This document shows, piece by piece, positions 1 through 64,000 of a stretch of 64,000 nucleotides of DNA. The stretch lies in IMG/VR virus record IMGVR_UViG_3300006127_000002. One strand, written 5' to 3'. The DNA is from an uncultured virus (IMG/VR IMGVR_UViG_3300006127_000002) (lineage: Duplodnaviria > Heunggongvirae > Uroviricota > Caudoviricetes). The notes beneath the pieces were generated by a model. That model saw nothing but the letters and a program-made list of their open reading frames with translations. It was not told the origin of the DNA and searched no databases. A program made the translations under genes and the position numbers. Each line of letters begins with the position of its first letter. Position 1 is the first letter of the stretch.

Positions 1-1
1 C

Positions 2-400
2 CCATTCTTTGCGTGGTGGTGCGGTGTAGAGTGGGCTTACATCAAGATTTGCTAAATCTTCAAGCGGGATGTCCGCAATCCAATAACAAGCTTTTGTATC
101 ACGCCAGTAATACGCAACAGGCTTTTGCTCAGGCTCACATAACTCACGTATATTTTTAGCGTGTTCATTCCACTCATCTAATGTAAATTCACAAAAGATG
201 CCAATATCTGTGATGATTGATTTGTAATTTCTAATGACATACTTTCGATCAATACAAATATCAATAAATTTATCAGGCTTGGCTAACTCTGCTTCAAGTA
301 TTGCTACCACAGGATCTAGTAAGTAACTTGCTTCGCAATTTAAAGCCCATTGTGTGCGATATAACTGATCCAACGCTTGCTGTAATAGTTTATGGTTCAT
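2..400 (-). CDS. Hypothetical phage protein, running off the window edge
   Basis: Hand translation MNHKLLQQALDQ...EPEQKPVAYYW...PLYTAPPRKEW; GGAGA RBS upstream of ATG at 400; EPVA/PLYTAP motifs are typical of phage accessory proteins. Confidence 0.7.
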   Translation of the reverse strand, partial: MNHKLLQQALDQLYRTQWALNCEASYLLDPVVAILEAELAKPDKFIDICIDRKYVIRNYKSIITDIGIFCEFTLDEWNEHAKNIRELCEPEQKPVAYYWRDTKACYWIADIPLEDLANLDVSPLYTAPPRKEW

Positions 401-599
401 TTGATTCTCCAAACAACATTTTTGCTATTTGTTCGCAGCAGTGCATATCAAGTTCAAGTGAGCCGAATGATGGCCTGAAATATTTACCATCCAAATCTTT
501 GAGAGAACGGATTGCGATTGCAATTGCTTCTATTTGACCTCGCAAAGTGTTTTCTGTCAGACAATCATTGATACTATTTTTTATAAATTCATCAATCAT
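390..599 (-). CDS. Hypothetical protein
   Basis: ORF track; ATGA overlap with the upstream gene. Confidence 0.6.
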   Translation of the reverse strand: MIDEFIKNSINDCLTENTLRGQIEAIAIAIRSLKDLDGKYFRPSFGSLELDMHCCEQIAKMLFGESNEP

Positions 600-1021
600 T
601 CTTTACTCCTTGCTCTGATTGCTGCGGCACAATTAGCCGCTACATGACCATCCCAGTACGATGCTTTATCACACAACTTCGCACAAGCCTCACGTTCTTT
701 CAATGTAGCTTGCTCCACCGCATCACGCATGATGCCAAGGTAATGTTCTGCACATTTTTTTGCTTCGTCTTGCCTGATTAAGTCTGCGAATTTTTCTGTG
801 TGTTCATCTTTCACTTCCTTCTTACTGTAGTCGCCCGCAAGTTCTATTAACTGAATCATATCCTCATGCCAAATCCTGCCAGCCCATTGTTTACCCTCTT
901 TGTAGAAAAGAACATCGAGCAAATGTGTCCCATCGGTTGAGTAGATAGGTATAGCTATGTACTTGCACTCGTTGTCGTGCCAAGCTAGCTTCGCTTGTTT
1001 GATTAGTTCTTGTTCAGTCAT
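596..1021 (-). CDS. Hypothetical phage protein (EREACAK...CAAAIRAR C-terminal motif)
   Basis: ORF track; motif common in small phage accessory proteins; GGAG RBS. Confidence 0.75.
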   Translation of the reverse strand: MTEQELIKQAKLAWHDNECKYIAIPIYSTDGTHLLDVLFYKEGKQWAGRIWHEDMIQLIELAGDYSKKEVKDEHTEKFADLIRQDEAKKCAEHYLGIMRDAVEQATLKEREACAKLCDKASYWDGHVAANCAAAIRARSKE

Positions 1022-1212
1022 TTATTACTCCCATACTTTTCGTTAAGTACAGCCCATTGCGTCTGGCTAATTGACCACCAAGGTCTGTGTCCGCCTATTT
1101 TGAATGCCGCATTCCATATTGCTTTTGCGTCCCTCTTGTCTACTCTGTCACGCACAAAGTCATTGTCTTCGTCATACCACCACAATTCAAATTCAGAATC
1201 TCGTTCGTTCAT
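1018..1212 (-). CDS. Hypothetical protein
   Basis: ORF track; ATGA coupling on both sides. Confidence 0.65.
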   Translation of the reverse strand: MNERDSEFELWWYDEDNDFVRDRVDKRDAKAIWNAAFKIGGHRPWWSISQTQWAVLNEKYGSNK

Positions 1213-1319
1213 TGTGTTTCCTTTATAAGATGTCCAAGTTCAACCAATCCAAACACTACCCACCAACCAAAATGTGCATCAAAGTGCGCTAATACAAACG
1301 CTGTTAGTAAGCCAATCAT
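1209..1319 (-). CDS. Small hydrophobic (membrane) protein, 36 aa
   Basis: Hand translation MIGLLTAFVLAHFDAHFGWWVVFGLVELGHLIKETQ; fills the gap exactly with ATGA overlaps at both ends. Confidence 0.65.
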   Translation of the reverse strand: MIGLLTAFVLAHFDAHFGWWVVFGLVELGHLIKETQ

Positions 1320-2197
1320 TCCACTACTCCTGATACTATGAATGTTGTATCGTCATGGCGATACCCGTTACCTTCAACAAACGTACCATCTGCTACTAAC
1401 TTCAGTATGCCTAACTTACGTCTAACAATCTCTGGTAAAGCATCGGCATCCCATATAGACAGCACACCGTCTTTCTTAACTAGATACTTAGAGTCCTTAA
1501 TGACAATGTTATAGGAAGAGTTCTCAGTTCCGTCAGCAGCAATTACTAGCTTTACCATCTTGTTTAGCGTTGCTTCCTTTTCGGGAATAACTTTCATCTC
1601 TTCCCTAGTTCGATCATCCAACGTCAACATAAACTCATCCCATTTAGTCCTAATGAATTTCTGTATGTGTGGGGCGTTTTCCCATGCGTAACGTACTTCT
1701 CTTCCCTCCGCATTACGTATAGCAACAAGGCCGTTCAAACCTATTTCCATACGCTTCTCAAAGAATTCAGTTTCGTTAAGTGGCGCAAAGTTCTTTTCCA
1801 CATTTTTAATAGCTGCATCTAGCTTAGTAGTCTTAAGAGAATCTCCTCGTTGCAACTTGTCTTTTATGCGCCCATTGGTTACACAAAAAGTATTCCCGCC
1901 ATTGCGCCCATAGTTGCGCTGGATCCAGAACCTACCTAACTTCTCACGGTTCAAGAACACTTCAAAACCAGTAGCGTATATACAATTATTTGAGTCTGAT
2001 ACATTTACACGAAACGCCTCGAATTTCCACTCTGGGTGTTTAAGTGCTAGCTTCTCAACCATAGGGTGTATGTCGATATGCACACCACCGAATGTATACG
2101 CAGACACATCAGCAGACCTATCTTTTGCATACTCTTGTAATACTTTCTCGCCCGATACGTTGGGCAAGTTAATAGGTACTATGTTTGTTGAAGTCAT
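1316..2197 (-). CDS. Hypothetical protein, 293 aa
   Basis: Long ORF with AGGAG RBS, in operon context. Confidence 0.8.
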   Translation of the reverse strand: MTSTNIVPINLPNVSGEKVLQEYAKDRSADVSAYTFGGVHIDIHPMVEKLALKHPEWKFEAFRVNVSDSNNCIYATGFEVFLNREKLGRFWIQRNYGRNGGNTFCVTNGRIKDKLQRGDSLKTTKLDAAIKNVEKNFAPLNETEFFEKRMEIGLNGLVAIRNAEGREVRYAWENAPHIQKFIRTKWDEFMLTLDDRTREEMKVIPEKEATLNKMVKLVIAADGTENSSYNIVIKDSKYLVKKDGVLSIWDADALPEIVRRKLGILKLVADGTFVEGNGYRHDDTTFIVSGVVE

Positions 2198-2207
2198 CTA
2201 CTTCTCC

Positions 2208-3059
2208 TTACCAGTCAAACTTACCAAGGATTTCATCGATCTTAGTTTTCATGTCATGGCGCACCAAGGAATCTTCTTTAATCACCTCAATGTCTGCACC
2301 TAACATAGTTATTTCTAAGGCTCTACGTGCTTCTTCCAACTTAGGGTCTTTAGTTACATTAAGGTTAGTGAGCAAACTGCACATCTGCGTGGCGTTAGTG
2401 ACAAACGTATCGTGCCACCTCTTTTTCTCCTCCCCCTCCGCTGATGATAGTTTCTCGCTCATCCCCCGCAAAAGATTATGCAAGTCATCCCAAGGCTTAC
2501 GCATCGCATCCGCTAACCGCTTGCTGAAGTCCGACTCATACTGCATCTTCATTTCTTCTAAGTCCTGCTGTGGTACATCTAAGCGAAAGTCACCAGCTTC
2601 GGGTAACGGGCTAAACACCAACCGGAACCCAAACTTATTTTGTAATTCATCAACCGATGGGTAGTCCTCCTCATTGAACAGATCGCCCATGTAAGTCTTA
2701 GCTGTTTCTTTTAGTCCCTCATAGTTGTCGTAGAGCCGTTGCGTTAACGTGTTGAAGTACGCTTGCTTAACATTCATCTGCTGCTTGTACTCCATGAACA
2801 ACGACGTGGGTAACATACGCCCACCTCGATCAGCCCAAGGCAATGTAACTTTGTTATGGTAAGCCCGACATGCTGCTGCAAAGTCACTAATCTCTTTGCG
2901 TAATGACGTACCCGCTAACAGATTCTTACGAAACGAACCCGAATCACTCGATGCCTTGTTATCACTAATCACCGCTTTGGTTGCATCCTTGTCTAACTTT
3001 GCTGCTGTCCATACGCTGATGTTCAACTCTACTAGCATTGCGCTTGATGAAATACTCAT
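2208..3059 (-). CDS. Conserved helical phage protein (DUF3150-like), putative partner of the AAA/vWA module
   Basis: 283 aa; LVELNISVW...KNLL...TLPW...RMLP...DYPSVDELQNKF pattern; sits near the MoxR AAA and vWA genes. Family name is from memory. Confidence 0.6.
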   Translation of the reverse strand: MSISSSAMLVELNISVWTAAKLDKDATKAVISDNKASSDSGSFRKNLLAGTSLRKEISDFAAACRAYHNKVTLPWADRGGRMLPTSLFMEYKQQMNVKQAYFNTLTQRLYDNYEGLKETAKTYMGDLFNEEDYPSVDELQNKFGFRLVFSPLPEAGDFRLDVPQQDLEEMKMQYESDFSKRLADAMRKPWDDLHNLLRGMSEKLSSAEGEEKKRWHDTFVTNATQMCSLLTNLNVTKDPKLEEARRALEITMLGADIEVIKEDSLVRHDMKTKIDEILGKFDW

Positions 3060-3076
3060 GGTAAAACTCCCTGTGG

Positions 3077-3271
3077 TTAAAATAAAACTACGATATTTCT
3101 ACGATATTTTTGCAACTGCTTTAGTACTGCTAACTCATCTATTGCCTCTCTGGAATACCAAGGAAATGAATACTCCACATACCCGCCGCTAAATAATAAA
3201 TGGGCGTCAATGTTATACATCCCGTCAAGTGCCCCCCTTGTAATTCCTAGTATGCGTACCGTTCTCATCAT
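3077..3271 (-). CDS. Hypothetical protein
   Basis: ORF track; overlaps the upstream stop. Confidence 0.5.
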   Translation of the reverse strand: MMRTVRILGITRGALDGMYNIDAHLLFSGGYVEYSFPWYSREAIDELAVLKQLQKYRRNIVVLF

Positions 3272-3522
3272 TCATCCTTAGGCTTACCCGCTAACTTAGC
3301 CATGCGATACAACTCATCCGGTATTAACTTAACTGAAAGATGTGCCATATCAGAGTTATCTTGTGGGTATGCGTGGAGCGTTTCGTGTGTGTTACCTCCA
3401 TCGTCTTTGTTGTACTTAGTCTTGTATAACTCAGCAGTACTAAGTATCTCTGCCACCGCACAAGCATCCTTGAAGTCCATTATGTATTCTCTATACCCAA
3501 TACTTACGATTGCCTTAGCCAT
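3268..3522 (-). CDS. Hypothetical protein (MAKAIVSIG...)
   Basis: ATG at 3522 preceded by GGAGG; shorter than the ORF-track call. Confidence 0.7.
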   Translation of the reverse strand: MAKAIVSIGYREYIMDFKDACAVAEILSTAELYKTKYNKDDGGNTHETLHAYPQDNSDMAHLSVKLIPDELYRMAKLAGKPKDE

Positions 3523-3676
3523 AACGTGCCTCCAGTTTCTCAATCATTAACTCAACGGCCTTACGCCACCCTTCAGTAAACGCAAAGTACGCATCGTGCT
3601 TATCTTTCAAAGTCAAACCATACTCATGCCAGAATTCTTGGAATTGCACATCCCATATATCTAGTTCCTTATCCAT
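3515..3676 (-). CDS. Hypothetical protein, 53 aa
   Basis: Hand translation MDKELDIWDVQFQEFWHEYG...LEARYG; fills the gap; AAGGA RBS. Confidence 0.6.
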   Translation of the reverse strand: MDKELDIWDVQFQEFWHEYGLTLKDKHDAYFAFTEGWRKAVELMIEKLEARYG

Positions 3677-3677
3677 G

Positions 3678-4871
3678 TCAGTCCTTTACGTGAATAGTTT
3701 TGCCAATCGGTGCAACTACGTTATTACCACCAACGATTGCCCATAACACAGGCACACCCTGCCAATCATCCTCAGTACCCCAGTCATTGATATAACCATC
3801 TGTTAGCACAACCACACACTCAGGCTTTATTGCTTGCGCCTTGAGATATTCCGCCATACAACGAGGGTCAGTACCACCACCGCCACGCATCTTGCCCGCT
3901 TCGATACTGGTTACTGCGTTACCCTCATACACTTCATGCTTCTCAACTGATGAATCCCAATCGATCATGTCGATCTTCTCAGGGCTAACCTCGGATGCAA
4001 TACCCTTAGTCTCTGCCGCTGCCGCTGCCAACTCTGACCCGCCCATGCTTCCAGACGTATCTCTGCCGATAGCAATATGTCCAACCTTTTCCCCAATCAT
4101 CGTAGGCATATATACGTCGCCTGATAAAAATCGTCTGTTCACTCGTCGCCATGATGAAGCATCCTTGTTATTACATACAGCCTTGACAAACTCCCGTAAC
4201 TGCTCACGCCAATCAACTTGCGGTGTAAGCATCTCCTCAACTTCGTGGTTAATGCCACCGTTACCCTTACCAATACGCTTGTTAGCAATAAGCCCAGAGC
4301 GCAGGGCATTGTCCAATTCACGCTCTAACTCACGCTTCTCATCCTCGGATAACTCGGCTGCACCCTCCCAGTCATGCTCATCAAAACCTTCACCACCTTC
4401 ACCGCCATCACCACCTTCGCCTTGCTCTTTCTTTAGTATGTCGAACACTTGCTTAGCGTTCATACCTCGGAACCGTTCATCAACCAAGCCATACACCTTG
4501 CCATCCTTCATTGGCATAGCAATTACTTTCTCGTGCGGGTCTAAGTCTTTGAGTTGCAAGTTAATAACATAGTCACATGCAGCGTTGGCTAAGAGGCGGT
4601 TCTCATCGCTAAGTTTCTTCCACGTAGTCAAGTGCCTATAAGCCTTGTGCATATTCTCATGCAGTACAACGAACGCTAACTCTTTGTCATCGAGGCCATC
4701 GATAAACTTGCGCCCGTACCACTCGTCCCTACCATTAGTCGCTGCGCTAGGAAAGTTATCATCCACACGAGTCTTGCCGACCATCATAATGCCCGACCAC
4801 AATGCAAACTCAGGGTTACGCATCAACGTGATCTTGATCTTTTTCAATCTGCGTTCTTGCTTGTCGTTCAT
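3678..4871 (-). CDS. Putative metallopeptidase (HExxH) + vWA domain protein (DUF2201-like)
   Basis: HENMH zinc motif followed by NAACDYVIN; acidic Gly linker; MIDAS motif DTSGSM, GGGGTD and LTDGY. Likely start ATG 4871 with GAGGAG. Confidence 0.88.
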   Translation of the reverse strand: MNDKQERRLKKIKITLMRNPEFALWSGIMMVGKTRVDDNFPSAATNGRDEWYGRKFIDGLDDKELAFVVLHENMHKAYRHLTTWKKLSDENRLLANAACDYVINLQLKDLDPHEKVIAMPMKDGKVYGLVDERFRGMNAKQVFDILKKEQGEGGDGGEGGEGFDEHDWEGAAELSEDEKRELERELDNALRSGLIANKRIGKGNGGINHEVEEMLTPQVDWREQLREFVKAVCNNKDASSWRRVNRRFLSGDVYMPTMIGEKVGHIAIGRDTSGSMGGSELAAAAAETKGIASEVSPEKIDMIDWDSSVEKHEVYEGNAVTSIEAGKMRGGGGTDPRCMAEYLKAQAIKPECVVVLTDGYINDWGTEDDWQGVPVLWAIVGGNNVVAPIGKTIHVKD

Positions 4872-4872
4872 A

Positions 4873-5061
4873 TCAAAACTCCTCGAAAGTAATACTTGTT
4901 TCACTTACTTTGACGAACTTACCTTTACCTTCTAGTGATTTCTCAATAGTTAGAAACGTATGATCTCTGAAGTCTATGAATCTAACAATTGTTATTCTCC
5001 ATAGGTACGTCATCACTAGCGCCCATATCAGTAGAAACCACTCCGCTATTGTCATGTCCAT
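4873..5061 (-). CDS. Small protein with N-terminal transmembrane segment
   Basis: AEWFLLIWALVMTYLW hydrophobic stretch. Confidence 0.55.
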   Translation of the reverse strand: MDMTIAEWFLLIWALVMTYLWRITIVRFIDFRDHTFLTIEKSLEGKGKFVKVSETSITFEEF

Positions 5062-5230
5062 TATGTCTTTCCGTAAATTGTTGGTGCTGCCTGAATGCGT
5101 CTAACTCGTCCATAGCAGAGTAGAAGTTAGCCTTAGCAACAAGGGCTTTCCTATTCCCTGCATCTTTAACCTCCCACCACTCCACTATGAACAACGCCCC
5201 ATACTTGCGTATCCTTAAGTCATCGATCAT
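4982..5230 (-). CDS. Hypothetical protein
   Basis: ORF track; ATGA overlap with the AAA gene. Confidence 0.5.
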   Translation of the reverse strand: MIDDLRIRKYGALFIVEWWEVKDAGNRKALVAKANFYSAMDELDAFRQHQQFTERHNGHDNSGVVSTDMGASDDVPMENNNC

Positions 5231-6294
5231 AGTAAGTCTTGGTTCTTAGCAACCCAGTCGCTGAACTTCTTGCTACTAAACGCCACTTGCTGCTTGCTTG
5301 AAGTCTTAGCGATATTGATAGCAAAACATGCTTGCCACTCTGGTTCGAACCGTTCGAGATACTGCATAAACTTATCCATCGATTCTTTAGTCACCTTAGC
5401 GATTGCACCGAATACCATAATTGCACATGCACCGGCTGACGTAGGGATAAGCGCATTGTTAGGGTCACTCGTAATTGACTCCCACGTAGGTAACTGATCT
5501 GAATACTCGATGTACGCTTGCATATCTCTGGCTGCGGCCTCGCCAACTGCGCCTGTAAGAGCATTGATGATAGTATCGGCATCTAACTTGCCACGCTTCT
5601 TAACAATGTTAGATGCAGTCTCCAACGAGCGAGGCGATACATACGCTTGCTGTACTTTCTTAGGGTTAAAGATATAAGGGTTATCCCCTGATGCTGCGTC
5701 CATGTAACTCGCCATTGCGTGAGGGAATTGTTTAACCCATGCACACACTTCGGGTGCTACCTCATGCTCGATAGCCCAACCGATCCACTCATCTGCGCTA
5801 GGCTTGCGTACTGTTACTGGTACAACACGATTAAGAGTGTGCGCTTTCATGTTGTCACCCACACCGTCACCGGACATATTGCCCGTCATAAAAACAATGT
5901 TATCTGGGCTGCAAGTGATGTCACCCAAGCGGGGGTTAGCCTTCTCCAGTAGCGGATGCAACATATTAACTACAGGCTGTGCGCCCTTGGTAAACTCGTC
6001 AAGCATAATAATGACTGGCTTGCCCGTGTGCATCTTGAATCTGCGGTTCGGGTAGTATGCGGTTGTCTTGCTCTCATGGTCAATCACAGGCATAGCAATG
6101 TCACCCAAGTCCATATTAGGTACATCGATATACGCAATCTCATGGTCAGGAAACATTGCACCTAACTGCTTAAGTAGAGATGATTTGCCAATGCCCGGCT
6201 CGCCTCGTAATAGATAGCGATTCTCAGGGGTTGCTGCGATTAACTGTGCTGCTTGTTGCAGGGTTACGGTCTTACCAAAGTCGATATTAGCCAT
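5227..6294 (-). CDS. MoxR-like AAA+ ATPase
   Basis: Walker A GEPGIGKS, Walker B IIMLDE, sensor-1 TGN, Arg finger LNR, sensor-2 SPRS; near the vWA gene. Confidence 0.9.
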   Translation of the reverse strand: MANIDFGKTVTLQQAAQLIAATPENRYLLRGEPGIGKSSLLKQLGAMFPDHEIAYIDVPNMDLGDIAMPVIDHESKTTAYYPNRRFKMHTGKPVIIMLDEFTKGAQPVVNMLHPLLEKANPRLGDITCSPDNIVFMTGNMSGDGVGDNMKAHTLNRVVPVTVRKPSADEWIGWAIEHEVAPEVCAWVKQFPHAMASYMDAASGDNPYIFNPKKVQQAYVSPRSLETASNIVKKRGKLDADTIINALTGAVGEAAARDMQAYIEYSDQLPTWESITSDPNNALIPTSAGACAIMVFGAIAKVTKESMDKFMQYLERFEPEWQACFAINIAKTSSKQQVAFSSKKFSDWVAKNQDLL

Positions 6295-6315
6295 GATGTT
6301 TTCCTTAGATTAGAT

Positions 6316-6329
6316 ATAACAATTGTTAT
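6316..6329. promoter_or_regulatory. 14-bp palindrome ATAACAATTGTTAT (candidate operator)
   Basis: Perfect palindrome between the promoter and RBS of the AAA gene; near-identical copies occur elsewhere. Confidence 0.65.
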
Positions 6330-6389
6330 TTTTACTGCGTTTACTTTGTTTACTGCATGCACTACAAACAAACTGCGCCTTACCTGATA

Positions 6390-6418
6390 AGTATAACATA
6401 AAAACTATACAATGTCAA
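6390..6418 (-). promoter_or_regulatory. Sigma70-type promoter TTGACA-N17-TATACT with extended -10 TG
   Basis: Minus strand reads TTGACAttgtatagtttttatgtTATACT; spacer is nearly identical to that of the 8413-8441 promoter. Confidence 0.85.
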
Positions 6419-6431
6419 GTATATAGGCCAA

Positions 6432-7301
6432 CTAAAATAGATACGAATACTTATTCTTGCGTACCATACCATCGGGTAACTCTACCTTCTTAATCACTTC
6501 ATCTCTATGCTTAGCTAAGATAAACGAGTCCAACATATCAGCAATATCTTTACTCCGAATTCTCCACATACCAGTAAAGGTATACGTAAAGACAAACGCC
6601 TTGTACTGCTCCCCCTCGTTGAACCACTTAACCATTAAGTTTATGCACTCAGGGCTAGTGACTGATACTCTAGGTAAATTAAGTCTTTTATAGGTAGTCC
6701 CATCTTCTTCGTACTTATAATCCACTTCACCGAATAACTCTACCTTCTCCTCATAAGTTACTTCTCCGTTCTCCCGCAGCTTAGCCATGCCGATAACGTA
6801 GTCACGTATCTCTGCGTATCTCTGTTTGACTTGCTTATACTCCTTGCGCCTAATGTGATACGTATAAGCCTTGGGTATCTCTGCCGCCTCCCAGTAACCA
6901 GACTCATTGCGCCTAAGTTTGAACGGTTCTTTTGGATCTAACCTAAACTCCTTGTCTCTGATGCACAGCACGATGCGCCCATCGAACACCCTCGCACCCA
7001 CACCACGTAACACCTCGCCTATAAATGCACACGCACCCGTGCCTACCCAACCTTGGTACACAGAGACCGTATTGTCTGGATGGAAAATAACCATTGGCCT
7101 AGTAACTAACAAGCACCTGATGTCACCGTTCTCTAGCTTATCTATCTTGTAGCTATCTACACTCCTACGATGTCCAAGCGGACGCACATCGCCTCTACCT
7201 CTGATAGGCACAGTAGTCTCGTACTGCTCAAGGGCTTGCTCATAACTATTGATAAACCTAATGCCGCTATTCCTAGTGGCGTAACCGTAACCGAATCCCA
7301 T
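6432..7301 (-). CDS. Hypothetical protein, 289 aa
   Basis: Long ORF with AGGAG RBS. Confidence 0.8.
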   Translation of the reverse strand: MGFGYGYATRNSGIRFINSYEQALEQYETTVPIRGRGDVRPLGHRRSVDSYKIDKLENGDIRCLLVTRPMVIFHPDNTVSVYQGWVGTGACAFIGEVLRGVGARVFDGRIVLCIRDKEFRLDPKEPFKLRRNESGYWEAAEIPKAYTYHIRRKEYKQVKQRYAEIRDYVIGMAKLRENGEVTYEEKVELFGEVDYKYEEDGTTYKRLNLPRVSVTSPECINLMVKWFNEGEQYKAFVFTYTFTGMWRIRSKDIADMLDSFILAKHRDEVIKKVELPDGMVRKNKYSYLF

Positions 7302-7373
7302 GTCAATCTCCTATGATTTCAAGTACTGCCCAGATACCACATAACAAACACACAAATAGAATCGCTGCGTCAA

Positions 7374-7952
7374 TCATACCCATAACCCCCTGTAGTATTT
7401 ACCAAATAACATTAGCCCTCTGCTAATACGCTCATTCATTGCATTTAACCCATCCCAGTCGCAATCCGCTTGGGCATCTGCTTTGTAGTACTCGTTCTCC
7501 CACTCGTCGCTTACGATATGCTCATGTGCAAAGATCATCTCATCTAGCACCCACTCCCACCGCTTGAAGTGGTTATCATCTACGTCATAACTTTGTTCTG
7601 GTTTGGGTGCATTAGTTGAGCGTAATTCCTCTGGCACATCCTCGTCCTGCACATAAGGTGCGCCATTTGTCGTTGCTCTCAACTGCTTTAGTAAGGGTAA
7701 GATAATTAAAGATAGCGTATGGTCTGCGCTCCATGTATCCCACTCATCTATATGCACCTTGATTGTGCGCTTGCGCTTATCGGCTATCCACAATAACGCT
7801 TTCTGCAACCATGAATCATTCTTCTCCCCTGCTAACCAATCGCCTAGCATCATAACTTTGTCATCGTTCTTGTCTTTCCAGAACAGCAGGTTTTCAGCTA
7901 ACTGATAGCATCCGTACCAACTTTTGTAATTGCCAATGTTAACTTTCATCAC
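7374..7952 (-). CDS. Conserved hypothetical phage protein
   Basis: KVHIDEWDTWSADHTL...RWEWVLDEMIFA...FGKYYRGLW pattern; AAGGAG RBS. Confidence 0.75.
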   Translation of the reverse strand: MMKVNIGNYKSWYGCYQLAENLLFWKDKNDDKVMMLGDWLAGEKNDSWLQKALLWIADKRKRTIKVHIDEWDTWSADHTLSLIILPLLKQLRATTNGAPYVQDEDVPEELRSTNAPKPEQSYDVDDNHFKRWEWVLDEMIFAHEHIVSDEWENEYYKADAQADCDWDGLNAMNERISRGLMLFGKYYRGLWV

Positions 7953-8082
7953 TTACTCCTTGGAATTGATTCCACAATTCTTTATCTATCTTTATCCAGA
8001 GTGAATCTTCAAACTCCTCCATCACTTCGCAACCCGCCAGTATGTCGAACGCCAGTTCAATTCTCTCAAAGTCGTTTGTCAT
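7939..8082 (-). CDS. Small acidic hypothetical protein, 47 aa
   Basis: Hand translation MTNDFERIELAFDILAGCEVMEEFEDSLWIK...; fills the gap. Confidence 0.5.
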   Translation of the reverse strand: MTNDFERIELAFDILAGCEVMEEFEDSLWIKIDKELWNQFQGVSDES

Positions 8083-8105
8083 ATTGTTACTCTCAGTCCA
8101 GTCCA

Positions 8106-8321
8106 TCACATTGTCCTCTTAGGGTTAAGTTGTTTGAGCATACTCATGTCGCTGATGTGCATATAGTTGCTTTTGTTAATAGGTGCTATGGTGTGTTTAA
8201 CTTGTTTAGCTTGCAAGTCACCGCATGGTAAGCATGTTGTGTAGCCCAGACGATGCCGCCCTAAAGGTACATAACCTCCATAACATTTGTTACATAAGTA
8301 CTTGATGTCCTCGTTGTGCAT
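8106..8321 (-). CDS. Small zinc-finger protein (CxxC...CxxC)
   Basis: CNKC and CLPC motifs; ATG 8321 preceded by GGGAG. Confidence 0.75.
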   Translation of the reverse strand: MHNEDIKYLCNKCYGGYVPLGRHRLGYTTCLPCGDLQAKQVKHTIAPINKSNYMHISDMSMLKQLNPKRTM

Positions 8322-8338
8322 GTCGTTCTCCCTGAAAA

Positions 8339-8352
8339 ATAACATTTGTTAT
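8339..8352. promoter_or_regulatory. Palindrome ATAACATTTGTTAT (candidate operator)
   Basis: Lies between the 8413-8441 promoter and the RBS of the zinc-finger gene, with the same geometry as the 6316 copy. Confidence 0.65.
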
Positions 8353-8412
8353 TTGTCGCTGCATTTGCTGTGCTTACTGGCGTAATGTTATATAACTTTG
8401 CCCTACCCTTCT

Positions 8413-8441
8413 ATTATATCATAAAAACTGTACAATGTCAA
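8413..8441 (-). promoter_or_regulatory. Perfect-consensus sigma70 promoter TTGACA-N17-TATAAT
   Basis: Minus strand reads TTGACAttgtacagtttttatgaTATAAT. Confidence 0.9.
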
Positions 8442-8462
8442 GTAAATAGCCTTGTTGATGGT

Positions 8463-8780
8463 TCACTTATCCATTGGCTTAGCATTGTTAAGTTTCCTAT
8501 AGAGTTGCTTGAAGTGGGCTTTGAGTACTTCTCGTTTCTTAGCAGCACGCAGAGCATTTGGGCATTGGCTATATGGCGGCTTGTACTTGAATTGCTTTTG
8601 CATCTCCTTCAGTGCATTTGACCAGAACACGTTGAAATATGTTGGCGTAATGTTATGCAGTTTTAACTCCTCGTGAATTGCATTGCGTACCTTAGTGTAG
8701 TTTTCGAAGTCTGTTCCTCTAACAAGGTTATATAGGTCGAGGTAGTCAAGGTTGAGCAGTTTGAGGTATTTTGAGCGCAT
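8463..8780 (-). CDS. Basic hypothetical protein
   Basis: ORF track; AGGA RBS; extended -10 (TGcTATACT) at 8806-8814. Confidence 0.65.
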   Translation of the reverse strand: MRSKYLKLLNLDYLDLYNLVRGTDFENYTKVRNAIHEELKLHNITPTYFNVFWSNALKEMQKQFKYKPPYSQCPNALRAAKKREVLKAHFKQLYRKLNNAKPMDK

Positions 8781-9056
8781 GATTAGTCCTAATGAATAAA
8801 ATAATAGTATAGCATAAAATAATAGCTAAATGTAATGTTCAGGAATGAGGTGCTTTGTTATGTTAAAAGTTATGGAAATCGGAAAACTACGTAACAATCC
8901 TAAACCCGCATGAATAGTAGGTTTGCGAGATGTGTTAACTATTATAAATTATTGTTATTTAAAAATATATATATGAAGCAAAGTGAAAGTACTTTTGCTT
9001 ACACAACATTGTTATCTCTTTTGATCTGAAAATCCGGAACATATAGGTTTTTTCAC

Positions 9057-9145
9057 ATAACATTGTAACATTAGGCTAAGTCCTTGATTTTATTACATTG
9101 TTATCATAACATTGTACTTTACACTAAATAACATCGTAACATTAG
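9057..9145. repeat. 18-bp direct repeat ATAACATYGTAACATTAG (9057-9074, 9128-9145) flanking an IHF-consensus site (9077-9089)
   Basis: One mismatch between copies; TAAGTCCTTGATT matches the reverse complement of WATCAANNNNTTR. Confidence 0.7.
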
Positions 9146-9248
9146 CAGGGTTTACCCGTATATTGTTAACAAACTTCTCGCTTGCGCTTTCGCTTTCGCT
9201 CTTGGAAACTATCATAATAAGAATGAGAACGATTCTCAATTAGTAGAC

Positions 9249-9274
9249 ATAAAAAATCCCGCCGAAGCGGGATT
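9249..9274 (-). terminator. Rho-independent terminator
   Basis: Minus strand AATCCCGC-TTCG-GCGGGATT followed by a T-run, downstream of ORF 9293-9844. Confidence 0.9.
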
Positions 9275-9292
9275 AAATAACATTTGTTATTT

Positions 9293-9844
9293 TTACTTAG
9301 TGCCGAGTTTGGTAACATCGCCGCCTAATGCCTCGAAAGCTTGCACAAGTAGGTGCATTGCATCCAATGCCTTGTTGTTAGTAGTCAAGTTATCCTCCTC
9401 TGATTTGTAGATACGATTGATAATGGTATTTAACTCCTTTTTAGTAACATCGTCGATATTGACCTCGCCGCCTGATACCCTATTGTTTGGGGTAATATAA
9501 CCTGATGCGACCTTAACACGTTGCCAATATGTTGTTATCGTGGGTTTATCAAATCCCGCATTGCTCATGTCCTTTACGAATAAGTCTCGCTCCTCGTTAA
9601 TTGGTTGTTTCAGTTTGCCCTTGCGCTCGTACCATTTGAAAGCTAGTTTGTTATCAGTACCGTAAATATCGTAAAGTTCGCAAAGGATACGGGCATACGT
9701 ATTGATAACCTCGCCTGTACCTTTGGCTTTGTTAACTAGTTGAGTACGAGCTTTCGCAAGCTCCGCTTGCTTTTCGTTAAGCATAGCCATTGCGTTAGAA
9801 ACAATAACTTCAGTATCGGTAACAATGTTATTTAAGGTTTGCAT
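9293..9844 (-). CDS. Hypothetical protein, first gene of the leftward arm
   Basis: 183-aa ORF with GGAG RBS and its own terminator. Confidence 0.8.
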   Translation of the reverse strand: MQTLNNIVTDTEVIVSNAMAMLNEKQAELAKARTQLVNKAKGTGEVINTYARILCELYDIYGTDNKLAFKWYERKGKLKQPINEERDLFVKDMSNAGFDKPTITTYWQRVKVASGYITPNNRVSGGEVNIDDVTKKELNTIINRIYKSEEDNLTTNNKALDAMHLLVQAFEALGGDVTKLGTK

Positions 9845-10186
9845 GGTATAACTCCGTTAAGTAAGGTTAAGTAATGTAATGTTAAATTATGGTTTGCTTT
9901 ATCGCTTGCCATGAGTCTAGTATGCCTAAGTTAATCGAGAAAATCAGGTTTTACGTAAACTTTATAATAAATAACATTTGTTATTTTTAACCCCCCGCCC
10001 CCAAAATTTTACTTAGGAGTCCCGTAGTTCTGGCTTACTCTATAATCTGCACAACCAATATCACGCTACAAAAATACCCCCCTTGTACTAAATGAACCTT
10101 AGCCATACCCCCCATACATATTTATTACCTCCCACACCCCCCTCCCCCATATATAATTAGTTAGACCTAGCTAACCGGAGGATGCA

Positions 10187-10852
10187 ATGAACCAGATTGA
10201 AATTGATATCAAAGGGCTACCAAAGGACATGCAGACATGGGTCAATTTCGAAATAGCCACAAGCAATGCACATGACATAGGGGTCAAGCTGCTACGTAAG
10301 CAAGCTGTAAGAGTAGATGGGGTGAGATGCTCTGGTTACTTCTGCGATTCCCTGCCGGAATTAGTTGTGGCCTGTTACATGGATTCCGGCAAATGGCTAC
10401 CTATACTTGTACATGAGAGCTGCCATAGAGATCAATTCATACAGAAAGTGCCAATATGGGATCAGCAAATTATATGGAAGGACGAGGCTTATGCCCCACT
10501 TGACTTGCTGCATCAATGGCTAACTAAAGAGATAGAGCTGCCCAAAGCTAAGATTAAAGAGGTAGTCACCGCATGCGCTGCACTAGAACTAGACTGCGAG
10601 ATCAGGTCTGCTGCTAAGATCAATGAGTTCTATCTACCAATTAATAGTAAAGAATACGTACAAAAGGCAAACGCTTATGTATACTTCTACCTCGTGATGG
10701 CTCATACCCGTGCTTGGTACCCGAAAGGAAAGTCACCGTTTTATCTAGCGGATGTATGGACTAGGATGCCAACCGACTTCAACAATGACTATACGAAGTT
10801 GCCGCCTAAGTTTAAGAAGTTATTCTTAGAGAGATGCTTTAATGCCCATTAA
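10187..10852 (+). CDS. Putative zincin-like metallopeptidase
   Basis: ILVHESCH (HExxH) with downstream ELDCE; GGAGG RBS. Confidence 0.6.
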   Translation: MNQIEIDIKGLPKDMQTWVNFEIATSNAHDIGVKLLRKQAVRVDGVRCSGYFCDSLPELVVACYMDSGKWLPILVHESCHRDQFIQKVPIWDQQIIWKDEAYAPLDLLHQWLTKEIELPKAKIKEVVTACAALELDCEIRSAAKINEFYLPINSKEYVQKANAYVYFYLVMAHTRAWYPKGKSPFYLADVWTRMPTDFNNDYTKLPPKFKKLFLERCFNAH

Positions 10853-11219
10853 AGACCCGGAAGAACGTAAGCGTAAACATAAAGAATATTCAAGGAACTA
10901 CTACTTAGCTAATAAAGAGAAGGTACTCGCCGCTACGACGGCAGCTAAGAAAAAGGCGCGAGAGCAGTGGCAGGAATTCAAGGCTACACTGGCTTGCGAA
11001 AAATGCGGACAAAATCACCCCGCTACGTTGGACTTCCATCACATCGTTAGAGATAAGTCTAACAGAAAAGTACATGAGCTTCTACGTAACTGGAACATAA
11101 GCGCTGCAAAGAAAGAAATTAAGAAGTGTCAAGTGCTTTGTGCTAACTGCCACCGCATACATCACTACGATGAGCATGAAGCAATAAAGCGAGCAAAAGT
11201 TGCAAAGCGTAAAAAATAA
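10842..11219 (+). CDS. HNH endonuclease (zinc-binding), terminase-proximal
   Basis: CEKC...LDFHH...LCANCHRIHH. Confidence 0.85.
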   Translation: MPIKDPEERKRKHKEYSRNYYLANKEKVLAATTAAKKKAREQWQEFKATLACEKCGQNHPATLDFHHIVRDKSNRKVHELLRNWNISAAKKEIKKCQVLCANCHRIHHYDEHEAIKRAKVAKRKK

Positions 11220-11279
11220 TATATACTTGCACTTATCACCGTACTACTAAATACTTTAGCGGTTGCAAAAATACAACAC

Positions 11280-11870
11280 ATGATTACTATTGAGCCATCC
11301 AAAGGGCCGAAGGTTCCGTACAACACGGATGACGAGAAGCCTAAGACTTTTCAAGACGAACTTGCGGTAACAGCTAACACAGTGGACATGCTTGAAGAAT
11401 TAGGCATGACGATAGAAGCTACTCCGGAAGAACTGGAGCAGACTAAGAAATTAGTGACATCCGCTATTAGTAACCAGAAAGCATCAGCCTTGCAACAACC
11501 CACCGCTGCGTATGCGGCAAAAGAATTCCTCAAACAGTACGCCAATCAGTTGGCAATGGATGTGCATGAGACTCGTTCAGCGGTTACTGCGAAACTTATG
11601 GAGATTGCCAATTGTGGTGATCCTAAGTACGAACTCAAAGCACTCGAGCTGCTTGGTAAGCACAGCGACATCGGACTATTCACCGAGCGAAGCGAAGTTA
11701 CAGTCAACTACAAATCGTCGTCCGATCTAGAAAATGCAATCAAAGAGCGGGTTAAAAGATTGCTCAATGCAGATGTGATCGACGTTACCCCCATAAGTGA
11801 CACGCTAGAAGAAGAGTTGCGCATCGAGCTGCAACCAGATGACATCGAGGAAGAACCCGATGCAGATTGA
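11280..11870 (+). CDS. Putative terminase small subunit
   Basis: Immediately upstream of and overlapping TerL; ELKALELLGK motif; assignment largely positional. Confidence 0.55.
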   Translation: MITIEPSKGPKVPYNTDDEKPKTFQDELAVTANTVDMLEELGMTIEATPEELEQTKKLVTSAISNQKASALQQPTAAYAAKEFLKQYANQLAMDVHETRSAVTAKLMEIANCGDPKYELKALELLGKHSDIGLFTERSEVTVNYKSSSDLENAIKERVKRLLNADVIDVTPISDTLEEELRIELQPDDIEEEPDAD

Positions 11871-13392
11871 CCAGAACATAGACCTCGACAAAATACCCAG
11901 CATATTGAGTAAATTGTCAGCAGCCGAGCAAAGGCAGTTACTGGTTGAGCTAGATAAGCTAGAAGAGCTTAAGTCTAAAGAGTTATCGCAAAAGAGGTTC
12001 TTGGCATTCGTTGAGAAGGTCTGGCCGTCGTTCATAGCGGGTAGACACCATGCGAGAATGGCTGCAGCATTTGAGGAGGTGGCCAATGGCACCTGTAAGC
12101 GCCTTATTATTAATATGCCTCCTCGTCATACTAAGTCTGAGTTTGCGTCTTATCTTCTTCCAGCTTGGTTCTTGGGTAAGTTCCCGGGTAAAAAAGTTAT
12201 TCAAACGTCTCACACCGCTGAATTGGCTGTTGGTTTTGGTAGGAAAGTTAGAAACTTGGTCGATTCGGAAGTGTATAAGTCAATATTTCCGGGAGTTGGA
12301 CTACAAGCGGACTCTAAAGCTGCTGGCCGGTGGGCGACTAACGCTGGTGGAGACTACTTTGCTATCGGTGTGGGCGGTGCTGTTACGGGTAAGGGCGCAG
12401 ATATCCTCATTATTGACGACCCGCACTCAGAACAAGAAGCAACCATAGCTGAAAATAACCCAGAAGTCTACGATAAAACCTACGAGTGGTACACATCAGG
12501 CCCTCGTCAGCGTCTACAGCCGGGCGGGGCTATCGTTATAGTGATGACTCGCTGGTCAAAACGTGATTTAACAGGGCAAGTTCTCAAATCTTCGCTGGAA
12601 AGAAATGGAGAAGAGTGGAAAGTAATCGAATTTCCTGCAATTTTACCGAGTGGCAACCCACTTTGGCCTGAATTTTGGCCATTAGAACAGTTAGAAGCGC
12701 TAAGACATGAACTTCCTATAGGTAAATGGCAGGCTCAGTACCAGCAACAGCCAACTTCTGACGTAAATGCTATCGTAAAACGTGAGTGGTGGAACATTTG
12801 GGAGGGGGATGGACCCCCTTATTGTGACTTTATCATCCAATCTTGGGATACGGCGTTCCTAAAAACACAGCGAAGTGACTATTCAGCATGCACAACGTGG
12901 GGTGTTTTCTACCATGATGACGATAGGGGCGTGGCGCAAGCCAATATTATCTTATTAAATGCGTTTAAAAAGCGTATGGAGTTTCCGGAACTGAAGCAAA
13001 AAGCGATGGAGCAGTACCAACAATGGGAGCCAGATGCACTTATTGTTGAAGCGAAAGCTTCGGGTGCGCCGCTATTGTTTGAACTTAGAGCGATGGGAAT
13101 ACCGGTGCAGGATTATACTCCCAGTAAAGGCAATGATAAAATTGCCCGATTAAACTCCGTTGCGGATATGTTTGCAAGTGGATTCGTGTGGGTTCCCAAT
13201 ACACATTGGGCAGAAGAGCTTGTAGAAGAGGTGGCCTCATTCCCTTCAGGCGAGCATGATGACTTAGTTGACTCCATGACCCAAGCGTTAATGCGTTTCC
13301 GTAGAGGCGGGTTTATTCGTCTGCAGTCTGACGAACCCGAAGAGATTCGGTATTTTAAATCAAAACGCAACGCTGGGTTTTATAACGTATAG
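11860..13392 (+). CDS. terL: Terminase large subunit
   Basis: INMPPRHTKS Walker A variant, IIDDP Walker B, VMTRW coupling motif, RNase H-like nuclease QSWDTA...HDDLVD. Confidence 0.95.
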   Translation: MQIDQNIDLDKIPSILSKLSAAEQRQLLVELDKLEELKSKELSQKRFLAFVEKVWPSFIAGRHHARMAAAFEEVANGTCKRLIINMPPRHTKSEFASYLLPAWFLGKFPGKKVIQTSHTAELAVGFGRKVRNLVDSEVYKSIFPGVGLQADSKAAGRWATNAGGDYFAIGVGGAVTGKGADILIIDDPHSEQEATIAENNPEVYDKTYEWYTSGPRQRLQPGGAIVIVMTRWSKRDLTGQVLKSSLERNGEEWKVIEFPAILPSGNPLWPEFWPLEQLEALRHELPIGKWQAQYQQQPTSDVNAIVKREWWNIWEGDGPPYCDFIIQSWDTAFLKTQRSDYSACTTWGVFYHDDDRGVAQANIILLNAFKKRMEFPELKQKAMEQYQQWEPDALIVEAKASGAPLLFELRAMGIPVQDYTPSKGNDKIARLNSVADMFASGFVWVPNTHWAEELVEEVASFPSGEHDDLVDSMTQALMRFRRGGFIRLQSDEPEEIRYFKSKRNAGFYNV

Positions 13393-13400
13393 GACAGATT

Positions 13401-15974
13401 ATGGCAATCAACAAAGGATTATATCAGGCCCCACAGGGAATAGCTGCGACACAAGCAGAGCCAATTGAGATCGAAGTCGTTGATCCCGAAGCAGTACATA
13501 TTAAAGCGGGGGATATGGAGATTGATATTGAGAAAGAGGGCGATGAAGACTTTAGTCGAAATTTAGCCGAAGACCTGTCCGAATCAGAATTAATGACTAT
13601 TGGTAGTGAATTGGTAGGTTTGTTTGAAGCCGATCAGTCAGCACGTAAAGATTGGGCGGATACCTATGTCGAGGGTCTTAAATTACTAGGGCTAAAGTAT
13701 GAAGAAACTACCGAGCCTTGGGCTGGCGCTTGTGGTGTTTACCATCCTATGTTGGCAGAGGCGGTTGTCAGGTTTCAATCCGAAGCAATCATGGAAACCT
13801 TTCCTGCAATGGGTCCTGTAAAAACCCAGATTATTGGTAAAGAAACCACAGAAAAACGAGAAGCCTCTATACGTGTCAGCGACGATATGAACTACAAGCT
13901 GACCGAGCAAATGACCGAGTATCGCCCAGAGCATGAGAAGCTATTGTGGAATTTACCACTGGCAGGCTCGGCGTTTAAGAAAGTTTATTTTGATCCCAGC
14001 TTAGACAGACAAGTAGCGATGTTTGTTCCCGCAGAAGATTTTGTTGTGCCCTATGGTGCAAGTAATCTGGATACTGCGGAGCGTATGACTCACGTAATGC
14101 GCAAGACAAAGAACGAGGTAAAGAAGCTACAAGTTGCTGGGTTCTATAGAGATATTGACTTAGGTGAACCTTATGCAGTCCTTGACGATATTGAAAAACG
14201 CAAGGCAGAAGAGCAGGGCTTCACAGCGATAAATGATAATCGGTTCCGTATACTAGAGATGCACGTAGACTATGATCTTCCCGGTTACGAAGATATGGAT
14301 AAGGATGATGAACCGACAGGCGTTGCGCTACCTTACATTATTACTATTGAGAAGAGTTCAGGCCGAGTATTAGCTATTAGACGTAACTGGTACGAGGATG
14401 ATCCACTCAAGACTAAACGTGTTCACTTTGTTCATTACCAGTATGTCCCGGGGTTTGGCTTTTATGGTTACGGTCTTATTCATCTTATCGGCGGTTACGC
14501 TCGTAGTGCTACGTCCATTGTTCGGCAGTTGGTGGATGCAGGCACATTATCAAACCTTCCCGGTGGACTTAAGTCGCGTGGATTGCGTGTCAAAGGCGAT
14601 GATACCCCCATTAGCCCGGGAGAGTTTAGAGACGTAGATGTCCCAAGCGGTACGATCAAAGACAACGTGATGTTGCTCCCATACAAAGAGCCAAGCCAGA
14701 CGTTGTTCCAGTTATTTAATCAGATCGTGCAAGAAGGTCGTAGTTTCATTTCTGCTGGTGACTTACAAGTTTCTGACATGGGCGGCAACGCTCCAGTGGG
14801 TACGACGTTAGCGATACTTGAGCGAACTTTGAAGGTGATGAGCGCAATTCAAGCACGTTTGCACTACTCAATGCGCCAAGAGTTCCGTTTGCTTAAAGTC
14901 ATTATTGCCGACTACACACCAGAAGAGTATGACTATGAGCCAGTTGAAGGCCAAGCATCAGCTAAGAAATCTGACTACGATGATATTGACGTTGTGCCGG
15001 TTAGCGATCCAAATGCTAGCACGATGGCTCAAAAAATTGTTCAGTATCAAGCTGTACTGCAGTTGGCTCAGCAAGCTCCGCAACTATATAATTTACCACT
15101 CCTGCATAGGCAGATGATTGAAGTCTTGGGTGTTAAGAATGTAGAAAAATTAATACCTATGGCTATTGACCAGAAGCCAGCTGATCCAGTAACTGAAAAC
15201 CAAAACATCCTAATGATGAAGCCAGTCAAGGCATTCAGTTATCAAGATCACGAGTCACATATTGCAGTTCACATGGCAGCGATGCAAGACCCAAAAATCC
15301 TGCAATTGCTACAAAACAACCCACAAGCTCAACAGTTAGAAGCCGCCATGATGGCGCACATCAACGAGCATATCGGGTTCCAGTACCGCAAAGAGATCGA
15401 GAAGCAACTAGGCTACAACATGCCTGCGCAGAAAGAAGACGAACTTGGTGCGGAAGAAGATGTGGACTTGTCACCAGAAGTAGAAGCTCGTATGTCCCCA
15501 ATGTTGGCTCAAGCTGCACAACGTCTGCTGGCTCAAAACAAACAACAGGCCGCACAGCAACAAGCTCAACAACAGGCACAAGACCCGATCATTCAAATGC
15601 AAATGCAAGAGCTGCAACTCAAGGCTCAAGAGCAACAGCGTAAGAATCAAAAGGATCAGACCGACGCCCAAATCCAGCTTAAGAAATTGGAGATTGAAGC
15701 GCAGCGCATTCAGGCACAAAACCGGATTGCAGCAGGTACGTTGGCCGCTAATGCAGTAATTCAAAATCAAAAAACCAAGTCAGCAGATCGAATCGCTGCA
15801 GGTAAGTTGATGACGGATGCCTTACGTGACCAAATGCAGATAGACAAAGAACATAAGTTGGCTACAGGTAAAGGTCTGATGGACGTTGCTAAGACAGCTA
15901 TGCAGCAGGAACATCAATTGAACATTCAAAAACAATCAGTGAATGTTAAAAAACCAAAGAAGGAAACTAAATGA
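13401..15974 (+). CDS. Portal protein (P22-like, long Gln-rich C-terminal coiled coil)
   Basis: 857 aa directly after TerL; GSAFKKVYFD and GFYGYGL motifs; Q-rich helical tail. Confidence 0.88.
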   Translation: MAINKGLYQAPQGIAATQAEPIEIEVVDPEAVHIKAGDMEIDIEKEGDEDFSRNLAEDLSESELMTIGSELVGLFEADQSARKDWADTYVEGLKLLGLKYEETTEPWAGACGVYHPMLAEAVVRFQSEAIMETFPAMGPVKTQIIGKETTEKREASIRVSDDMNYKLTEQMTEYRPEHEKLLWNLPLAGSAFKKVYFDPSLDRQVAMFVPAEDFVVPYGASNLDTAERMTHVMRKTKNEVKKLQVAGFYRDIDLGEPYAVLDDIEKRKAEEQGFTAINDNRFRILEMHVDYDLPGYEDMDKDDEPTGVALPYIITIEKSSGRVLAIRRNWYEDDPLKTKRVHFVHYQYVPGFGFYGYGLIHLIGGYARSATSIVRQLVDAGTLSNLPGGLKSRGLRVKGDDTPISPGEFRDVDVPSGTIKDNVMLLPYKEPSQTLFQLFNQIVQEGRSFISAGDLQVSDMGGNAPVGTTLAILERTLKVMSAIQARLHYSMRQEFRLLKVIIADYTPEEYDYEPVEGQASAKKSDYDDIDVVPVSDPNASTMAQKIVQYQAVLQLAQQAPQLYNLPLLHRQMIEVLGVKNVEKLIPMAIDQKPADPVTENQNILMMKPVKAFSYQDHESHIAVHMAAMQDPKILQLLQNNPQAQQLEAAMMAHINEHIGFQYRKEIEKQLGYNMPAQKEDELGAEEDVDLSPEVEARMSPMLAQAAQRLLAQNKQQAAQQQAQQQAQDPIIQMQMQELQLKAQEQQRKNQKDQTDAQIQLKKLEIEAQRIQAQNRIAAGTLAANAVIQNQKTKSADRIAAGKLMTDALRDQMQIDKEHKLATGKGLMDVAKTAMQQEHQLNIQKQSVNVKKPKKETK

Positions 15975-16159
15975 CCGAATACGAATATCTTCGTTTCGAG
16001 CTAAAGAAAGAAGTGGATAACAAATCCGAATTCATTGCCGCAGGCAATTGCCAAAGTTTTGACGAGTATAAGCATGTAACAGGGGTTATCCGTGGTCTTG
16101 CCCTTGCTATTGATTTAATCAAAGACCGCGAGCAAAAACTAGAGGACGATAATGGCTGA
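15971..16159 (+). CDS. Small conserved head-module protein
   Basis: Overlaps the portal stop; EYKHVTGVIRGL motif. Confidence 0.7.
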   Translation: MTEYEYLRFELKKEVDNKSEFIAAGNCQSFDEYKHVTGVIRGLALAIDLIKDREQKLEDDNG

Positions 16160-16553
16160 GCTATTAATTAGTGACGCAATGGGTAATATTTCTCAATTGC
16201 CTGAAAAGCAAGAACAGAAAGCAACACAGTTACCCAAACCCGCTGGATATCATATTTTATGTATGGTTCCGGCAGCAGACAACGAATACGAAAGCGGACT
16301 TGTGAAGGCAGAAATGTCTAAGCATTACGAAGAAGTATTGTCCCCTGTCTTATTTGTTGTTTCCATTGGCCCCGATGCTTACGTAGATAAAGAGCGCTTC
16401 CCAAGCGGTCCGCTATGTAAAGAAGGTGACTTCGTTTTAATCCGCCCTAACTCAGGATCACGCATTAAGATTCACGGTCAGGAATTCAGGATTATTAACG
16501 ATGACTCCGTAGAGGCCGTAGTGCAAGACCCTCGCGGCATTAGCCGTGCATAA
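16152..16553 (+). CDS. groES: GroES-like co-chaperonin
   Basis: LPKPAGYHIL..ESGL..VVSIGPDAY..KEGDFVL..SGSRIKIHGQEFRIINDDSVEAVV follows the Cpn10 pattern. Confidence 0.8.
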   Translation: MAELLISDAMGNISQLPEKQEQKATQLPKPAGYHILCMVPAADNEYESGLVKAEMSKHYEEVLSPVLFVVSIGPDAYVDKERFPSGPLCKEGDFVLIRPNSGSRIKIHGQEFRIINDDSVEAVVQDPRGISRA

Positions 16554-16563
16554 GGAGCAATAA

Positions 16564-17607
16564 ATGGCAACAGAAGAATACGTAGCCGTCTATGACGGTA
16601 AAGGTGGTATGGTTCCAGCCGGTGCCCAGCCTGATACGTTTGAGTTTCCAGATGAAGTTGAAACTAAGCAGGAAAAGCAAGATGCAAAACCTGCGGTGAT
16701 TGAAAACGAGTCTGAGTTAGACATTGAGATTGTTGACGATACACCAGAGAAAGACCGTGGGCGCAAACCTATGGCGACACCTCCGGAGCCTGTAACGGAC
16801 GACGAGCTTGAGTCTTATGACGAGAAAGTTCAAAAGCGTATCAAGAAGTTGGGTAAAGGCTACCACGATGAACGTCGTGCGAAAGAAGAAGCCCAGCGCA
16901 TGCGTGATGAAGCAATCCGTGCTGCTAAAGTACTAGCTGATGAGTTGAAAAAAACTCAAGAACAGCTACACGAAGGCAGTAAGATTTTCATCGAGCAAGG
17001 CAAGAACGGCGCAGATATTGAACTAGCTGCAGCTAAAAAAGCGTTTAAAGAAGCCTACGATAGTGGTGACGGTGAAGCCCTTGCCGAAGCCCAACAACGT
17101 ATGGCGGAAGCAGCGCTTAAGGTTGATAAAGTTAAAAACCTACGACCTATTGAAGTAAAAGAAGTACCTGTTCAAGTACCTGAGTACACTCCAGAGCCAC
17201 AACAAGACCCAAAACTGGGTAAGTGGTTGGAAGAAAACTCTTGGTATGGTGGCGAAACTCCTGAAGAAGATGAGATGACTGGGCTTGCAATTACCATTCA
17301 TAATCGCCTTGCAAGGGAGTTTGGCGACAAATATGTAGGTTCGGATGAGTACTATGAAAAAATTAGTAGTACAATCCAAAAAAGATTCCCCGATTATTTC
17401 GGGAGCCAAGAAGAAACACCACCGGTAGAGACTAAACCTCAACGCCGCGCAAAGCCTGCAGCTAATGTAGTAGCACCTGCTACTCGTTCTACAGCACCAA
17501 AGAAAGTTCAATTGACTCCAACACAGGTGCAAATTGCAAAACGCCTAGGAGTACCACTTGAGCTTTACGCCCGCAAGGTTGCCGAACAAATTAATGGAGA
17601 AAGATAA
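16564..17607 (+). CDS. Capsid scaffolding protein
   Basis: Acidic N-terminus, coiled coil, C-terminal LTPTQVQIAKRLGVPLELYA; lies between portal and capsid genes. Confidence 0.75.
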   Translation: MATEEYVAVYDGKGGMVPAGAQPDTFEFPDEVETKQEKQDAKPAVIENESELDIEIVDDTPEKDRGRKPMATPPEPVTDDELESYDEKVQKRIKKLGKGYHDERRAKEEAQRMRDEAIRAAKVLADELKKTQEQLHEGSKIFIEQGKNGADIELAAAKKAFKEAYDSGDGEALAEAQQRMAEAALKVDKVKNLRPIEVKEVPVQVPEYTPEPQQDPKLGKWLEENSWYGGETPEEDEMTGLAITIHNRLAREFGDKYVGSDEYYEKISSTIQKRFPDYFGSQEETPPVETKPQRRAKPAANVVAPATRSTAPKKVQLTPTQVQIAKRLGVPLELYARKVAEQINGER

Positions 17608-18053
17608 TGGTTAAGCCTAACCGTGATTTAGATTTACGTGAACTAGAAGCCCGTCCCGTGAACACTTGGGCACCGCCCGAGACACTGCCAATGCCTAATC
17701 CTAGAGAAGGCTGGGTTCATAGATACGTACGTTTTTCTACTATGGGCGAAGCTGATCCAATGAATCTTTCTGGACGGCGTAGGGAGGGGTTTGAACCTGT
17801 AAAGGCAGAAGACTATCCTGAGCTTATGACCCACGCGGCCATCGATGGCCAGTTTAAAGGTTCAATTGAAGTTGGTGGTTTAGTACTTTGCCGAGCGCCA
17901 AAAGAGATGATGGAACAACGTGCTGCTTTTTATGAGCGCATGTCTACTTCTCAGATGGAATCGGTAGATAACAACTTTTTCCGTGATGAGGACCCACGTA
18001 TGAAACTGTTCAAAGAACGGTCTACCAAAGTCACTTTCGGAAAGGGTAAATAA
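17607..18053 (+). CDS. Conserved head-module protein
   Basis: WAPPETLP..GWVHRYVR..REGFEPV..IEVGGLVLC; position in the head operon. Confidence 0.7.
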   Translation: MVKPNRDLDLRELEARPVNTWAPPETLPMPNPREGWVHRYVRFSTMGEADPMNLSGRRREGFEPVKAEDYPELMTHAAIDGQFKGSIEVGGLVLCRAPKEMMEQRAAFYERMSTSQMESVDNNFFRDEDPRMKLFKERSTKVTFGKGK

Positions 18054-18076
18054 AAATTCTCTTTCGGAGGTCTTAA

Positions 18077-18733
18077 ATGGCTACAGTATCCAGCCCCTAT
18101 GGGCTAAAGCCGATTAACCTGATCGGCGGTCAAGCATTTAACGGCGGTGTTATCCGCGAAATTTTGCTGACCACAAACAACACCGCTCCTATCGGTTTCG
18201 GTGACTTAGTTCAACTCGGTGCCTCAGTTGCAGGTCAACCTACTGTTGTAACGTCTACTCCTACCACTTCTACTGCCGGTATCGTCGGTGTGTGCGTTGG
18301 CGTCCGTTATCAGTTGGCTGGTCAACAGCTTGGCTATCCTTTGTATGCTCAGTATCTACCTGCTAACGCAGTAACCGCTGGCTACACCAACATCTACATT
18401 CGTGTGATGGATGATCCAGATGCACTGTTCCAAGTGCAATCGCTTGGTTCGATTACCGTTGCTTCTATCGGTAAGACCATTGCTCTGGCCAACTTCACGG
18501 CTGGTACGGGTTCGACGACTGTTAACACCACGACTGGTAACTCGGTTGTTGCGTTGGCTTCTTCGGCTGCTAACACCAGTGCCTTGGCATGTAAGATCGT
18601 TGACTTGGTTAACGCCAACTCTTCGTTCGGTGGCAACTTCCCATCCAACCCCGGTGATGCGTATACGGATTGTATCGTCAAGTTAAACTTTGGCGTTCAC
18701 TCGTACTACCAGTCAGCTGGTACCTCTAACTAA
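18077..18733 (+). CDS. Putative capsid decoration / minor head protein
   Basis: Beta-rich, contains DDPD motif, codon usage resembles the capsid gene; directly upstream of MCP. Confidence 0.6.
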   Translation: MATVSSPYGLKPINLIGGQAFNGGVIREILLTTNNTAPIGFGDLVQLGASVAGQPTVVTSTPTTSTAGIVGVCVGVRYQLAGQQLGYPLYAQYLPANAVTAGYTNIYIRVMDDPDALFQVQSLGSITVASIGKTIALANFTAGTGSTTVNTTTGNSVVALASSAANTSALACKIVDLVNANSSFGGNFPSNPGDAYTDCIVKLNFGVHSYYQSAGTSN

Positions 18734-18747
18734 TAAGGAGCTAGAAA

Positions 18748-19665
18748 ATGGCTATTTCACGTTCGCAGCTCCTTAAAGAGCTACTCCCCGGCCTGAACGC
18801 ATTGTTTGGTCTTGAATATGCACGTTACGGCGAAGAGCATAAAGAACTCTACGAAATCGAATCTTCAGAGCGTTCGTTCGAAGAAGAAACGAAGTTGTCG
18901 GGTTTCTCCGCTGCTCCAGTCAAGTCTGAAGGTGCTGCTATCGCTTACGATAACGCGCAAGAAGCTTGGACGACTCGTTACTCACACGAAACCATTGCCC
19001 TTGGTTTTTCGATCACTGAAGAAGCAATTGAAGATAACCTCTACGATTCTTTGTCAGCTCGTTACACCAAGTCATTGGCTCGTGCTATGGCTTACACCAA
19101 GCAAGTTAAAGGTGCTTCGGTTCTGAACAACGGTTTTAACACCAACGGCCAATACAACGGCGGTGACGGCGTTTCCCTGTTCAACACTGCACACCCGCTC
19201 GTTTCTGGTGGTACCAACGCCAACACCCCATCAACCCCTGTTGATCTTAACGAAACTTCTTTGGAAGCTGCCGTTATTCAGATCGCTGCATGGACTGATG
19301 AACGCGGTCTGTTGATCGCTGCTAAGCCACGCAAACTGGTTGTGCCTCCTTCATTGATGTTCGTTGCTACCCGTCTGTTGGAAACCAAACTCCGTGTTGG
19401 TACAAACAACAACGATATCAGCGCCATTAACAACAACGGCACTGTTCCAGAAGGTTACACTGTTAACCACTTTTTGACCGACGTTAACGCATGGTTCTTG
19501 TTGACCGACGTTCCTAACGGTCTGAAGCACTTCGTTCGTACTCCGCTGCAAAACAGTATGGACGGCGATTTCGACACTGGCAACGTACGTTACAAGTCAC
19601 GCGAGCGTTACAGCTTCGGCTGGTCTGATCCGCTCGGTGCTTGGGGTTCGTCAGGTTCGTTCTAA
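18748..19665 (+). CDS. Major capsid protein (Mu gpT-like family)
   Basis: MAISRSQLLKELLPGLNALFGLEY...GGDGVSLF...KPRKLVVPP...DGDFDTGNVRYKSRERYSFG; strong AAGGAG RBS; followed by a terminator. Confidence 0.92.
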   Translation: MAISRSQLLKELLPGLNALFGLEYARYGEEHKELYEIESSERSFEEETKLSGFSAAPVKSEGAAIAYDNAQEAWTTRYSHETIALGFSITEEAIEDNLYDSLSARYTKSLARAMAYTKQVKGASVLNNGFNTNGQYNGGDGVSLFNTAHPLVSGGTNANTPSTPVDLNETSLEAAVIQIAAWTDERGLLIAAKPRKLVVPPSLMFVATRLLETKLRVGTNNNDISAINNNGTVPEGYTVNHFLTDVNAWFLLTDVPNGLKHFVRTPLQNSMDGDFDTGNVRYKSRERYSFGWSDPLGAWGSSGSF

Positions 19666-19672
19666 GTGCCCC

Positions 19673-19735
19673 GCTAACTACTTCGGTGGTTAGTCGCAGC
19701 CCCCTAGCTCACAAGGTTGGGGGGCTTGCTTTTTT
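19673..19735 (+). terminator. UUCG hairpin (19673-19694) plus Rho-independent terminator (19698-19735)
   Basis: GCTAACTAC-TTCG-GTGGTTAGT, then AGCCCCCTA...TGGGGGGCT followed by a T-run. Confidence 0.85.
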
Positions 19736-19780
19736 GTGTAAATTACTTGCACATACTTTATTTTGGTGTATTATTAGCAT

Positions 19781-19859
19781 ATCTGGGATTTATACCTTAC
19801 TTGACTGCCCCAGCAGACGATGCAACGATTGGTAAGGTACTTTTGCATAAGGAATTATT
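19781..19859 (+). ncRNA. Candidate structured 5' leader RNA (three interleaved helices)
   Basis: CTGGG/CCCAG, TACCTTAC/GTAAGGTA and ATGCAA/TTGCAT pairings adjacent to the RBS; possible promoter TTGCAC-N16-TATTAT at 19747-19774. Confidence 0.45.
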
Positions 19860-20576
19860 ATGGCTCGCGCTACCTTCGAAGGTCCAATTCTATCTGGCGA
19901 TCAGCGTTTCGGCGCTTTACGTAACGTCGGTTACACAGATTTAGTACAAGCAGCAGACATTGATTTAACTGTTACCACTAACGGCTCGGCTAACTACGGC
20001 GGTGCTTCTGGTCAGTTTGTTAATGCTAACGGCATACCTAACTTAAACGCTGTTGTTTATCAACCTTCTTCTTCAGTATACCCATCAGTAGCTCAAACTA
20101 TTCCTGCTGATTCGGCAACAAACATCTATCGTGGTGCAGTTATGTATCTGCCCTACGGTTCATCAATCAACGACATTTTTGTAGATATCGGTGTTGTTCC
20201 GGCTATTACTACCGGCACGTTGACCTCGACGACTGTTTATGTATCGAACAACTACACTGCAGCCGCTGGTACAGCCGCTTATGCTAACACCGCAGTTTTA
20301 ACTTCACCTGCTGTTGGTCGTCAGTCATTGGCTACTTTCACCGCTACTCAACTAGCTAACCAAGCGTCCACGAGCGCAGACATTCTAGTTTCTAACGGCG
20401 CAGGTACAAACCCCAATGCCTCTAAACTTTCACAGGTTGTGTTTACTGTAGCTATTGTGGGTACTTCCTTAGCTGGCCCAATTACTGGCGGTAAGTTTTA
20501 CTTCACCGTTCGTTACACCCAGCTTGATGGCAGCATCGGTACCACGACTACATACCCATACGGCAACCTCGATTAA
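19860..20576 (+). CDS. Virion structural protein (beta-rich)
   Basis: MARATFEGPI N-terminus; T/A/S-rich; follows MCP. Confidence 0.7.
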   Translation: MARATFEGPILSGDQRFGALRNVGYTDLVQAADIDLTVTTNGSANYGGASGQFVNANGIPNLNAVVYQPSSSVYPSVAQTIPADSATNIYRGAVMYLPYGSSINDIFVDIGVVPAITTGTLTSTTVYVSNNYTAAAGTAAYANTAVLTSPAVGRQSLATFTATQLANQASTSADILVSNGAGTNPNASKLSQVVFTVAIVGTSLAGPITGGKFYFTVRYTQLDGSIGTTTTYPYGNLD

Positions 20577-20586
20577 TTAATCCCGC

Positions 20587-20608
20587 AGGGGCTATGGCCC
20601 CTTTCTTT
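20587..20608 (+). terminator. Rho-independent terminator
   Basis: AGGGGC-TATG-GCCCCT-TTCTTT. Confidence 0.65.
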
Positions 20609-20625
20609 GATTTAGGAGATTAATT

Positions 20626-21132
20626 ATGACGATGCAATATGACGTAAAAAGTTCGCACCTTACGGGGTCTGGACTTATGGCTGCAGGGCGTACTCGCCTA
20701 AAAAACTTGATTTATCTTGGTACAGGTACTGCTGGTAGCGTCGACATTTTTGATGCAGTTACTGCACCGGTATCGGCTACTTATGCTCGTTCTGGCAATA
20801 TTGTAACTGTAACTGCAACTGCTCACGGTTTAACCTCGGGTCAAAATATTGGCCTTACTTTTGCTGCCGCTGCAGGGTCGTCTGCTACCGCTGGTAACTA
20901 CATCGTTACTGTAACTGGTGCAAACACATTTACCGTTACAGACATTAACTCTGGCACAATTGCTGGAGGCACTGCTTGTATTTATTCGACTGGTAGGTGG
21001 ATGACTAGCTACAATACCGGCACTGCAGTTCAACCTTTCCAAGTTATTTTTTCTGGTGAAGGTATTTTGGCTCAGTTAGGTATTTATGCTGTTGTGACTA
21101 ATATTAACTACCAGACAATTCAGTATGGCTAA
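20626..21132 (+). CDS. Virion structural protein with a small inserted beta domain
   Basis: VTVTATAHGLTSGQ...GNYIVTVTGANTFTV module within a short structural ORF. Confidence 0.65.
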   Translation: MTMQYDVKSSHLTGSGLMAAGRTRLKNLIYLGTGTAGSVDIFDAVTAPVSATYARSGNIVTVTATAHGLTSGQNIGLTFAAAAGSSATAGNYIVTVTGANTFTVTDINSGTIAGGTACIYSTGRWMTSYNTGTAVQPFQVIFSGEGILAQLGIYAVVTNINYQTIQYG

Positions 21133-21523
21133 GCCCGGGCTTTACGCTAATATTCACGCTAAGCAAGAGCGTATTAAAGAAGGCTCCGGTGAAAAGATGC
21201 GTAAACCGGGTAGTAAAGGTGCCCCCACTGCAAAAGCATTTGAAGAGTCCGCAAAGACTGCAAAAATGAAAAAGGGTGGGGTATCTCTTGCTGTTGGTCG
21301 TGGGGAAAAATTACCTGTATCGCAAGGTGCAGGACTCACTGCTAAAGGACGTGCCAAATATAACGCTGCTACAGGTTCACATTTGAAAGCGCCACAGCCA
21401 GAAGGTGGCCCACGTAAGAAGTCGTTTTGTGCCCGTATGAGCGGTATGCCCGGCCCGATGAAAGATGAAAAAGGTCGCCCCACTAGGAAAGCGGCAAGTC
21501 TTAAACGGTGGAACTGCAAATGA
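21125..21523 (+). CDS. Small basic protein (DUF6321-like C-terminus)
   Basis: GLYANIHAK N-terminal module, MKKGG motif, RKKSFCARM...SLKRWNC C-terminal module. Confidence 0.7.
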   Translation: MAKPGLYANIHAKQERIKEGSGEKMRKPGSKGAPTAKAFEESAKTAKMKKGGVSLAVGRGEKLPVSQGAGLTAKGRAKYNAATGSHLKAPQPEGGPRKKSFCARMSGMPGPMKDEKGRPTRKAASLKRWNCK

Positions 21524-21768
21524 GCATCGAAAACTTAACTAAAAACGAATTGCTTGATCTAGTTAGGGACGCTATTAAACAGGCAGTTGAGAGTAATCCA
21601 TTATCGGAAGAAGAAGTTAAATGGGTTAGATTGGCGATAGAGAACGAAGCAAAAAGAGCAGAGTTCCGCAAAGCCATTATTGAAAAGACTCTTGGTGGCT
21701 TGGCTTGGTCAGCTTTGTGTGGTGTTGGATATTTAGCCCTTGAGTTCGTTAAAACACACTGGAAATAA
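21520..21768 (+). CDS. Small protein with C-terminal transmembrane helix
   Basis: ATG 21520 overlaps the upstream stop; LGGLAWSALCGVGYLAL hydrophobic segment. Confidence 0.65.
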   Translation: MSIENLTKNELLDLVRDAIKQAVESNPLSEEEVKWVRLAIENEAKRAEFRKAIIEKTLGGLAWSALCGVGYLALEFVKTHWK

Positions 21769-21769
21769 C

Positions 21770-22489
21770 ATGCCTAGCGTATCCGACAAACAAGCCAGAT
21801 TCATGCGAGCAGTAGCAAATAACCCTGATTTTGCAAAGAAAGTAGGTGTTCCTAAGGCTGTTGGGGAAGACTACATGGAAGCAGATAAAGGAAAAAAACT
21901 TGGCCCTGTAAACCGCCCTGATTTACAAGGTGTTAATAAGCCTAAAACTAATCATGGCGAAATGAACTTATTTAAGAAAGGTGGGGTTATGAAAGAATCC
22001 AAATCTGAAATGAAAAAAGAAATGGCTGCTGACAAGAAGCAAGATGTTGCCATGATTAAGAAAGCGTTCAAAGAGCATGATGCTCAAGAACACAAAGGCC
22101 AGAAAGGTACTAAGATCGTCTTGAAAAAAGGTGGTGATGTGAAAAAATATGCAGCCGGTGGCAAGATTCAAGCCGAGATGAACAAACAACTACCTAAAGG
22201 CGTGGATAAAAAAGGTATTGTCCCTGAGTCAAAACAAATGGGGATGCTCGGTATGAAATCAGGTGGCATGGCTAAAGTTCGCAAAACCGAAATGGTCAAA
22301 ATGGCTAGCGGTGGCAGCGTAAAAGAAGCTCGTATGGAACCCGCTAAAATGGGTAAAGTTGCTCGTATGGATGCAGGTCCAGCTAAAAAAGAATCACGTT
22401 TGGAACCAGCAAGTATGGGTAAAGTTAAAACCAACAGCAGCCCAGATGGTATTGCAACTAAAGGCCGCACCCGTGGTCGTTATCTATAA
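21770..22489 (+). CDS. Lys/Met-rich protein with five xxxGG motifs and C-terminal DGIATKGRTRGR
   Basis: ATG 21770 (MPSVSDKQ); FKKGG, LKKGG, YAAGG, MKSGG, MASGG. Confidence 0.8.
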   Translation: MPSVSDKQARFMRAVANNPDFAKKVGVPKAVGEDYMEADKGKKLGPVNRPDLQGVNKPKTNHGEMNLFKKGGVMKESKSEMKKEMAADKKQDVAMIKKAFKEHDAQEHKGQKGTKIVLKKGGDVKKYAAGGKIQAEMNKQLPKGVDKKGIVPESKQMGMLGMKSGGMAKVRKTEMVKMASGGSVKEARMEPAKMGKVARMDAGPAKKESRLEPASMGKVKTNSSPDGIATKGRTRGRYL

Positions 22490-22498
22490 GGAACTAGC

Positions 22499-22690
22499 AT
22501 GAAAGACGAAATGATGAAAGAACCAAAAATGTTTTCTTCAATGCCCCACCACGACGACACGATGGGTATGCACGAAGACGGTGGCCATGTTGCACACCAC
22601 AAACATTTTGCTAAACACTCCGCTGGCCACAAACTGCATCACGAGGCTGTTAAAGCTCTGTGCGGTGGTGGTAAGGCTAAAGGTAAGTAA
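22499..22690 (+). CDS. His-rich small protein
   Basis: 11 His in 63 aa; AAGGA RBS. Confidence 0.7.
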   Translation: MKDEMMKEPKMFSSMPHHDDTMGMHEDGGHVAHHKHFAKHSAGHKLHHEAVKALCGGGKAKGK

Positions 22691-22692
22691 TC

Positions 22693-22953
22693 ATGGCAAC
22701 CGCTCCTAGCGATACCGCATACGAAGAAGATATGTCCCCCGCTGAGCGGATTAAGCTGGACAAGCAAAGACAGCAGGAAGAAAAGGCTTATAACAAGTCT
22801 GATATGAATCCTGACACGGCACCTCCTCCTAAAGAGAAGCCAGAAAAAGAAAAGAAGTTGCCATTGCTCCCTTCGGAAATGGCTAAAGGCGGTAAGGTTC
22901 GTAGTATTGATGGTATTGCTCAACGCGGTAAAACTCGCGCACGTAGAGGTTAA
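22693..22953 (+). CDS. Small protein with MAKGG and DGIAQRGKTRAR motifs
   Basis: ORF track; shares motifs with neighbours. Confidence 0.75.
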   Translation: MATAPSDTAYEEDMSPAERIKLDKQRQQEEKAYNKSDMNPDTAPPPKEKPEKEKKLPLLPSEMAKGGKVRSIDGIAQRGKTRARRG

Positions 22954-22955
22954 TT

Positions 22956-23516
22956 ATGGCTAAGAAAAAAATTAAGCGGTATGACGATGGTGGTGATGTA
23001 GACGGCGGCTTGCGTGAAGTTTCCAAGAGTCGTTTTGACGAAGACACAAATGCCCGTGCCAAGTCTTTCACTGATTCTGGCTATCGTGCGGAAACAATGC
23101 CTGTAGAAAATGAACCTGCTCCTAAGGCTCGTTCACTAAGCTCGCCAAGCCCTGCACCTAAAAAAGCTGCTACAAGCTCGCAAGAAACAATCGGTGCGCA
23201 AGGTATGCGGGAAGCGCCTTCAGCATCATACGGTTCAGATCAAGTAGACCGTCAAGCCCCTGCACCTAAGACAAAACGTACCAGCACTGCAATGGCTCGT
23301 GCAGAAGACGAAACTATTGAGCGGATTAATAAAGCTGTTGCTGAACGTAATGCTAAAAAATCTGAAAGTAAGTCTTCTCCTAGTGTTTATTACAAAAAAG
23401 GTAATGCTAGGAAAACCGACATGGCAGAACAACCATACAAAAAAGGCGGCAAAGTTGGTTTCTCTCGTGGCGATGGTATAGCACAACGCGGTAAAACTAA
23501 AGGTCGGATGGTATGA
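22956..23516 (+). CDS. Low-complexity protein with YDDGG/YKKGG and DGIAQRGKTKGR motifs
   Basis: ORF track; shares motifs with neighbours. Confidence 0.75.
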   Translation: MAKKKIKRYDDGGDVDGGLREVSKSRFDEDTNARAKSFTDSGYRAETMPVENEPAPKARSLSSPSPAPKKAATSSQETIGAQGMREAPSASYGSDQVDRQAPAPKTKRTSTAMARAEDETIERINKAVAERNAKKSESKSSPSVYYKKGNARKTDMAEQPYKKGGKVGFSRGDGIAQRGKTKGRMV

Positions 23517-23782
23517 AATCCAGCCGTGGTATGGGGGCTATTGCCCCCGCCAAACAACCAAAGACTAACAAGTCAGCGGTGCTTTTAAAAGAGGGTGGTA
23601 TGGCTACGAAAAAGAATTGGATTGCTGGCGCTATCAAGAAACCCGGTGCTTTGCGGGCAGAATTGGGCGCTAAAAAGGGTGAACCCATCCCTGCAAAGAA
23701 ACTAGTTGCGGCCGCTAAAAAACCCGGTAAAATTGGTCAGCGGGCACGTCTTGCCGAGACCCTTAAAGGCATGAAAAAATGA
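23513..23782 (+). CDS. Small basic protein (SRGMGAI / LKEGG / WIAGAIKKPGAL)
   Basis: ORF track; ATGA coupling. Confidence 0.75.
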   Translation: MKSSRGMGAIAPAKQPKTNKSAVLLKEGGMATKKNWIAGAIKKPGALRAELGAKKGEPIPAKKLVAAAKKPGKIGQRARLAETLKGMKK

Positions 23783-24525
23783 CAACCACGGGTACCGTTG
23801 CGTTTAACCTAGACCTAGGCGACCTTGTAGAAGAGGCATTCGAGAGATGCGGCAAAGAGGTTCGTTCGGGCTATGATTTTCGCACGGCTCGTCGTAGTTT
23901 GAATTTGCTTACAATTGAATGGGCAAATAGGGGCATTAATCTGTGGACGATTGAGCAGGGCGTTATTCCACTTATACAAGGAGTTAATACCTATGACTTA
24001 CCTACGGACACTATTGACCTACTTGAACACCAAATACGAACAAACGCTGGGCAACAAAATAACCAAACCGACATTACTATTTCTCGTATTAGTGTTTCTA
24101 CTTACTCTACTATACCCAATAAACTAGCTCAGGGTAGACCGATTCAAGTTTGGATTAACCGCCAGTCAGGTGCAGATTATCCTACAGGAAATACCCCAGA
24201 TCGTAAACCGCAAATCACTGTATGGCCCACGCCGGATCAGGGCACATTATCAAGCCCATATTATCAATTTGTTTACTGGCGCATGCGTCGTATTCAAGAT
24301 GCGGGTAATGCGGTGAATACACAAGATATTCCGTTTCGCTTCCTTAATGCAATGGTAGCGGGACTTGCTTATTATTTGTCGTTAAAGTTAGAAGGCATCG
24401 ACCCACAACGCATCCTTGGCCTGAAAGCTGACTATATGGAGCAGTACCAGTTAGCTGCTGATGAAGATAGGGAGAAGGCTCCGATACGGTTTATACCACG
24501 TCAGATGTACTTAGGGAATGGCTAA
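23779..24525 (+). CDS. Putative head-tail adaptor / neck protein
   Basis: EEAFERCG..TARRSLNLL..WANRGINLW..GRP..VWPTPD..GLAYY pattern; position. Confidence 0.65.
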   Translation: MTTTGTVAFNLDLGDLVEEAFERCGKEVRSGYDFRTARRSLNLLTIEWANRGINLWTIEQGVIPLIQGVNTYDLPTDTIDLLEHQIRTNAGQQNNQTDITISRISVSTYSTIPNKLAQGRPIQVWINRQSGADYPTGNTPDRKPQITVWPTPDQGTLSSPYYQFVYWRMRRIQDAGNAVNTQDIPFRFLNAMVAGLAYYLSLKLEGIDPQRILGLKADYMEQYQLAADEDREKAPIRFIPRQMYLGNG

Positions 24526-24942
24526 ATGACTACGATGTTCGCATCTGGTAAGTTTGCTATTGCGGAGTGCGATAGATGTGGGTTTCGTTATAAATTGACG
24601 ACGCTTAAAAAACTTACGATTAAGACAAAGAATGTCAGCATCAAAGTATGTAAAGAATGTTGGGAGATGGATCATCCGCAGTTACAATTGGGTATGTATC
24701 CGGTTAATGATCCTCAAGCTGTACGAGAACCTCGCCGAGACAATAGTTATTACCAGTCCGGCTATACAGGGTTGGATATATACGTGAATGGTGGTATTGG
24801 GGTGTTAGCAAATGGCACTCCAAGTGGGGGTAGTAGAGTGTTTCAGTGGGGTTGGAACCCCGTAGGTATGAAATATGATTTTAACGAAACACAAAACGAT
24901 CTAAAAGCCAAAGGTAATGTAGGGCAAGTAACCATAAGTTAA
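24526..24942 (+). CDS. Conserved protein with CxxC...CxxC
   Basis: ECDRCG and VCKECW, then HPQL..DPQAVREPR. Confidence 0.7.
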   Translation: MTTMFASGKFAIAECDRCGFRYKLTTLKKLTIKTKNVSIKVCKECWEMDHPQLQLGMYPVNDPQAVREPRRDNSYYQSGYTGLDIYVNGGIGVLANGTPSGGSRVFQWGWNPVGMKYDFNETQNDLKAKGNVGQVTIS

Positions 24943-24952
24943 GGAGCCAATC

Positions 24953-25087
24953 ATGGCAGAAAGCAAAAAAGTAAGTAGCAAGAAGTCTGGCGGCAAGACT
25001 AATGAAGGTATGCTTGCTAACGGTCGTAGCCGTGAAAAGTTAGCTAACCAGTTTGGTTCAGTTCAACTCAAGGGTAAAGGCAAATAA
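24953..25087 (+). CDS. Small basic protein, 44 aa
   Basis: Hand translation MAESKKVSSKKSGGKTNEGMLANGRSREKLANQFGSVQLKGKGK; AAGGAG RBS. Confidence 0.7.
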   Translation: MAESKKVSSKKSGGKTNEGMLANGRSREKLANQFGSVQLKGKGK

Positions 25088-25088
25088 A

Positions 25089-25277
25089 ATGAATAAGAAA
25101 GAGAATCTTCCAGCACAAATTTATGCGCAGCCCCACACTCCAACCGGTGCAAAACTGGACGAAAAACTTTTGGGTGGTGGTGCGTTTGATTATAGCGATA
25201 TGAAGACTGAGGGTATTACAACTCGCGGTAATGGGTGCGCTACAAAAGGTACAAAAGCTCGTGGCCCGATGGCATAA
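25089..25277 (+). CDS. Small protein with C-terminal RGNGCATKGTKARG motif
   Basis: ATG 25089; motif related to those in the 21770-23516 proteins. Confidence 0.7.
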   Translation: MNKKENLPAQIYAQPHTPTGAKLDEKLLGGGAFDYSDMKTEGITTRGNGCATKGTKARGPMA

Positions 25278-25281
25278 ATAA

Positions 25282-26208
25282 ATGAACTATATACAACTTC
25301 AGCAGGCAATTCAGGATTACGCAGAAAATACTGAATCGCTTTTTGTTACTAACATCCCCCGGTTCATTCAGGAGGCTGAAGATCGTATATACAATTCAGT
25401 TCAAATACCAGCACTACGCAAGAACGTCGAGGGTACTATGTCTTCAGGCAATCCTTACGTTTCATTACCAATGGATTGGCTTTCTAATTATTCTTTTGCA
25501 TTGATTGATAGCACTGGTAACTATAATTACCTGCTTAATAAAGATGTCAACTTCATGCGGGAAGCATACCCAAATCCAAGTACTACCGCTCAACCTAGAT
25601 ATTATGGGTTGTTTGGATCGCAGTACAGTGATGTGAACGAGATGTCTTTAATTGTTAGTCCAACGCCTGACCAAAACTACCAAGTAGAGATGCACTATTT
25701 CTACTACCCACCCACGATTGTTCAAGGTCAAATCGTTACGTTTTCAGGATCATTTGCTGGTGGTACTGGATATACAAGCGGTGTTTATACCAACGTACCT
25801 ATGACCGGCGGCAACGGATATAACGCTACTGCTACCATACTCATAGTTGGCGGTGCGGTGACTCAAGTAACACTTGATAATGGTGGTTCGCTATACGTGG
25901 TTGGTGATTCACTAAGCTTTAGCCCATCAACTATTGGGGCGGGTAACGGCGCAGGTTTTTCAATTACTGTGTCTACTATATCTAATGCTACAGGCACAAG
26001 CTGGCTTGGCGATAATTACGACCCTGTTTTGTTTTATGGCGCTATGCGTGAAGCCATGATATTTATGAAAGGCGAGCAGGATATGGTTGCTTATTACGAG
26101 CAAAAGTATGCGGAAGCCTTAACGCAACTTAAACGCCTTGGCGATGGTCTGGAGCGTGGCGATTCTTACCGGGATGGGCAGACAAAACTGCCGTATAACA
26201 AATTATGA
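25282..26208 (+). CDS. Putative neck/adaptor protein with inserted Gly/Thr-rich beta domain
   Basis: FIQEAEDRI..PRYY..PTPD..YFYYP core interrupted by a GGTGY...NGGSLY module. Confidence 0.65.
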   Translation: MNYIQLQQAIQDYAENTESLFVTNIPRFIQEAEDRIYNSVQIPALRKNVEGTMSSGNPYVSLPMDWLSNYSFALIDSTGNYNYLLNKDVNFMREAYPNPSTTAQPRYYGLFGSQYSDVNEMSLIVSPTPDQNYQVEMHYFYYPPTIVQGQIVTFSGSFAGGTGYTSGVYTNVPMTGGNGYNATATILIVGGAVTQVTLDNGGSLYVVGDSLSFSPSTIGAGNGAGFSITVSTISNATGTSWLGDNYDPVLFYGAMREAMIFMKGEQDMVAYYEQKYAEALTQLKRLGDGLERGDSYRDGQTKLPYNKL

Positions 26209-26639
26209 TCGCACAAGGGCAATGCACGGTATTTAAAACCAACCTACTAAGTGGGTTGGAAAACTTTGCTGTCGGCACACCCTATACATACAAGATAGCT
26301 TTATATACCAGCCTAGCCACGCTTAATAATTCAACCACTACATACTCTGCATCTAATGAAGTAACAGGTTCGGGGTATACGGCTGGCGGTAAAGTTTTAA
26401 CCATTTCTCAGGTTCCTACTGGGGATACTTCAAATAACACTGCGTATATTTCGTTTTCACCAGTGACTTGGAATCCTGCTAGCTTTTCAGCTGCAGCTGC
26501 TTTAATATACAATAGCACTACTAACGCAGCAGTTGCGGTGCTTGATTTTGGCGGCACTAAAACTCAGAATGCGCAGGGCACTTTTACTATTACTTTTCCG
26601 ACGGCGACATCGACTACCGCCATCCTCTCTATAAGTTAG
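26205..26639 (+). CDS. Tail/fibre-associated structural protein
   Basis: KIALYTS..NEVTGSGYTAGG..AVAVLDFG pattern. Confidence 0.65.
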   Translation: MIAQGQCTVFKTNLLSGLENFAVGTPYTYKIALYTSLATLNNSTTTYSASNEVTGSGYTAGGKVLTISQVPTGDTSNNTAYISFSPVTWNPASFSAAAALIYNSTTNAAVAVLDFGGTKTQNAQGTFTITFPTATSTTAILSIS

Positions 26640-26647
26640 GAGTACGT

Positions 26648-27226
26648 ATGAGTTTTGAAAAATCTAAAATTGGGGATAGCGTCGCAGCATCGGCTTCTTT
26701 TGCCCCCGGTTCTACCGAAATGTTTGGCCTAGATGGTGTATATACAGCTGAGTGCTACGATGCACAGGGAAACCTGAAATGGTCTGACTCTATTGAAAAC
26801 TTGACCACGAACGTCGGCCGTCAGAATATGCTGAATTCATACTTCGGTAATACTGGCGGCGGTGCTGTGGTAATGGGCTTGATGGGTACAGGTTCACCTG
26901 CCTATACCGACACACAAAGCTCGCACTCTGGCTGGCTTGAAGTAGGAGGCACAAATGCTCCAACGTACTCGGGAACTCGTAAAACTCCCACCTTCAGTTC
27001 TGCTACGTCTGCTAACCCTTCTGTTCTTACTACTAGCGCTGTTGTTGTATTCTCGATGACAAGTTCTGGTACGGTTGCTGGCGCATTCATTAACGTAGGC
27101 GGATCGTCAACAATTGATAGCACGACTGGTGTTTTGTTCTCGGCTGGTGACTTTACCGCAGGATCAAAGACTGTAACGTCAGGCGACACAATTAACGTCA
27201 CTTACACCCTGAGCGCTTCGGGCTAA
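26648..27226 (+). CDS. Tail/fibre-associated structural protein
   Basis: GNLKW..NLTTNVG..WLE..GVLFSAGDF..SGDTINVTY. Confidence 0.65.
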   Translation: MSFEKSKIGDSVAASASFAPGSTEMFGLDGVYTAECYDAQGNLKWSDSIENLTTNVGRQNMLNSYFGNTGGGAVVMGLMGTGSPAYTDTQSSHSGWLEVGGTNAPTYSGTRKTPTFSSATSANPSVLTTSAVVVFSMTSSGTVAGAFINVGGSSTIDSTTGVLFSAGDFTAGSKTVTSGDTINVTYTLSASG

Positions 27227-27227
27227 T

Positions 27228-27812
27228 ATGTTTTATATATATGCACACTACACTCCGCAAGGACGCTTGTTTTATATAGGCAAGGGTAGTGAGTCTCGTC
27301 GTGCATATAGTTTGAAAGGACGAAACGTATATTGGCATAGGGTTGTTGCAAAACACGGTAAGCCAGAAGTGCAGATACTTGCTGAATGGAAAACAAACCA
27401 AGAGGCGCTTGAACACGAGATTCTTCTAATATCTTGTTTTCGTAGCATGGGTTATGCGCTATGTAACATTACTGAAGGCGGCGAAGGATCACTTGGCACA
27501 GTACCTTGGAACAAGGGGAAACAGTGGAGTGATGAAATCAAAGCCAAGTGCGGCGTAGCAAACAAAGGCAATACGCATTGGCTTGGACGTAAACATAAGG
27601 AAGAGTCAATTCGTAAGCAGCAAATTGCCAAGTCAATATACAAATACATTGGGACTAATAGGGATTCCGGCGAGACAGTTGCCCTTGTAGGTAAAGGTGC
27701 AATAGTAAAAGCAGGATTTACTCCAACCCACGTATACAGATGTGTAGCCGGCAAGATTGGGTATCATAAAGGCTATTCTTGGAAAAAAGAATTATTGAAA
27801 GGTGAAGACTGA
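27228..27812 (+). CDS. GIY-YIG homing endonuclease with NUMOD-type DNA-binding repeats
   Basis: FYIYAH...FYIGKG...RA...E...LCNITEGGEG; PWNKGKQWSDE and LGRKHKEESIRK repeats; basic composition unlike its neighbours. Confidence 0.85.
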   Translation: MFYIYAHYTPQGRLFYIGKGSESRRAYSLKGRNVYWHRVVAKHGKPEVQILAEWKTNQEALEHEILLISCFRSMGYALCNITEGGEGSLGTVPWNKGKQWSDEIKAKCGVANKGNTHWLGRKHKEESIRKQQIAKSIYKYIGTNRDSGETVALVGKGAIVKAGFTPTHVYRCVAGKIGYHKGYSWKKELLKGED

Positions 27813-28435
27813 TGGGTATAGTTGTAGCCGATAGAGTACAAGAAACCACCACTACTACTGGTACGGGGGCGGTTACTCTTTTGGGCGCAGTTACTGGATA
27901 CCAATCATTTGCCGTAATAGGTAATGGCGGTCAAACCTACTATTGCATTGCCGATCAGGGTGGCTCCAACTGGGAGGTCGGTATAGGCAGTTACTCGACA
28001 ACCGGACCATCTCTTGCACGTACTACGGTTTTAGCTTCATCCAACTCTGGTTCTTTGGTCAACTTTACGACCGGAACCAAAACGGTATTTATTACCTATC
28101 CGGCAGAAAAGAACGTCACGCAAGATAGTATTTATGCACCCGGAACATTCAATGGTGTTTATAGTGGTGATGGTATTGTTGTTGACTACACGACTGGGAA
28201 CGGGCGGGTTAGCGTTGGCGCTGCTGATAACCTGACTTTTTATAACGGTGGCGTAGGTAATACACCGATTATGGAGTTTAACCAGTACGGTGCAATGGGT
28301 GTTGGCTCTGGGTCAAACTTTGGTACGTCCGGGCAGATACTGCAATCAAACGGTACTTCATCTTCGCCTTCATGGGTAAACAACTCTGCTGCGTCGATTG
28401 ACCAAGCGTACTTCCTCTCTTTTATGATGGGCTGA
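27812..28435 (+). CDS. Tail fibre / fibre-attachment protein
   Basis: VADRVQETTTTTGTG..WEVGIG..VFITYPA; GTSGQILQSNG repeat unit. Confidence 0.7.
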   Translation: MGIVVADRVQETTTTTGTGAVTLLGAVTGYQSFAVIGNGGQTYYCIADQGGSNWEVGIGSYSTTGPSLARTTVLASSNSGSLVNFTTGTKTVFITYPAEKNVTQDSIYAPGTFNGVYSGDGIVVDYTTGNGRVSVGAADNLTFYNGGVGNTPIMEFNQYGAMGVGSGSNFGTSGQILQSNGTSSSPSWVNNSAASIDQAYFLSFMMG

Positions 28436-28436
28436 C

Positions 28437-28763
28437 ATGGCAACTTATTCCAACACCTCGTATGCAGCAAAGAACGTAGGGACAAGCGCTTCTACGGTTA
28501 TATCCAGTATCGCATCTGGTACGGTTGCTGTATCCAGCTTAATTATTTCTAACACCTCTTCTTCTCCGATTACAACAAGTGTCTACATTACTCGCTCTGC
28601 CGTTAACTACTATCTCGTTTATCAAGCAACTGTACCGGTGGGTGGATCGCTTGAGGTTATACAGGGCAACCGGGTGGTATTGATAACATCGGATTCGTTA
28701 AGTGTAGTGAATAGTGCAGCAACATCCGGGGATGTAATCATTTCTGCTCTGACGGCGATTTAA
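28437..28763 (+). CDS. Small beta-sandwich virion protein
   Basis: S/T/V-rich; VPVGGSLEVI motif. Confidence 0.65.
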   Translation: MATYSNTSYAAKNVGTSASTVISSIASGTVAVSSLIISNTSSSPITTSVYITRSAVNYYLVYQATVPVGGSLEVIQGNRVVLITSDSLSVVNSAATSGDVIISALTAI

Positions 28764-28764
28764 C

Positions 28765-29202
28765 ATGGCATTCATCGGCAACTCGCAAACAACGCAAAGC
28801 TCAGTAGCTACCGTTAATTATTTTAATGGTGACGGGTCAACTACAGCGTTTACACTGGGGTTTACTCCTCAGTCTGTGGCTCAGGTGCAGGTTTACATCA
28901 ACAACGTGCCACAGAACCCAGCCAGTGCGTTTTCGATTACCGGCACAACAATGACGTTTACATCCGCCCCCCCTACTGGGTCGAGCAATATCGTGGTGTA
29001 TTACGGCGCAGCAACAAATTTGTATCCCGGTGTAAACGCAACGGGAATTATCGGTGGTGACAACACGACTTTGTTTTACCAGAATTCAAATACCATTTCG
29101 ACACCGTATGCTATTCCGGCAAACAAAAACGTAATGACGATTGGTCCCGTAACTGTAGCAGCCACGGTAACTGTATCAAGTGGCATTTGGAAAATTGTGT
29201 AA
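28765..29202 (+). CDS. Fibre-associated protein
   Basis: FNGDGSTTAFTL..VYINNVPQ..FTSAPPTG module, shared with 31601-33064. Confidence 0.7.
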   Translation: MAFIGNSQTTQSSVATVNYFNGDGSTTAFTLGFTPQSVAQVQVYINNVPQNPASAFSITGTTMTFTSAPPTGSSNIVVYYGAATNLYPGVNATGIIGGDNTTLFYQNSNTISTPYAIPANKNVMTIGPVTVAATVTVSSGIWKIV

Positions 29203-29211
29203 GGAACTAAC

Positions 29212-30204
29212 ATGACGATCACTGTCGATCCAGTAAACGGAATTATTGACACCGGCACAGCGGCTTGGGGTATTCCTTCAGGCACAACGGCTCAACGTCC
29301 ATCTAGCCCAGCTAACGGGTATATGCGTTTTAACACCACGTTGTCTCAGTTCGAGATGTATATTTCTGGTGGCTGGGTATCCGTAGCAAACTCTGGTGGC
29401 GGTACTGGCTCATCGTACCTAATAACATACTTGGTTGTTGGTGGCGGTGGTGGTGGCGGTGCAGGTTATAGCTCGTCATGCGCCGGTGGCGGCGGCGGGG
29501 CTGGGGGTCTTCTTTATGGGACTGCAACGGTAACATCAGGAAGTCTTTACCCGGTCACAGTTGGTGCAGGTGGTACTAAAGGCGTGTATATTTCAAACGG
29601 CGCTACTAGCGGCGGTAATTCAGTACTAACAACTTTAGCAACCGGCTTTGGTGGCGGTCAAGGCGGTAGTTCTGCTGTTAGTTCTAACGCAACGGCTGGT
29701 GGATCAGGTGGTGGGGGCAGTGCAGTTCAAGCCGGTGGAGCAGGAACTACAGGTCAAGGGTACGCTGGGGGAAGCTCTAGTAACGCATCAAACCCGGGAT
29801 GGGGTGGTGGCGGCGGCGGGGCTGGGGGTGTTGGCACTAATGGAACTAGCAGTCTTGGCGGCGCTGGCGGTCCCGGTGCTTTTTATGCAATTACCGGTAC
29901 AAATACAGGTTATGCAGGTGGTGGCGGCGGTGGTGGCGGATCAGGTTCTGGTGGAGCTGGTGGTACGGGTGGAGGCGGCGCTGGTTATGGATATTCTGGT
30001 TCTTCTTCTGCGGTGGCAGGAACGACCAATACTGGTGGCGGTGGCGGTGGTGGAGCGCAAGGTGGTAGTGATGGCGCAAATGGAGCTTCTGGTATTGTTG
30101 TTGTTAGCTATTTAGGTTCGCAACGTGGCACTGGTGGAACGATTACATCGTCAGGCGGTTATACCATTCATACATTTACGACAAGCGGTACTTACACGGC
30201 TTAA
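29212..30204 (+). CDS. Glycine-rich fibre/adhesin paralogue 1
   Basis: GTTAQRP N-terminal module; YLVVGGGGGGG poly-Gly repeats; GYTIHTFTTSGTYTA end. Confidence 0.8.
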   Translation: MTITVDPVNGIIDTGTAAWGIPSGTTAQRPSSPANGYMRFNTTLSQFEMYISGGWVSVANSGGGTGSSYLITYLVVGGGGGGGAGYSSSCAGGGGGAGGLLYGTATVTSGSLYPVTVGAGGTKGVYISNGATSGGNSVLTTLATGFGGGQGGSSAVSSNATAGGSGGGGSAVQAGGAGTTGQGYAGGSSSNASNPGWGGGGGGAGGVGTNGTSSLGGAGGPGAFYAITGTNTGYAGGGGGGGGSGSGGAGGTGGGGAGYGYSGSSSAVAGTTNTGGGGGGGAQGGSDGANGASGIVVVSYLGSQRGTGGTITSSGGYTIHTFTTSGTYTA

Positions 30205-30218
30205 TTCAGGAGAAATCA

Positions 30219-30593
30219 ATGAGCCATTATGCAAAAGTAGTAGACGGCAAAGTGACACAAGTGATTGTTGCTGAAGCTGATTTTTTCAAAACCTTCGTAG
30301 ATACCTCACCCGGTGCTTGGATTCAAACGTCCTATAACACCCGTGGTGGCGTTCATTACGGTCAAGACGGTAAGCCCGATGGTGGCGTAGCCCTGCGTGG
30401 TAACTATGCTGGCATCGGTTACACCTACGATGCAGTTAAAGACGTTTTCTTCGCTCCTCAACCATTCCCAAGCTGGACTCTGAGCAATACAACATGGCTC
30501 TGGGAAGCACCTACTCCAATGCCAACGGACGGAAAGCCGTATGTTTGGGATGAGCCAACACGGGCTTGGAAAGAAATCACAGCTCCTGCTTAA
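30219..30593 (+). CDS. Trp/Pro-rich putative fibre partner or chaperone
   Basis: MSHYAKV..WIQTSYN..RGNYAGIGYTYD..PQPFPSW..WEAPTPMP..YVWDE; lies among the Gly-rich genes. Confidence 0.65.
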   Translation: MSHYAKVVDGKVTQVIVAEADFFKTFVDTSPGAWIQTSYNTRGGVHYGQDGKPDGGVALRGNYAGIGYTYDAVKDVFFAPQPFPSWTLSNTTWLWEAPTPMPTDGKPYVWDEPTRAWKEITAPA

Positions 30594-30602
30594 GGAAGCA
30601 TT

Positions 30603-31604
30603 ATGGCAATTAGCACCATCAGCGCCGCAGCACTTGATGCCACTGGGGTGGGTACTGGAGCTATGCTCGTACCATCAGGAACGACTGCACAACGCCCTGC
30701 CTCACCCGTAGTTGGTATGCAGCGGTGGAACACCACACTTGGGCAATTGGAATCGTGGACGGGCGGATCATGGCAACCAATAGCCACTAATACTTATGCA
30801 ACAACGTATTTGATAGTTGCCGGAGGAGGCGGTGGTGGTGCTGGTGTTACTGGCGTTGGTTATGGCGGTGGTGGTGGCGGTGCTGGTGGTTTTCTTAGCG
30901 CTTCTGCGCTTTTGATTGTTGGAACAGCATACACAGTTACAGTCGGGGCAGGCGGTGCTGGAGCAACTGGGGCAAGCAATAGTTTTATTAACGGTACAGC
31001 AGGCTCAAATTCGTTAATTTCAAGTGTAGCAACTGCAATTGGTGGTGGTTACGGTGGTGGTACATCTTCTGGCGGTACTGGTAGTGCAGGCGGAGCTGGT
31101 GGAAGTGGTGGTGGATCAGGTAATAGTAATGGTTCACCATCTGGCGGTGCTGGTACTTCTGGGCAAGGATATGCAGGTGGCGCAGCGACAGGCTCAAACC
31201 AAGCTGCCGGTGGAGGTGGTGCAAGTGCGGTTGGTGCAAATGCAAACGCTACTTATGGTGGTCCGGGCGGTAATGGAAGTTCATCAGCAATAACTGGTAC
31301 TTCAGTAACTTATGCTGGTGGTGGTGGTGGAGCGAGTTATCAAAATGGTTCTATTGGCGGATCAGGTGGAGGCGGTAATGGTGGTGCTAATGGATCAGGA
31401 ACTGCTGGTACAGCCAACACAGGCGGCGGTGGCGGTGGGTCATGGAACGGAGTTGCAGGATTATCAGGCGGATCAGGTGTTGTCATCATTTCCTATGCAA
31501 ACGCTACTCAGCGTGGAACAGGCGGTACAGTTACACAATACACATCTGGCTCGGTAACTTACTGGGTTCACACCTTTACTTCTAGTGGGACGTATACAGC
31601 ATGA
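30603..31604 (+). CDS. Glycine-rich fibre/adhesin paralogue 2
   Basis: Same architecture as 29212-30204. Confidence 0.8.
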   Translation: MAISTISAAALDATGVGTGAMLVPSGTTAQRPASPVVGMQRWNTTLGQLESWTGGSWQPIATNTYATTYLIVAGGGGGGAGVTGVGYGGGGGGAGGFLSASALLIVGTAYTVTVGAGGAGATGASNSFINGTAGSNSLISSVATAIGGGYGGGTSSGGTGSAGGAGGSGGGSGNSNGSPSGGAGTSGQGYAGGAATGSNQAAGGGGASAVGANANATYGGPGGNGSSSAITGTSVTYAGGGGGASYQNGSIGGSGGGGNGGANGSGTAGTANTGGGGGGSWNGVAGLSGGSGVVIISYANATQRGTGGTVTQYTSGSVTYWVHTFTSSGTYTA

Positions 31605-33064
31605 GCTATATTGGAGCTAGTCCTACCCAAACGGCATTCATCACTGATACATTCACAGGTGATGGCACGACTACTGTTTTTACAATGTCTGTGGCCCCTG
31701 CTAATTCGGCAGCAGTTTTGGTTGCGATTAGCGGTGTATTGCAAGCCCCAACAACGTATTCGGTATCAGGCACAACGCTAACCTTCTCGGCTGCGCCTCC
31801 AACAGGCACGGGCAACATCTCGGTTCGGTATTTGGGCATTCCAGCATCCAACATTACAACGACTGCATACCGGACAGTCACAGAATTCACAGCAACCGCA
31901 GGACAAACGACGTTTACACCAGCATCTTATGTAGCGGGGTTTCTTGATGTCTATCGTAATGGAGTTAAGCTTGGGTCTGCTGATTTCACTGCTACTAACG
32001 GTACTACTGTGGTTCTGGCTGTTGGTGCTACCGCTGGCGACCTTATCACAACCGTAGGCTTTTATGTCTCATCCGTACTAAACGCTATCCCTGCTCAGGC
32101 TGGATCGGTAGTCTCTTCTTATCTTGCATCAGGTGCAGCATCACAGGCATTTTTGGATGTAACAGGTGGATCTGGTACAGGGGCTATGCTTCTCCCAGTG
32201 GGAACAACCGCACAACGACCAACAGGACAACGAGGATTAGTGCGTTTAAACAGCACAACAGGCAACCCTGAGTGGTACGACACAACAACGTCTTCTTGGC
32301 TTCAGTTTTCCCAGCCTGCTGGCTACACGGTTAATTATCTTGTTGTGGCTGGAGGTGGTTCAGGTGGTGCATATTATGGCGGTGGTGGTGGAGCAGGTGG
32401 TTTATTAACTTCATCTGCAACTTTGTCATCAGGTACAGCTTACACAATCACAGTCGGTGCTGGTGGTGCTGCTGTATCTACAAACATTAGCGGAAACGCA
32501 GGAAGCAATAGCGTTATATCTACCATTGCAACAGCAGTTGGTGGAGGTTATGGAGCAGGCTCATCTTCGTCTACTGCGGGTGGTTCCGGTGCTTCTGGAG
32601 GCGGTGGTGCTTCAGGTGGGGCAGGCGGAACAGCCACTTCTGGTCAAGGCTACGCAGGAGGTTCTAGTGCTCCGGCGGGGGGCGGTGGTGGTGGCGCAAG
32701 TGCGGTTGGCGCTAACGGTAGCGGTGCTACTACAGGAGGTAATGGCGGAGCAGGTGCATCATCCTCTATTTCTGGAACTGCTGTAACTTATTCCGGTGGT
32801 GGCGGCGGATCAGGTAATACCACAGGAGGAACTGGCGGTTTAGGCGGCGGTGGTGCAGGTTCTGTTGGTAATGGAACAAATGCAACTGCTAACACGGGAG
32901 GAGGCGGTGGTGGTGCGGGTGGTAGCTATGTCAGTGGCGCAGGCGGTTCAGGCATCGTAATCATCAGCTACCTCGGCTCACAGCGTGGTACTGGCGGTAC
33001 GGTTACATCCTCTGGCGGCTACACAATACATACATTCACAAGCAGTGGAACTTACAATGCTTAA
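31601..33064 (+). CDS. Glycine-rich fibre/adhesin paralogue 3 with two extra N-terminal beta modules
   Basis: FTGDGTTTVF and FTATAGQTTF modules, then GTTAQRP, then poly-Gly domain. Confidence 0.8.
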   Translation: MSYIGASPTQTAFITDTFTGDGTTTVFTMSVAPANSAAVLVAISGVLQAPTTYSVSGTTLTFSAAPPTGTGNISVRYLGIPASNITTTAYRTVTEFTATAGQTTFTPASYVAGFLDVYRNGVKLGSADFTATNGTTVVLAVGATAGDLITTVGFYVSSVLNAIPAQAGSVVSSYLASGAASQAFLDVTGGSGTGAMLLPVGTTAQRPTGQRGLVRLNSTTGNPEWYDTTTSSWLQFSQPAGYTVNYLVVAGGGSGGAYYGGGGGAGGLLTSSATLSSGTAYTITVGAGGAAVSTNISGNAGSNSVISTIATAVGGGYGAGSSSSTAGGSGASGGGGASGGAGGTATSGQGYAGGSSAPAGGGGGGASAVGANGSGATTGGNGGAGASSSISGTAVTYSGGGGGSGNTTGGTGGLGGGGAGSVGNGTNATANTGGGGGGAGGSYVSGAGGSGIVIISYLGSQRGTGGTVTSSGGYTIHTFTSSGTYNA

Positions 33065-33073
33065 GGAAATTAA

Positions 33074-34018
33074 ATGACTCAGGCAAATAACGTCGCAGCA
33101 TCTACTCCTCCTAGTTGGACAACAGCTAACCGTCCGGCTTCGCCTGTCGTGGGTCAACAGGGTTGGAATACTACTTTGGGGCAGCTTGAGGTTTATGTTG
33201 GGTCAAGTACTTGGGTCTCTTCCACCAGTTTGATTTATTCAGCTAGCTATCTTATTGTTGGCGGGGGTGGTCCGGGGCAAAGCATAGGCGGCGGTGGTGG
33301 AGCTGGTGGAGTTTTACCGGGTACGTTGGTTTTATCTACAGGTACGACTTACACGGTCACGGTAGGTGCTGGGGCAGCGAGTGGAGCTTCTAGTAATGGG
33401 AGTAACTCAAGCATCACGACATCAAACGCATACAACATAAACTTGATAGCTTATGGCGGTGGTTATTACCAAATTGCCGGTGGGTCAGGTGGCGGCGGTG
33501 GTAGAAAACGTGATGACATGGGTGAACAAATACCCGGTCAAGGAACTACCGGGCAGGGGAACCAAGGTGGCGCAGGAAGTTCATCCGGTGGAACTGATGG
33601 TTTTGGTGTTGGCGGTGGAGGTGGTGGAGCAGGTGCACCCGGTAATTTAGCCATTGGAAGCACTGCTGGTGCTGGTGGAACTGGATTAGCGTCTTCAATC
33701 ACAGGGTCATCTGTTTATTATGGCGGCGGTGGTGGTGGCGGTGGATATGGCGCAACTGCTGGTGCTGGTGGAACAGGTGGAGGCGGTTCGGGTACTGGAA
33801 CGAATAGCGCTGTAGGAACTGCTGGTACTGCTAATACAGGTGGCGGAGGAGGTGGTAGTGGACTGGGTGCAAACGGTGCTGCTGGAGGTTCTGGAGTCGT
33901 TATTCTTTCCGTGCCAACAGCAAACTATTCTGGCATCACCACAGGTTCACCTACAGTTACTACGAGTGGCAGTAATACGATTGTTAAGTTCACCTCATCA
34001 GGCACATACACGGCGTAA
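33074..34018 (+). CDS. Glycine-rich fibre/adhesin paralogue 4
   Basis: WTTANRP module plus poly-Gly domain; KFTSSGTYTA end. Confidence 0.8.
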   Translation: MTQANNVAASTPPSWTTANRPASPVVGQQGWNTTLGQLEVYVGSSTWVSSTSLIYSASYLIVGGGGPGQSIGGGGGAGGVLPGTLVLSTGTTYTVTVGAGAASGASSNGSNSSITTSNAYNINLIAYGGGYYQIAGGSGGGGGRKRDDMGEQIPGQGTTGQGNQGGAGSSSGGTDGFGVGGGGGGAGAPGNLAIGSTAGAGGTGLASSITGSSVYYGGGGGGGGYGATAGAGGTGGGGSGTGTNSAVGTAGTANTGGGGGGSGLGANGAAGGSGVVILSVPTANYSGITTGSPTVTTSGSNTIVKFTSSGTYTA

Positions 34019-34027
34019 GGATTTATT

Positions 34028-34540
34028 ATGGCATTAACAAAAGTCCAATCAGGCATGAATGCAGATGGGTCTGTAGGCACTACACAACTTGCGGATGCTT
34101 CGGTTACTCAGGTAAAACTTGGCGCCGGTGTTGCGGGCAATGGGCCAGCTTTTAGTGCGTATCAAAGCCCGGCACAAACTTTAAGTAGCGGCGTTACTAC
34201 AAAAATTCAATTTCAAACAAAATCATTTGATACCGCAAATTGTTTTGACAATACGACGAACTATAGGTTTACGCCAAACGTAGCTGGTTACTACCAAGTA
34301 AACGCTGTCGTTCAAGTTGCTGCTTCGTTTACTGGCGGGTCGCTTTATTTATATAAAAATGGTTCTGCTTTTGGTTACGGAATGGCTGTAAACGCAGGGG
34401 GCGGTACTTTTATCTTGTCGCAACTTATTCAGATGAACGGAACTACAGACTATATTGAAATTTATGCGAATATTGGAACGGGTCAAGCATTGGTTGCTGG
34501 TGATACCGTGTTTCAAGCATTTTTAGCAAGATCAGCATAA
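34028..34540 (+). CDS. C1q/TNF-like beta-sandwich fibre-tip protein
   Basis: PAFSAY...KIQF...FD...RFTPNVAGYYQV...LYKNG...DYIEIY...FQAF. Confidence 0.75.
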   Translation: MALTKVQSGMNADGSVGTTQLADASVTQVKLGAGVAGNGPAFSAYQSPAQTLSSGVTTKIQFQTKSFDTANCFDNTTNYRFTPNVAGYYQVNAVVQVAASFTGGSLYLYKNGSAFGYGMAVNAGGGTFILSQLIQMNGTTDYIEIYANIGTGQALVAGDTVFQAFLARSA

Positions 34541-35262
34541 TGTCATTCGGCATAACAGCATACGCTCAATCTCCTTACGCTGGTCTCGGCGGGGCGGCTT
34601 ACGGCGTTGCGTTATCTGAAGCGTTTACACTGGCTGATGTTGAGGCAGCGGTTGCGGTTTTTTCCGGCGCATATAACGATGCGTTTACTTTGACGGATAC
34701 AGAGTCGGCTACAGGTTCGTTTGGTACAGCTTTATCTGAGTCATTTACCCTCACAGATGCCGATGTTGGAACGTGGACAACCAGCGCAGCGAATGCAGAA
34801 AGTTTCACTCTGACAACAGCCCAAACAGGTGGCTGGGGAACCAATGCAACGACCTCAGAATCCATCACTTTTGCCGATCTTTTTGCCGCTTTTGCAGGGT
34901 ACTATGGGCTATCTTCTGAAACCATTTCGATACTAGATAACGACTCCGGTAAGTTTGACTATTATGAATTTGTAGTTGAGTCTACATCTTACTCAGACGC
35001 ATTTGATGCACGTATTAGCTACGGAGTCACCACAACAGAAGTCATGTTCTCTATAGATACGGTAACGGTTCAAGGTAACTTTAGTGGCAATACGGCTGAA
35101 TCAATTGCACTTGCAGATAGCAGAACATACAGCGGCTGGTTTAAAATAGACGACAGCCAGAACAATACTTGGGTTCCGGTCAATAATGCCGCATCAACGA
35201 CTTGGAATGATATAGACGACACACAAAACCCCGGCTGGATTCCAGTCAATAATTTACAGTAA
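34540..35262 (+). CDS. Acidic 20-residue-repeat structural protein
   Basis: Nine repeats of approximately xESFTLxD every 20 aa; C-terminal Trp every 11 aa. Confidence 0.7.
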   Translation: MSFGITAYAQSPYAGLGGAAYGVALSEAFTLADVEAAVAVFSGAYNDAFTLTDTESATGSFGTALSESFTLTDADVGTWTTSAANAESFTLTTAQTGGWGTNATTSESITFADLFAAFAGYYGLSSETISILDNDSGKFDYYEFVVESTSYSDAFDARISYGVTTTEVMFSIDTVTVQGNFSGNTAESIALADSRTYSGWFKIDDSQNNTWVPVNNAASTTWNDIDDTQNPGWIPVNNLQ

Positions 35263-35271
35263 GGAATAGCG

Positions 35272-36348
35272 ATGCCAACCTCGTACTCACCCTCTCTCAA
35301 AATTGCCTTGCCGGGCGATGGGGAACAAGCTGGTATCTGGGGCCAGACGACTAACAACAACTTAGGCACATTGCTCGAACAGGCGATTGCCGGACTAACC
35401 ACGGTTGATGTATCTACAGGTAGCGTCACGCTGACATCTTTAAACGGTACGTATGACCAAGCCCGAAGCATGGTGCTATCAATTACGGGTACTCCTTCGG
35501 CGGTTAATAACGTCATCATCCCTAACGAACCAAAGATTTATACGGTACTTAACAATACGGGATATGCGGTAGTAGTTAAAACTGCTTCAGGTACAGGATA
35601 TAGCTGCCCGTCTGTTTCACAAAGCCAAGTTCAGTGTGATGGTGCGGGTACGGGTACAGTTACAGGTATTTCAATCACCGCTGCGGCTAACGCAATTATT
35701 AGCTCACAAAACCCATTTAACTCGCCTGCATTTACAGGAACACCGACTGCACCTACGGCAGCGGTTAATACAAACACCACACAAATTGCAACTACGCAGT
35801 TCGTACAAACTCAAATTAGTTCAATTCCTTCGGCGCAAGGTGTACCTACGGGTGCGGTATTTTACTTTGCAATGGTGACTGCTCCTGCTAACTACTTAGT
35901 ATGCGATGGTAGTGCAGTATCAAGAACGGCGTATTCAAACCTTTTCGCTGCTATCGGTGTAGTATTTGGTGCAGGCGATGGAGTGACTACTTTTAACTTA
36001 CCTGACCTGCGTGGTGAGTTTGTTCGTGGTTACGATGGTGGTAGAGGTGTTGACCCCGGTCGTACATTTGGTAGTACTCAGTCTGGTTCGTTTGCAAGCC
36101 ACACTCACAGCGCATCATCTACAACGTCGGTCAGTATTAATGACCCGGGCCATGCCCACTTTTATGTTGAGCCAACGACTGGTGGTGCTATTCAGTCGGG
36201 TGGTGGGTATTCGTACAGTGGTTCAACTACGGGCGCTGCATCTACGGGTATTAGCGCTGGTGCAAGTACTTCTACTACGGTTAATTCCACAGGCGGAACA
36301 GAAACTCGCCCTGTTAACGTGGCTCTCTTGCCCTGCATTAAGACTTAA
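35272..36348 (+). CDS. Tail fibre with phage tail collar domain
   Basis: PTGAV..CDGSAVSRTAYSNLFAAIG..GDGVTTFNLPDLRGEFVRG; HTH/HAH metal-binding motifs; ETRPVNVAL. Confidence 0.9.
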   Translation: MPTSYSPSLKIALPGDGEQAGIWGQTTNNNLGTLLEQAIAGLTTVDVSTGSVTLTSLNGTYDQARSMVLSITGTPSAVNNVIIPNEPKIYTVLNNTGYAVVVKTASGTGYSCPSVSQSQVQCDGAGTGTVTGISITAAANAIISSQNPFNSPAFTGTPTAPTAAVNTNTTQIATTQFVQTQISSIPSAQGVPTGAVFYFAMVTAPANYLVCDGSAVSRTAYSNLFAAIGVVFGAGDGVTTFNLPDLRGEFVRGYDGGRGVDPGRTFGSTQSGSFASHTHSASSTTSVSINDPGHAHFYVEPTTGGAIQSGGGYSYSGSTTGAASTGISAGASTSTTVNSTGGTETRPVNVALLPCIKT

Positions 36349-36357
36349 AGGATTGTC

Positions 36358-36855
36358 ATGGACTGGTTAATGCAAATAGCTCCGACGATTGCAACGGCTT
36401 TAGGTGGCCCGCTTGCAGGGCTTGCTGTTACTGCCCTATCAAAAGTTTTTGGCGTTCCTGAGAAAGACGTTCAGAACATGATTGAGTCTGGCAAATTATC
36501 AGCAGATCAATTAGCCCAAGTAAAAATTGCAGAGATAGAGTTGCAAAAACAAGCGCAAGCACTTGGTCTGAACTTTGAAACGATAGCAGTAGAAGATCGT
36601 AAGTCTGCCCGTGATATGCAGATATCCACTCATTCAGTTGTGCCACCTATTTTGGCTGGTGCGGTGACGATTGGATTCTTTGGTATTTTGTATTCTTTAA
36701 TGATGGGTTATGCACAAGAGTCTAATCAACTGATGATTATGCTAGGTTCTCTGGGGACAGCATGGACAGGAATTATTGCTTTCTATTTCGGTTCTTCCAG
36801 CGGAAGCCAGCACAAAGACGAGATGCTGTACAACTCAACACCGGTGCAGAAATGA
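36358..36855 (+). CDS. Putative holin
   Basis: APTIATALGGPLAG, DRKSAR, two C-terminal TM helices, FYFGSS; overlaps the endolysin start. Confidence 0.75.
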   Translation: MDWLMQIAPTIATALGGPLAGLAVTALSKVFGVPEKDVQNMIESGKLSADQLAQVKIAEIELQKQAQALGLNFETIAVEDRKSARDMQISTHSVVPPILAGAVTIGFFGILYSLMMGYAQESNQLMIMLGSLGTAWTGIIAFYFGSSSGSQHKDEMLYNSTPVQK

Positions 36856-37310
36856 GTCCAAATTTAAAAGCGTTCTTAGATACAATAGCGTACTCGGAAG
36901 GAACAGATAACGGTATCCAAAAGACGAACGATAGAGGATATGATGTACTCGTCGGGGGTGGGTTATTTGACAGCTATGCAGACCATCCAAGAAAGCTCGT
37001 GGTATTACGCCAAGGATTAGCATCAACTGCCGCTGGACGCTATCAACTGCTTGCACGATACTTTGATACTTATAAGAAGCAACTTGACTTAAAAGATTTT
37101 AGCCCCGAATCACAGGACGCCATAGCCATTCAACAAATTAAAGAGTGCAAAGCCCTAGATGACGTGGAAACTGGGTATATTGGAGTAGCATTAGATAAGT
37201 GCCGCCATATTTGGGCTTCCTTACCCGGTGCGGGCTATGGGCAGCATGAAAATGATTTGCATGTGCTATTGGCTAAGTATAAGCAGTTTGGCGGTTCAAC
37301 GACTGCGTAA
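36852..37310 (+). CDS. Endolysin, lambda R-like lysozyme/transglycosylase
   Basis: AFLDTIAYSEGT..GYDVLVGG..YADHP..STAAGRYQLL..DFSPESQD..WASLPGAGYGQ. Confidence 0.92.
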   Translation: MSPNLKAFLDTIAYSEGTDNGIQKTNDRGYDVLVGGGLFDSYADHPRKLVVLRQGLASTAAGRYQLLARYFDTYKKQLDLKDFSPESQDAIAIQQIKECKALDDVETGYIGVALDKCRHIWASLPGAGYGQHENDLHVLLAKYKQFGGSTTA

Positions 37311-37320
37311 AGGATAAATA

Positions 37321-39432
37321 ATGCCGTTACAGAAACTAACCTTTCGCCCCGGTGTAAACCGAGAAGGCACTGATTATGCTAACGAAGGTGGTTGGTATGA
37401 TTGCGACAAGATTCGTTTTCGTTCTGGCTTTCCTGAAAAGATCGGCGGTTGGGTGCGTGTAGCTGATCCGCAGTATCAAGGTGTATGTCGTTCGTTATGG
37501 AACTGGGTTGATTTAAGCGGTAACAATAACTACTTGGGCGTAGGCACGAACTTAAAGTACTACATAGAAGAAGGCAACACGTACTACGATATTACGCCTA
37601 TTCGCAAAGTAACTAACCCGATGTCGGCTAACCCGTTTTCAACTGCATACAGCACACTAGCAGCAAATCTTAATGCAACGGCAATTGTTCTAACCCTTAC
37701 TTCAGCAGCATCATTTCCCAATTCACCGGGCGTTATTAAGATCGGTTCAGAGCAAATCTACTACAACGCTGTCTCTGGCAGCACTCTTACAGGACTTGTT
37801 CGTGGATATAACGGGACTACGGCAACTGCTCACTCTACAGGCGATAGCGTGGGATGCTCAACCATTTTGGTCACTGATGCAAGCAATGGCACAACCCAAA
37901 ACGATTTCGTCACTTTCTCAGGAGCTACGGGACCTTTTGGGGGATTTACTGCCGCTGAATTAAATATTGAACAACAAGTATTTAACGTCGTTTCAATCAA
38001 CACTTATACCATCAATATTACTGGTGTGTTCTCTACAAGTGCTACTTCAGGTGGCGGTTCAGCAGTCGTTGCTACTTATCAAATTAACACGGGTCTAGAC
38101 GTTTACGTTATCGGTACTGGTTGGGGTGCAGGTGCTTGGGGTGCTGGTGGTTGGGGTTCGGCGTCACCTACGAGTACGATTGGTGAGCAGCTCTTGCTTT
38201 GGACGAACGATAACTTTGGTCAGGACTTAATTCTTGCTCAACGTGGCGGTGCTATTTATTATTGGCAAGCTCAGCTAGGTCCATCTTCCCGTGCACAATC
38301 TTTGCAGAGTTTAGCTACTTATAACGGGTATCAAGGGCAATTTGTACCTAACAGAACTAATCAGATTATTGCTTCCGCTATTCAAGAATTTGCTATTGCA
38401 TTTGGCGCTAACTCTTACGATCCGTTAAACGCTAATACGACATTTGATCCGATGCTAGTACGTTGGTCAGACCAAGCAAATGCTTTTCAATGGGTTCCTG
38501 ATGTTACAAACCAATCAGGTGAATTCCGTCTAACTAATGGTTCATATATCATGGGCGCTCGTGCGACTCGTCAGGAAATTCTGGTTTGGACTGATTCCTG
38601 CTTGTATTCCATGCAGTACTTAGGTGCGCCTTATGTCTGGGGCTTTAACATCTTGATGGACAACATTTCCGTCATGTCGCCTAACTCAATGATTACGATT
38701 AACAACGTGACTTACTGGATGGGGCAAGAAAAGTTCTATACCTATTCAGGTCGTGTTGAGACGCTGCCTTGCTCGCTGCGTCAGTATATTTTTGATGACA
38801 TTAATACAAGCCAATCGTTCCAAGTATTTGCTGGCGGCAACGAGGGTTACAACGAGGTATGGTGGTTCTACTGCTCGGCTAACTCTAACCAAGTTAACAA
38901 ATATGTTATTTATAACTACCTAGATAAAGTCTGGTATTACGGCACTCTTGGGCGCACGGCTTGGTCTGATAGCGGCACACGTCCTTATCCTATTGCTGCA
39001 GACTATAACAGCCGTTTGCTTTACCACGAAGCTGCTGTAGATGATGTATCAGGGTTAACCCCAGTACCAATCGATGCTTACGTTCAGTCTTCTGATTTTG
39101 ATATTGGTGATGGTCATAACTTTGGGTTTGTGTGGCGCATACTGCCTGATGTGAACTTTAACGGTTCTAACGTAGACCAGCCATTTGTAACTATGACGGT
39201 TAAACCTCGGGAAAACTCGGGTACCCCTTACGGCGCTGCGGATAATCCTGTCGTCCAAAGTTATAACAATTACAGCACTCGTGGGACTTATGACATTCAG
39301 CAATTCGATGGGCAGGTCTATACCCGGTTGCGTGGGCGGCAAATGAGCTTTAGGATTGAGTCTAACTCGCTAGGTGTAGCTTGGCAGTTAGGTACGCCCC
39401 GTATTGATATCAGGAATGATGGACGTAGGTGA
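37321..39432 (+). CDS. Tail nozzle / head-closure protein (P22 gp10 / T7 gp12-like)
   Basis: 703 aa, beta-propeller-like; VRWSDQ, YNEVWWFY, C-terminal RLRGRQ..RIDIRNDGRR. Confidence 0.7.
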   Translation: MPLQKLTFRPGVNREGTDYANEGGWYDCDKIRFRSGFPEKIGGWVRVADPQYQGVCRSLWNWVDLSGNNNYLGVGTNLKYYIEEGNTYYDITPIRKVTNPMSANPFSTAYSTLAANLNATAIVLTLTSAASFPNSPGVIKIGSEQIYYNAVSGSTLTGLVRGYNGTTATAHSTGDSVGCSTILVTDASNGTTQNDFVTFSGATGPFGGFTAAELNIEQQVFNVVSINTYTINITGVFSTSATSGGGSAVVATYQINTGLDVYVIGTGWGAGAWGAGGWGSASPTSTIGEQLLLWTNDNFGQDLILAQRGGAIYYWQAQLGPSSRAQSLQSLATYNGYQGQFVPNRTNQIIASAIQEFAIAFGANSYDPLNANTTFDPMLVRWSDQANAFQWVPDVTNQSGEFRLTNGSYIMGARATRQEILVWTDSCLYSMQYLGAPYVWGFNILMDNISVMSPNSMITINNVTYWMGQEKFYTYSGRVETLPCSLRQYIFDDINTSQSFQVFAGGNEGYNEVWWFYCSANSNQVNKYVIYNYLDKVWYYGTLGRTAWSDSGTRPYPIAADYNSRLLYHEAAVDDVSGLTPVPIDAYVQSSDFDIGDGHNFGFVWRILPDVNFNGSNVDQPFVTMTVKPRENSGTPYGAADNPVVQSYNNYSTRGTYDIQQFDGQVYTRLRGRQMSFRIESNSLGVAWQLGTPRIDIRNDGRR

Positions 39433-39434
39433 TA

Positions 39435-39488
39435 TGTATACTGATGGAGAAATAAAGTGTATACTAAAGGCTCTAATAAGGAGCTTTT
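39435..39488 (+). promoter_or_regulatory. TGTATACT direct repeats plus RBS-sequestering hairpin upstream of the HNH-AP2 gene
   Basis: TGTATACT at 39435 and 39458; AAAGGCTC-taataag-GAGCTTTT (39466-39488) overlaps the AAGGAG RBS. Confidence 0.55.
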
Positions 39489-40100
39489 ATGAAACTCGTA
39501 TACCGTACTGGGCAGGTGTTTGGAAAGTTAACTGTGATTGAACAAGCCGGGCGTGACCGATTAAAGAAAGTGTTATGGCGGTGTAAGTGTGAATGTGGTA
39601 ACGAATCAATAGTAGTATCTGGTAGCTTGGTAACAGGCAATACGATATCATGTGGTTGTGACAAAGGAAATTACAAACATGGTGGAACAGGCAAAGGTTC
39701 TTATAATACGTGGCGAGCAATGATTAGACGATGCACAATTCCAACAGATAAAGACTACCCTAACTATGGAGGTAAAGGGGTGACTGTTTGTCCCGCATGG
39801 ATGGATTATCGCAATTTTGCTGTTGACATGGGTGAGCCACAAGGCGATGAAACGCTTGATCGTATTGACACATATGGAAATTACGAGCCAGACAACTGCC
39901 GCTGGGCATCACCAAGAACGCAAGCTAGAAATATTCGCATTCCAAAAGCAAGCAAAACCGGTGTAACTGGAGTTTTGTTCCATAATGGAAAATATTACGC
40001 AACGATAACTGTTAAAAAAAAGAAATATTATTCGTCAATCTGTAGTACCGTAGAAGAAGCCGCAGCAGCCCGTAAAGAACTTGAAGCAAGGTATTGGTAA
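39489..40100 (+). CDS. HNH-family homing endonuclease with C-terminal AP2-like domain
   Basis: WRCKCECG, TLDRIDTYGNYEPDNCRWA..QARN, TGVTGV...EEAAAARK. Confidence 0.88.
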   Translation: MKLVYRTGQVFGKLTVIEQAGRDRLKKVLWRCKCECGNESIVVSGSLVTGNTISCGCDKGNYKHGGTGKGSYNTWRAMIRRCTIPTDKDYPNYGGKGVTVCPAWMDYRNFAVDMGEPQGDETLDRIDTYGNYEPDNCRWASPRTQARNIRIPKASKTGVTGVLFHNGKYYATITVKKKKYYSSICSTVEEAAAARKELEARYW

Positions 40101-40744
40101 TGACAACTGATCTTAAAAATCTACCGCTGCGCCCACCAAAATCGCCTAACTTATTGTTAGCACCGATAGAATACGATAAAGATTACACAGACCAGCTTAA
40201 TAACGCCCTGCGTATATATTTCAACCAAATAGATAACTTTGCTCAGCCCTTTACGTCTAATACAGGCGGTAGTTATTTACGGTTTCCTAATGGGTCTTTT
40301 TACGATACAACCACCCAAACTGCTGTAGCAACTAACACTGCCTATGCAATGCGGCTTAATAGCACGGCCACTTCTAACCAAGTAAGTGTTGATCCTACTC
40401 ACACTTCTAGAATAATCTGTGCGGTAGCGGGCATATATAATTTTCAGTTTTCTGCACAACTGAATAGTTCTACAGGTTCAACACAGTATATTTATATTTG
40501 GGTACGGGTAAACGGTGCTGATATACCCAACTCAGCCAGTAAAGTAGCAGTGCAGGGAAGTAGCGCTCAACTAATTGCAGCTTGGAATTTTGTACAGGCT
40601 ATGAATGCAGGGGACTATTTAGAGTTCATGTGGAGCGTAAGCAACACAAGTGTAAACATTTTGGCACAGACGGCGGTATCTCCAGTACCGGCAATACCAT
40701 CGGTTATTGCTACAGCAACTTTTGTATCTGCGCTGTATCCATGA
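40100..40744 (+). CDS. Tail-associated protein (helical N-terminus + beta-sandwich)
   Basis: PNL..AP.EY..QLNNALRIYFNQ; AGIYNFQFSAQ; TAATG overlap with the HNH stop. Confidence 0.65.
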   Translation: MTTDLKNLPLRPPKSPNLLLAPIEYDKDYTDQLNNALRIYFNQIDNFAQPFTSNTGGSYLRFPNGSFYDTTTQTAVATNTAYAMRLNSTATSNQVSVDPTHTSRIICAVAGIYNFQFSAQLNSSTGSTQYIYIWVRVNGADIPNSASKVAVQGSSAQLIAAWNFVQAMNAGDYLEFMWSVSNTSVNILAQTAVSPVPAIPSVIATATFVSALYP

Positions 40745-40774
40745 TAATATTTGACAAAAGTTAAAGGATAGACT

Positions 40775-42400
40775 ATGAGCGGTGGCGGCGGAAACATTCT
40801 TGAATCAGTCGGTAAGATTGGGCTAGGTATCGTAGCTCCTGAACTTGCTGTCCCTATTGCCTTAGAAAGTGCAGCTGAAAGTACTGTTAAAGGCGGTAGC
40901 CCTATTGGTGGTTTGCTATCTGCAGCTACTGGGGGTATGGATGGTGGTGCACTTGGTGACGTGGCTGGTACGTTGTCTGATGCTGGCGCTCAGGCGTTTA
41001 TGGATACAGGTGCATTGCCAGAAGGTTTTACTTCAGGAATGAGTAACGCTGGTAATTTTCTAACTGATACAAGCACTGTGCCAACTACTACTGGGTATGA
41101 AAATTATGTTGATACCAGTGGCGGTGGGACTACCAATGAAGGTGGTGATGCTGGTGTAAGTGATAAAACCCAAGTCTTACAAGATCAATACACGGGACAA
41201 CCAAACGTAGACAACACAAACCCTTTTGCTGGTGGAACACCTGCAGAGAACATGCCCTCGAAGTACTTAGATAACGTAACAAAAACTAATGCTGATAAAG
41301 GGTTTTGGAGCAGCCTGAATAACTGGCAAAAAGCTGGTATTGTTGGGGCAGGGGGGTTAGGAGCGTATGCCTTATTATCTGCGGACAATAAGCGCTTTGG
41401 TACGCCAAGTAATGCAATACCCACATCTTATATACGACCCTTCTCATATTCTAAAACTGTTAACCCGCAGTTTGGAGGAGTGGGGCAACCATATTTTAGT
41501 TCTCAGACAATGACCCCGGGCACCCCAGTAAATGCGGTTGGTTACGGTATCCCTTCTGGTGCTAATGGCGGTATTGTTGCAATGGCTGATGGTGGTAGTA
41601 CTTCAAAATATACTACACCGGTTAACACGCCTTCTCAAGCGGTGCAAGACTATAACAACATGCTGGCGCAGCGGGCACAAGCAGAATATGTAAATCAGCC
41701 GCAGTTAGGCGTAATGACACCACGTAGTCCACAAATGGTGTCCGCAGCGCAACAAGCTGCCGTGGCTCAACAACAGCAAGCCATAGCGCAACAACAAGCT
41801 ATACAACAAGCAGCCGCACAACAAGCAGCCGCACAAGCCGCTGCGCAACAAACTCCGGTGCAACAAACCCCTGCGCCCGTAACTAATTATGGGTCGTATG
41901 ATGGAGGTGGCGCAGCTAAAGGCGGCATAATGAAAGCTGAAAAGTATGCAATGGGTGGCGGTATTGGCGGTTACTACCCAAGTCCAGATGACGGCACAGG
42001 CGGTCAACATCCTACAGATACAGGCATTATGGGTGCGCATCCTTCAGTTAGTATGGGGCCAGCTTACCCAATGCAAGGAACGACAAATAACTACGCCAAG
42101 GGTGGAGACGTATATAATCTAGGTTCGTACTCTGATGGCGGTAGATTATTAAAAGGTCCGGGTGATGGGGTGAGTGATGATATCCCTGCGCAGATCGGAA
42201 AACATCAACCTGCACGTCTTGCTGATGGTGAATTTGTAATCCCCGCACGTATTGTATCTGAGCTAGGTAATGGATCAACCGATGCTGGTGCAAAGCGCTT
42301 ATATGCAATGATGAATAAAGTACAGCAAAGCCGTAAAAAATCGATAGGTAAAGATAAAGTAGCAGTTGATTCGAAGGCTTATAAGCACTTACCCAAATGA
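40775..42400 (+). CDS. Putative internal virion/ejection protein with xxxGG motifs and C-terminal GPGDG-SD-IPA-GEFV domain
   Basis: G/Q/A-rich, hydrophobic segment AGIVGAGGLGAYALL, six GG motifs. Confidence 0.65.
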   Translation: MSGGGGNILESVGKIGLGIVAPELAVPIALESAAESTVKGGSPIGGLLSAATGGMDGGALGDVAGTLSDAGAQAFMDTGALPEGFTSGMSNAGNFLTDTSTVPTTTGYENYVDTSGGGTTNEGGDAGVSDKTQVLQDQYTGQPNVDNTNPFAGGTPAENMPSKYLDNVTKTNADKGFWSSLNNWQKAGIVGAGGLGAYALLSADNKRFGTPSNAIPTSYIRPFSYSKTVNPQFGGVGQPYFSSQTMTPGTPVNAVGYGIPSGANGGIVAMADGGSTSKYTTPVNTPSQAVQDYNNMLAQRAQAEYVNQPQLGVMTPRSPQMVSAAQQAAVAQQQQAIAQQQAIQQAAAQQAAAQAAAQQTPVQQTPAPVTNYGSYDGGGAAKGGIMKAEKYAMGGGIGGYYPSPDDGTGGQHPTDTGIMGAHPSVSMGPAYPMQGTTNNYAKGGDVYNLGSYSDGGRLLKGPGDGVSDDIPAQIGKHQPARLADGEFVIPARIVSELGNGSTDAGAKRLYAMMNKVQQSRKKSIGKDKVAVDSKAYKHLPK

Positions 42401-42804
42401 TAACCGTACAAGTTATAGACCCTAAGTTTATCCCCCAAGCGTGGGAAATGGTCGAACCCATGTTAGCTAGGGGTTTAGAGCATACGGATGACTATAATAT
42501 TGACCAGTTAAAAGTGTATGTCAACAGCGGTACTTGGCATCTTTTAGCTGCAATTGATGAAGCTAGGCAGTTACGTGGGGTAGCCACGGTATCTGTGGGT
42601 AATGGTGCTAACGATAGAACAGCGGTTATTACTAGCTTAGGTGGAAAATTTGTAGTAACCAAAGAAGTTTTTAAACAGGTTTGTGCAATCGCAAAAGATA
42701 TGGGGGCTACCCGTGTGCAAGTATATGCAAGAGACGCCGCCGCAAGATTGTATGAAAAAATTGGGCTTAGCAAAAAAGCCACGTTAATGGAGATTCGACT
42801 ATGA
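42397..42804 (+). CDS. GNAT-like (acetyltransferase-fold) protein in the ejection module
   Basis: WHLL..GVATV..ITSLGG..AKDMGATRV..AARLYEKIG; position typical of podovirus core modules. Confidence 0.55.
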   Translation: MITVQVIDPKFIPQAWEMVEPMLARGLEHTDDYNIDQLKVYVNSGTWHLLAAIDEARQLRGVATVSVGNGANDRTAVITSLGGKFVVTKEVFKQVCAIAKDMGATRVQVYARDAAARLYEKIGLSKKATLMEIRL

Positions 42805-45296
42805 GCGGCGGCAGCAGCAGCGGAAGCGCACAACCAACTAGCACTACGGTAAATAACGTATCTATCCCTTCATATGCACAGCCATATGTTGAGAACACAT
42901 TAGGTCAAGGCGCTGCGCTAACTGATATTAATCAAAACCCTTACCAAGCGTATCAAGGGCAGCAAGTTGCGGGCTTTACGCCCATGCAAACCCAAGCATT
43001 CCAAAATATTGCTAACCAACAAGTCGCACCCCAAGTTACAGACGCTTCAAATCTTGCATACCAAGTAGGGCAAAGCGGACTGCAAGCCTATGATACTTCC
43101 GGGCAATTACAAAACGCTGCATTAGGTTACGGTCAGCAAGGCGCAAATATTGGTGTACAAGGTGGTGGACTTTACGGCGCTCAAGGTTTTGGCTACGGGC
43201 AACAAGCTGCTGGATTATCTGGTGCTGATATTGGCACGGGTATGGCGGGTATGAATGCGGGTATGTCTTATGGGCAAAACGCTACTAACCCTGCTGCGGT
43301 TCAGGCATACATGAACCCATATCTTCAAGCAACTCTAGCTCCTGCTCAACAACTGCTTAACCAACAGTACGGCATTCAAGATGCATACGAACAAGGCGCG
43401 GCTACTAAATCCGGAGCGTTTGGTGGTAGCCGTGAAGGTTTAATGCAAGGGCTAAATGAACAAAACCGCATGTTGGCGCAGAATCAGCTAGTCGGTAATG
43501 CGTATAACCAAGCATACAATACCGCTAACCAAAATATGCAACAAGCCGCTACCCTCGGCATGCAGGGCGCACAAACTGGATTGGCTGGCCTTAACGCTGC
43601 TAATACCGCTTATAACACAGGTATTGCTGGTGCAGGTATGGGCTTGCAGGGAGTTAATGCACAACTTGCGGGTACTGCTCAAGGTCTTACCGGTGTTAAT
43701 GCCGCAACGAATGCAGGGCAGTATGGCCTACAAGGACTTAATACTTCTGGCCAAGCAGCTAGTACGCTTGGTAATCTGGGTCAAGAACAGTTTGGACAAC
43801 AACAAGCGATCAATCAGGGTATGTTGGCGGCGGGTACTCAACAGCAAGCTCTGCAACAACAAGGTCTCACTACACAGTACCAGAATTACCTTGACCAGCT
43901 TAACTACCCATACAAACAGCTCAGCTTCATGCAGGGTCTGTATCAGGGTTTACCGTTATCTCAGGCTGCTACGAGTATGTATCAAGCCGCTCCAAGTCTT
44001 GCATCCACTGCAACTGGTCTGGGCGTTGCTGGCTTAGGTGCTGCTAAGTTAATGGGTAGGAAAGGTGGTTTAACGGATGATTTTGAAGTTAAAAAGATGG
44101 CTTCGGGTGGTATAGCTAGTGGGGTTCCTGCAGCTAAACTAGATGCAATGCTTGGTAGATTGGACGACCAGCAGCTTGCTTTGAAAGCTAACCCTAAACT
44201 TAACGACCCACAGACTGCACAGGCTGCGCAAAGTGAGATGGACTTTCGTCAACAAATGCGTAACCCCGGACTGGGCGCTGCTCCTGCTACTTCCATGAAT
44301 AATATGGCTGGTGGTGGAATCGTTGCGTTTGCTGAAGGCGATCAAGTTAAAGATATGTCTAAGGATGAAGCTGCAATTCAACCAAGCAAGACTTTGCAAG
44401 AACGGATACAAGAACAAAAATCTGTAATGCCCGAATACACTGCAGGACAAGACTATCTTAATAGGCTAGAAAAATTTACGCAGGCTGGTGCAGGTGATGC
44501 AGAAAAACAATCTGCTATGCGGTTTCTTCAGGCAGGATTAGGTATTTTAGGTGGTCAATCGCCATATGCTGCGGTTAATATCGGTAAAGGTGCTGAACCT
44601 GCGGTGCAGGGGGCAATGCAAGACGTTAAGGAACAACAACGTCAACAGATGGAAATTGCTAAGGCTCAGTTTGAAGTTGGTAATATGAGCTATAAAGCCC
44701 AAGCCGATATCGTTAAGAATGCTAACGAAGACTACAACAAAGAATTGGATCGTCTCGAGAAAGCTCTTGGTTCTAGAATCGCTGCGGAAGCTGCTATTAA
44801 ATCAGCTCAAATCCATGCTGGTGCTACAATGGGTGCGGCTAAAGAACATACCCAGTCTGCTATGGCACTCGCAGAATATAATAAAAATAATACTGAGTTC
44901 CAAATACAGCTTAAAGCGCAATTAGAAAAAGCGAAAGCTGAAAACGGCGGTAAAGAATTAACCCCTCAACAAATAGCTGTGGCAACGTCGGAAGCATCTA
45001 GAGCTGCCCACCCAAGTATTTACGGTTCTGAACATAGAGCAGACACGGCAGAAGAATTAGCTCGACAAAAATTTGTAAAGTCTTATTTAGAAAATCGTGG
45101 TATCTTTCCTTTGGCTTCTGACCCGGATCAAGTTGATAAAGTTACTGGGGAAGCAAATGAAGCATGGAAAAAGCAAAAGCAGGAAAATAAACCAGCGGAA
45201 GATCAATCCAAAAAAACAGCCGGGCTACCCCCTACATTTATTAAAGACGGTGTAACATATATATTGCAGTCAAACGGCAAATACGTGCAACAATAA
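42801..45296 (+). CDS. Putative DNA ejection (internal virion) protein
   Basis: Q/G/A-rich helical; YMNPY, GAFGGSR, MASGG/MAGGG motifs. Confidence 0.7.
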   Translation: MSGGSSSGSAQPTSTTVNNVSIPSYAQPYVENTLGQGAALTDINQNPYQAYQGQQVAGFTPMQTQAFQNIANQQVAPQVTDASNLAYQVGQSGLQAYDTSGQLQNAALGYGQQGANIGVQGGGLYGAQGFGYGQQAAGLSGADIGTGMAGMNAGMSYGQNATNPAAVQAYMNPYLQATLAPAQQLLNQQYGIQDAYEQGAATKSGAFGGSREGLMQGLNEQNRMLAQNQLVGNAYNQAYNTANQNMQQAATLGMQGAQTGLAGLNAANTAYNTGIAGAGMGLQGVNAQLAGTAQGLTGVNAATNAGQYGLQGLNTSGQAASTLGNLGQEQFGQQQAINQGMLAAGTQQQALQQQGLTTQYQNYLDQLNYPYKQLSFMQGLYQGLPLSQAATSMYQAAPSLASTATGLGVAGLGAAKLMGRKGGLTDDFEVKKMASGGIASGVPAAKLDAMLGRLDDQQLALKANPKLNDPQTAQAAQSEMDFRQQMRNPGLGAAPATSMNNMAGGGIVAFAEGDQVKDMSKDEAAIQPSKTLQERIQEQKSVMPEYTAGQDYLNRLEKFTQAGAGDAEKQSAMRFLQAGLGILGGQSPYAAVNIGKGAEPAVQGAMQDVKEQQRQQMEIAKAQFEVGNMSYKAQADIVKNANEDYNKELDRLEKALGSRIAAEAAIKSAQIHAGATMGAAKEHTQSAMALAEYNKNNTEFQIQLKAQLEKAKAENGGKELTPQQIAVATSEASRAAHPSIYGSEHRADTAEELARQKFVKSYLENRGIFPLASDPDQVDKVTGEANEAWKKQKQENKPAEDQSKKTAGLPPTFIKDGVTYILQSNGKYVQQ

Positions 45297-45299
45297 GGG

Positions 45300-48200
45300 G
45301 TGGTGATGGTACAAGAATTTACCCCACAAGAACTTGGTATACAAGCTCAAAAAGAATATACCCCTGAAGAACTTGGTATAACTACCAAACAAAAAGAATA
45401 CACACCTGAGGAGCTTGGTGTTATCCCTAAGGTAGAAGAACCCAGTGCGCAACAAGGGCCTAAAACACAAAACCCTTTTATGGGTCTAGCATCAAGAGCT
45501 GCTAGTCTAGCTGGTGAAGGTGTAGAAGGTGTAGCAAGAGTAGCTGAAAATGTTGGGGACTATCTTGAATCTAAACTTCCTATATCAGGTGTATCTGAAG
45601 AAGATTTAAAGAATAAACAACAATTACAACCTTTGTTTGATTTTGCAAAGTCCCTAAAAGATTGGGGTAAAGATATCGGCTATGCGCCTACCACAACATT
45701 GGGGGAATTGCCCGGTAAACCTCTTCTGTTAGTTCCGTTTATTGCTGAAAGGATCATATCTTCCTCTCCAGATATGGCAGCTGCTATGGTGGCTAGCCCT
45801 GCGTATATAACAGCCCGTACTAATGAAATACTAAATAACCGCCTCCAGAACGACAAAAAATCTTTAGAGGATGCAACAGTTGCCGACGTTGCCACTTCCG
45901 CTGCCGGAGCCGTGGTTGAGACTTACCTAGAAAGATTTGCTACTAAAGGGTTGTTAAAAGGACAACACGTAACCGGGGCTACTGCTGGTACGAGAATAGC
46001 TAAAGAGGCCGGTATACAGTTTGGTACGGAAGCTGCCGAAGAAGTTGCATCTGGATTAGCTGAAACGGTTGGTACAGAAAAGGGTGTAGACCCAAAAGAG
46101 CTAGCATTGCAAGCGTTGGAAGCTGGTATTGTTGGGGGTGGTTTAGGTGCAACAGTTCAAGGGGGTAAGGAAGTATTTACCCAGCAAGGGCAACAAGCAG
46201 CGCCACCGCCCGGACCAAAGGTAGAATCTGCTGCAGGTACACCAATACCTACAATGCCCCTTGATACGGCAGAGAAACAAGGGCAAGCACAAGCTGCAGG
46301 ACAGACAATTCCACAAACTCCTGTTAAAGTAGATGAAAAGGCAGTACTAGATTTAGCTGTTGAGCTTGAGCAGGAATATGGCATCCCTAAAGATACCGCC
46401 GTAGCGATGGCTCGTCAAAGATTAGAAGGGGAGTTAAATGGAAGACCACCTACTAGAGTTGACACCGGAACAAGTGAGCAAGGCGTTTCATTGCCTAGCG
46501 ATGGAGGAACCACCGCCGGAGGACCTGAGGCACTTAGTCCTGAACGATTGGCTAGCGTTAGCGGACCTGCTGGACGGGTTGATGAAGGAGAAGGACTTCA
46601 GCCAAGTGCATTAGCACCAGAAGTATCCGAAGTAGATGCAAAAGCTGCGCAGTTAAGAGAAGCTGAAATAAAGCTTGTAGAAGCAGATACGCCTGAAATT
46701 AAGAAAGAAGCGCAGGTTGAAGTTAACAAGGCTAGACAAGAGCTAAAGAAGGCGGAAGCTAAACTAGAAAAAGCTGAAACCACAACTGAGGTAACTCCAG
46801 TAACTGCAATACCAACCGCACCAGAAGAAGTTGCGGCTACCCCGCCAGTAGCCCAAGTTACACCAAAAAATGCGCAACAAGAAGAAGTTGCTCCCGCCAC
46901 AGAAACCGCAATAAACCCATCAACTAAAAAATGGTTTGGTAATAGTAAAGCTGTAGATAGTGAGGGTAAACCATTAGTTTTATATCGGGGGTTAGTAGGT
47001 GGGGCAGTTGACCCGTTTTCTGGGAGACCCGGATATGCAATTTTTACTTCAGACAACCCATACATAGCTTCGTCTTATGCAGGAGACCCTACCGCAGAAT
47101 TTGGGGTAACTGGTGGGGTTGTATACCCCATGTACGCTAAAGTTGACAACGTAACTGAGTTTCAATTAGATAGGAATGGGTTATTTGATAAATTTGAATT
47201 CGATAAAAAAGCACGTACCTTAAAACCCGGAGAAGCATTAGTAGCCAGAAATGTAATGGATACTGGACCACGTATGTCTTCAAGTATGGCGCAAGGATAT
47301 GCCAAAAAAAGTGGGGATGTTTGGGCATTTGGTAACGGTACTAAATTTCAATCAGCTATAGCTGAGCCAGTTGTAGAAAAGAAAGCAAGAACGCCGTTAC
47401 AAAAAGCACAAGCAAAGACTGCTAATGCAGAAAGCCGATACGCAGACAAGCTAATAAGTGACCTTGCGGTTGAACCAAACAATCTAGAAGAGGCCGAAAG
47501 CCTTGAGCAAGCTGCTTCTTGGGATAAAACAAATAAAACCCAACGTAACAATCTGGTTGAAGGTTTGGTTGAGCTTACACAAAGACCTCACAAAGCGGCA
47601 AAAGAAAAAGCTGCCGCTGCACTGACTGCAAATAATGTAACCCCAGAAGAGGTAGCCCTAGCCAAGGATCGTATCGCTGCTAAGAAAAAAGCAAATATCC
47701 CGACGGTTCTTGAACAGCATAGGATTGATAATCCACCACGTAAACGGAAAGCAAAAGAACTTGCACCTAACGCCAAATTATCAGATAGAGTTTCTCTTGC
47801 TGCGCAGTTAGTAGATTTGGTAAGGGGCGCTAGGCTTGCAGCTTATAAGACCGCAACGGCTGCTATAGATCATATAGTAAAGACCGGGAATGCTTTTGAA
47901 AGGACTCTTGCCCAACGCCTAAAACCATTCCTAAAAGATGTCAATTACATAGTTGCACAATCAGAAGCAGACTTACCTGATATCTCCCTGCGTGACGGAC
48001 AAAGTTTAAAAGACAAGTTTAAAGACGCCAACGGTATTTACTTTACGACCGAAGATGGCAAAAAGTATTTGATTTTACGGGGCGATAAGTTTGAAGGTGG
48101 TGGCGGGTTAACCTTTAAAACATTCCTGCATGAAGCCGTGCATGGTGCAACCATTGAGCAGATTGCAGAATACGAAAGAGCAGTTGCAGAAGGACTCCCA

Positions 48201-51200
48201 GTAGACCCACGCCTTGAACGGTTAATAACTGAGCTTAAAGATATCGTCGATGAGACGGCAGCAGCGTATACAGAAGCCAAAATGATGGGGCAAGAAGTCC
48301 CTGCTGCACTAGATAGATTGTTCTCTGCTCGCAAAAAAGGCGGCGTAGGCATATTAGACGACTTAAAAGAATTTGTTGCCTATGGTATGACTGAGCCTGA
48401 TGTGCAAGAGTTCTTAGCTAATACCCAAGGTAAAGCAAAGCAAGGTGCGCCGGGGTTCTTTAAGAATCTGTTTACTAAATTTGTACGTGCGCTAGCTAAC
48501 GCATTCGGTATGCCCGAAGGAAGTGTTAACGCTTTCCAAGACTTGATGCTTGTTACCGAAGGGCTGATGCAGTATACGCCTAAAGATGTCAAGGCTGTAG
48601 AAGGTGCGGCAGAAAAACTTGATAAGGTTCAAGAAAAAGTAGATGCGGACCTAAAAAAGCTGGAGCTATCAAAAGACGCTACGGAAATGACGGGGCTATT
48701 AGGTGGCCTTGCACGTTCACGTAATGCACAAGATTTTAATGACTTAATGAACGCCAGCCTCCCTGCTATGGGTAATGCGTTTATAACTAAGTTATTAGGT
48801 GCTATGCAATCGGTGGATATCGTGCGTTGGATGGGGGATAAGATACCTGCGCTTAAACGCATAGACGATACAACCCAACATATGTCTGCAATGCGTATCA
48901 ATATGCGGGCGGCTTTTTCTAAGAAGGCTGAACAAATAAGCAAGTTTATTCGTAGTGCTAAAAATGCTAAGAATACTCTTGCTGATGCCATGCACTTAGC
49001 TCGTCTAGTAGGTATAAGTCCTGTAGAACATGCGAATGCTAATGACGCTATTAAGAACGATAGCCAACTGAATTCCCTTAGGGCTACTCTAAATGACCCC
49101 AACATAAACGAAGCTACCCGTAAAGCTACCCAATCAGAAATAGATACTCGCACTGCAGGTATCCAAGAGGTCTATAAAAAATGGGATGCGCTAGGTGAGT
49201 TTAAGGGTGGACATGATATTTATAAAATGGTTCGTAAGTTCTACAAAGACAACTACGAATTAACTAGACATCTGCTTGACCGTAGAATCAACTCGATGCA
49301 AATTGAAGGCAGTATAAATGACCCTAATACGCCAAAAGGAAAGTTGATGGCAGCGGTTCGCCAAATGCAAGAAGAGGCGGATAAAAAGGGTGAGTACTTT
49401 CCATTTATGCGTGAAGGCAACTACTGGTTGCGGGTGAACGGACCTAAAGGTAGAGAATTTTATTTATTCGAATCTGGTACTGCACGTAACTTATTCTTGC
49501 TCAAACGTGCTAGAGATTTGGGCGTAGACAATAAGAGCGATATATTTAAAGCTGGCGACAACATGGGCGCATTGCGCAACGAATTCAGTGGCGAGAGTAA
49601 GATGCTAACTGATATGTTCTCTGCAATCGATGCGGCTACTGCAAAGACGGACTTTGATAAAGAAGCTCTTAAGGATCAGTTATACCAGACGTACTTGATG
49701 ACTCTTCCAGAAAAGAGCTTCCGTAAGCAATTCTTACATGCTGACAAAGTAACTGGTTTCAGTTCGGATGTGTTGCGCAACTTTAAAGTATCTGCAACCC
49801 GTATGGCTAACCAAGCTGCTAAGTTGCGTTATGGTTCTGACCTAGAAAATGAATTGCAAAGCGGTCGTGACAACCTAGAAGGCATGCCCGCACAAGCTCG
49901 TGCTAAATATGAGCTGTTTATAAACGAGTTCAAGCAAAGAGCTATGCAAGAAATGAACCCTCCTGAGCAGGGCTTCTTAACAACGAAGATAAACCAATTT
50001 GCTTACTACTGGCTTCTTACCAGCGCAGCGTCTGCAGCTACGCAACTTGCGTCTGTCCCCATCATGGTTATGCCAACACTAAACCAACAGTATGGTTATG
50101 GCGCTGCCGCTAAGAAGTTTGCCAAGTACGCTAACATATTTAAAGCCGTTGGGGTTAACAAAGTAGAAGCTAACGGAGACGTTACCCATACATCACCTTC
50201 AATAGGTTCTTCTTCGATTGTTAGGGGTAGCGATCTAGCCCAACGTGCATTCCAAGAGGCGGTGGATAGAGGGCTTACTACAACTACTAATACGTCTATC
50301 CTTACAAATCGTAACCGTACTCCGTCTAATATTGCAGAGAGCGTTGCCGGTGCAGCACTACAAAAGACTGCCCGTGTTATGTCTGCTTTGTTTAACGGAG
50401 CTGAACGTCTTAGCCGTGAAATGACTTACATGATGACGTTCGAGCTTGAATACGAAAAGACCAAAGACTTCGAAGCGTCGGTACAAAAAGCTATTGATAC
50501 CACTCAAGAATTGCTAGGCCGTTACGACAACTTTAACCGTCCTCGCTATATGCAGAACTTTGTAGGTAAAACGCTTGGGCAGTTTAAGATGTATGCAGTT
50601 AACATGACTTCGTTCTTTGTACGTAATATGTACCACGCAATGAATGTGACTAATCCTAAGGAAATGCTGCCAGCTCTCCATCGCTTAAGTGGGGTACTGG
50701 TTATGGGTGGTATGTTCCACGGGTTAGTTGGTATGCCTCTGTACAGCACAATATGTGCAGCAATTGATGCCGCTATGGATATGTTTGGCGACGAAGAAGA
50801 AAAGAAAAAGCGCCGCCGCAAGAATCCGTTAACCGCTGATAATTCCGATTTACGGTTCCGTTATGAATTCTTACCAAAAATGTTCGGTACACCTACAATT
50901 ACTGGGCTGGACGGTAAAGAGCATACACTAGCTAAAATATTAGAAAAAGGTGCAATTTCTGAGCTGACTGACATGAACATCGGTTCACGTACCTCTTTTG
51001 ATGGTTTATGGTTCCGTGGTGCAAAGGAAGGCAAAACTGCTTTAGAGACCGTACAGAACTATGTACTAGCTAACTTAGGCCCCGGTGTATCAACTGGTAT
51101 TAATATGGTAGGGGCATTAGATGATTTCCATAACGGGCAGATATTGCGTGGGTTAGAGAAGCTCGTACCTGCGTTCTTCCGTGGTGCAGTAACTGCTGAG

Positions 51201-51635
51201 AGACTAAGAGAAGAGGGTGCTACAACCAAAACAGGATTGCCGGTACTAAAAAAAGACGAAATAACTCCAATTACATTAGCTGCTCAAACGCTAGGATTTC
51301 AAAGCACTCGATTATCTAGTCGCCAAGAGGCTAACTTCAATCTAATGAAAGAAGAGATAAAAGCCTCCAGAGAACGCACGGATGTGCTTAAGCAATTAGA
51401 CACAGCGCTGCTTGAAAAAAATAAAGATAACAAAGATATCCAAAAAGCAATTAATCAGATACGACAGTTTAATAATAGGTATCCCGCAGAGAAATATATT
51501 ATTACGCCGGACACTATAACAAATTCTATCAAAGCCGCTGTGGAGAAAAGAGGGTTATCGTTCCACGGAATGCAGATAGATAAAAAATTAGCTCCGTACC
51601 TGATACCAACGCTCAAGAACGCTTCTCCCAAATAA
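45300..51635 (+). CDS. Giant polyvalent/ejection protein: ADP-ribosyltransferase-like domain, zincin HExxH domain, helical C-terminal region
   Basis: WFGNSKAVDSEGKPLVLYRG..IFTSDNPYIASSYA..VYPMY (about 46925-47355); FLHEAVHG...EFVAYG (about 48123-48390). True start may be ATG 45306. Confidence 0.8.
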   Translation: MVMVQEFTPQELGIQAQKEYTPEELGITTKQKEYTPEELGVIPKVEEPSAQQGPKTQNPFMGLASRAASLAGEGVEGVARVAENVGDYLESKLPISGVSEEDLKNKQQLQPLFDFAKSLKDWGKDIGYAPTTTLGELPGKPLLLVPFIAERIISSSPDMAAAMVASPAYITARTNEILNNRLQNDKKSLEDATVADVATSAAGAVVETYLERFATKGLLKGQHVTGATAGTRIAKEAGIQFGTEAAEEVASGLAETVGTEKGVDPKELALQALEAGIVGGGLGATVQGGKEVFTQQGQQAAPPPGPKVESAAGTPIPTMPLDTAEKQGQAQAAGQTIPQTPVKVDEKAVLDLAVELEQEYGIPKDTAVAMARQRLEGELNGRPPTRVDTGTSEQGVSLPSDGGTTAGGPEALSPERLASVSGPAGRVDEGEGLQPSALAPEVSEVDAKAAQLREAEIKLVEADTPEIKKEAQVEVNKARQELKKAEAKLEKAETTTEVTPVTAIPTAPEEVAATPPVAQVTPKNAQQEEVAPATETAINPSTKKWFGNSKAVDSEGKPLVLYRGLVGGAVDPFSGRPGYAIFTSDNPYIASSYAGDPTAEFGVTGGVVYPMYAKVDNVTEFQLDRNGLFDKFEFDKKARTLKPGEALVARNVMDTGPRMSSSMAQGYAKKSGDVWAFGNGTKFQSAIAEPVVEKKARTPLQKAQAKTANAESRYADKLISDLAVEPNNLEEAESLEQAASWDKTNKTQRNNLVEGLVELTQRPHKAAKEKAAAALTANNVTPEEVALAKDRIAAKKKANIPTVLEQHRIDNPPRKRKAKELAPNAKLSDRVSLAAQLVDLVRGARLAAYKTATAAIDHIVKTGNAFERTLAQRLKPFLKDVNYIVAQSEADLPDISLRDGQSLKDKFKDANGIYFTTEDGKKYLILRGDKFEGGGGLTFKTFLHEAVHGATIEQIAEYERAVAEGLPVDPRLERLITELKDIVDETAAAYTEAKMMGQEVPAALDRLFSARKKGGVGILDDLKEFVAYGMTEPDVQEFLANTQGKAKQGAPGFFKNLFTKFVRALANAFGMPEGSVNAFQDLMLVTEGLMQYTPKDVKAVEGAAEKLDKVQEKVDADLKKLELSKDATEMTGLLGGLARSRNAQDFNDLMNASLPAMGNAFITKLLGAMQSVDIVRWMGDKIPALKRIDDTTQHMSAMRINMRAAFSKKAEQISKFIRSAKNAKNTLADAMHLARLVGISPVEHANANDAIKNDSQLNSLRATLNDPNINEATRKATQSEIDTRTAGIQEVYKKWDALGEFKGGHDIYKMVRKFYKDNYELTRHLLDRRINSMQIEGSINDPNTPKGKLMAAVRQMQEEADKKGEYFPFMREGNYWLRVNGPKGREFYLFESGTARNLFLLKRARDLGVDNKSDIFKAGDNMGALRNEFSGESKMLTDMFSAIDAATAKTDFDKEALKDQLYQTYLMTLPEKSFRKQFLHADKVTGFSSDVLRNFKVSATRMANQAAKLRYGSDLENELQSGRDNLEGMPAQARAKYELFINEFKQRAMQEMNPPEQGFLTTKINQFAYYWLLTSAASAATQLASVPIMVMPTLNQQYGYGAAAKKFAKYANIFKAVGVNKVEANGDVTHTSPSIGSSSIVRGSDLAQRAFQEAVDRGLTTTTNTSILTNRNRTPSNIAESVAGAALQKTARVMSALFNGAERLSREMTYMMTFELEYEKTKDFEASVQKAIDTTQELLGRYDNFNRPRYMQNFVGKTLGQFKMYAVNMTSFFVRNMYHAMNVTNPKEMLPALHRLSGVLVMGGMFHGLVGMPLYSTICAAIDAAMDMFGDEEEKKKRRRKNPLTADNSDLRFRYEFLPKMFGTPTITGLDGKEHTLAKILEKGAISELTDMNIGSRTSFDGLWFRGAKEGKTALETVQNYVLANLGPGVSTGINMVGALDDFHNGQILRGLEKLVPAFFRGAVTAERLREEGATTKTGLPVLKKDEITPITLAAQTLGFQSTRLSSRQEANFNLMKEEIKASRERTDVLKQLDTALLEKNKDNKDIQKAINQIRQFNNRYPAEKYIITPDTITNSIKAAVEKRGLSFHGMQIDKKLAPYLIPTLKNASPK
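45311..45423 (+). repeat. Three tandem repeats encoding E[FY]TP[QE]ELG[IV]
   Basis: QEFTPQELGI / KEYTPEELGI / KEYTPEELGV. Confidence 0.8.
46438..46614 (+). CDS. Candidate nested (+1 frame) 58-aa protein inside the giant gene
   Basis: AAGGGGAG RBS then ATG; MEDHLLELTPEQVSKAFHCLAMEEPPPEDLRHLVLNDWLALADLLDGLMKEKDFSQVH. Confidence 0.5.
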   Translation: MEDHLLELTPEQVSKAFHCLAMEEPPPEDLRHLVLNDWLALADLLDGLMKEKDFSQVH

Positions 51636-51660
51636 AAAAACCCCCGCACTGAGCGGGGGA
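51634..51660 (-). terminator. Terminator between the convergent structural and replication operons
   Basis: CCCCCGC-actga-GCGGGGG hairpin preceded by A7 (U-tail on the minus strand). Confidence 0.85.
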
Positions 51661-51693
51661 AAGCACTTCCAAGGAAAACAAAGCTATTATAGC

Positions 51694-51888
51694 TTAGACA
51701 CGCCACACTCGTATGCCTCGAATGCCCTCTTCAATCACGGTCTTCATAACTATGTTCATCTTAGATTTCCTAGCTACTTCTCTCAAAGTCTTTTTAGCCT
51801 CGGTGCAAGCTATGCAGGGTATAAAAAAAGAATACCCCGGTTTAAACTTGCGCCAGTTAATGTTGTAGTCAACTTGGTCGATTTTCAT
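51694..51888 (-). CDS. Small conserved protein
   Basis: W..FKPGYSFFIP...GIRVWRV; overlaps the primase end. Confidence 0.7.
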   Translation of the reverse strand: MKIDQVDYNINWRKFKPGYSFFIPCIACTEAKKTLREVARKSKMNIVMKTVIEEGIRGIRVWRV

Positions 51889-54682
51889 TCGGTAGCTGCG
51901 GGGCTATCAAACCGTCCATATCCAAGAACCCCGGATCGGAGCAATCAAAGACTAGCGTGTTAACTGCAGGGGAAACGATCTTCATGCCTTTGGACATACG
52001 CTTATTCATCGTCTCCTTAAAGAACCCACGGCGTCTCAACTCCTGCAGGGTATCCTTATAGTTAATCTGCCGCTCCACGCAATCCGAACGGAAATCACGG
52101 GTAACAACATATAGCTGCTTGGTGTCAGGCTCATATCGGATAAGTAGTTGTCCTTTTGGTTCAAGGCTCGGCAACGATGCGGTTGACGTGCGGTTATCAT
52201 TGTCGGCTTTCACTACCAAGATGTTTTGCATGTGCCGGTTGATATAGTCGCCCAGAATGCTAGGTGCATCGTCGAGTGGGGGTTTAATCTCATGGCGCAT
52301 ACCCTTAACTGCTTCAGCGGCCCAGTTAAATATGGCGTTCATATCGTAGTCATGCAGCTTCAAGCGCTTAGCAATAACGCCACCGGCTATGTTACATGCA
52401 ACCAAACCAGACCAGAAACGCTCAGGGGCAGTAAGTCTTAGTGCTTGGTCGATCATGGATTGGGCTTTATCGAAAATCCTCTTGGCCTCATCCTTGTTGT
52501 TAACCAACCATTGCAGATATATTTCCCCTGCATGCCCATAGTTTTCACGTAGCTGGTGGTCGAACATGCGCTTACCTTCTTCTACGGAAATAATATCAGT
52601 CGGGGCAATCTCATATTCAAACAACCGAAGCATCTCAGCGTTAGCACCGGCTTTAGCACTACTTAGTTTTTCATAGAAGCTGGCGTTTGAACTTGCTAGG
52701 GATATGGTTTGCCATGTTGTAGAGTTGTCACGTAATTCGTTGGTCGCCCCCTTCATACGATCTTTACCACGACCTTGTGACATACCGTAGGCCAAGTCAG
52801 AGAAGTCCTCTGCGGATATGTTAGTGATCTCATCCACGGTGTAGGGCAAGTTATTCAGTAAGCCCAAGCGTTGCATCTTAGCGTTGTTGGTGTCCTTCCA
52901 GATAGAACATAATGCCTCAGGTGCGCCGTATACGCTGTTACACATAAACAATGCGGTTGACTTACCCGAACCACCTTTCTTGAACATTACGTTAATGATT
53001 GCGCCTTTCAACCCAGTAAGTTTAAATAGTGGCGCACCAAAAGCAGTCAGCGCAGCGAAAGCATTACCCTCAAGTCCGGGCTTGGCGTACAGATTAAATA
53101 CTTCTTTCCACTTCTCTAACGTACCTGCGGGTTGCAAATAGTGGGCTAGAGCTTTCGTAACCGATGACGGAGGACTACCAAATATACCGTCCTTGCTAAT
53201 TTCCCTGTCACCAAGAATAAACTTGGTATCGTTTTCTACCCATCCGAATTGAGTTCTCATAATTTCTGCCTTGTGCTTATACTGAAGTGTCTTAACAAAT
53301 ATGTTCATATATGTCGCTAGGTGTGCCATTTGTGACGTAGAACCTGCTACACCATTTTTAGCTAACACTTTGCGTAATTCATCTTTAACTGTAATTATTG
53401 AATTGGGTACTACAAACTCCTTAACACCATCCATAGGTAAGTGCAATCTAACCAAAGCTGATAAACCATCAGCAGGGTCTTCCATAAGTTTTACTACGTA
53501 CAAGTCATGCTCGTACACACAAATAGGTTCGGCTTCATCTTTGCCCGGAGGTAAATAAATTCCACCGCCAGCCCCTCGTTTATATGGGGACGGATACTTA
53601 GGTATAACTATTGTTGGTTCGTCGGTAAACTCAAGTTCGCCTGATTCTTCTTCAGGTTCTTCTGCTTCTACCACTTCCTTGCTAAGTGCAATCGGTCCGG
53701 GGATTTTCCCTTTCCATTTACATCCATCACAGCCACCGGGATTATGCTTCTCAAACGTCTCGCATTTATGTGGCCCTGCGCTATCTCCACCTTGGCTAGC
53801 CTTACGTTCGGTAGCAATAGGGTCGTAGTCTGGATGCTTGTTAGACATCATGTGAATAGCCTTTTCCCTATCGATGCACTGATTAGCAACGGTAAGTGAT
53901 GACCACCACAAAGGCTCGGGCGTTTCTTCTTGGTTTAGAAAAGCGTAGTTAAGCTGTTGACATCCGTTCTCCCCACGGATCATTATGTTTTTGAAACGCT
54001 GCACGGTGTTGCCCATAGCCGCAAGCGTGATTTCATTCGGTTCAAATTTTGGATCGATCGTGCCAAAAATTGGTGATAGTTCCTTTACCCCGATAAGAGA
54101 CTTGAATGTCTCGAATTCTACAGGCGCACCTACCTCCATGATCTCAACCGGCAACGGCGGGTCTTGCTTAAAATTTAACGTACCGGGTATACGTAATATG
54201 CGAGATGCTTCCATCACCGCATGGTCAACCATAAACTTGTGGGTACTGCAGAGTTCCTTCAACCGGGCAGCGAGAGGCTCCCATTGTTGTCTTGTTACAT
54301 TTTCGGTGAACGTCCAGTAGACATGTAGCCCACGACCTGAGCTAACTATGATGGGTGCAGGGAGTCCTACAAGATCAATAAACTCCCTCAATGCAACCAG
54401 TCCGGCGGCTTGATCGGCATAGGGTTTTCCCTCACCGCAATCTATATCTAGCCAGACGCTCTTAAGTGCTAAAACATTATCCTTAGTGCGTGATTTGTTT
54501 GTAGCGTATTTTGCGCATCCAAAAAATACATTGTTATTGTTATCTACGAATTCCTTGGCAACTGCATCTACTTCTTCCCGAGTTTGAACAAACTTCTGCT
54601 TGGTACTTGTACCCTTTATCCCAACCACAGCGTACCACCCTTCTTCAGGAAGTACTGTATTCAAAAGGTCAATCGTAACCAT
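51869..54682 (-). CDS. Primase-helicase (RepB-like primase + DUF927-type + P-loop helicase)
   Basis: WLDID, SSGRGLHVYW and LRIPGT primase motifs; C..C..C zinc site; QFGW; GGSGKST Walker A; TVDE Walker B. Confidence 0.88.
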   Translation of the reverse strand: MVTIDLLNTVLPEEGWYAVVGIKGTSTKQKFVQTREEVDAVAKEFVDNNNNVFFGCAKYATNKSRTKDNVLALKSVWLDIDCGEGKPYADQAAGLVALREFIDLVGLPAPIIVSSGRGLHVYWTFTENVTRQQWEPLAARLKELCSTHKFMVDHAVMEASRILRIPGTLNFKQDPPLPVEIMEVGAPVEFETFKSLIGVKELSPIFGTIDPKFEPNEITLAAMGNTVQRFKNIMIRGENGCQQLNYAFLNQEETPEPLWWSSLTVANQCIDREKAIHMMSNKHPDYDPIATERKASQGGDSAGPHKCETFEKHNPGGCDGCKWKGKIPGPIALSKEVVEAEEPEEESGELEFTDEPTIVIPKYPSPYKRGAGGGIYLPPGKDEAEPICVYEHDLYVVKLMEDPADGLSALVRLHLPMDGVKEFVVPNSIITVKDELRKVLAKNGVAGSTSQMAHLATYMNIFVKTLQYKHKAEIMRTQFGWVENDTKFILGDREISKDGIFGSPPSSVTKALAHYLQPAGTLEKWKEVFNLYAKPGLEGNAFAALTAFGAPLFKLTGLKGAIINVMFKKGGSGKSTALFMCNSVYGAPEALCSIWKDTNNAKMQRLGLLNNLPYTVDEITNISAEDFSDLAYGMSQGRGKDRMKGATNELRDNSTTWQTISLASSNASFYEKLSSAKAGANAEMLRLFEYEIAPTDIISVEEGKRMFDHQLRENYGHAGEIYLQWLVNNKDEAKRIFDKAQSMIDQALRLTAPERFWSGLVACNIAGGVIAKRLKLHDYDMNAIFNWAAEAVKGMRHEIKPPLDDAPSILGDYINRHMQNILVVKADNDNRTSTASLPSLEPKGQLLIRYEPDTKQLYVVTRDFRSDCVERQINYKDTLQELRRRGFFKETMNKRMSKGMKIVSPAVNTLVFDCSDPGFLDMDGLIAPQLPNENRPS

Positions 54683-54736
54683 CGTATGTTCCAGAGACGG
54701 CAAAGCCGGGGGCGAACCCCCTAGCATAAGCCAATA

Positions 54737-54973
54737 TTATTTTTGCTTAAACGAGTCGAGCAATTCTTTAATCAGCGCAGCGCATGCAGCGTGTGGGGTA
54801 TGCAAACCAGTAAACCAGTTATACACAGTCATACGACTAACCCCTAACTGCTTCGCTATCTGACTAACAGGAATGTCGTGCTTGATGCACTTACGCCCTA
54901 GAGAAACCCCAAGGTGTGATACATCAGCCTTCCTATTCGCCTCGATAAGCCTCGAACTATATCCGTAGCTCAT
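54737..54973 (-). CDS. HTH (Cro/XRE-like) DNA-binding protein
   Basis: VSQIAKQLGVSRMTVYNWFTG. Confidence 0.85.
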   Translation of the reverse strand: MSYGYSSRLIEANRKADVSHLGVSLGRKCIKHDIPVSQIAKQLGVSRMTVYNWFTGLHTPHAACAALIKELLDSFKQK

Positions 54974-55866
54974 TATTCCAAATCACCCCAAGCGCTAATG
55001 ACAGAGGCTAAGTCCTGCTTACCAGTAGTACCAATTTCAGGTTTCTTAGACACACGCTTGACAGGCTCAGGGATAACTTCGTCCGGCTCTGATTCAACAA
55101 CTACTTTTGGCTTTGCTGCAACGGGAGCGGTTGGTTGAGGCAATGCTGTTTTAACCCCATCAACTTGTGCAACAGTCATCAAAATTGCATTCTTAGCTTC
55201 TTGTGACGAACTAGCTTTTTCCACAACTGCCCATTCTTCAGCATTGATATGGCGTACAGGTGAGAACAACAACTTAGGTGTATCACTATCCATATCCAAT
55301 TCAATTTGCGTTACAACCTGATTGATGTTACGACCGTTGTTAGCCAAGTATTTACCATAACTCTCAAAAGGATGGACATTGCCCTCGCCCTTACCAAAGA
55401 TCGACTTAGATGGGAGCATTAACTGATATACGTCACCAGACATATCGCCCTCTAGGATTACTGCGACCCTACGTTGATAACGGCAAGCACGGCTAGTACC
55501 ACTACCAGACCCAGAAATGTTCTGAGGGCAAGTCGCACAGCTATCTGCCTGTCTATCTTCAACTTTAGCATCGGGTGAAATTCCTTCAGTAGACCAACAT
55601 GTTGGAGGTACAACCTCGTCAGGATTGTATTTACCTGCGTAGAAAATACGAGATATGTTCTTGTTTGCATTGACGATAATTACGTTAAGCTCACGGCCTT
55701 TAATCTTCGCAATCTCTTCACCATTGACAACCTTACGGAATACACCGCCACGAATAGAAATGCGTCTGCTACCACCCGCACCACCTGCAAGTGCTTTGGT
55801 TAATTCGTTAATGCCGCCTTTGAGGAAGTCGGGAACTTCTTGATTGAAAATAGAAATGTTACTCAT
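54973..55866 (-). CDS. Putative ssDNA-binding/annealing protein
   Basis: RISIRGGVFR, CWS..CATCPQN..CRY, flexible C-terminal tail; position in the replication module. Confidence 0.55.
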   Translation of the reverse strand: MSNISIFNQEVPDFLKGGINELTKALAGGAGGSRRISIRGGVFRKVVNGEEIAKIKGRELNVIIVNANKNISRIFYAGKYNPDEVVPPTCWSTEGISPDAKVEDRQADSCATCPQNISGSGSGTSRACRYQRRVAVILEGDMSGDVYQLMLPSKSIFGKGEGNVHPFESYGKYLANNGRNINQVVTQIELDMDSDTPKLLFSPVRHINAEEWAVVEKASSSQEAKNAILMTVAQVDGVKTALPQPTAPVAAKPKVVVESEPDEVIPEPVKRVSKKPEIGTTGKQDLASVISAWGDLE

Positions 55867-55890
55867 TTGCTCTCACCTATTAGAGGAAAA

Positions 55891-56286
55891 TTAACTTCTG
55901 CGTACTACGATTGTGTATTGACTATCCGACCACAGCCCGGGAGGGTGCAATTCAGGATTCTCTTCTAGAAACTGCTTCACGTTGTTTTGATGCAGTCGTT
56001 GCTGTAATAGTCCGTATGCGTCATTCTCTTTAATGAACTGAAACATCGAACCCCAATCATTTGTGTCAAAGCGTGTAGTTACTTTGCGTATGATTGTCCC
56101 TGCGCCTGTACGTATGCTACTGGCGTTTTGTTCCTTACAGATGTCTAGCAACTCTGCGGATATTGCTTCGAGTTGCTCATTGAATACAGCAATTTCTTGC
56201 TTGTGACGTTCAGCCGCTGCTTCCTTGGCGTCACGTATTTTGATATAGACTTTGGCTAGCTCTTCAGCCGATATTTTCTCAGTCAC
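55891..56286 (-). CDS. Conserved replication-module protein
   Basis: YIKIRD coiled coil, SIRT..GT, DW..F, PPGL; GTG start with GGAG. Confidence 0.7.
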   Translation of the reverse strand: MTEKISAEELAKVYIKIRDAKEAAAERHKQEIAVFNEQLEAISAELLDICKEQNASSIRTGAGTIIRKVTTRFDTNDWGSMFQFIKENDAYGLLQQRLHQNNVKQFLEENPELHPPGLWSDSQYTIVVRRS

Positions 56287-56316
56287 TGCATGCTCCTAAT
56301 TAAAGGGGGAATTACT

Positions 56317-56344
56317 ATTATAAGGCTTCTTTTTACTTTGTCAA
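56317..56344 (-). promoter_or_regulatory. Sigma70-type promoter TTGACA-N16-TATAAT
   Basis: Minus strand TTGACAaagtaaaaagaagcctTATAAT; shares TTGACAAAGTAAAAA with 63546-63575. Confidence 0.7.
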
Positions 56345-57714
56345 GAAGGTTCAGCGATTTCTTGACGGTACAAATCAATTATTTTTGTATGGTTGTTGAT
56401 GTTGTTGCTCAACATATGATATAGCTTACGCTCTACATCACTACCACGAATATGCACGATGGTCATTGCGTTCTTTTGTCCGGGTCTGTTAATACGTGCA
56501 TTAGCTTGAAGATAAGTTTCGACAGACATAACAGGTGCATACCAAATAACTGTGTTAGCTGCGGTTAGGGTTAACCCATGTGAAGCAGCTTGTGGTTGAA
56601 TGATAAGCACTTTAATTCTATCTGTGGTTTGAAAGTCTGTAACGATATCACTTCTACGATTTACTGCAACTGCGCCGTTAATGATATCGCATGATACGCC
56701 ATGTTTCGTTAAGTAATCTTTTAGTAACTCGATGGTGTGCGTAAAGGGAACAAAGATCAACACCTTATGCGAACTTTCTTCCACAACTTCTAGAATAACC
56801 TGTAGCCTATTAGATACATCGAACTCCACAACCTCTCTAGTATCCGTATAGACTGCACCGCCTGACAACTGTAGAAGTTTGTTGATGCTCGTTGCTGCAT
56901 TGGCAGAGCTGACTTCTTCTCCCGCTGCGCTAATCATCATCTGCTCTTTAAGAATTTTGTAGTACTTTAATTGCTGAGCAGTTAGTGGCGCTTCTCTTTC
57001 CAGATACGTTACTTCAGGTAAGTCTAGGCATTGGTCTTTCTCAAACCGAATAGCAGGTTGCAGAACTTTATGCACTATATCTTTTGCGTTAGGCTTAGGT
57101 ATCCATCGGTACATGTTAATCTTGGTCATTACCTGCTCCCTGAACTGCCCGTAAAACGGAGCTACGCCTTTGGGGTTGACCAACTTAGCTAAACCATAAG
57201 CATCCACCGGAGACTGTGCAGCAGGTGTACCTGTAAGCATCCAAAGACCCTTAACAGATTTGTTAATATCCCTAAGTACTTTCCATCGTTCGGTAGTAGG
57301 GTTCTTATAAGCGGATGCCTCATCAACAACAATAAGATCAAAGCCTCCGGCTATCACTTCATCCTTTACGATAGCTAACCCATCAAAGTTAATAATGACA
57401 AACTGCGCATCGCCACCGATAATCTTTGCCCGTTTCTTCCTATCACCATAAGCCACATCGCATGAACGATGTACAGCAAATTTAAACAAATCGTTTTGCC
57501 ATGCAGACTTCATAATAGACAACGGGCATACTACTAATACTCTGCGTACAACACCAAGGTTCATCAAGTAATCAGCAGCCCATATAACCGATGCAGTCTT
57601 TCCCGTGCCTTGCTCGTTAAAGCAAAATGCTTTGGGTCTTTCCGCTAAAAATGCGGCTGTGATTTTCTGGTGAGCAAAGGGTGTAAATTGCCCCGGCCAG
57701 TCATAATCTTTCAT
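56341..57714 (-). CDS. SNF2-family helicase
   Basis: EQGTGKT, VVDEAS, LTGTP, HGLTLTAA, QANARINRPGQ. Confidence 0.92.
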   Translation of the reverse strand: MKDYDWPGQFTPFAHQKITAAFLAERPKAFCFNEQGTGKTASVIWAADYLMNLGVVRRVLVVCPLSIMKSAWQNDLFKFAVHRSCDVAYGDRKKRAKIIGGDAQFVIINFDGLAIVKDEVIAGGFDLIVVDEASAYKNPTTERWKVLRDINKSVKGLWMLTGTPAAQSPVDAYGLAKLVNPKGVAPFYGQFREQVMTKINMYRWIPKPNAKDIVHKVLQPAIRFEKDQCLDLPEVTYLEREAPLTAQQLKYYKILKEQMMISAAGEEVSSANAATSINKLLQLSGGAVYTDTREVVEFDVSNRLQVILEVVEESSHKVLIFVPFTHTIELLKDYLTKHGVSCDIINGAVAVNRRSDIVTDFQTTDRIKVLIIQPQAASHGLTLTAANTVIWYAPVMSVETYLQANARINRPGQKNAMTIVHIRGSDVERKLYHMLSNNINNHTKIIDLYRQEIAEPS

Positions 57715-58007
57715 TTTGTTTTGCGTTCTCTTTTGCTAACTTCAGAAACTAAGTTGCGCTTCGAGTCACGCTTAAATGAACGATTAGCACTTGCGCTTTC
57801 TACCTTAATACCATCTTTAGCTGAACCGCCTTTATCAATAGCTTTAATATGTGCAGCGTCCATGCCATCCCCTTTGTGCAGCTTGCCTTCTTTTATTAGT
57901 TTACGACGGGCTTTATTGCGCTCTTCCCGGTGCTTAACTTGTTCGGGGGTATCTTCATAAGCTACTGCGGTATTGTATTTACGATCTGCTTTATTTTTAT
58001 ATGCCAT
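57711..58007 (-). CDS. Small HNH-like protein
   Basis: RNKARR..KGDGMDAAH...KGG...ANRSF; ATG 58007 with AGGAG. Confidence 0.7.
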   Translation of the reverse strand: MAYKNKADRKYNTAVAYEDTPEQVKHREERNKARRKLIKEGKLHKGDGMDAAHIKAIDKGGSAKDGIKVESASANRSFKRDSKRNLVSEVSKRERKTK

Positions 58008-58308
58008 CTTTGACTCCTGATATATTGTGAGTATTAGTAACGGGGGGAAACCCAAGCTCCCCTATATCGGTTTCCCATAATGGCTTACGGTTTTCATCCG
58101 ACGCCCGACCTAATATTTTACCTGCGGTAATGGCGACTTCCATCAACATCTTTTCCTTCTCGACGTTGAACCGCTTATCAAACTCCATCGATATTAGCTT
58201 GCCTAATACTTCACCTAAATAAATATTAGTTATATTCTTAACTCGCTCGTTTACTTTTTCATCTAAGATAACTGCGGTGTCAATCGAAACTTGATCTAAA
58301 TCTTCCAT
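57997..58308 (-). CDS. Hypothetical protein
   Basis: ORF track; AAGGA RBS. Confidence 0.6.
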   Translation of the reverse strand: MEDLDQVSIDTAVILDEKVNERVKNITNIYLGEVLGKLISMEFDKRFNVEKEKMLMEVAITAGKILGRASDENRKPLWETDIGELGFPPVTNTHNISGVKDGI

Positions 58309-58310
58309 GT

Positions 58311-58973
58311 TTATCCTTTGTGGTGTGCGCAGCTAGTAACTGGGCAAAACTTACATAGTGGGCCTGAAACTGGATTCCATACTTTGTTAGCCATAGCAGC
58401 TTCAAGGCGGTCAAGCTCGGGCTTCATAACGTGCATATAATCTTCCTTATAAAAACTATGATGCTCCTTCGTCACGAACTCGTTACTAATAACAAATGCT
58501 AGTGCGGACTTAATCTCAAGCACCATAGGGAACGCAAGGAACACCCCCGCCGCTAATAGATCAAGCTGTTTAGTATCCGCATACTTTGCATTTTTGCTAG
58601 TCTTATAGTCCACCAGATACGCCGCACCGCCATCCACGATAAGCAAGTCTGCTATACCATGCCACCAATGATTAGGGTCATCAAACTTACAAGATATATA
58701 TTTCCCTTGCTTGTTCTTTATTATCCCTAACTCAATCTCACAGTATTTTTTACCGGGGATTTTGTTAAGCGTATCTAACGTCTTTTCAGCAAACTTAAAT
58801 TCCTTTGGTAAGGGTTTACCATCCCTTATGTAGAACTCAGCCGCTTCATGGAACTTCTTACCGTAGTCTGCCGCCGCACCGCCGACATTTTCTACGTCCT
58901 TTGTTACCTTTAAATGGTAGTACTTCTTAGGACATTGTTGGAACGTCTTTAGACTACTGTAAGACCAACCCAT
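58311..58973 (-). CDS. PD-(D/E)xK exonuclease (RecB/Cas4-like)
   Basis: WSYSSL..CP, GIADL, LVDYKT, QL, CKFCP...C. Confidence 0.88.
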   Translation of the reverse strand: MGWSYSSLKTFQQCPKKYYHLKVTKDVENVGGAAADYGKKFHEAAEFYIRDGKPLPKEFKFAEKTLDTLNKIPGKKYCEIELGIIKNKQGKYISCKFDDPNHWWHGIADLLIVDGGAAYLVDYKTSKNAKYADTKQLDLLAAGVFLAFPMVLEIKSALAFVISNEFVTKEHHSFYKEDYMHVMKPELDRLEAAMANKVWNPVSGPLCKFCPVTSCAHHKG

Positions 58974-59278
58974 TATTTTTTCCTTAACACTTCTAATAGT
59001 TTCTCAATGTAATGCTGACCCTTGGCGATCTCTTGGGGGTTCTCATCCTTTGTGCCCATACGCATGATGTACTTGAGCGCCCCACCACGGTAGTAACCAA
59101 TTTGCTGATCGATAGGCCAAGTATCCACAACATCCCAAGGCTCGATACCCATAGTCTTGTAGTGATTGCCGCCTACCTGCTTATCACCTGCGGTTGCTTC
59201 TATGTACACACCTGCTTTTCGTCGTTCTTCCATGATTACGTCTTTAAGATTAAGTGGGGGATATGCTGCTTCAGCCAT
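58973..59278 (-). CDS. DUF3310 (SaV-like) protein
   Basis: QVGGNHYK..IEPWD..GGALKYIMR..K..EIAK..HY. Confidence 0.8.
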   Translation of the reverse strand: MAEAAYPPLNLKDVIMEERRKAGVYIEATAGDKQVGGNHYKTMGIEPWDVVDTWPIDQQIGYYRGGALKYIMRMGTKDENPQEIAKGQHYIEKLLEVLRKK

Positions 59279-59489
59279 TACTTTTTTGCCTTTTAGCTTT
59301 TTCTTCGTGTTCGATTGCGACCATTCCTTCAAATATTTTAAATGCTTTACCAAACCGCATCTCGTATACTTCTGCAAGCCCTACAACGACTGGGTCATTT
59401 ATTTCTTCATTAAGTGTACGTAAGTCATCAACAACATTCCAACATTGCATGATTGCTTGTTCTAGCTCAAAGCGGTTAAACTTTTTCAT
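59271..59489 (-). CDS. Hypothetical protein
   Basis: RFELEQAIMQCWNVVDDL pattern. Confidence 0.7.
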   Translation of the reverse strand: MKKFNRFELEQAIMQCWNVVDDLRTLNEEINDPVVVGLAEVYEMRFGKAFKIFEGMVAIEHEEKAKRQKSNG

Positions 59490-59629
59490 TTTGCTTCCAA
59501 AAATAAACCTACGTTACCAAGAGCATAGCCTAGAAAAGCGATGCCCAACCCTACCTGTCCTTTGTGAAGCAAGTCTGCTGCTACTGCAAGATATACAAAG
59601 CCGATAATGGCGATTAACCAACTACTCAT
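59486..59629 (-). CDS. Small two-helix membrane protein, 47 aa
   Basis: Hand translation MSSWLIAIIGFVYLAVAADLLHKGQVGLGIAFLGYALGNVGLFLEAK; ATGA overlaps at both ends. Confidence 0.7.
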   Translation of the reverse strand: MSSWLIAIIGFVYLAVAADLLHKGQVGLGIAFLGYALGNVGLFLEAK

Positions 59630-59814
59630 AGTGTCCTCTTTCGTTTAGGTTTAGCTGCGGTAATACCAATTTCTTTTTCTGCGTGTTTAGCTCTAAGCAT
59701 CGCATCCGCTAGTGCGTAGCATTCTTTTGCATCTTCATCTTCTGCACCTGTTTTCCATGTAATATTCAACATAGCAAACGCCGCAAACAAATCTCTCAAA
59801 TCTTCGTCATTCAT
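59626..59814 (-). CDS. Hypothetical protein (LRDLFAA..AY..ADAML family)
   Basis: Motif common in phage small proteins. Confidence 0.75.
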   Translation of the reverse strand: MNDEDLRDLFAAFAMLNITWKTGAEDEDAKECYALADAMLRAKHAEKEIGITAAKPKRKRTL

Positions 59815-60118
59815 TTGGGTATATTCTCTTTAACATATATTCTGCCATCCTTTCCTTGGTATTTACCATAGCCTCGCCTAGCATATCGAGAAACGATAAA
59901 TCTTTTTCTTCCTCTTCCAGTAGCTTGCGCATAACTGCCTTGTGGAATTCTCCATCCCCAAACAATCTTACATTTACGTAAGTGCTAGCGTCATCAAGGT
60001 CAATACTCCATAACTCTAAAAAATCTACCCATTTAGAATAGAACCTATCTCTACGCCGCATAAACTCTTCGGGGTACATCTTTCTGCGTTCTAGAAGTAA
60101 TTTAATGCCTTCATCCAT
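59807..60118 (-). CDS. Hypothetical protein, paralogue family GxKxLL...PEEF
   Basis: ATG 60118 with GAGG; MDEGIKLLLERRKMYPEEF. Confidence 0.65.
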   Translation of the reverse strand: MDEGIKLLLERRKMYPEEFMRRRDRFYSKWVDFLELWSIDLDDASTYVNVRLFGDGEFHKAVMRKLLEEEEKDLSFLDMLGEAMVNTKERMAEYMLKRIYPNE

Positions 60119-60125
60119 AGCGGCC

Positions 60126-60281
60126 TCACATGCAGGTAGTGACACAGTTATTGTTGTCTGTGCAGCAGGTAGTACATACTGTGTTAGTGCCATCCCGGTT
60201 GACAATAACATTTGTTATACAGTTAGCTGCCGCTGCGGTAGCAATCACCGCAAATAATGCACCGATTAGATATTTGTTCAT
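60126..60281 (-). CDS. Secreted Cys-rich micropeptide, 51 aa
   Basis: Hand translation MNKYLIGALFAVIATAAAA-NCITNVIVNRDGTNTVCTTCCTDNNNCVTTCM. Confidence 0.7.
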   Translation of the reverse strand: MNKYLIGALFAVIATAAAANCITNVIVNRDGTNTVCTTCCTDNNNCVTTCM

Positions 60282-60283
60282 AA

Positions 60284-60550
60284 TTAGTTTTGTTCCCTTA
60301 TAAAACCTTCGTTTAAGTATTTACCCTTAGTACGGAATTCAATCTCAGGGTGAGCGCATCTGCCTTGCGCAATCATCTTGGCTTGGTATTGCTTCGTACA
60401 ATCCGTACAAAACCCAAACCTCGATAACTCTGCCACCCGTGCTGCTTCTTTCCATGCCTTGTATTGCTTAGCAGTTACGCACTTTGGGGTGCGCTTAAAA
60501 ATAATTACTATGTTTTCACTAGGTTCGTCTGGCACTTTTTCGTTAACCAT
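60284..60550 (-). CDS. Hypothetical protein with FCTDC...C motif
   Basis: ORF track; start uncertain. Confidence 0.55.
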   Translation of the reverse strand: MVNEKVPDEPSENIVIIFKRTPKCVTAKQYKAWKEAARVAELSRFGFCTDCTKQYQAKMIAQGRCAHPEIEFRTKGKYLNEGFIREQN

Positions 60551-60587
60551 AACGTGCCCTTCTCGCTTAACCCTCTTAACCCTAGGT

Positions 60588-62414
60588 TTAACATTCCCCG
60601 TAAGAACGCCCATGTCCACTCTCACAATTCAAAGGTAAGCCCAACGCCCAAGCGGGGCGCATTCTCATGCAAATCTCAACATACTCTTGTGCTACTTCAA
60701 CTTCGTTCTCCGGTACGATACAAGCAATCGCATCATGCACCGTCATTACAACCCTGTACTTTTTGGCAATCTGTAACATCTGTTCGCCGATAATGATACG
60801 GGCTAAGCCTTGGCAAAGATTTTCTACTACCTTGCCTCCGTATATCCTGTTAGGGATAACCGCTTTACCACGCTTGGTATCGTAAACGTATTCAACACCG
60901 CCGCCTTCCTTGTCCTGAGTGCGTAGATTGGGATACTTGATATACAGTCCGTTTGGCATGCGGATACCACGCTTGGGGTCAACTACTAATACGCCATCTC
61001 TACCGAGTTCGCACGTTTGTTCGCTAAGGATAGCTTCAAGAGCGTTCGACGCTTGCTTCCATAGTTGCGGTATTTTGGGGTATGTTTCCCTGTAGACTTG
61101 TATGATGCGCTTTGCTTCATCTTCTTCAATATCCACTCCAAATGTTTTGAGTTGCGCCTTGAACTTTGCAGCGCCCATACCATAACCAGCACCGAGAATT
61201 GTTGTCTTACCAACAAAGCGTTCTTCATTAGTAATTTCTGATTCCGCCTTGCCATAGATAGCAGCAGCCATGATTTTGTATACGTCCTGCCCATTTTCAA
61301 ATGCCTCCACTAAGTCGTCTTGTCCTGCTAACCATGCCACAGTACGTGCTTCGATCTGTGACGAATCCGAATCAATCATTAAATACCCTGTAGGCGCATG
61401 GATTGCATACTTTAAAGGAGATGTACGCCCTAGGTTTTGCATGTTTACCTTATCGTCCCCACCCCATCGCCCCGTATGTGCAGCGTAATAACGTAATGGG
61501 ATAGGTAACGTGCCACGCTCTGATATATCTATGAATCTTTGAGTGCGTGTTTCTTCCTGCGTAGATTTCAATCCTAACCTTGCGGATACTAAAATCTGTA
61601 TAAGAGTACTTTCATGCTCCAGTAACGCTTTAAATGCTTCGTCAGTTTTAGAGAACGCCCATGTTTCTTTGCCTGTAATCGGGCTAATCTTACGTGGCGG
61701 TTCAACCCCGGCAAGGCGTAGCATCTCGGCAAACTTGTCATTACTCATTAGATTTTCACGATCCGCTAGCCCTGCGGCATTAAGAAGTTTTGCCTTCTTA
61801 TCAGCTATAATCATCATGTGCGCTTCTAGCTTGCCTTGATCCAGTTCTAACACCGGCTCACTAAACATGCGTATAGTCAGATCAATTAGGCGTAGCTCAG
61901 TAGGGGGAAAGTCTGGGCGCATACAGTTAAACAGTTTCCATGTCAACTCTACATCGTTCTTGCAATACTCCCCGTACTGCGCCATTTCTTCGGCGGTAAA
62001 GTCTAAGCGCCTTTTGCCCAACGCCTTAAGGACTTCCGTACCTTTAGCACCCAATCCATAAAACTCTGTAAGTTTTGCGAGGCTACCTCCAACTTCTGTG
62101 CTATGTATTGCACGAGCCATGCTAAGTGTATCCAACCAACCACGAGGATTAACCCCAAAATGCCAACCCAATATAGCAGCGTCAAACATAGCGTTATGAG
62201 CCAATGCAAGGTTGTTTTCGAAATCAAAACTCTTAAGGAAGTTCTTTGTGTTGTCATACGTTCCTGAGAAAAACTGCGTCTCGCCATCATTGACCTTTAC
62301 CGCTACTCCGATAACCTCAAACTCCTTACTACGGATATATTCCTCAGTTGTAAGTTTAGATAGGCTATAAGACTGCGAGTAAAAAGTCTCCATGTCTATT
62401 GTAATTATTTTCAT
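60588..62414 (-). CDS. polA: Family A DNA polymerase with 3'-5' exonuclease
   Basis: Exo motifs IDMET, HNAMFD, YCKND; HTGRW; motif A DSSQIEAR; motif B RFVGKTTILGAGYG; motif C VHD. Confidence 0.95.
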   Translation of the reverse strand: MKIITIDMETFYSQSYSLSKLTTEEYIRSKEFEVIGVAVKVNDGETQFFSGTYDNTKNFLKSFDFENNLALAHNAMFDAAILGWHFGVNPRGWLDTLSMARAIHSTEVGGSLAKLTEFYGLGAKGTEVLKALGKRRLDFTAEEMAQYGEYCKNDVELTWKLFNCMRPDFPPTELRLIDLTIRMFSEPVLELDQGKLEAHMMIIADKKAKLLNAAGLADRENLMSNDKFAEMLRLAGVEPPRKISPITGKETWAFSKTDEAFKALLEHESTLIQILVSARLGLKSTQEETRTQRFIDISERGTLPIPLRYYAAHTGRWGGDDKVNMQNLGRTSPLKYAIHAPTGYLMIDSDSSQIEARTVAWLAGQDDLVEAFENGQDVYKIMAAAIYGKAESEITNEERFVGKTTILGAGYGMGAAKFKAQLKTFGVDIEEDEAKRIIQVYRETYPKIPQLWKQASNALEAILSEQTCELGRDGVLVVDPKRGIRMPNGLYIKYPNLRTQDKEGGGVEYVYDTKRGKAVIPNRIYGGKVVENLCQGLARIIIGEQMLQIAKKYRVVMTVHDAIACIVPENEVEVAQEYVEICMRMRPAWALGLPLNCESGHGRSYGEC

Positions 62415-62833
62415 CTTGTTTGTGGGTTGATAGGTATTTGTGCTAAACGGTCGTATCGTGGGGCTTGTGCAGCAGCTATTGAGTTCGCCGCCCCAAGTTG
62501 TTTCTCTGCATACTGTTGGTATAGAGAATTTTGTTGTTGTTGTTGATGCAAAGTATCTATACGGTCTTCTTTTTCTTCCGATTGTGGGTCTAGTTTTTCT
62601 TGCAGTATTGCACTTAACATTTTTTTCCGTCTATATGTCTTACGCACCCGGGCTTCAACTGATCTGGCAACGGTTTGTTCTATAAACGTACCCCTGCGTT
62701 GCACTTCGTCTAATAAGTATTCCCATCGGCCTACGGCAGTCATACCTGTAAAATCCTCAGGATTTTCTTCTAAGTGTTTAAGTAATACCTTGACTTCGTT
62801 AGAGCAAAACCTACGCAATAATTTAGTTATCAT
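62411..62833 (-). CDS. Hypothetical protein, paralogue family
   Basis: SNEVKVLLKHLEENPEDF. Confidence 0.65.
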   Translation of the reverse strand: MITKLLRRFCSNEVKVLLKHLEENPEDFTGMTAVGRWEYLLDEVQRRGTFIEQTVARSVEARVRKTYRRKKMLSAILQEKLDPQSEEKEDRIDTLHQQQQQNSLYQQYAEKQLGAANSIAAAQAPRYDRLAQIPINPQTR

Positions 62834-63251
62834 TTTGCAGACTCAGTTTGGGGGAGGGGAAAGTTAACTCGTTCTCTAATATCCGCAACGCCTCGTTTGT
62901 TATGGACGCCATAGTCATAAGTTTAGTTGGATGCTTTATATTCTTTAGCGCTACCCCATCGCCTTCCTTCGGGTCTAGAATCTGCGACATAACATAGTCA
63001 TCGAACGCCTTGCGCCTAATCTTGCTATACCCCTCAAAGAGTGCATCAAGTTCAGCCTGAGAAAAGCACGGCACTATAGAGTTTGGGGGAAGCGAATTAC
63101 CGATCTTACGGTTAACAATTCCTTCCATCACACCTTCAAATTTGGCAGATGCTCTTAGTGACCTGTGATCTTCCGGGCTAAAAAATTCTTCGGGGTTTGT
63201 TTCCATGCGCTGTAGAAGTATTTTTACTCCCGCGCTAAATTCTTCATTCAT
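62823..63251 (-). CDS. Hypothetical protein, paralogue family
   Basis: SAGVKILLQRMETNPEEF. Confidence 0.7.
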   Translation of the reverse strand: MNEEFSAGVKILLQRMETNPEEFFSPEDHRSLRASAKFEGVMEGIVNRKIGNSLPPNSIVPCFSQAELDALFEGYSKIRRKAFDDYVMSQILDPKEGDGVALKNIKHPTKLMTMASITNEALRILENELTFPSPKLSLQNDN

Positions 63252-63547
63252 AATAGTTGTAGTCCTTCTATGGTTTGCTCTAGCTCTGCTAGGTTATCTT
63301 CATTTACTACAAGCGCCGACCCCATTGCAGCACGTATCGCAGCTAACTCTCTATCTTGAAGTACTGTGGTCTTGCCTTTACCGGCCTTACATTCCACCGC
63401 TAAGAAATATCCATTGACACAACATATCAAATCGGGTATACCTGCCCTACCTAACCCATTCATACTCGGAGAGAAGTGCCAAACACCGTGCTTCTTGAAT
63501 ATGTCCTTACATTTCTGTTTGACCTTTGCTTCGGGGGTTGATGCCAT
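63248..63547 (-). CDS. VRR-NUC domain nuclease (putative Holliday junction resolvase)
   Basis: TPEAKVK..GRAGIPDL..FLAVECKA..LQ. Confidence 0.88.
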   Translation of the reverse strand: MASTPEAKVKQKCKDIFKKHGVWHFSPSMNGLGRAGIPDLICCVNGYFLAVECKAGKGKTTVLQDRELAAIRAAMGSALVVNEDNLAELEQTIEGLQLL

Positions 63548-63580
63548 TATATGATGTCTATTTTTACTTTGTCAAGGTGT

Positions 63581-63722
63581 GGGGGGTTATGTATATTCCA
63601 CGCCCCCCTTCGTGTTAGGGAGTGGTGTAAGCAGACAAACTTCTTTACGCCTAGCAACTTACACCAACGCTACAGAACACATATACAAGGCGTTACTGTT
63701 TGCGTAAATACCATGCTAGGCG
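63581..63722. ncRNA. Candidate structured intergenic RNA (two interleaved 9-bp helices + G6/C6 hairpin)
   Basis: TGGTGTAAG/CTTACACCA and CGCCTAGCA/TGCTAGGCG perfect complements. Confidence 0.45.
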
Positions 63723-63725
63723 GCA

Positions 63726-63986
63726 TCAAAATAAACTTTTAAAGAACCCACCGACTTTCTGAAAGAATGATAGTTTCTGCTGCGGTAAAAAGTTAGGCAG
63801 TTCACGTTCCGGCAAAAAGTTGTGCATCTCGTAAGTTTGTCCGCTTACACCAGTAACCGTATGTTTTGGCTGCTCGCTCAGAGGGATATGCGGTGTTGTT
63901 TCTAACTTCTCAATCTTCTTTTGCAGACGGGCTTTCTTTATGCGTAACCTAGCCACGGCAGCTTTCTGCTGTACTTTCTTAGGCAC
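63726..63986 (-). CDS. Basic hypothetical protein
   Basis: ORF track; AAGAAAGG upstream of the GTG start. Confidence 0.55.
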   Translation of the reverse strand: MPKKVQQKAAVARLRIKKARLQKKIEKLETTPHIPLSEQPKHTVTGVSGQTYEMHNFLPERELPNFLPQQKLSFFQKVGGFFKSLF

Positions 63987-64000
63987 TACACCTTTCTTAT

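What the first reader, a model, noticed from the sequence alone, without database searches (positions are those of the whole stretch)
46426..46614. Hidden out-of-frame gene nested in the giant protein, just upstream of its ADP-ribosyltransferase-like domain
Seen: AAGGGGAG-ttaa-ATG at 46438 opens a 58-codon +1-frame ORF (MEDHLLELTPEQVSKAFHCLAMEEPPPEDLRHLVLNDWLALADLLDGLMKEKDFSQVH, TAG at 46612-46614), below the ORF-track cutoff. The nested frame reads as an acidic, Leu-rich amphipathic helical protein, while the host frame over the same interval is a disordered G/P/S/R linker; that is the pattern expected of overprinting. The ART-like domain starts about 300 nt later. Inference: a co-translated inhibitor/antitoxin or chaperone that keeps an injected enzymatic domain quiet in the producing cell.
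Basis: partly seen in the sequence, partly recalled or inferred. Interest (0 to 1): 0.76.

Follow-up and report, generated by a model that had tools for sequence, protein, structure and literature searches.

The report
Hidden gene inside phage giant protein
A 58-codon reading frame hidden out of frame inside a phage's giant injected-type protein is a real, widely conserved small gene, so the same DNA encodes two proteins; what the small protein does is still unknown.

Summary
In this one sequence it is not beyond chance. Comparison settles it. The same small protein sits in the +1 frame of a giant ORF in all 37 non-redundant phage loci examined. 33 of 37 have SD plus start, against 8% at control positions. 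In seven independent close pairs, 79 of 111 differences are silent in the nested frame and 11 in the host frame (p=1.6e-16). The host-frame translation of this stretch is not detectably conserved, yet it stays open through codon choice. A profile finds 367 protein clusters (mostly 50-75 aa). There is no Pfam or PHROG family, no name and no convincing fold match. It is a true dual-coding gene in a disordered linker of a polyvalent (LPD39, DarB-like) virion-module protein. The ART-antitoxin idea is not supported: only 4 of 22 host proteins carry the ART-like domain. Function is inferred only. Most likely it is a dedicated partner of the giant protein, or else an independent effector. No expression data exist.

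The parts
46426..46433 (+). Shine-Dalgarno-like site AAGGGGAG, 4 nt upstream of the nested ATG
   Evidence: The sequence is shown. An SD core (GGAG, GAGG or AGGA) 4-11 nt upstream of a start codon at the matching position occurs in 33 of 37 non-redundant homologous loci, against 7.9% at control +1-frame positions in the same host genes. Homology with a divergent environmental contig (run X3, record 7) begins at 46427.
46438..46614 (+). Nested +1-frame gene: 58 codons plus TAG. It encodes an acidic (pI 4.48) helical protein (P0002).
   Evidence: The ORF is conserved in the +1 frame of a giant ORF in 37 of 37 non-redundant loci. Purifying selection acts on this frame. AlphaFold2 on 100 family members gives pLDDT 83.2, with helices at residues 10-22 and 35-55.
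46434..46619 (+). Host-frame linker (residues 379-440 of the giant protein). It is rich in G, P, S, T, A and E, is kept open, and is not conserved in sequence.
   Evidence: phmmer and tblastn with this host-frame stretch find only the window itself. Host third codon positions are the most conserved here (0.413 differences per site against 0.633 in the N-terminal domain). P(host frame open | nested protein kept, codons resampled) has a median of 0.016 over 37 loci.
45300..51635 (+). Host gene: a 2111-aa polyvalent giant protein, the last gene of the + strand virion module
   Evidence: The ORF is listed. Pfam LPD39 matches residues 1164-1336 (33 bits, cut-off 27). PHROG 10089 'DarB-like antirestriction' matches residues 1352-2099 (E 5.6e-52). 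The upstream genes are terminase, portal, head, tail fibres and an ejection protein.
45462..46181 (+). Conserved N-terminal domain of the host protein (residues 55-294). It served as the unbiased probe for relatives.
   Evidence: It is 50-59% identical in L003, L058, L059, L062, L063 and L064. Its codon-position differences follow the normal pattern, 0.339/0.235/0.633.
46956..47210 (+). ART-like region of the host protein (best Pfam stretch, residues 553-637)
   Evidence: Pfam ART-PolyVal gives E 0.0041 and 18.3 bits, below the cut-off of 31.2. The region has relatives in about 50 viral loci. No PDB sequence matches it.
49353..51596 (+). C-terminal DarB-like / PLxRFG-type region of the host protein (residues 1352-2099)
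   Evidence: PHROG 10089 matches it. It is about 25% identical to the giant proteins of cultured podophages such as Skulduggery, LASTA, PEp14 and PBC5.

Best explanation
Positions 46438-46614 are a real protein-coding gene embedded in the +1 frame of the phage's giant polyvalent protein gene. SHOWN: the DNA is dual-coding. The nested frame carries the amino-acid-level purifying selection. The host frame is only kept open and reads as a flexible linker between the N-terminal domain and the effector-type domains. Each homologue has its own Shine-Dalgarno site and a start codon (ATG, GTG or TTG) a few codons before the conserved motif. INFERRED from that: ribosomes start internally on the late mRNA that also encodes the giant protein. 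No promoter-like site precedes the ORF. The product is about 60 aa, acidic, with two main helices (consensus EL-PE-VS-AF-CL ... P--L--L----W--L--LL--L--E---S-VH-stop). It belongs to a large family that has no name and no Pfam or PHROG family. INFERRED, about 35-40%: the small protein is a dedicated partner of the giant protein, for example a holding, assembly or packaging factor. The grounds are that it was never seen outside such a gene and that it stays when the surrounding domains change. The known parallels are the embedded Rz1/Rz pair and the accessory proteins that P1 DarB needs. About 30%: it is instead an independent small effector that merely uses the free coding space of the linker.
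For: (1) Unbiased relatives were found with the host N-terminal domain only. Four of the 5 informative ones (L003, L058/L061, L059, L062) carry a homologous +1 ORF at the same place.
(2) Searches seeded with the peptide gave 17 loci and 15 loci. In 17 of 17 and 15 of 15 the ORF lies in the +1 frame of an ORF of 534 to over 2700 codons. After removing 3 duplicates from 40 loci, 37 non-redundant loci remain.
(3) SD plus start at the right place occurs in 33 of 37 loci (ATG in 28). The control rate is 7.9% (2.2% for ATG).
(4) Codon positions in 5 divergent sequences: host positions 1/2/3 differ at 0.509/0.545/0.413 inside the ORF, against 0.339/0.235/0.633 in the N-terminal domain.
(5) Seven independent close pairs give 111 differences. 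79 are silent only in the nested frame, 11 only in the host frame, 20 in neither and 1 in both. The expected counts are 29/34/47/0.6, and the binomial p is 1.6e-16. All 11 close pairs give 158/47/61/1.
(6) Mean pairwise identity is 0.361 in the nested frame and 0.217 in the host frame. The nested frame is higher in 640 of 666 pairs. The host-frame stretch finds only itself by phmmer and tblastn, while the nested peptide finds 55 of 123 stored loci.
(7) Both frames are kept open. P(+1 open) is 0.036-0.194 per unbiased relative. P(host open | nested protein kept) has a median of 0.016. T at nested third positions is 5%, against 33% elsewhere.
(8) Environmental variants: 13 variable sites lie inside the ORF. 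11 are at nested position 3, 9 are nested-silent and 11 change the host residue. Outside the ORF, 5 of 8 are host-silent.
(9) A profile search finds 367 clusters at E<=1e-3, mostly 50-75 aa. The fold is confident (pLDDT 83.2).
(10) Each of 4 complete phage genomes has exactly one copy, the nested one.
(11) Negative control: the other +1 ORF (50245-50424) is conserved in 0 loci.
Against: There is no evidence of expression: no RNA run holds the sequence, and there is no proteomic or Ribo-seq data. All carriers are uncultivated metagenomic phages of unknown host. Five cultured phages with related giant proteins lack the gene. One relative with the same N-terminal domain (L063) lacks it within the 4.4 kb available, so it is not indispensable. 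Four of 37 loci lack a strict SD core in the test window. The peptide-seeded loci are biased towards carriers. That would weaken the 'dedicated partner' inference. No partner is shown. No host-protein domain co-occurs universally: the N-terminal domain is in 9 of 22 hosts and the DarB-like C-terminus in 12 of 22.
Confidence: 0.88

Rival explanations
1. The small protein is an independent effector, for example an acidic inhibitor of a host defence or of another host target. It only uses the unconstrained linker of the giant gene as free coding space and for late or packaged co-expression. It has no functional tie to the giant protein.
For: The family is acidic: median pI 4.68, and 87 of 100 members are below 5.5, like many small phage inhibitor proteins (general knowledge, not tested). 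No domain of the host protein co-occurs with it universally. Polyvalent proteins are collections of conflict-related domains (PMC5512222, passages read).
Against: It was never seen outside a giant ORF in the 37 non-redundant loci, and each of the 4 complete genomes has a single copy. An independent effector would be expected to occur as an ordinary gene as well. It sits in the late virion module, not among early genes.
Confidence: 0.3
2. This is the first reader's reading: a co-translated antitoxin or immunity protein that keeps the neighbouring ADP-ribosyltransferase-like domain inactive in the producing cell.
For: In the window the ORF lies about 340 nt upstream of a weak ART-PolyVal match. 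Three more distant carriers (L004, L007, L013) also have the ART-like region.
Against: The ART-like region is present in only 4 of 22 host proteins. Pfam finds no ART at E<=1e-3 in 12 of 12 complete carrier proteins, which have LPD38, LPD39 or HATPase instead. Only 3 of 52 ART-bearing loci fetched carry the nested peptide within the 3 kb flanks. Pfam antitoxin families match only 2 of 100 family members, at E>=0.11. The ART assignment itself is below Pfam's cut-off.
Confidence: 0.06
3. There is no separate gene. A programmed +1 ribosomal frameshift, stimulated by the internal SD, makes a truncated product in which the N-terminal part of the giant protein is fused to the conserved +1 peptide.
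For: Internal SD sequences are known stimulators of frameshifting in prfB and dnaX (recalled, not from a call). One database protein (P0115, 149 aa) reads host frame first and nested frame afterwards.
Against: A start codon follows the SD at initiation spacing in 33 of 37 loci. A stop codon lies immediately before the start in the nested frame in the window, L003, L062 and L083. A shift would therefore have to occur within a few non-conserved codons. The segment between the start and the first conserved motif varies in length and sequence among loci. P0115 joins the frames inside the conserved peptide, as a 1-nt indel or an assembly error would.
Confidence: 0.04
4. The ORF is a chance open frame in a G+C-richer, low-complexity linker, or the conservation reflects an RNA or DNA element and not a protein.
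For: In the single sequence the ORF is unremarkable (P 0.069-0.172). Linkers rich in G, A and P have few +1 stops.
Against: Substitutions show three-base periodicity in the nested frame. The start, the stop and the SD are conserved. The peptide family is recognisable at 30-40% identity while the host-frame peptide is not. The control ORF is not conserved. An RNA or DNA element would not give silent-site periodicity.
Confidence: 0.02

Closest known systems
Embedded Rz1 gene inside Rz (phage spanin genes)
   Same: A small gene lies wholly inside a larger phage gene in the +1 frame, with its own start. The arrangement is described in the passage of PMC9144972 read and in the abstract listing of PMC5295617. 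In that pair the two products work together, which is the basis for the partner inference.
   Different: Rz1 is a secreted outer-membrane lipoprotein of the lysis cassette. The protein here is acidic and helical, with no hydrophobic N-terminus or lipobox. It lies in a virion-module giant protein. There is no sequence similarity (no Pfam or PHROG match).
Classical overprinted genes of small phages (phiX174 E in D, K, B in A; MS2 L)
   Same: The DNA is dual-coding and a short new protein is read from a shifted frame of an older gene (general knowledge; review PMC8227390 seen only as a search listing and abstract).
   Different: Those occur in very small genomes under size pressure. Here the genome is about 60-74 kb. 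The overlapped host segment is a sequence-unconstrained linker. The same nested gene recurs in host proteins with different domain sets.
Polyvalent proteins of phages (Iyer et al. 2017) and DarB-like giant virion proteins of Bcep22-like podophages
   Same: The host gene carries LPD39 and a DarB-like C-terminus, and it sits at the end of the virion module. JC1's DarB-like gp69 is virion-associated by mass spectrometry, and P1 DarB needs accessory proteins (passages of PMC9144972). Polyvalent proteins are predicted to be packaged and injected (passages of PMC5512222).
   Different: In PMC5512222 the term 'overlapping gene' has 0 occurrences (search listing), and the passages I read do not mention a nested gene. 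Five cultured relatives lack this gene.
Type II antitoxins and immunity proteins of toxin domains
   Same: They are small, acidic, helical proteins encoded next to an enzymatic, possibly toxic, domain.
   Different: The nested gene's distribution does not follow the ART-like domain (4 of 22 hosts). There is no match to antitoxin families above noise.

Membership tests
Functional overlapping (overprinted) gene | The alternative-frame ORF, with its start and stop, is conserved in divergent homologues. | tested here: met
   It is present in 4 of 5 informative relatives found without reference to the ORF and in 37 of 37 non-redundant loci overall. SD plus start occurs in 33 of 37 loci, against 7.9% at control positions.
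Functional overlapping (overprinted) gene | Purifying selection acts on the alternative frame, seen as suppressed variation at the host's synonymous sites. | tested here: met
   The host third position differs at 0.413 inside the ORF against 0.633 outside. Of 111 differences, 79 are nested-silent and 11 host-silent, p 1.6e-16. Population variants: 11 of 13 fall at nested position 3.
Functional overlapping (overprinted) gene | There is evidence of translation (Ribo-seq or peptides). | not testable with these tools
   No RNA run holds the sequence. No proteomic data are available for these uncultivated phages.
Embedded Rz1-type spanin subunit | The gene lies wholly inside another phage gene in the +1 frame. 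| tested here: met
Embedded Rz1-type spanin subunit | It has a lipoprotein signal peptide with a lipobox Cys, and its host gene is Rz in a lysis cassette. | tested here: not met
   The peptide starts MEDHLLELTPEQ, is acidic, and has no hydrophobic N-terminal stretch (by inspection, no signal-peptide predictor was run). The host is a polyvalent virion-module protein.
Antitoxin / immunity protein of the ART-like domain | It consistently co-occurs with the toxin domain. | tested here: not met
   The ART-like region is in 4 of 22 host proteins. Pfam finds no ART in 12 of 12 complete carriers at E<=1e-3.
Antitoxin / immunity protein of the ART-like domain | It physically neutralises the domain. | not tested
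Polyvalent protein (host gene; Iyer et al. 2017) | A large multidomain protein with LPD-type domains, encoded among virion genes. | tested here: met
   LPD39 scores 33 bits against a cut-off of 27. The DarB-like PHROG matches at E 5.6e-52. The gene order is terminase, portal, head, tail fibres, ejection protein, then the giant gene.
Polyvalent protein (host gene; Iyer et al. 2017) | It has an ART-PolyVal domain. | tested here: inconclusive
   The match scores 18.3 bits, below the cut-off of 31.2 (E 0.0041). No PDB sequence matches the region.
Homeodomain / Myb-like three-helix fold (nested protein) | Structural superposition clearly above background. | tested here: inconclusive
   The best VIA-align Z is 5.0 (rmsd 2.8, 54 aligned; DUX4 homeodomain). 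By the tool's own note this is within the range of common helical arrangements. Foldseek against PDB and BFVD gives no hit at E<=1e-3.

The most novel reading that the evidence does not exclude
The nested gene and its dual-coding linker form a cassette that moves between otherwise unrelated giant polyvalent proteins. Homology with a divergent contig starts right at the SD. The gene encodes a universal small adaptor or chaperone that such injected giant proteins need in order to be folded, held inactive, or loaded into the capsid. That would be a previously unseen 'gene within the effector' layer of phage polyvalent-protein biology, invisible to standard gene callers.
Probability: 0.3. Interest if true: 0.88.

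Novelty: new variant of a known kind. Interest (0 to 1): 0.8.

Why it matters
Out-of-frame embedded genes are known in phages, but they are few, and most were found by genetics. This one is a large, uncharacterised family: 367 clusters at 50% identity in a library of 1.84 billion representatives, with only 'hypothetical protein' labels where any name exists. In every case I could inspect, it is hidden inside the giant polyvalent proteins thought to be injected with the DNA. Standard annotation misses it. The evolutionary signal is unusually clean, so it gives a concrete, testable candidate for an accessory factor of giant virion proteins, or else for a new small effector. It also shows that 'disordered linkers' of such proteins can be coding in a second frame. 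That matters for annotating phage genomes and for engineering these proteins.

Tried and rejected
- DNA search of the 5' 3 kb of the host gene against cultured phages found no match. tblastn of the peptide against the same collection found no match at E<=1.
- The family HMM run on six-frame translations of five cultured phages with related giant proteins gave nothing better than E 0.9. These were Vibrio 41E34.2, Pseudomonas Skulduggery, Klebsiella LASTA, Vibrio 1F273_PE002 and Thalassomonas BA3. BA3's annotated nested CDSs are not homologues.
- The genome-contig scan with the peptide alignment gave 193 pattern matches, none confirmed. No prophage or host was found.
- Pfam and PHROGs on 100 members found no family. 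The word-indexed protein search gave 15 hits, either named 'hypothetical protein' or unnamed. The ESM Atlas gave no usable hit.
- Foldseek against PDB and BFVD gave no hit at E<=1e-3. VIA-align wide gave a best Z of 5.0 to homeodomain/Myb-like domains, at noise level.
- The complex prediction of a homodimer (alignment A6, 2 copies) returned 'no answer'. It is not used as evidence either way.
- Sequencing runs: no RNA holder is listed.
- Promoter scan: no + strand sigma-70-like site lies upstream of the ORF. The host's promoter type is unknown.
- A look-up of earlier findings of this scan by sequence returned nothing.
- Three literature searches listed no paper describing a gene nested in a polyvalent or DarB-like protein. 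The library covers open-access papers only.
- The record of L063, the relative without the nested gene, is not held. I therefore could not check whether it has a stand-alone copy elsewhere.
Full report
**Observation**

The window carries AAGGGGAG at 46426-46433, then TTAA, then ATG at 46438. There follow 58 sense codons (MEDHLLELTPEQVSKAFHCLAMEEPPPEDLRHLVLNDWLALADLLDGLMKEKDFSQVH) and TAG at 46612-46614. The ORF is in the +1 frame of a 2111-codon ORF at 45300-51635. In this sequence alone it is not remarkable. If the host protein is kept and its codons are resampled, the +1 frame stays open in 6.9% of trials. If host codons are shuffled, it stays open in 17.2%. A second +1 ORF of 59 codons exists at 50245-50424.

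**The host gene and the phage**

The host protein has Pfam LPD39 at residues 1164-1336 (33 bits, cut-off 27). It has a sub-threshold ART-PolyVal match at residues 553-637 (18.3 bits, cut-off 31.2). Its C-terminal 750 residues match the PHROG 'DarB-like antirestriction' (E 5.6e-52). It is the last gene of a + strand block that holds terminase, portal, head protein, tail fibres, a virion structural protein and an ejection-protein-like gene. Replication genes follow on the other strand.

The C-terminus is about 25% identical to the giant 'DarB-like/PLxRFG' proteins of cultured roughly 60-kb podophages. The N-terminal domain is about 30% identical to giant proteins of roughly 36-kb Vibrio, Shewanella and Thalassomonas phages. 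In Bcep22-like phage JC1 the DarB-like giant protein is virion-associated by mass spectrometry, and P1 DarB needs accessory proteins (passages of PMC9144972). Polyvalent proteins are predicted to be packaged and injected (passages of PMC5512222).

The window's own assembly is not held. The nearest record, G001, is a 100% identical fragment. The DNA occurs in freshwater metagenome runs.

**Unbiased comparative test**

I searched viral and metagenome contigs with the host-frame N-terminal domain only (residues 55-294), so the hits did not depend on the nested ORF. Besides the window's own contig, this gave L003/L057, L058 (and its near-identical twin L061), L059, L062, L063 and L064, at 50-59% identity.

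L003, L058, L059 and L062 each have a + strand ORF in the +1 frame of the giant ORF, 350-400 codons from its start. Their peptides align with the window's: ELxPExVSxAFxCL ... P..L..L....W..L..LL..L..E......H-stop. L063 lacks it and has a Pro/Thr-rich linker with a small inserted domain instead. L064 ends too early to tell. So 4 of 5 informative relatives keep the ORF. The per-locus chance of an open +1 frame is 0.036-0.194.

**Wider family**

An HMM of five peptides also hit the +1 frame of giant ORFs in three loci that had been fetched only for their ART-like domain: L004, L007 and L013. Two scans of viral contigs, seeded with two sub-families of the peptide, gave 17 and 15 further loci. In 17 of 17 and 15 of 15 the peptide ORF lies in the +1 frame of an open frame of 534 to 2716 codons.

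Of 40 loci, 3 had duplicate cores, leaving 37 non-redundant loci. Four complete phage genomes (60-74 kb) each have exactly one match, the nested one. A profile search of 1.84 billion representative proteins gave 367 hits at E<=1e-3 and 13 at E<=1e-10. Among the 150 listed, most are 50-75 aa. Two that I looked at (P0082, P0151) are repeat proteins and probably spurious. Where a source gives a name, it is 'hypothetical protein'. I could not see the DNA context of these database proteins.

**Which frame is selected**

- In five divergent sequences, the per-site difference at host codon positions 1/2/3 is 0.509/0.545/0.413 inside the nested ORF. In the N-terminal domain of the same genes it is 0.339/0.235/0.633. 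So the host's 'silent' position is the most conserved one, and it is the nested frame's second position.
- Among 11 close pairs (267 differences), 158 are silent only in the nested frame, 47 only in the host frame, 61 in neither and 1 in both. The expected counts at kappa 2 are 69/81/116/1.5.
- Seven phylogenetically independent pairs give 79/11/20/1 of 111, against 29/34/47/0.6 expected. The binomial p is 1.6e-16.
- Mean pairwise amino-acid identity is 0.361 in the nested frame and 0.217 in the host frame. The nested frame is higher in 640 of 666 pairs.
- The host-frame translation of the interval finds only itself, by phmmer among 22 host proteins and by tblastn among 123 stored loci. The nested peptide finds 55 of those loci.
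- The control +1 ORF at 50245-50424 behaves the opposite way: 0 loci for the +1 peptide and 2 for the host frame.

**Independent population check**

Contigs from four other runs were laid on the region. They show 13 variable sites inside the ORF. 11 are at nested position 3, 9 are nested-silent and 11 change the host residue. Outside the ORF, 5 of 8 sites are host-silent third positions. These are low-depth contigs, and most of the sites come from one contig. That contig (X3 record 7) matches the window only from 46427, which is from the SD onwards, and is unlike it upstream.

**Both frames are kept**

T makes up only 5% of nested third positions, against 33% at third positions elsewhere in the host genes. 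If the nested protein is kept and its codons are redrawn from normal usage, the host frame stays open in a median of 1.6% of trials. The giant ORF is therefore also maintained through the cassette, as a linker of free sequence.

**Initiation**

An SD core (GGAG, GAGG or AGGA) 4-11 nt before an ATG, GTG or TTG, in the 22-codon window ahead of the conserved motif, is present in 33 of 37 loci (ATG in 28). At other +1-frame positions of the same host genes the rate is 7.9% (2.2% for ATG). The four misses have weaker AAGG/AAAGGG sites or a start just outside the test window.

The start codon type changes between loci while the SD stays. In several loci a stop codon directly precedes the start. This argues for independent initiation and against a frameshift fusion. 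No sigma-70-like promoter lies upstream, so translation from the late polycistronic mRNA is inferred.

**The protein**

In 100 aligned members the median length is 61 aa and the median pI is 4.68. L30 and W38 are invariant. L8, A16, P27, L33 and L45 are nearly invariant. The last residue is His in 87 of 100 members. AlphaFold2 with this alignment gives pLDDT 83.2, with helices at residues 10-22 and 35-55. No Pfam or PHROG family matches, and there is no significant structural neighbour.

**Function**

The ART-antitoxin idea fails on distribution. The ART-like region occurs in 4 of 22 host proteins. The 12 complete carrier proteins scanned have LPD39 or LPD38, two of them also HATPase, and none has ART at E<=1e-3. 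No single host domain is universal: the N-terminal domain is in 9 of 22 hosts and the DarB-like C-terminus in 12 of 22.

The constant feature is the embedding itself, in the N-terminal third of a giant virion-module protein. Embedded Rz1/Rz encode partners, and P1 DarB needs helper proteins. By analogy I judge a dedicated partner of the giant protein (holding, assembly or packaging factor) the most likely role, at about 35-40%. An independent small acidic effector comes next, at about 30%. None of this is shown.

**Limits**

- There are no expression data.
- All carriers are uncultivated.
- The peptide-seeded loci are biased towards carriers.
- Stand-alone copies cannot be excluded.
- Supplementary files of the cited papers were not consulted.

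Noticed in passing
window 50245-50424 (+): This is a second +1-frame ORF of 59 codons inside the same giant gene. Unlike the finding, its peptide has no counterpart in any of 123 stored loci, while the host frame over it is conserved. It looks like a chance ORF and served as a negative control.
   Followed up: yes
L063:3740-8188 and L064:1779-3059: These relatives have the same N-terminal domain (about 50% identity) but lack the nested gene. In its place they have a Pro/Thr/Ala-rich linker with a small conserved inserted segment (…GGYTNP…GTF…DEAN…). Whether their genomes carry a stand-alone copy could not be checked, because the record is not held.
   Followed up: partly
P0115 (149-aa database protein): This predicted protein reads like the host frame (G/T/A-rich) in its first part and like the nested family (…LAWQERDGHEVEIKIPPSLHHLTKEEWEQVCQILSYLLWQQENSQIH) in its last part. 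It may be a 1-nt indel or assembly error, or a natural fused variant.
   Followed up: no
L125 (Thalassomonas phage BA3, EU124666.1): 13022-13354 and 16115-16459: The deposited annotation already lists two small same-strand CDSs (BA3_0004, BA3_0003) nested inside the giant gene BA3_0002. They do not match the family HMM. Whether they are real nested genes of another kind is open.
   Followed up: partly
window 29212-34018 (+): Four consecutive genes (330, 333, 487 and 314 aa) all match the same PHROG 2295 over their C-terminal about 270 residues. This is a run of paralogous tail-fibre-like genes.
   Followed up: no
window 39489-40100 (+) and 3678-4904 (-): There are two HNH endonuclease genes. 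One lies inside the virion module between a structural protein gene and the ejection-protein region.
   Followed up: no
window 46427-46612, run X3 record 7: A 650-nt environmental contig matches the window only over the SD plus the nested ORF (19 differences in 186 nt) and is unlike it upstream of 46427. This suggests the nested gene is an island shared between otherwise different giant genes.
   Followed up: partly
L004:3353-3634; P0005, P0031, P0157, P0160: This is a sub-family of the nested protein with a longer first half (…W(E/Q)LAL.VV.KAW…/…LAWQER.G.EVE…) that looks like a partial internal duplication of the P..L..L....W motif.
   Followed up: no
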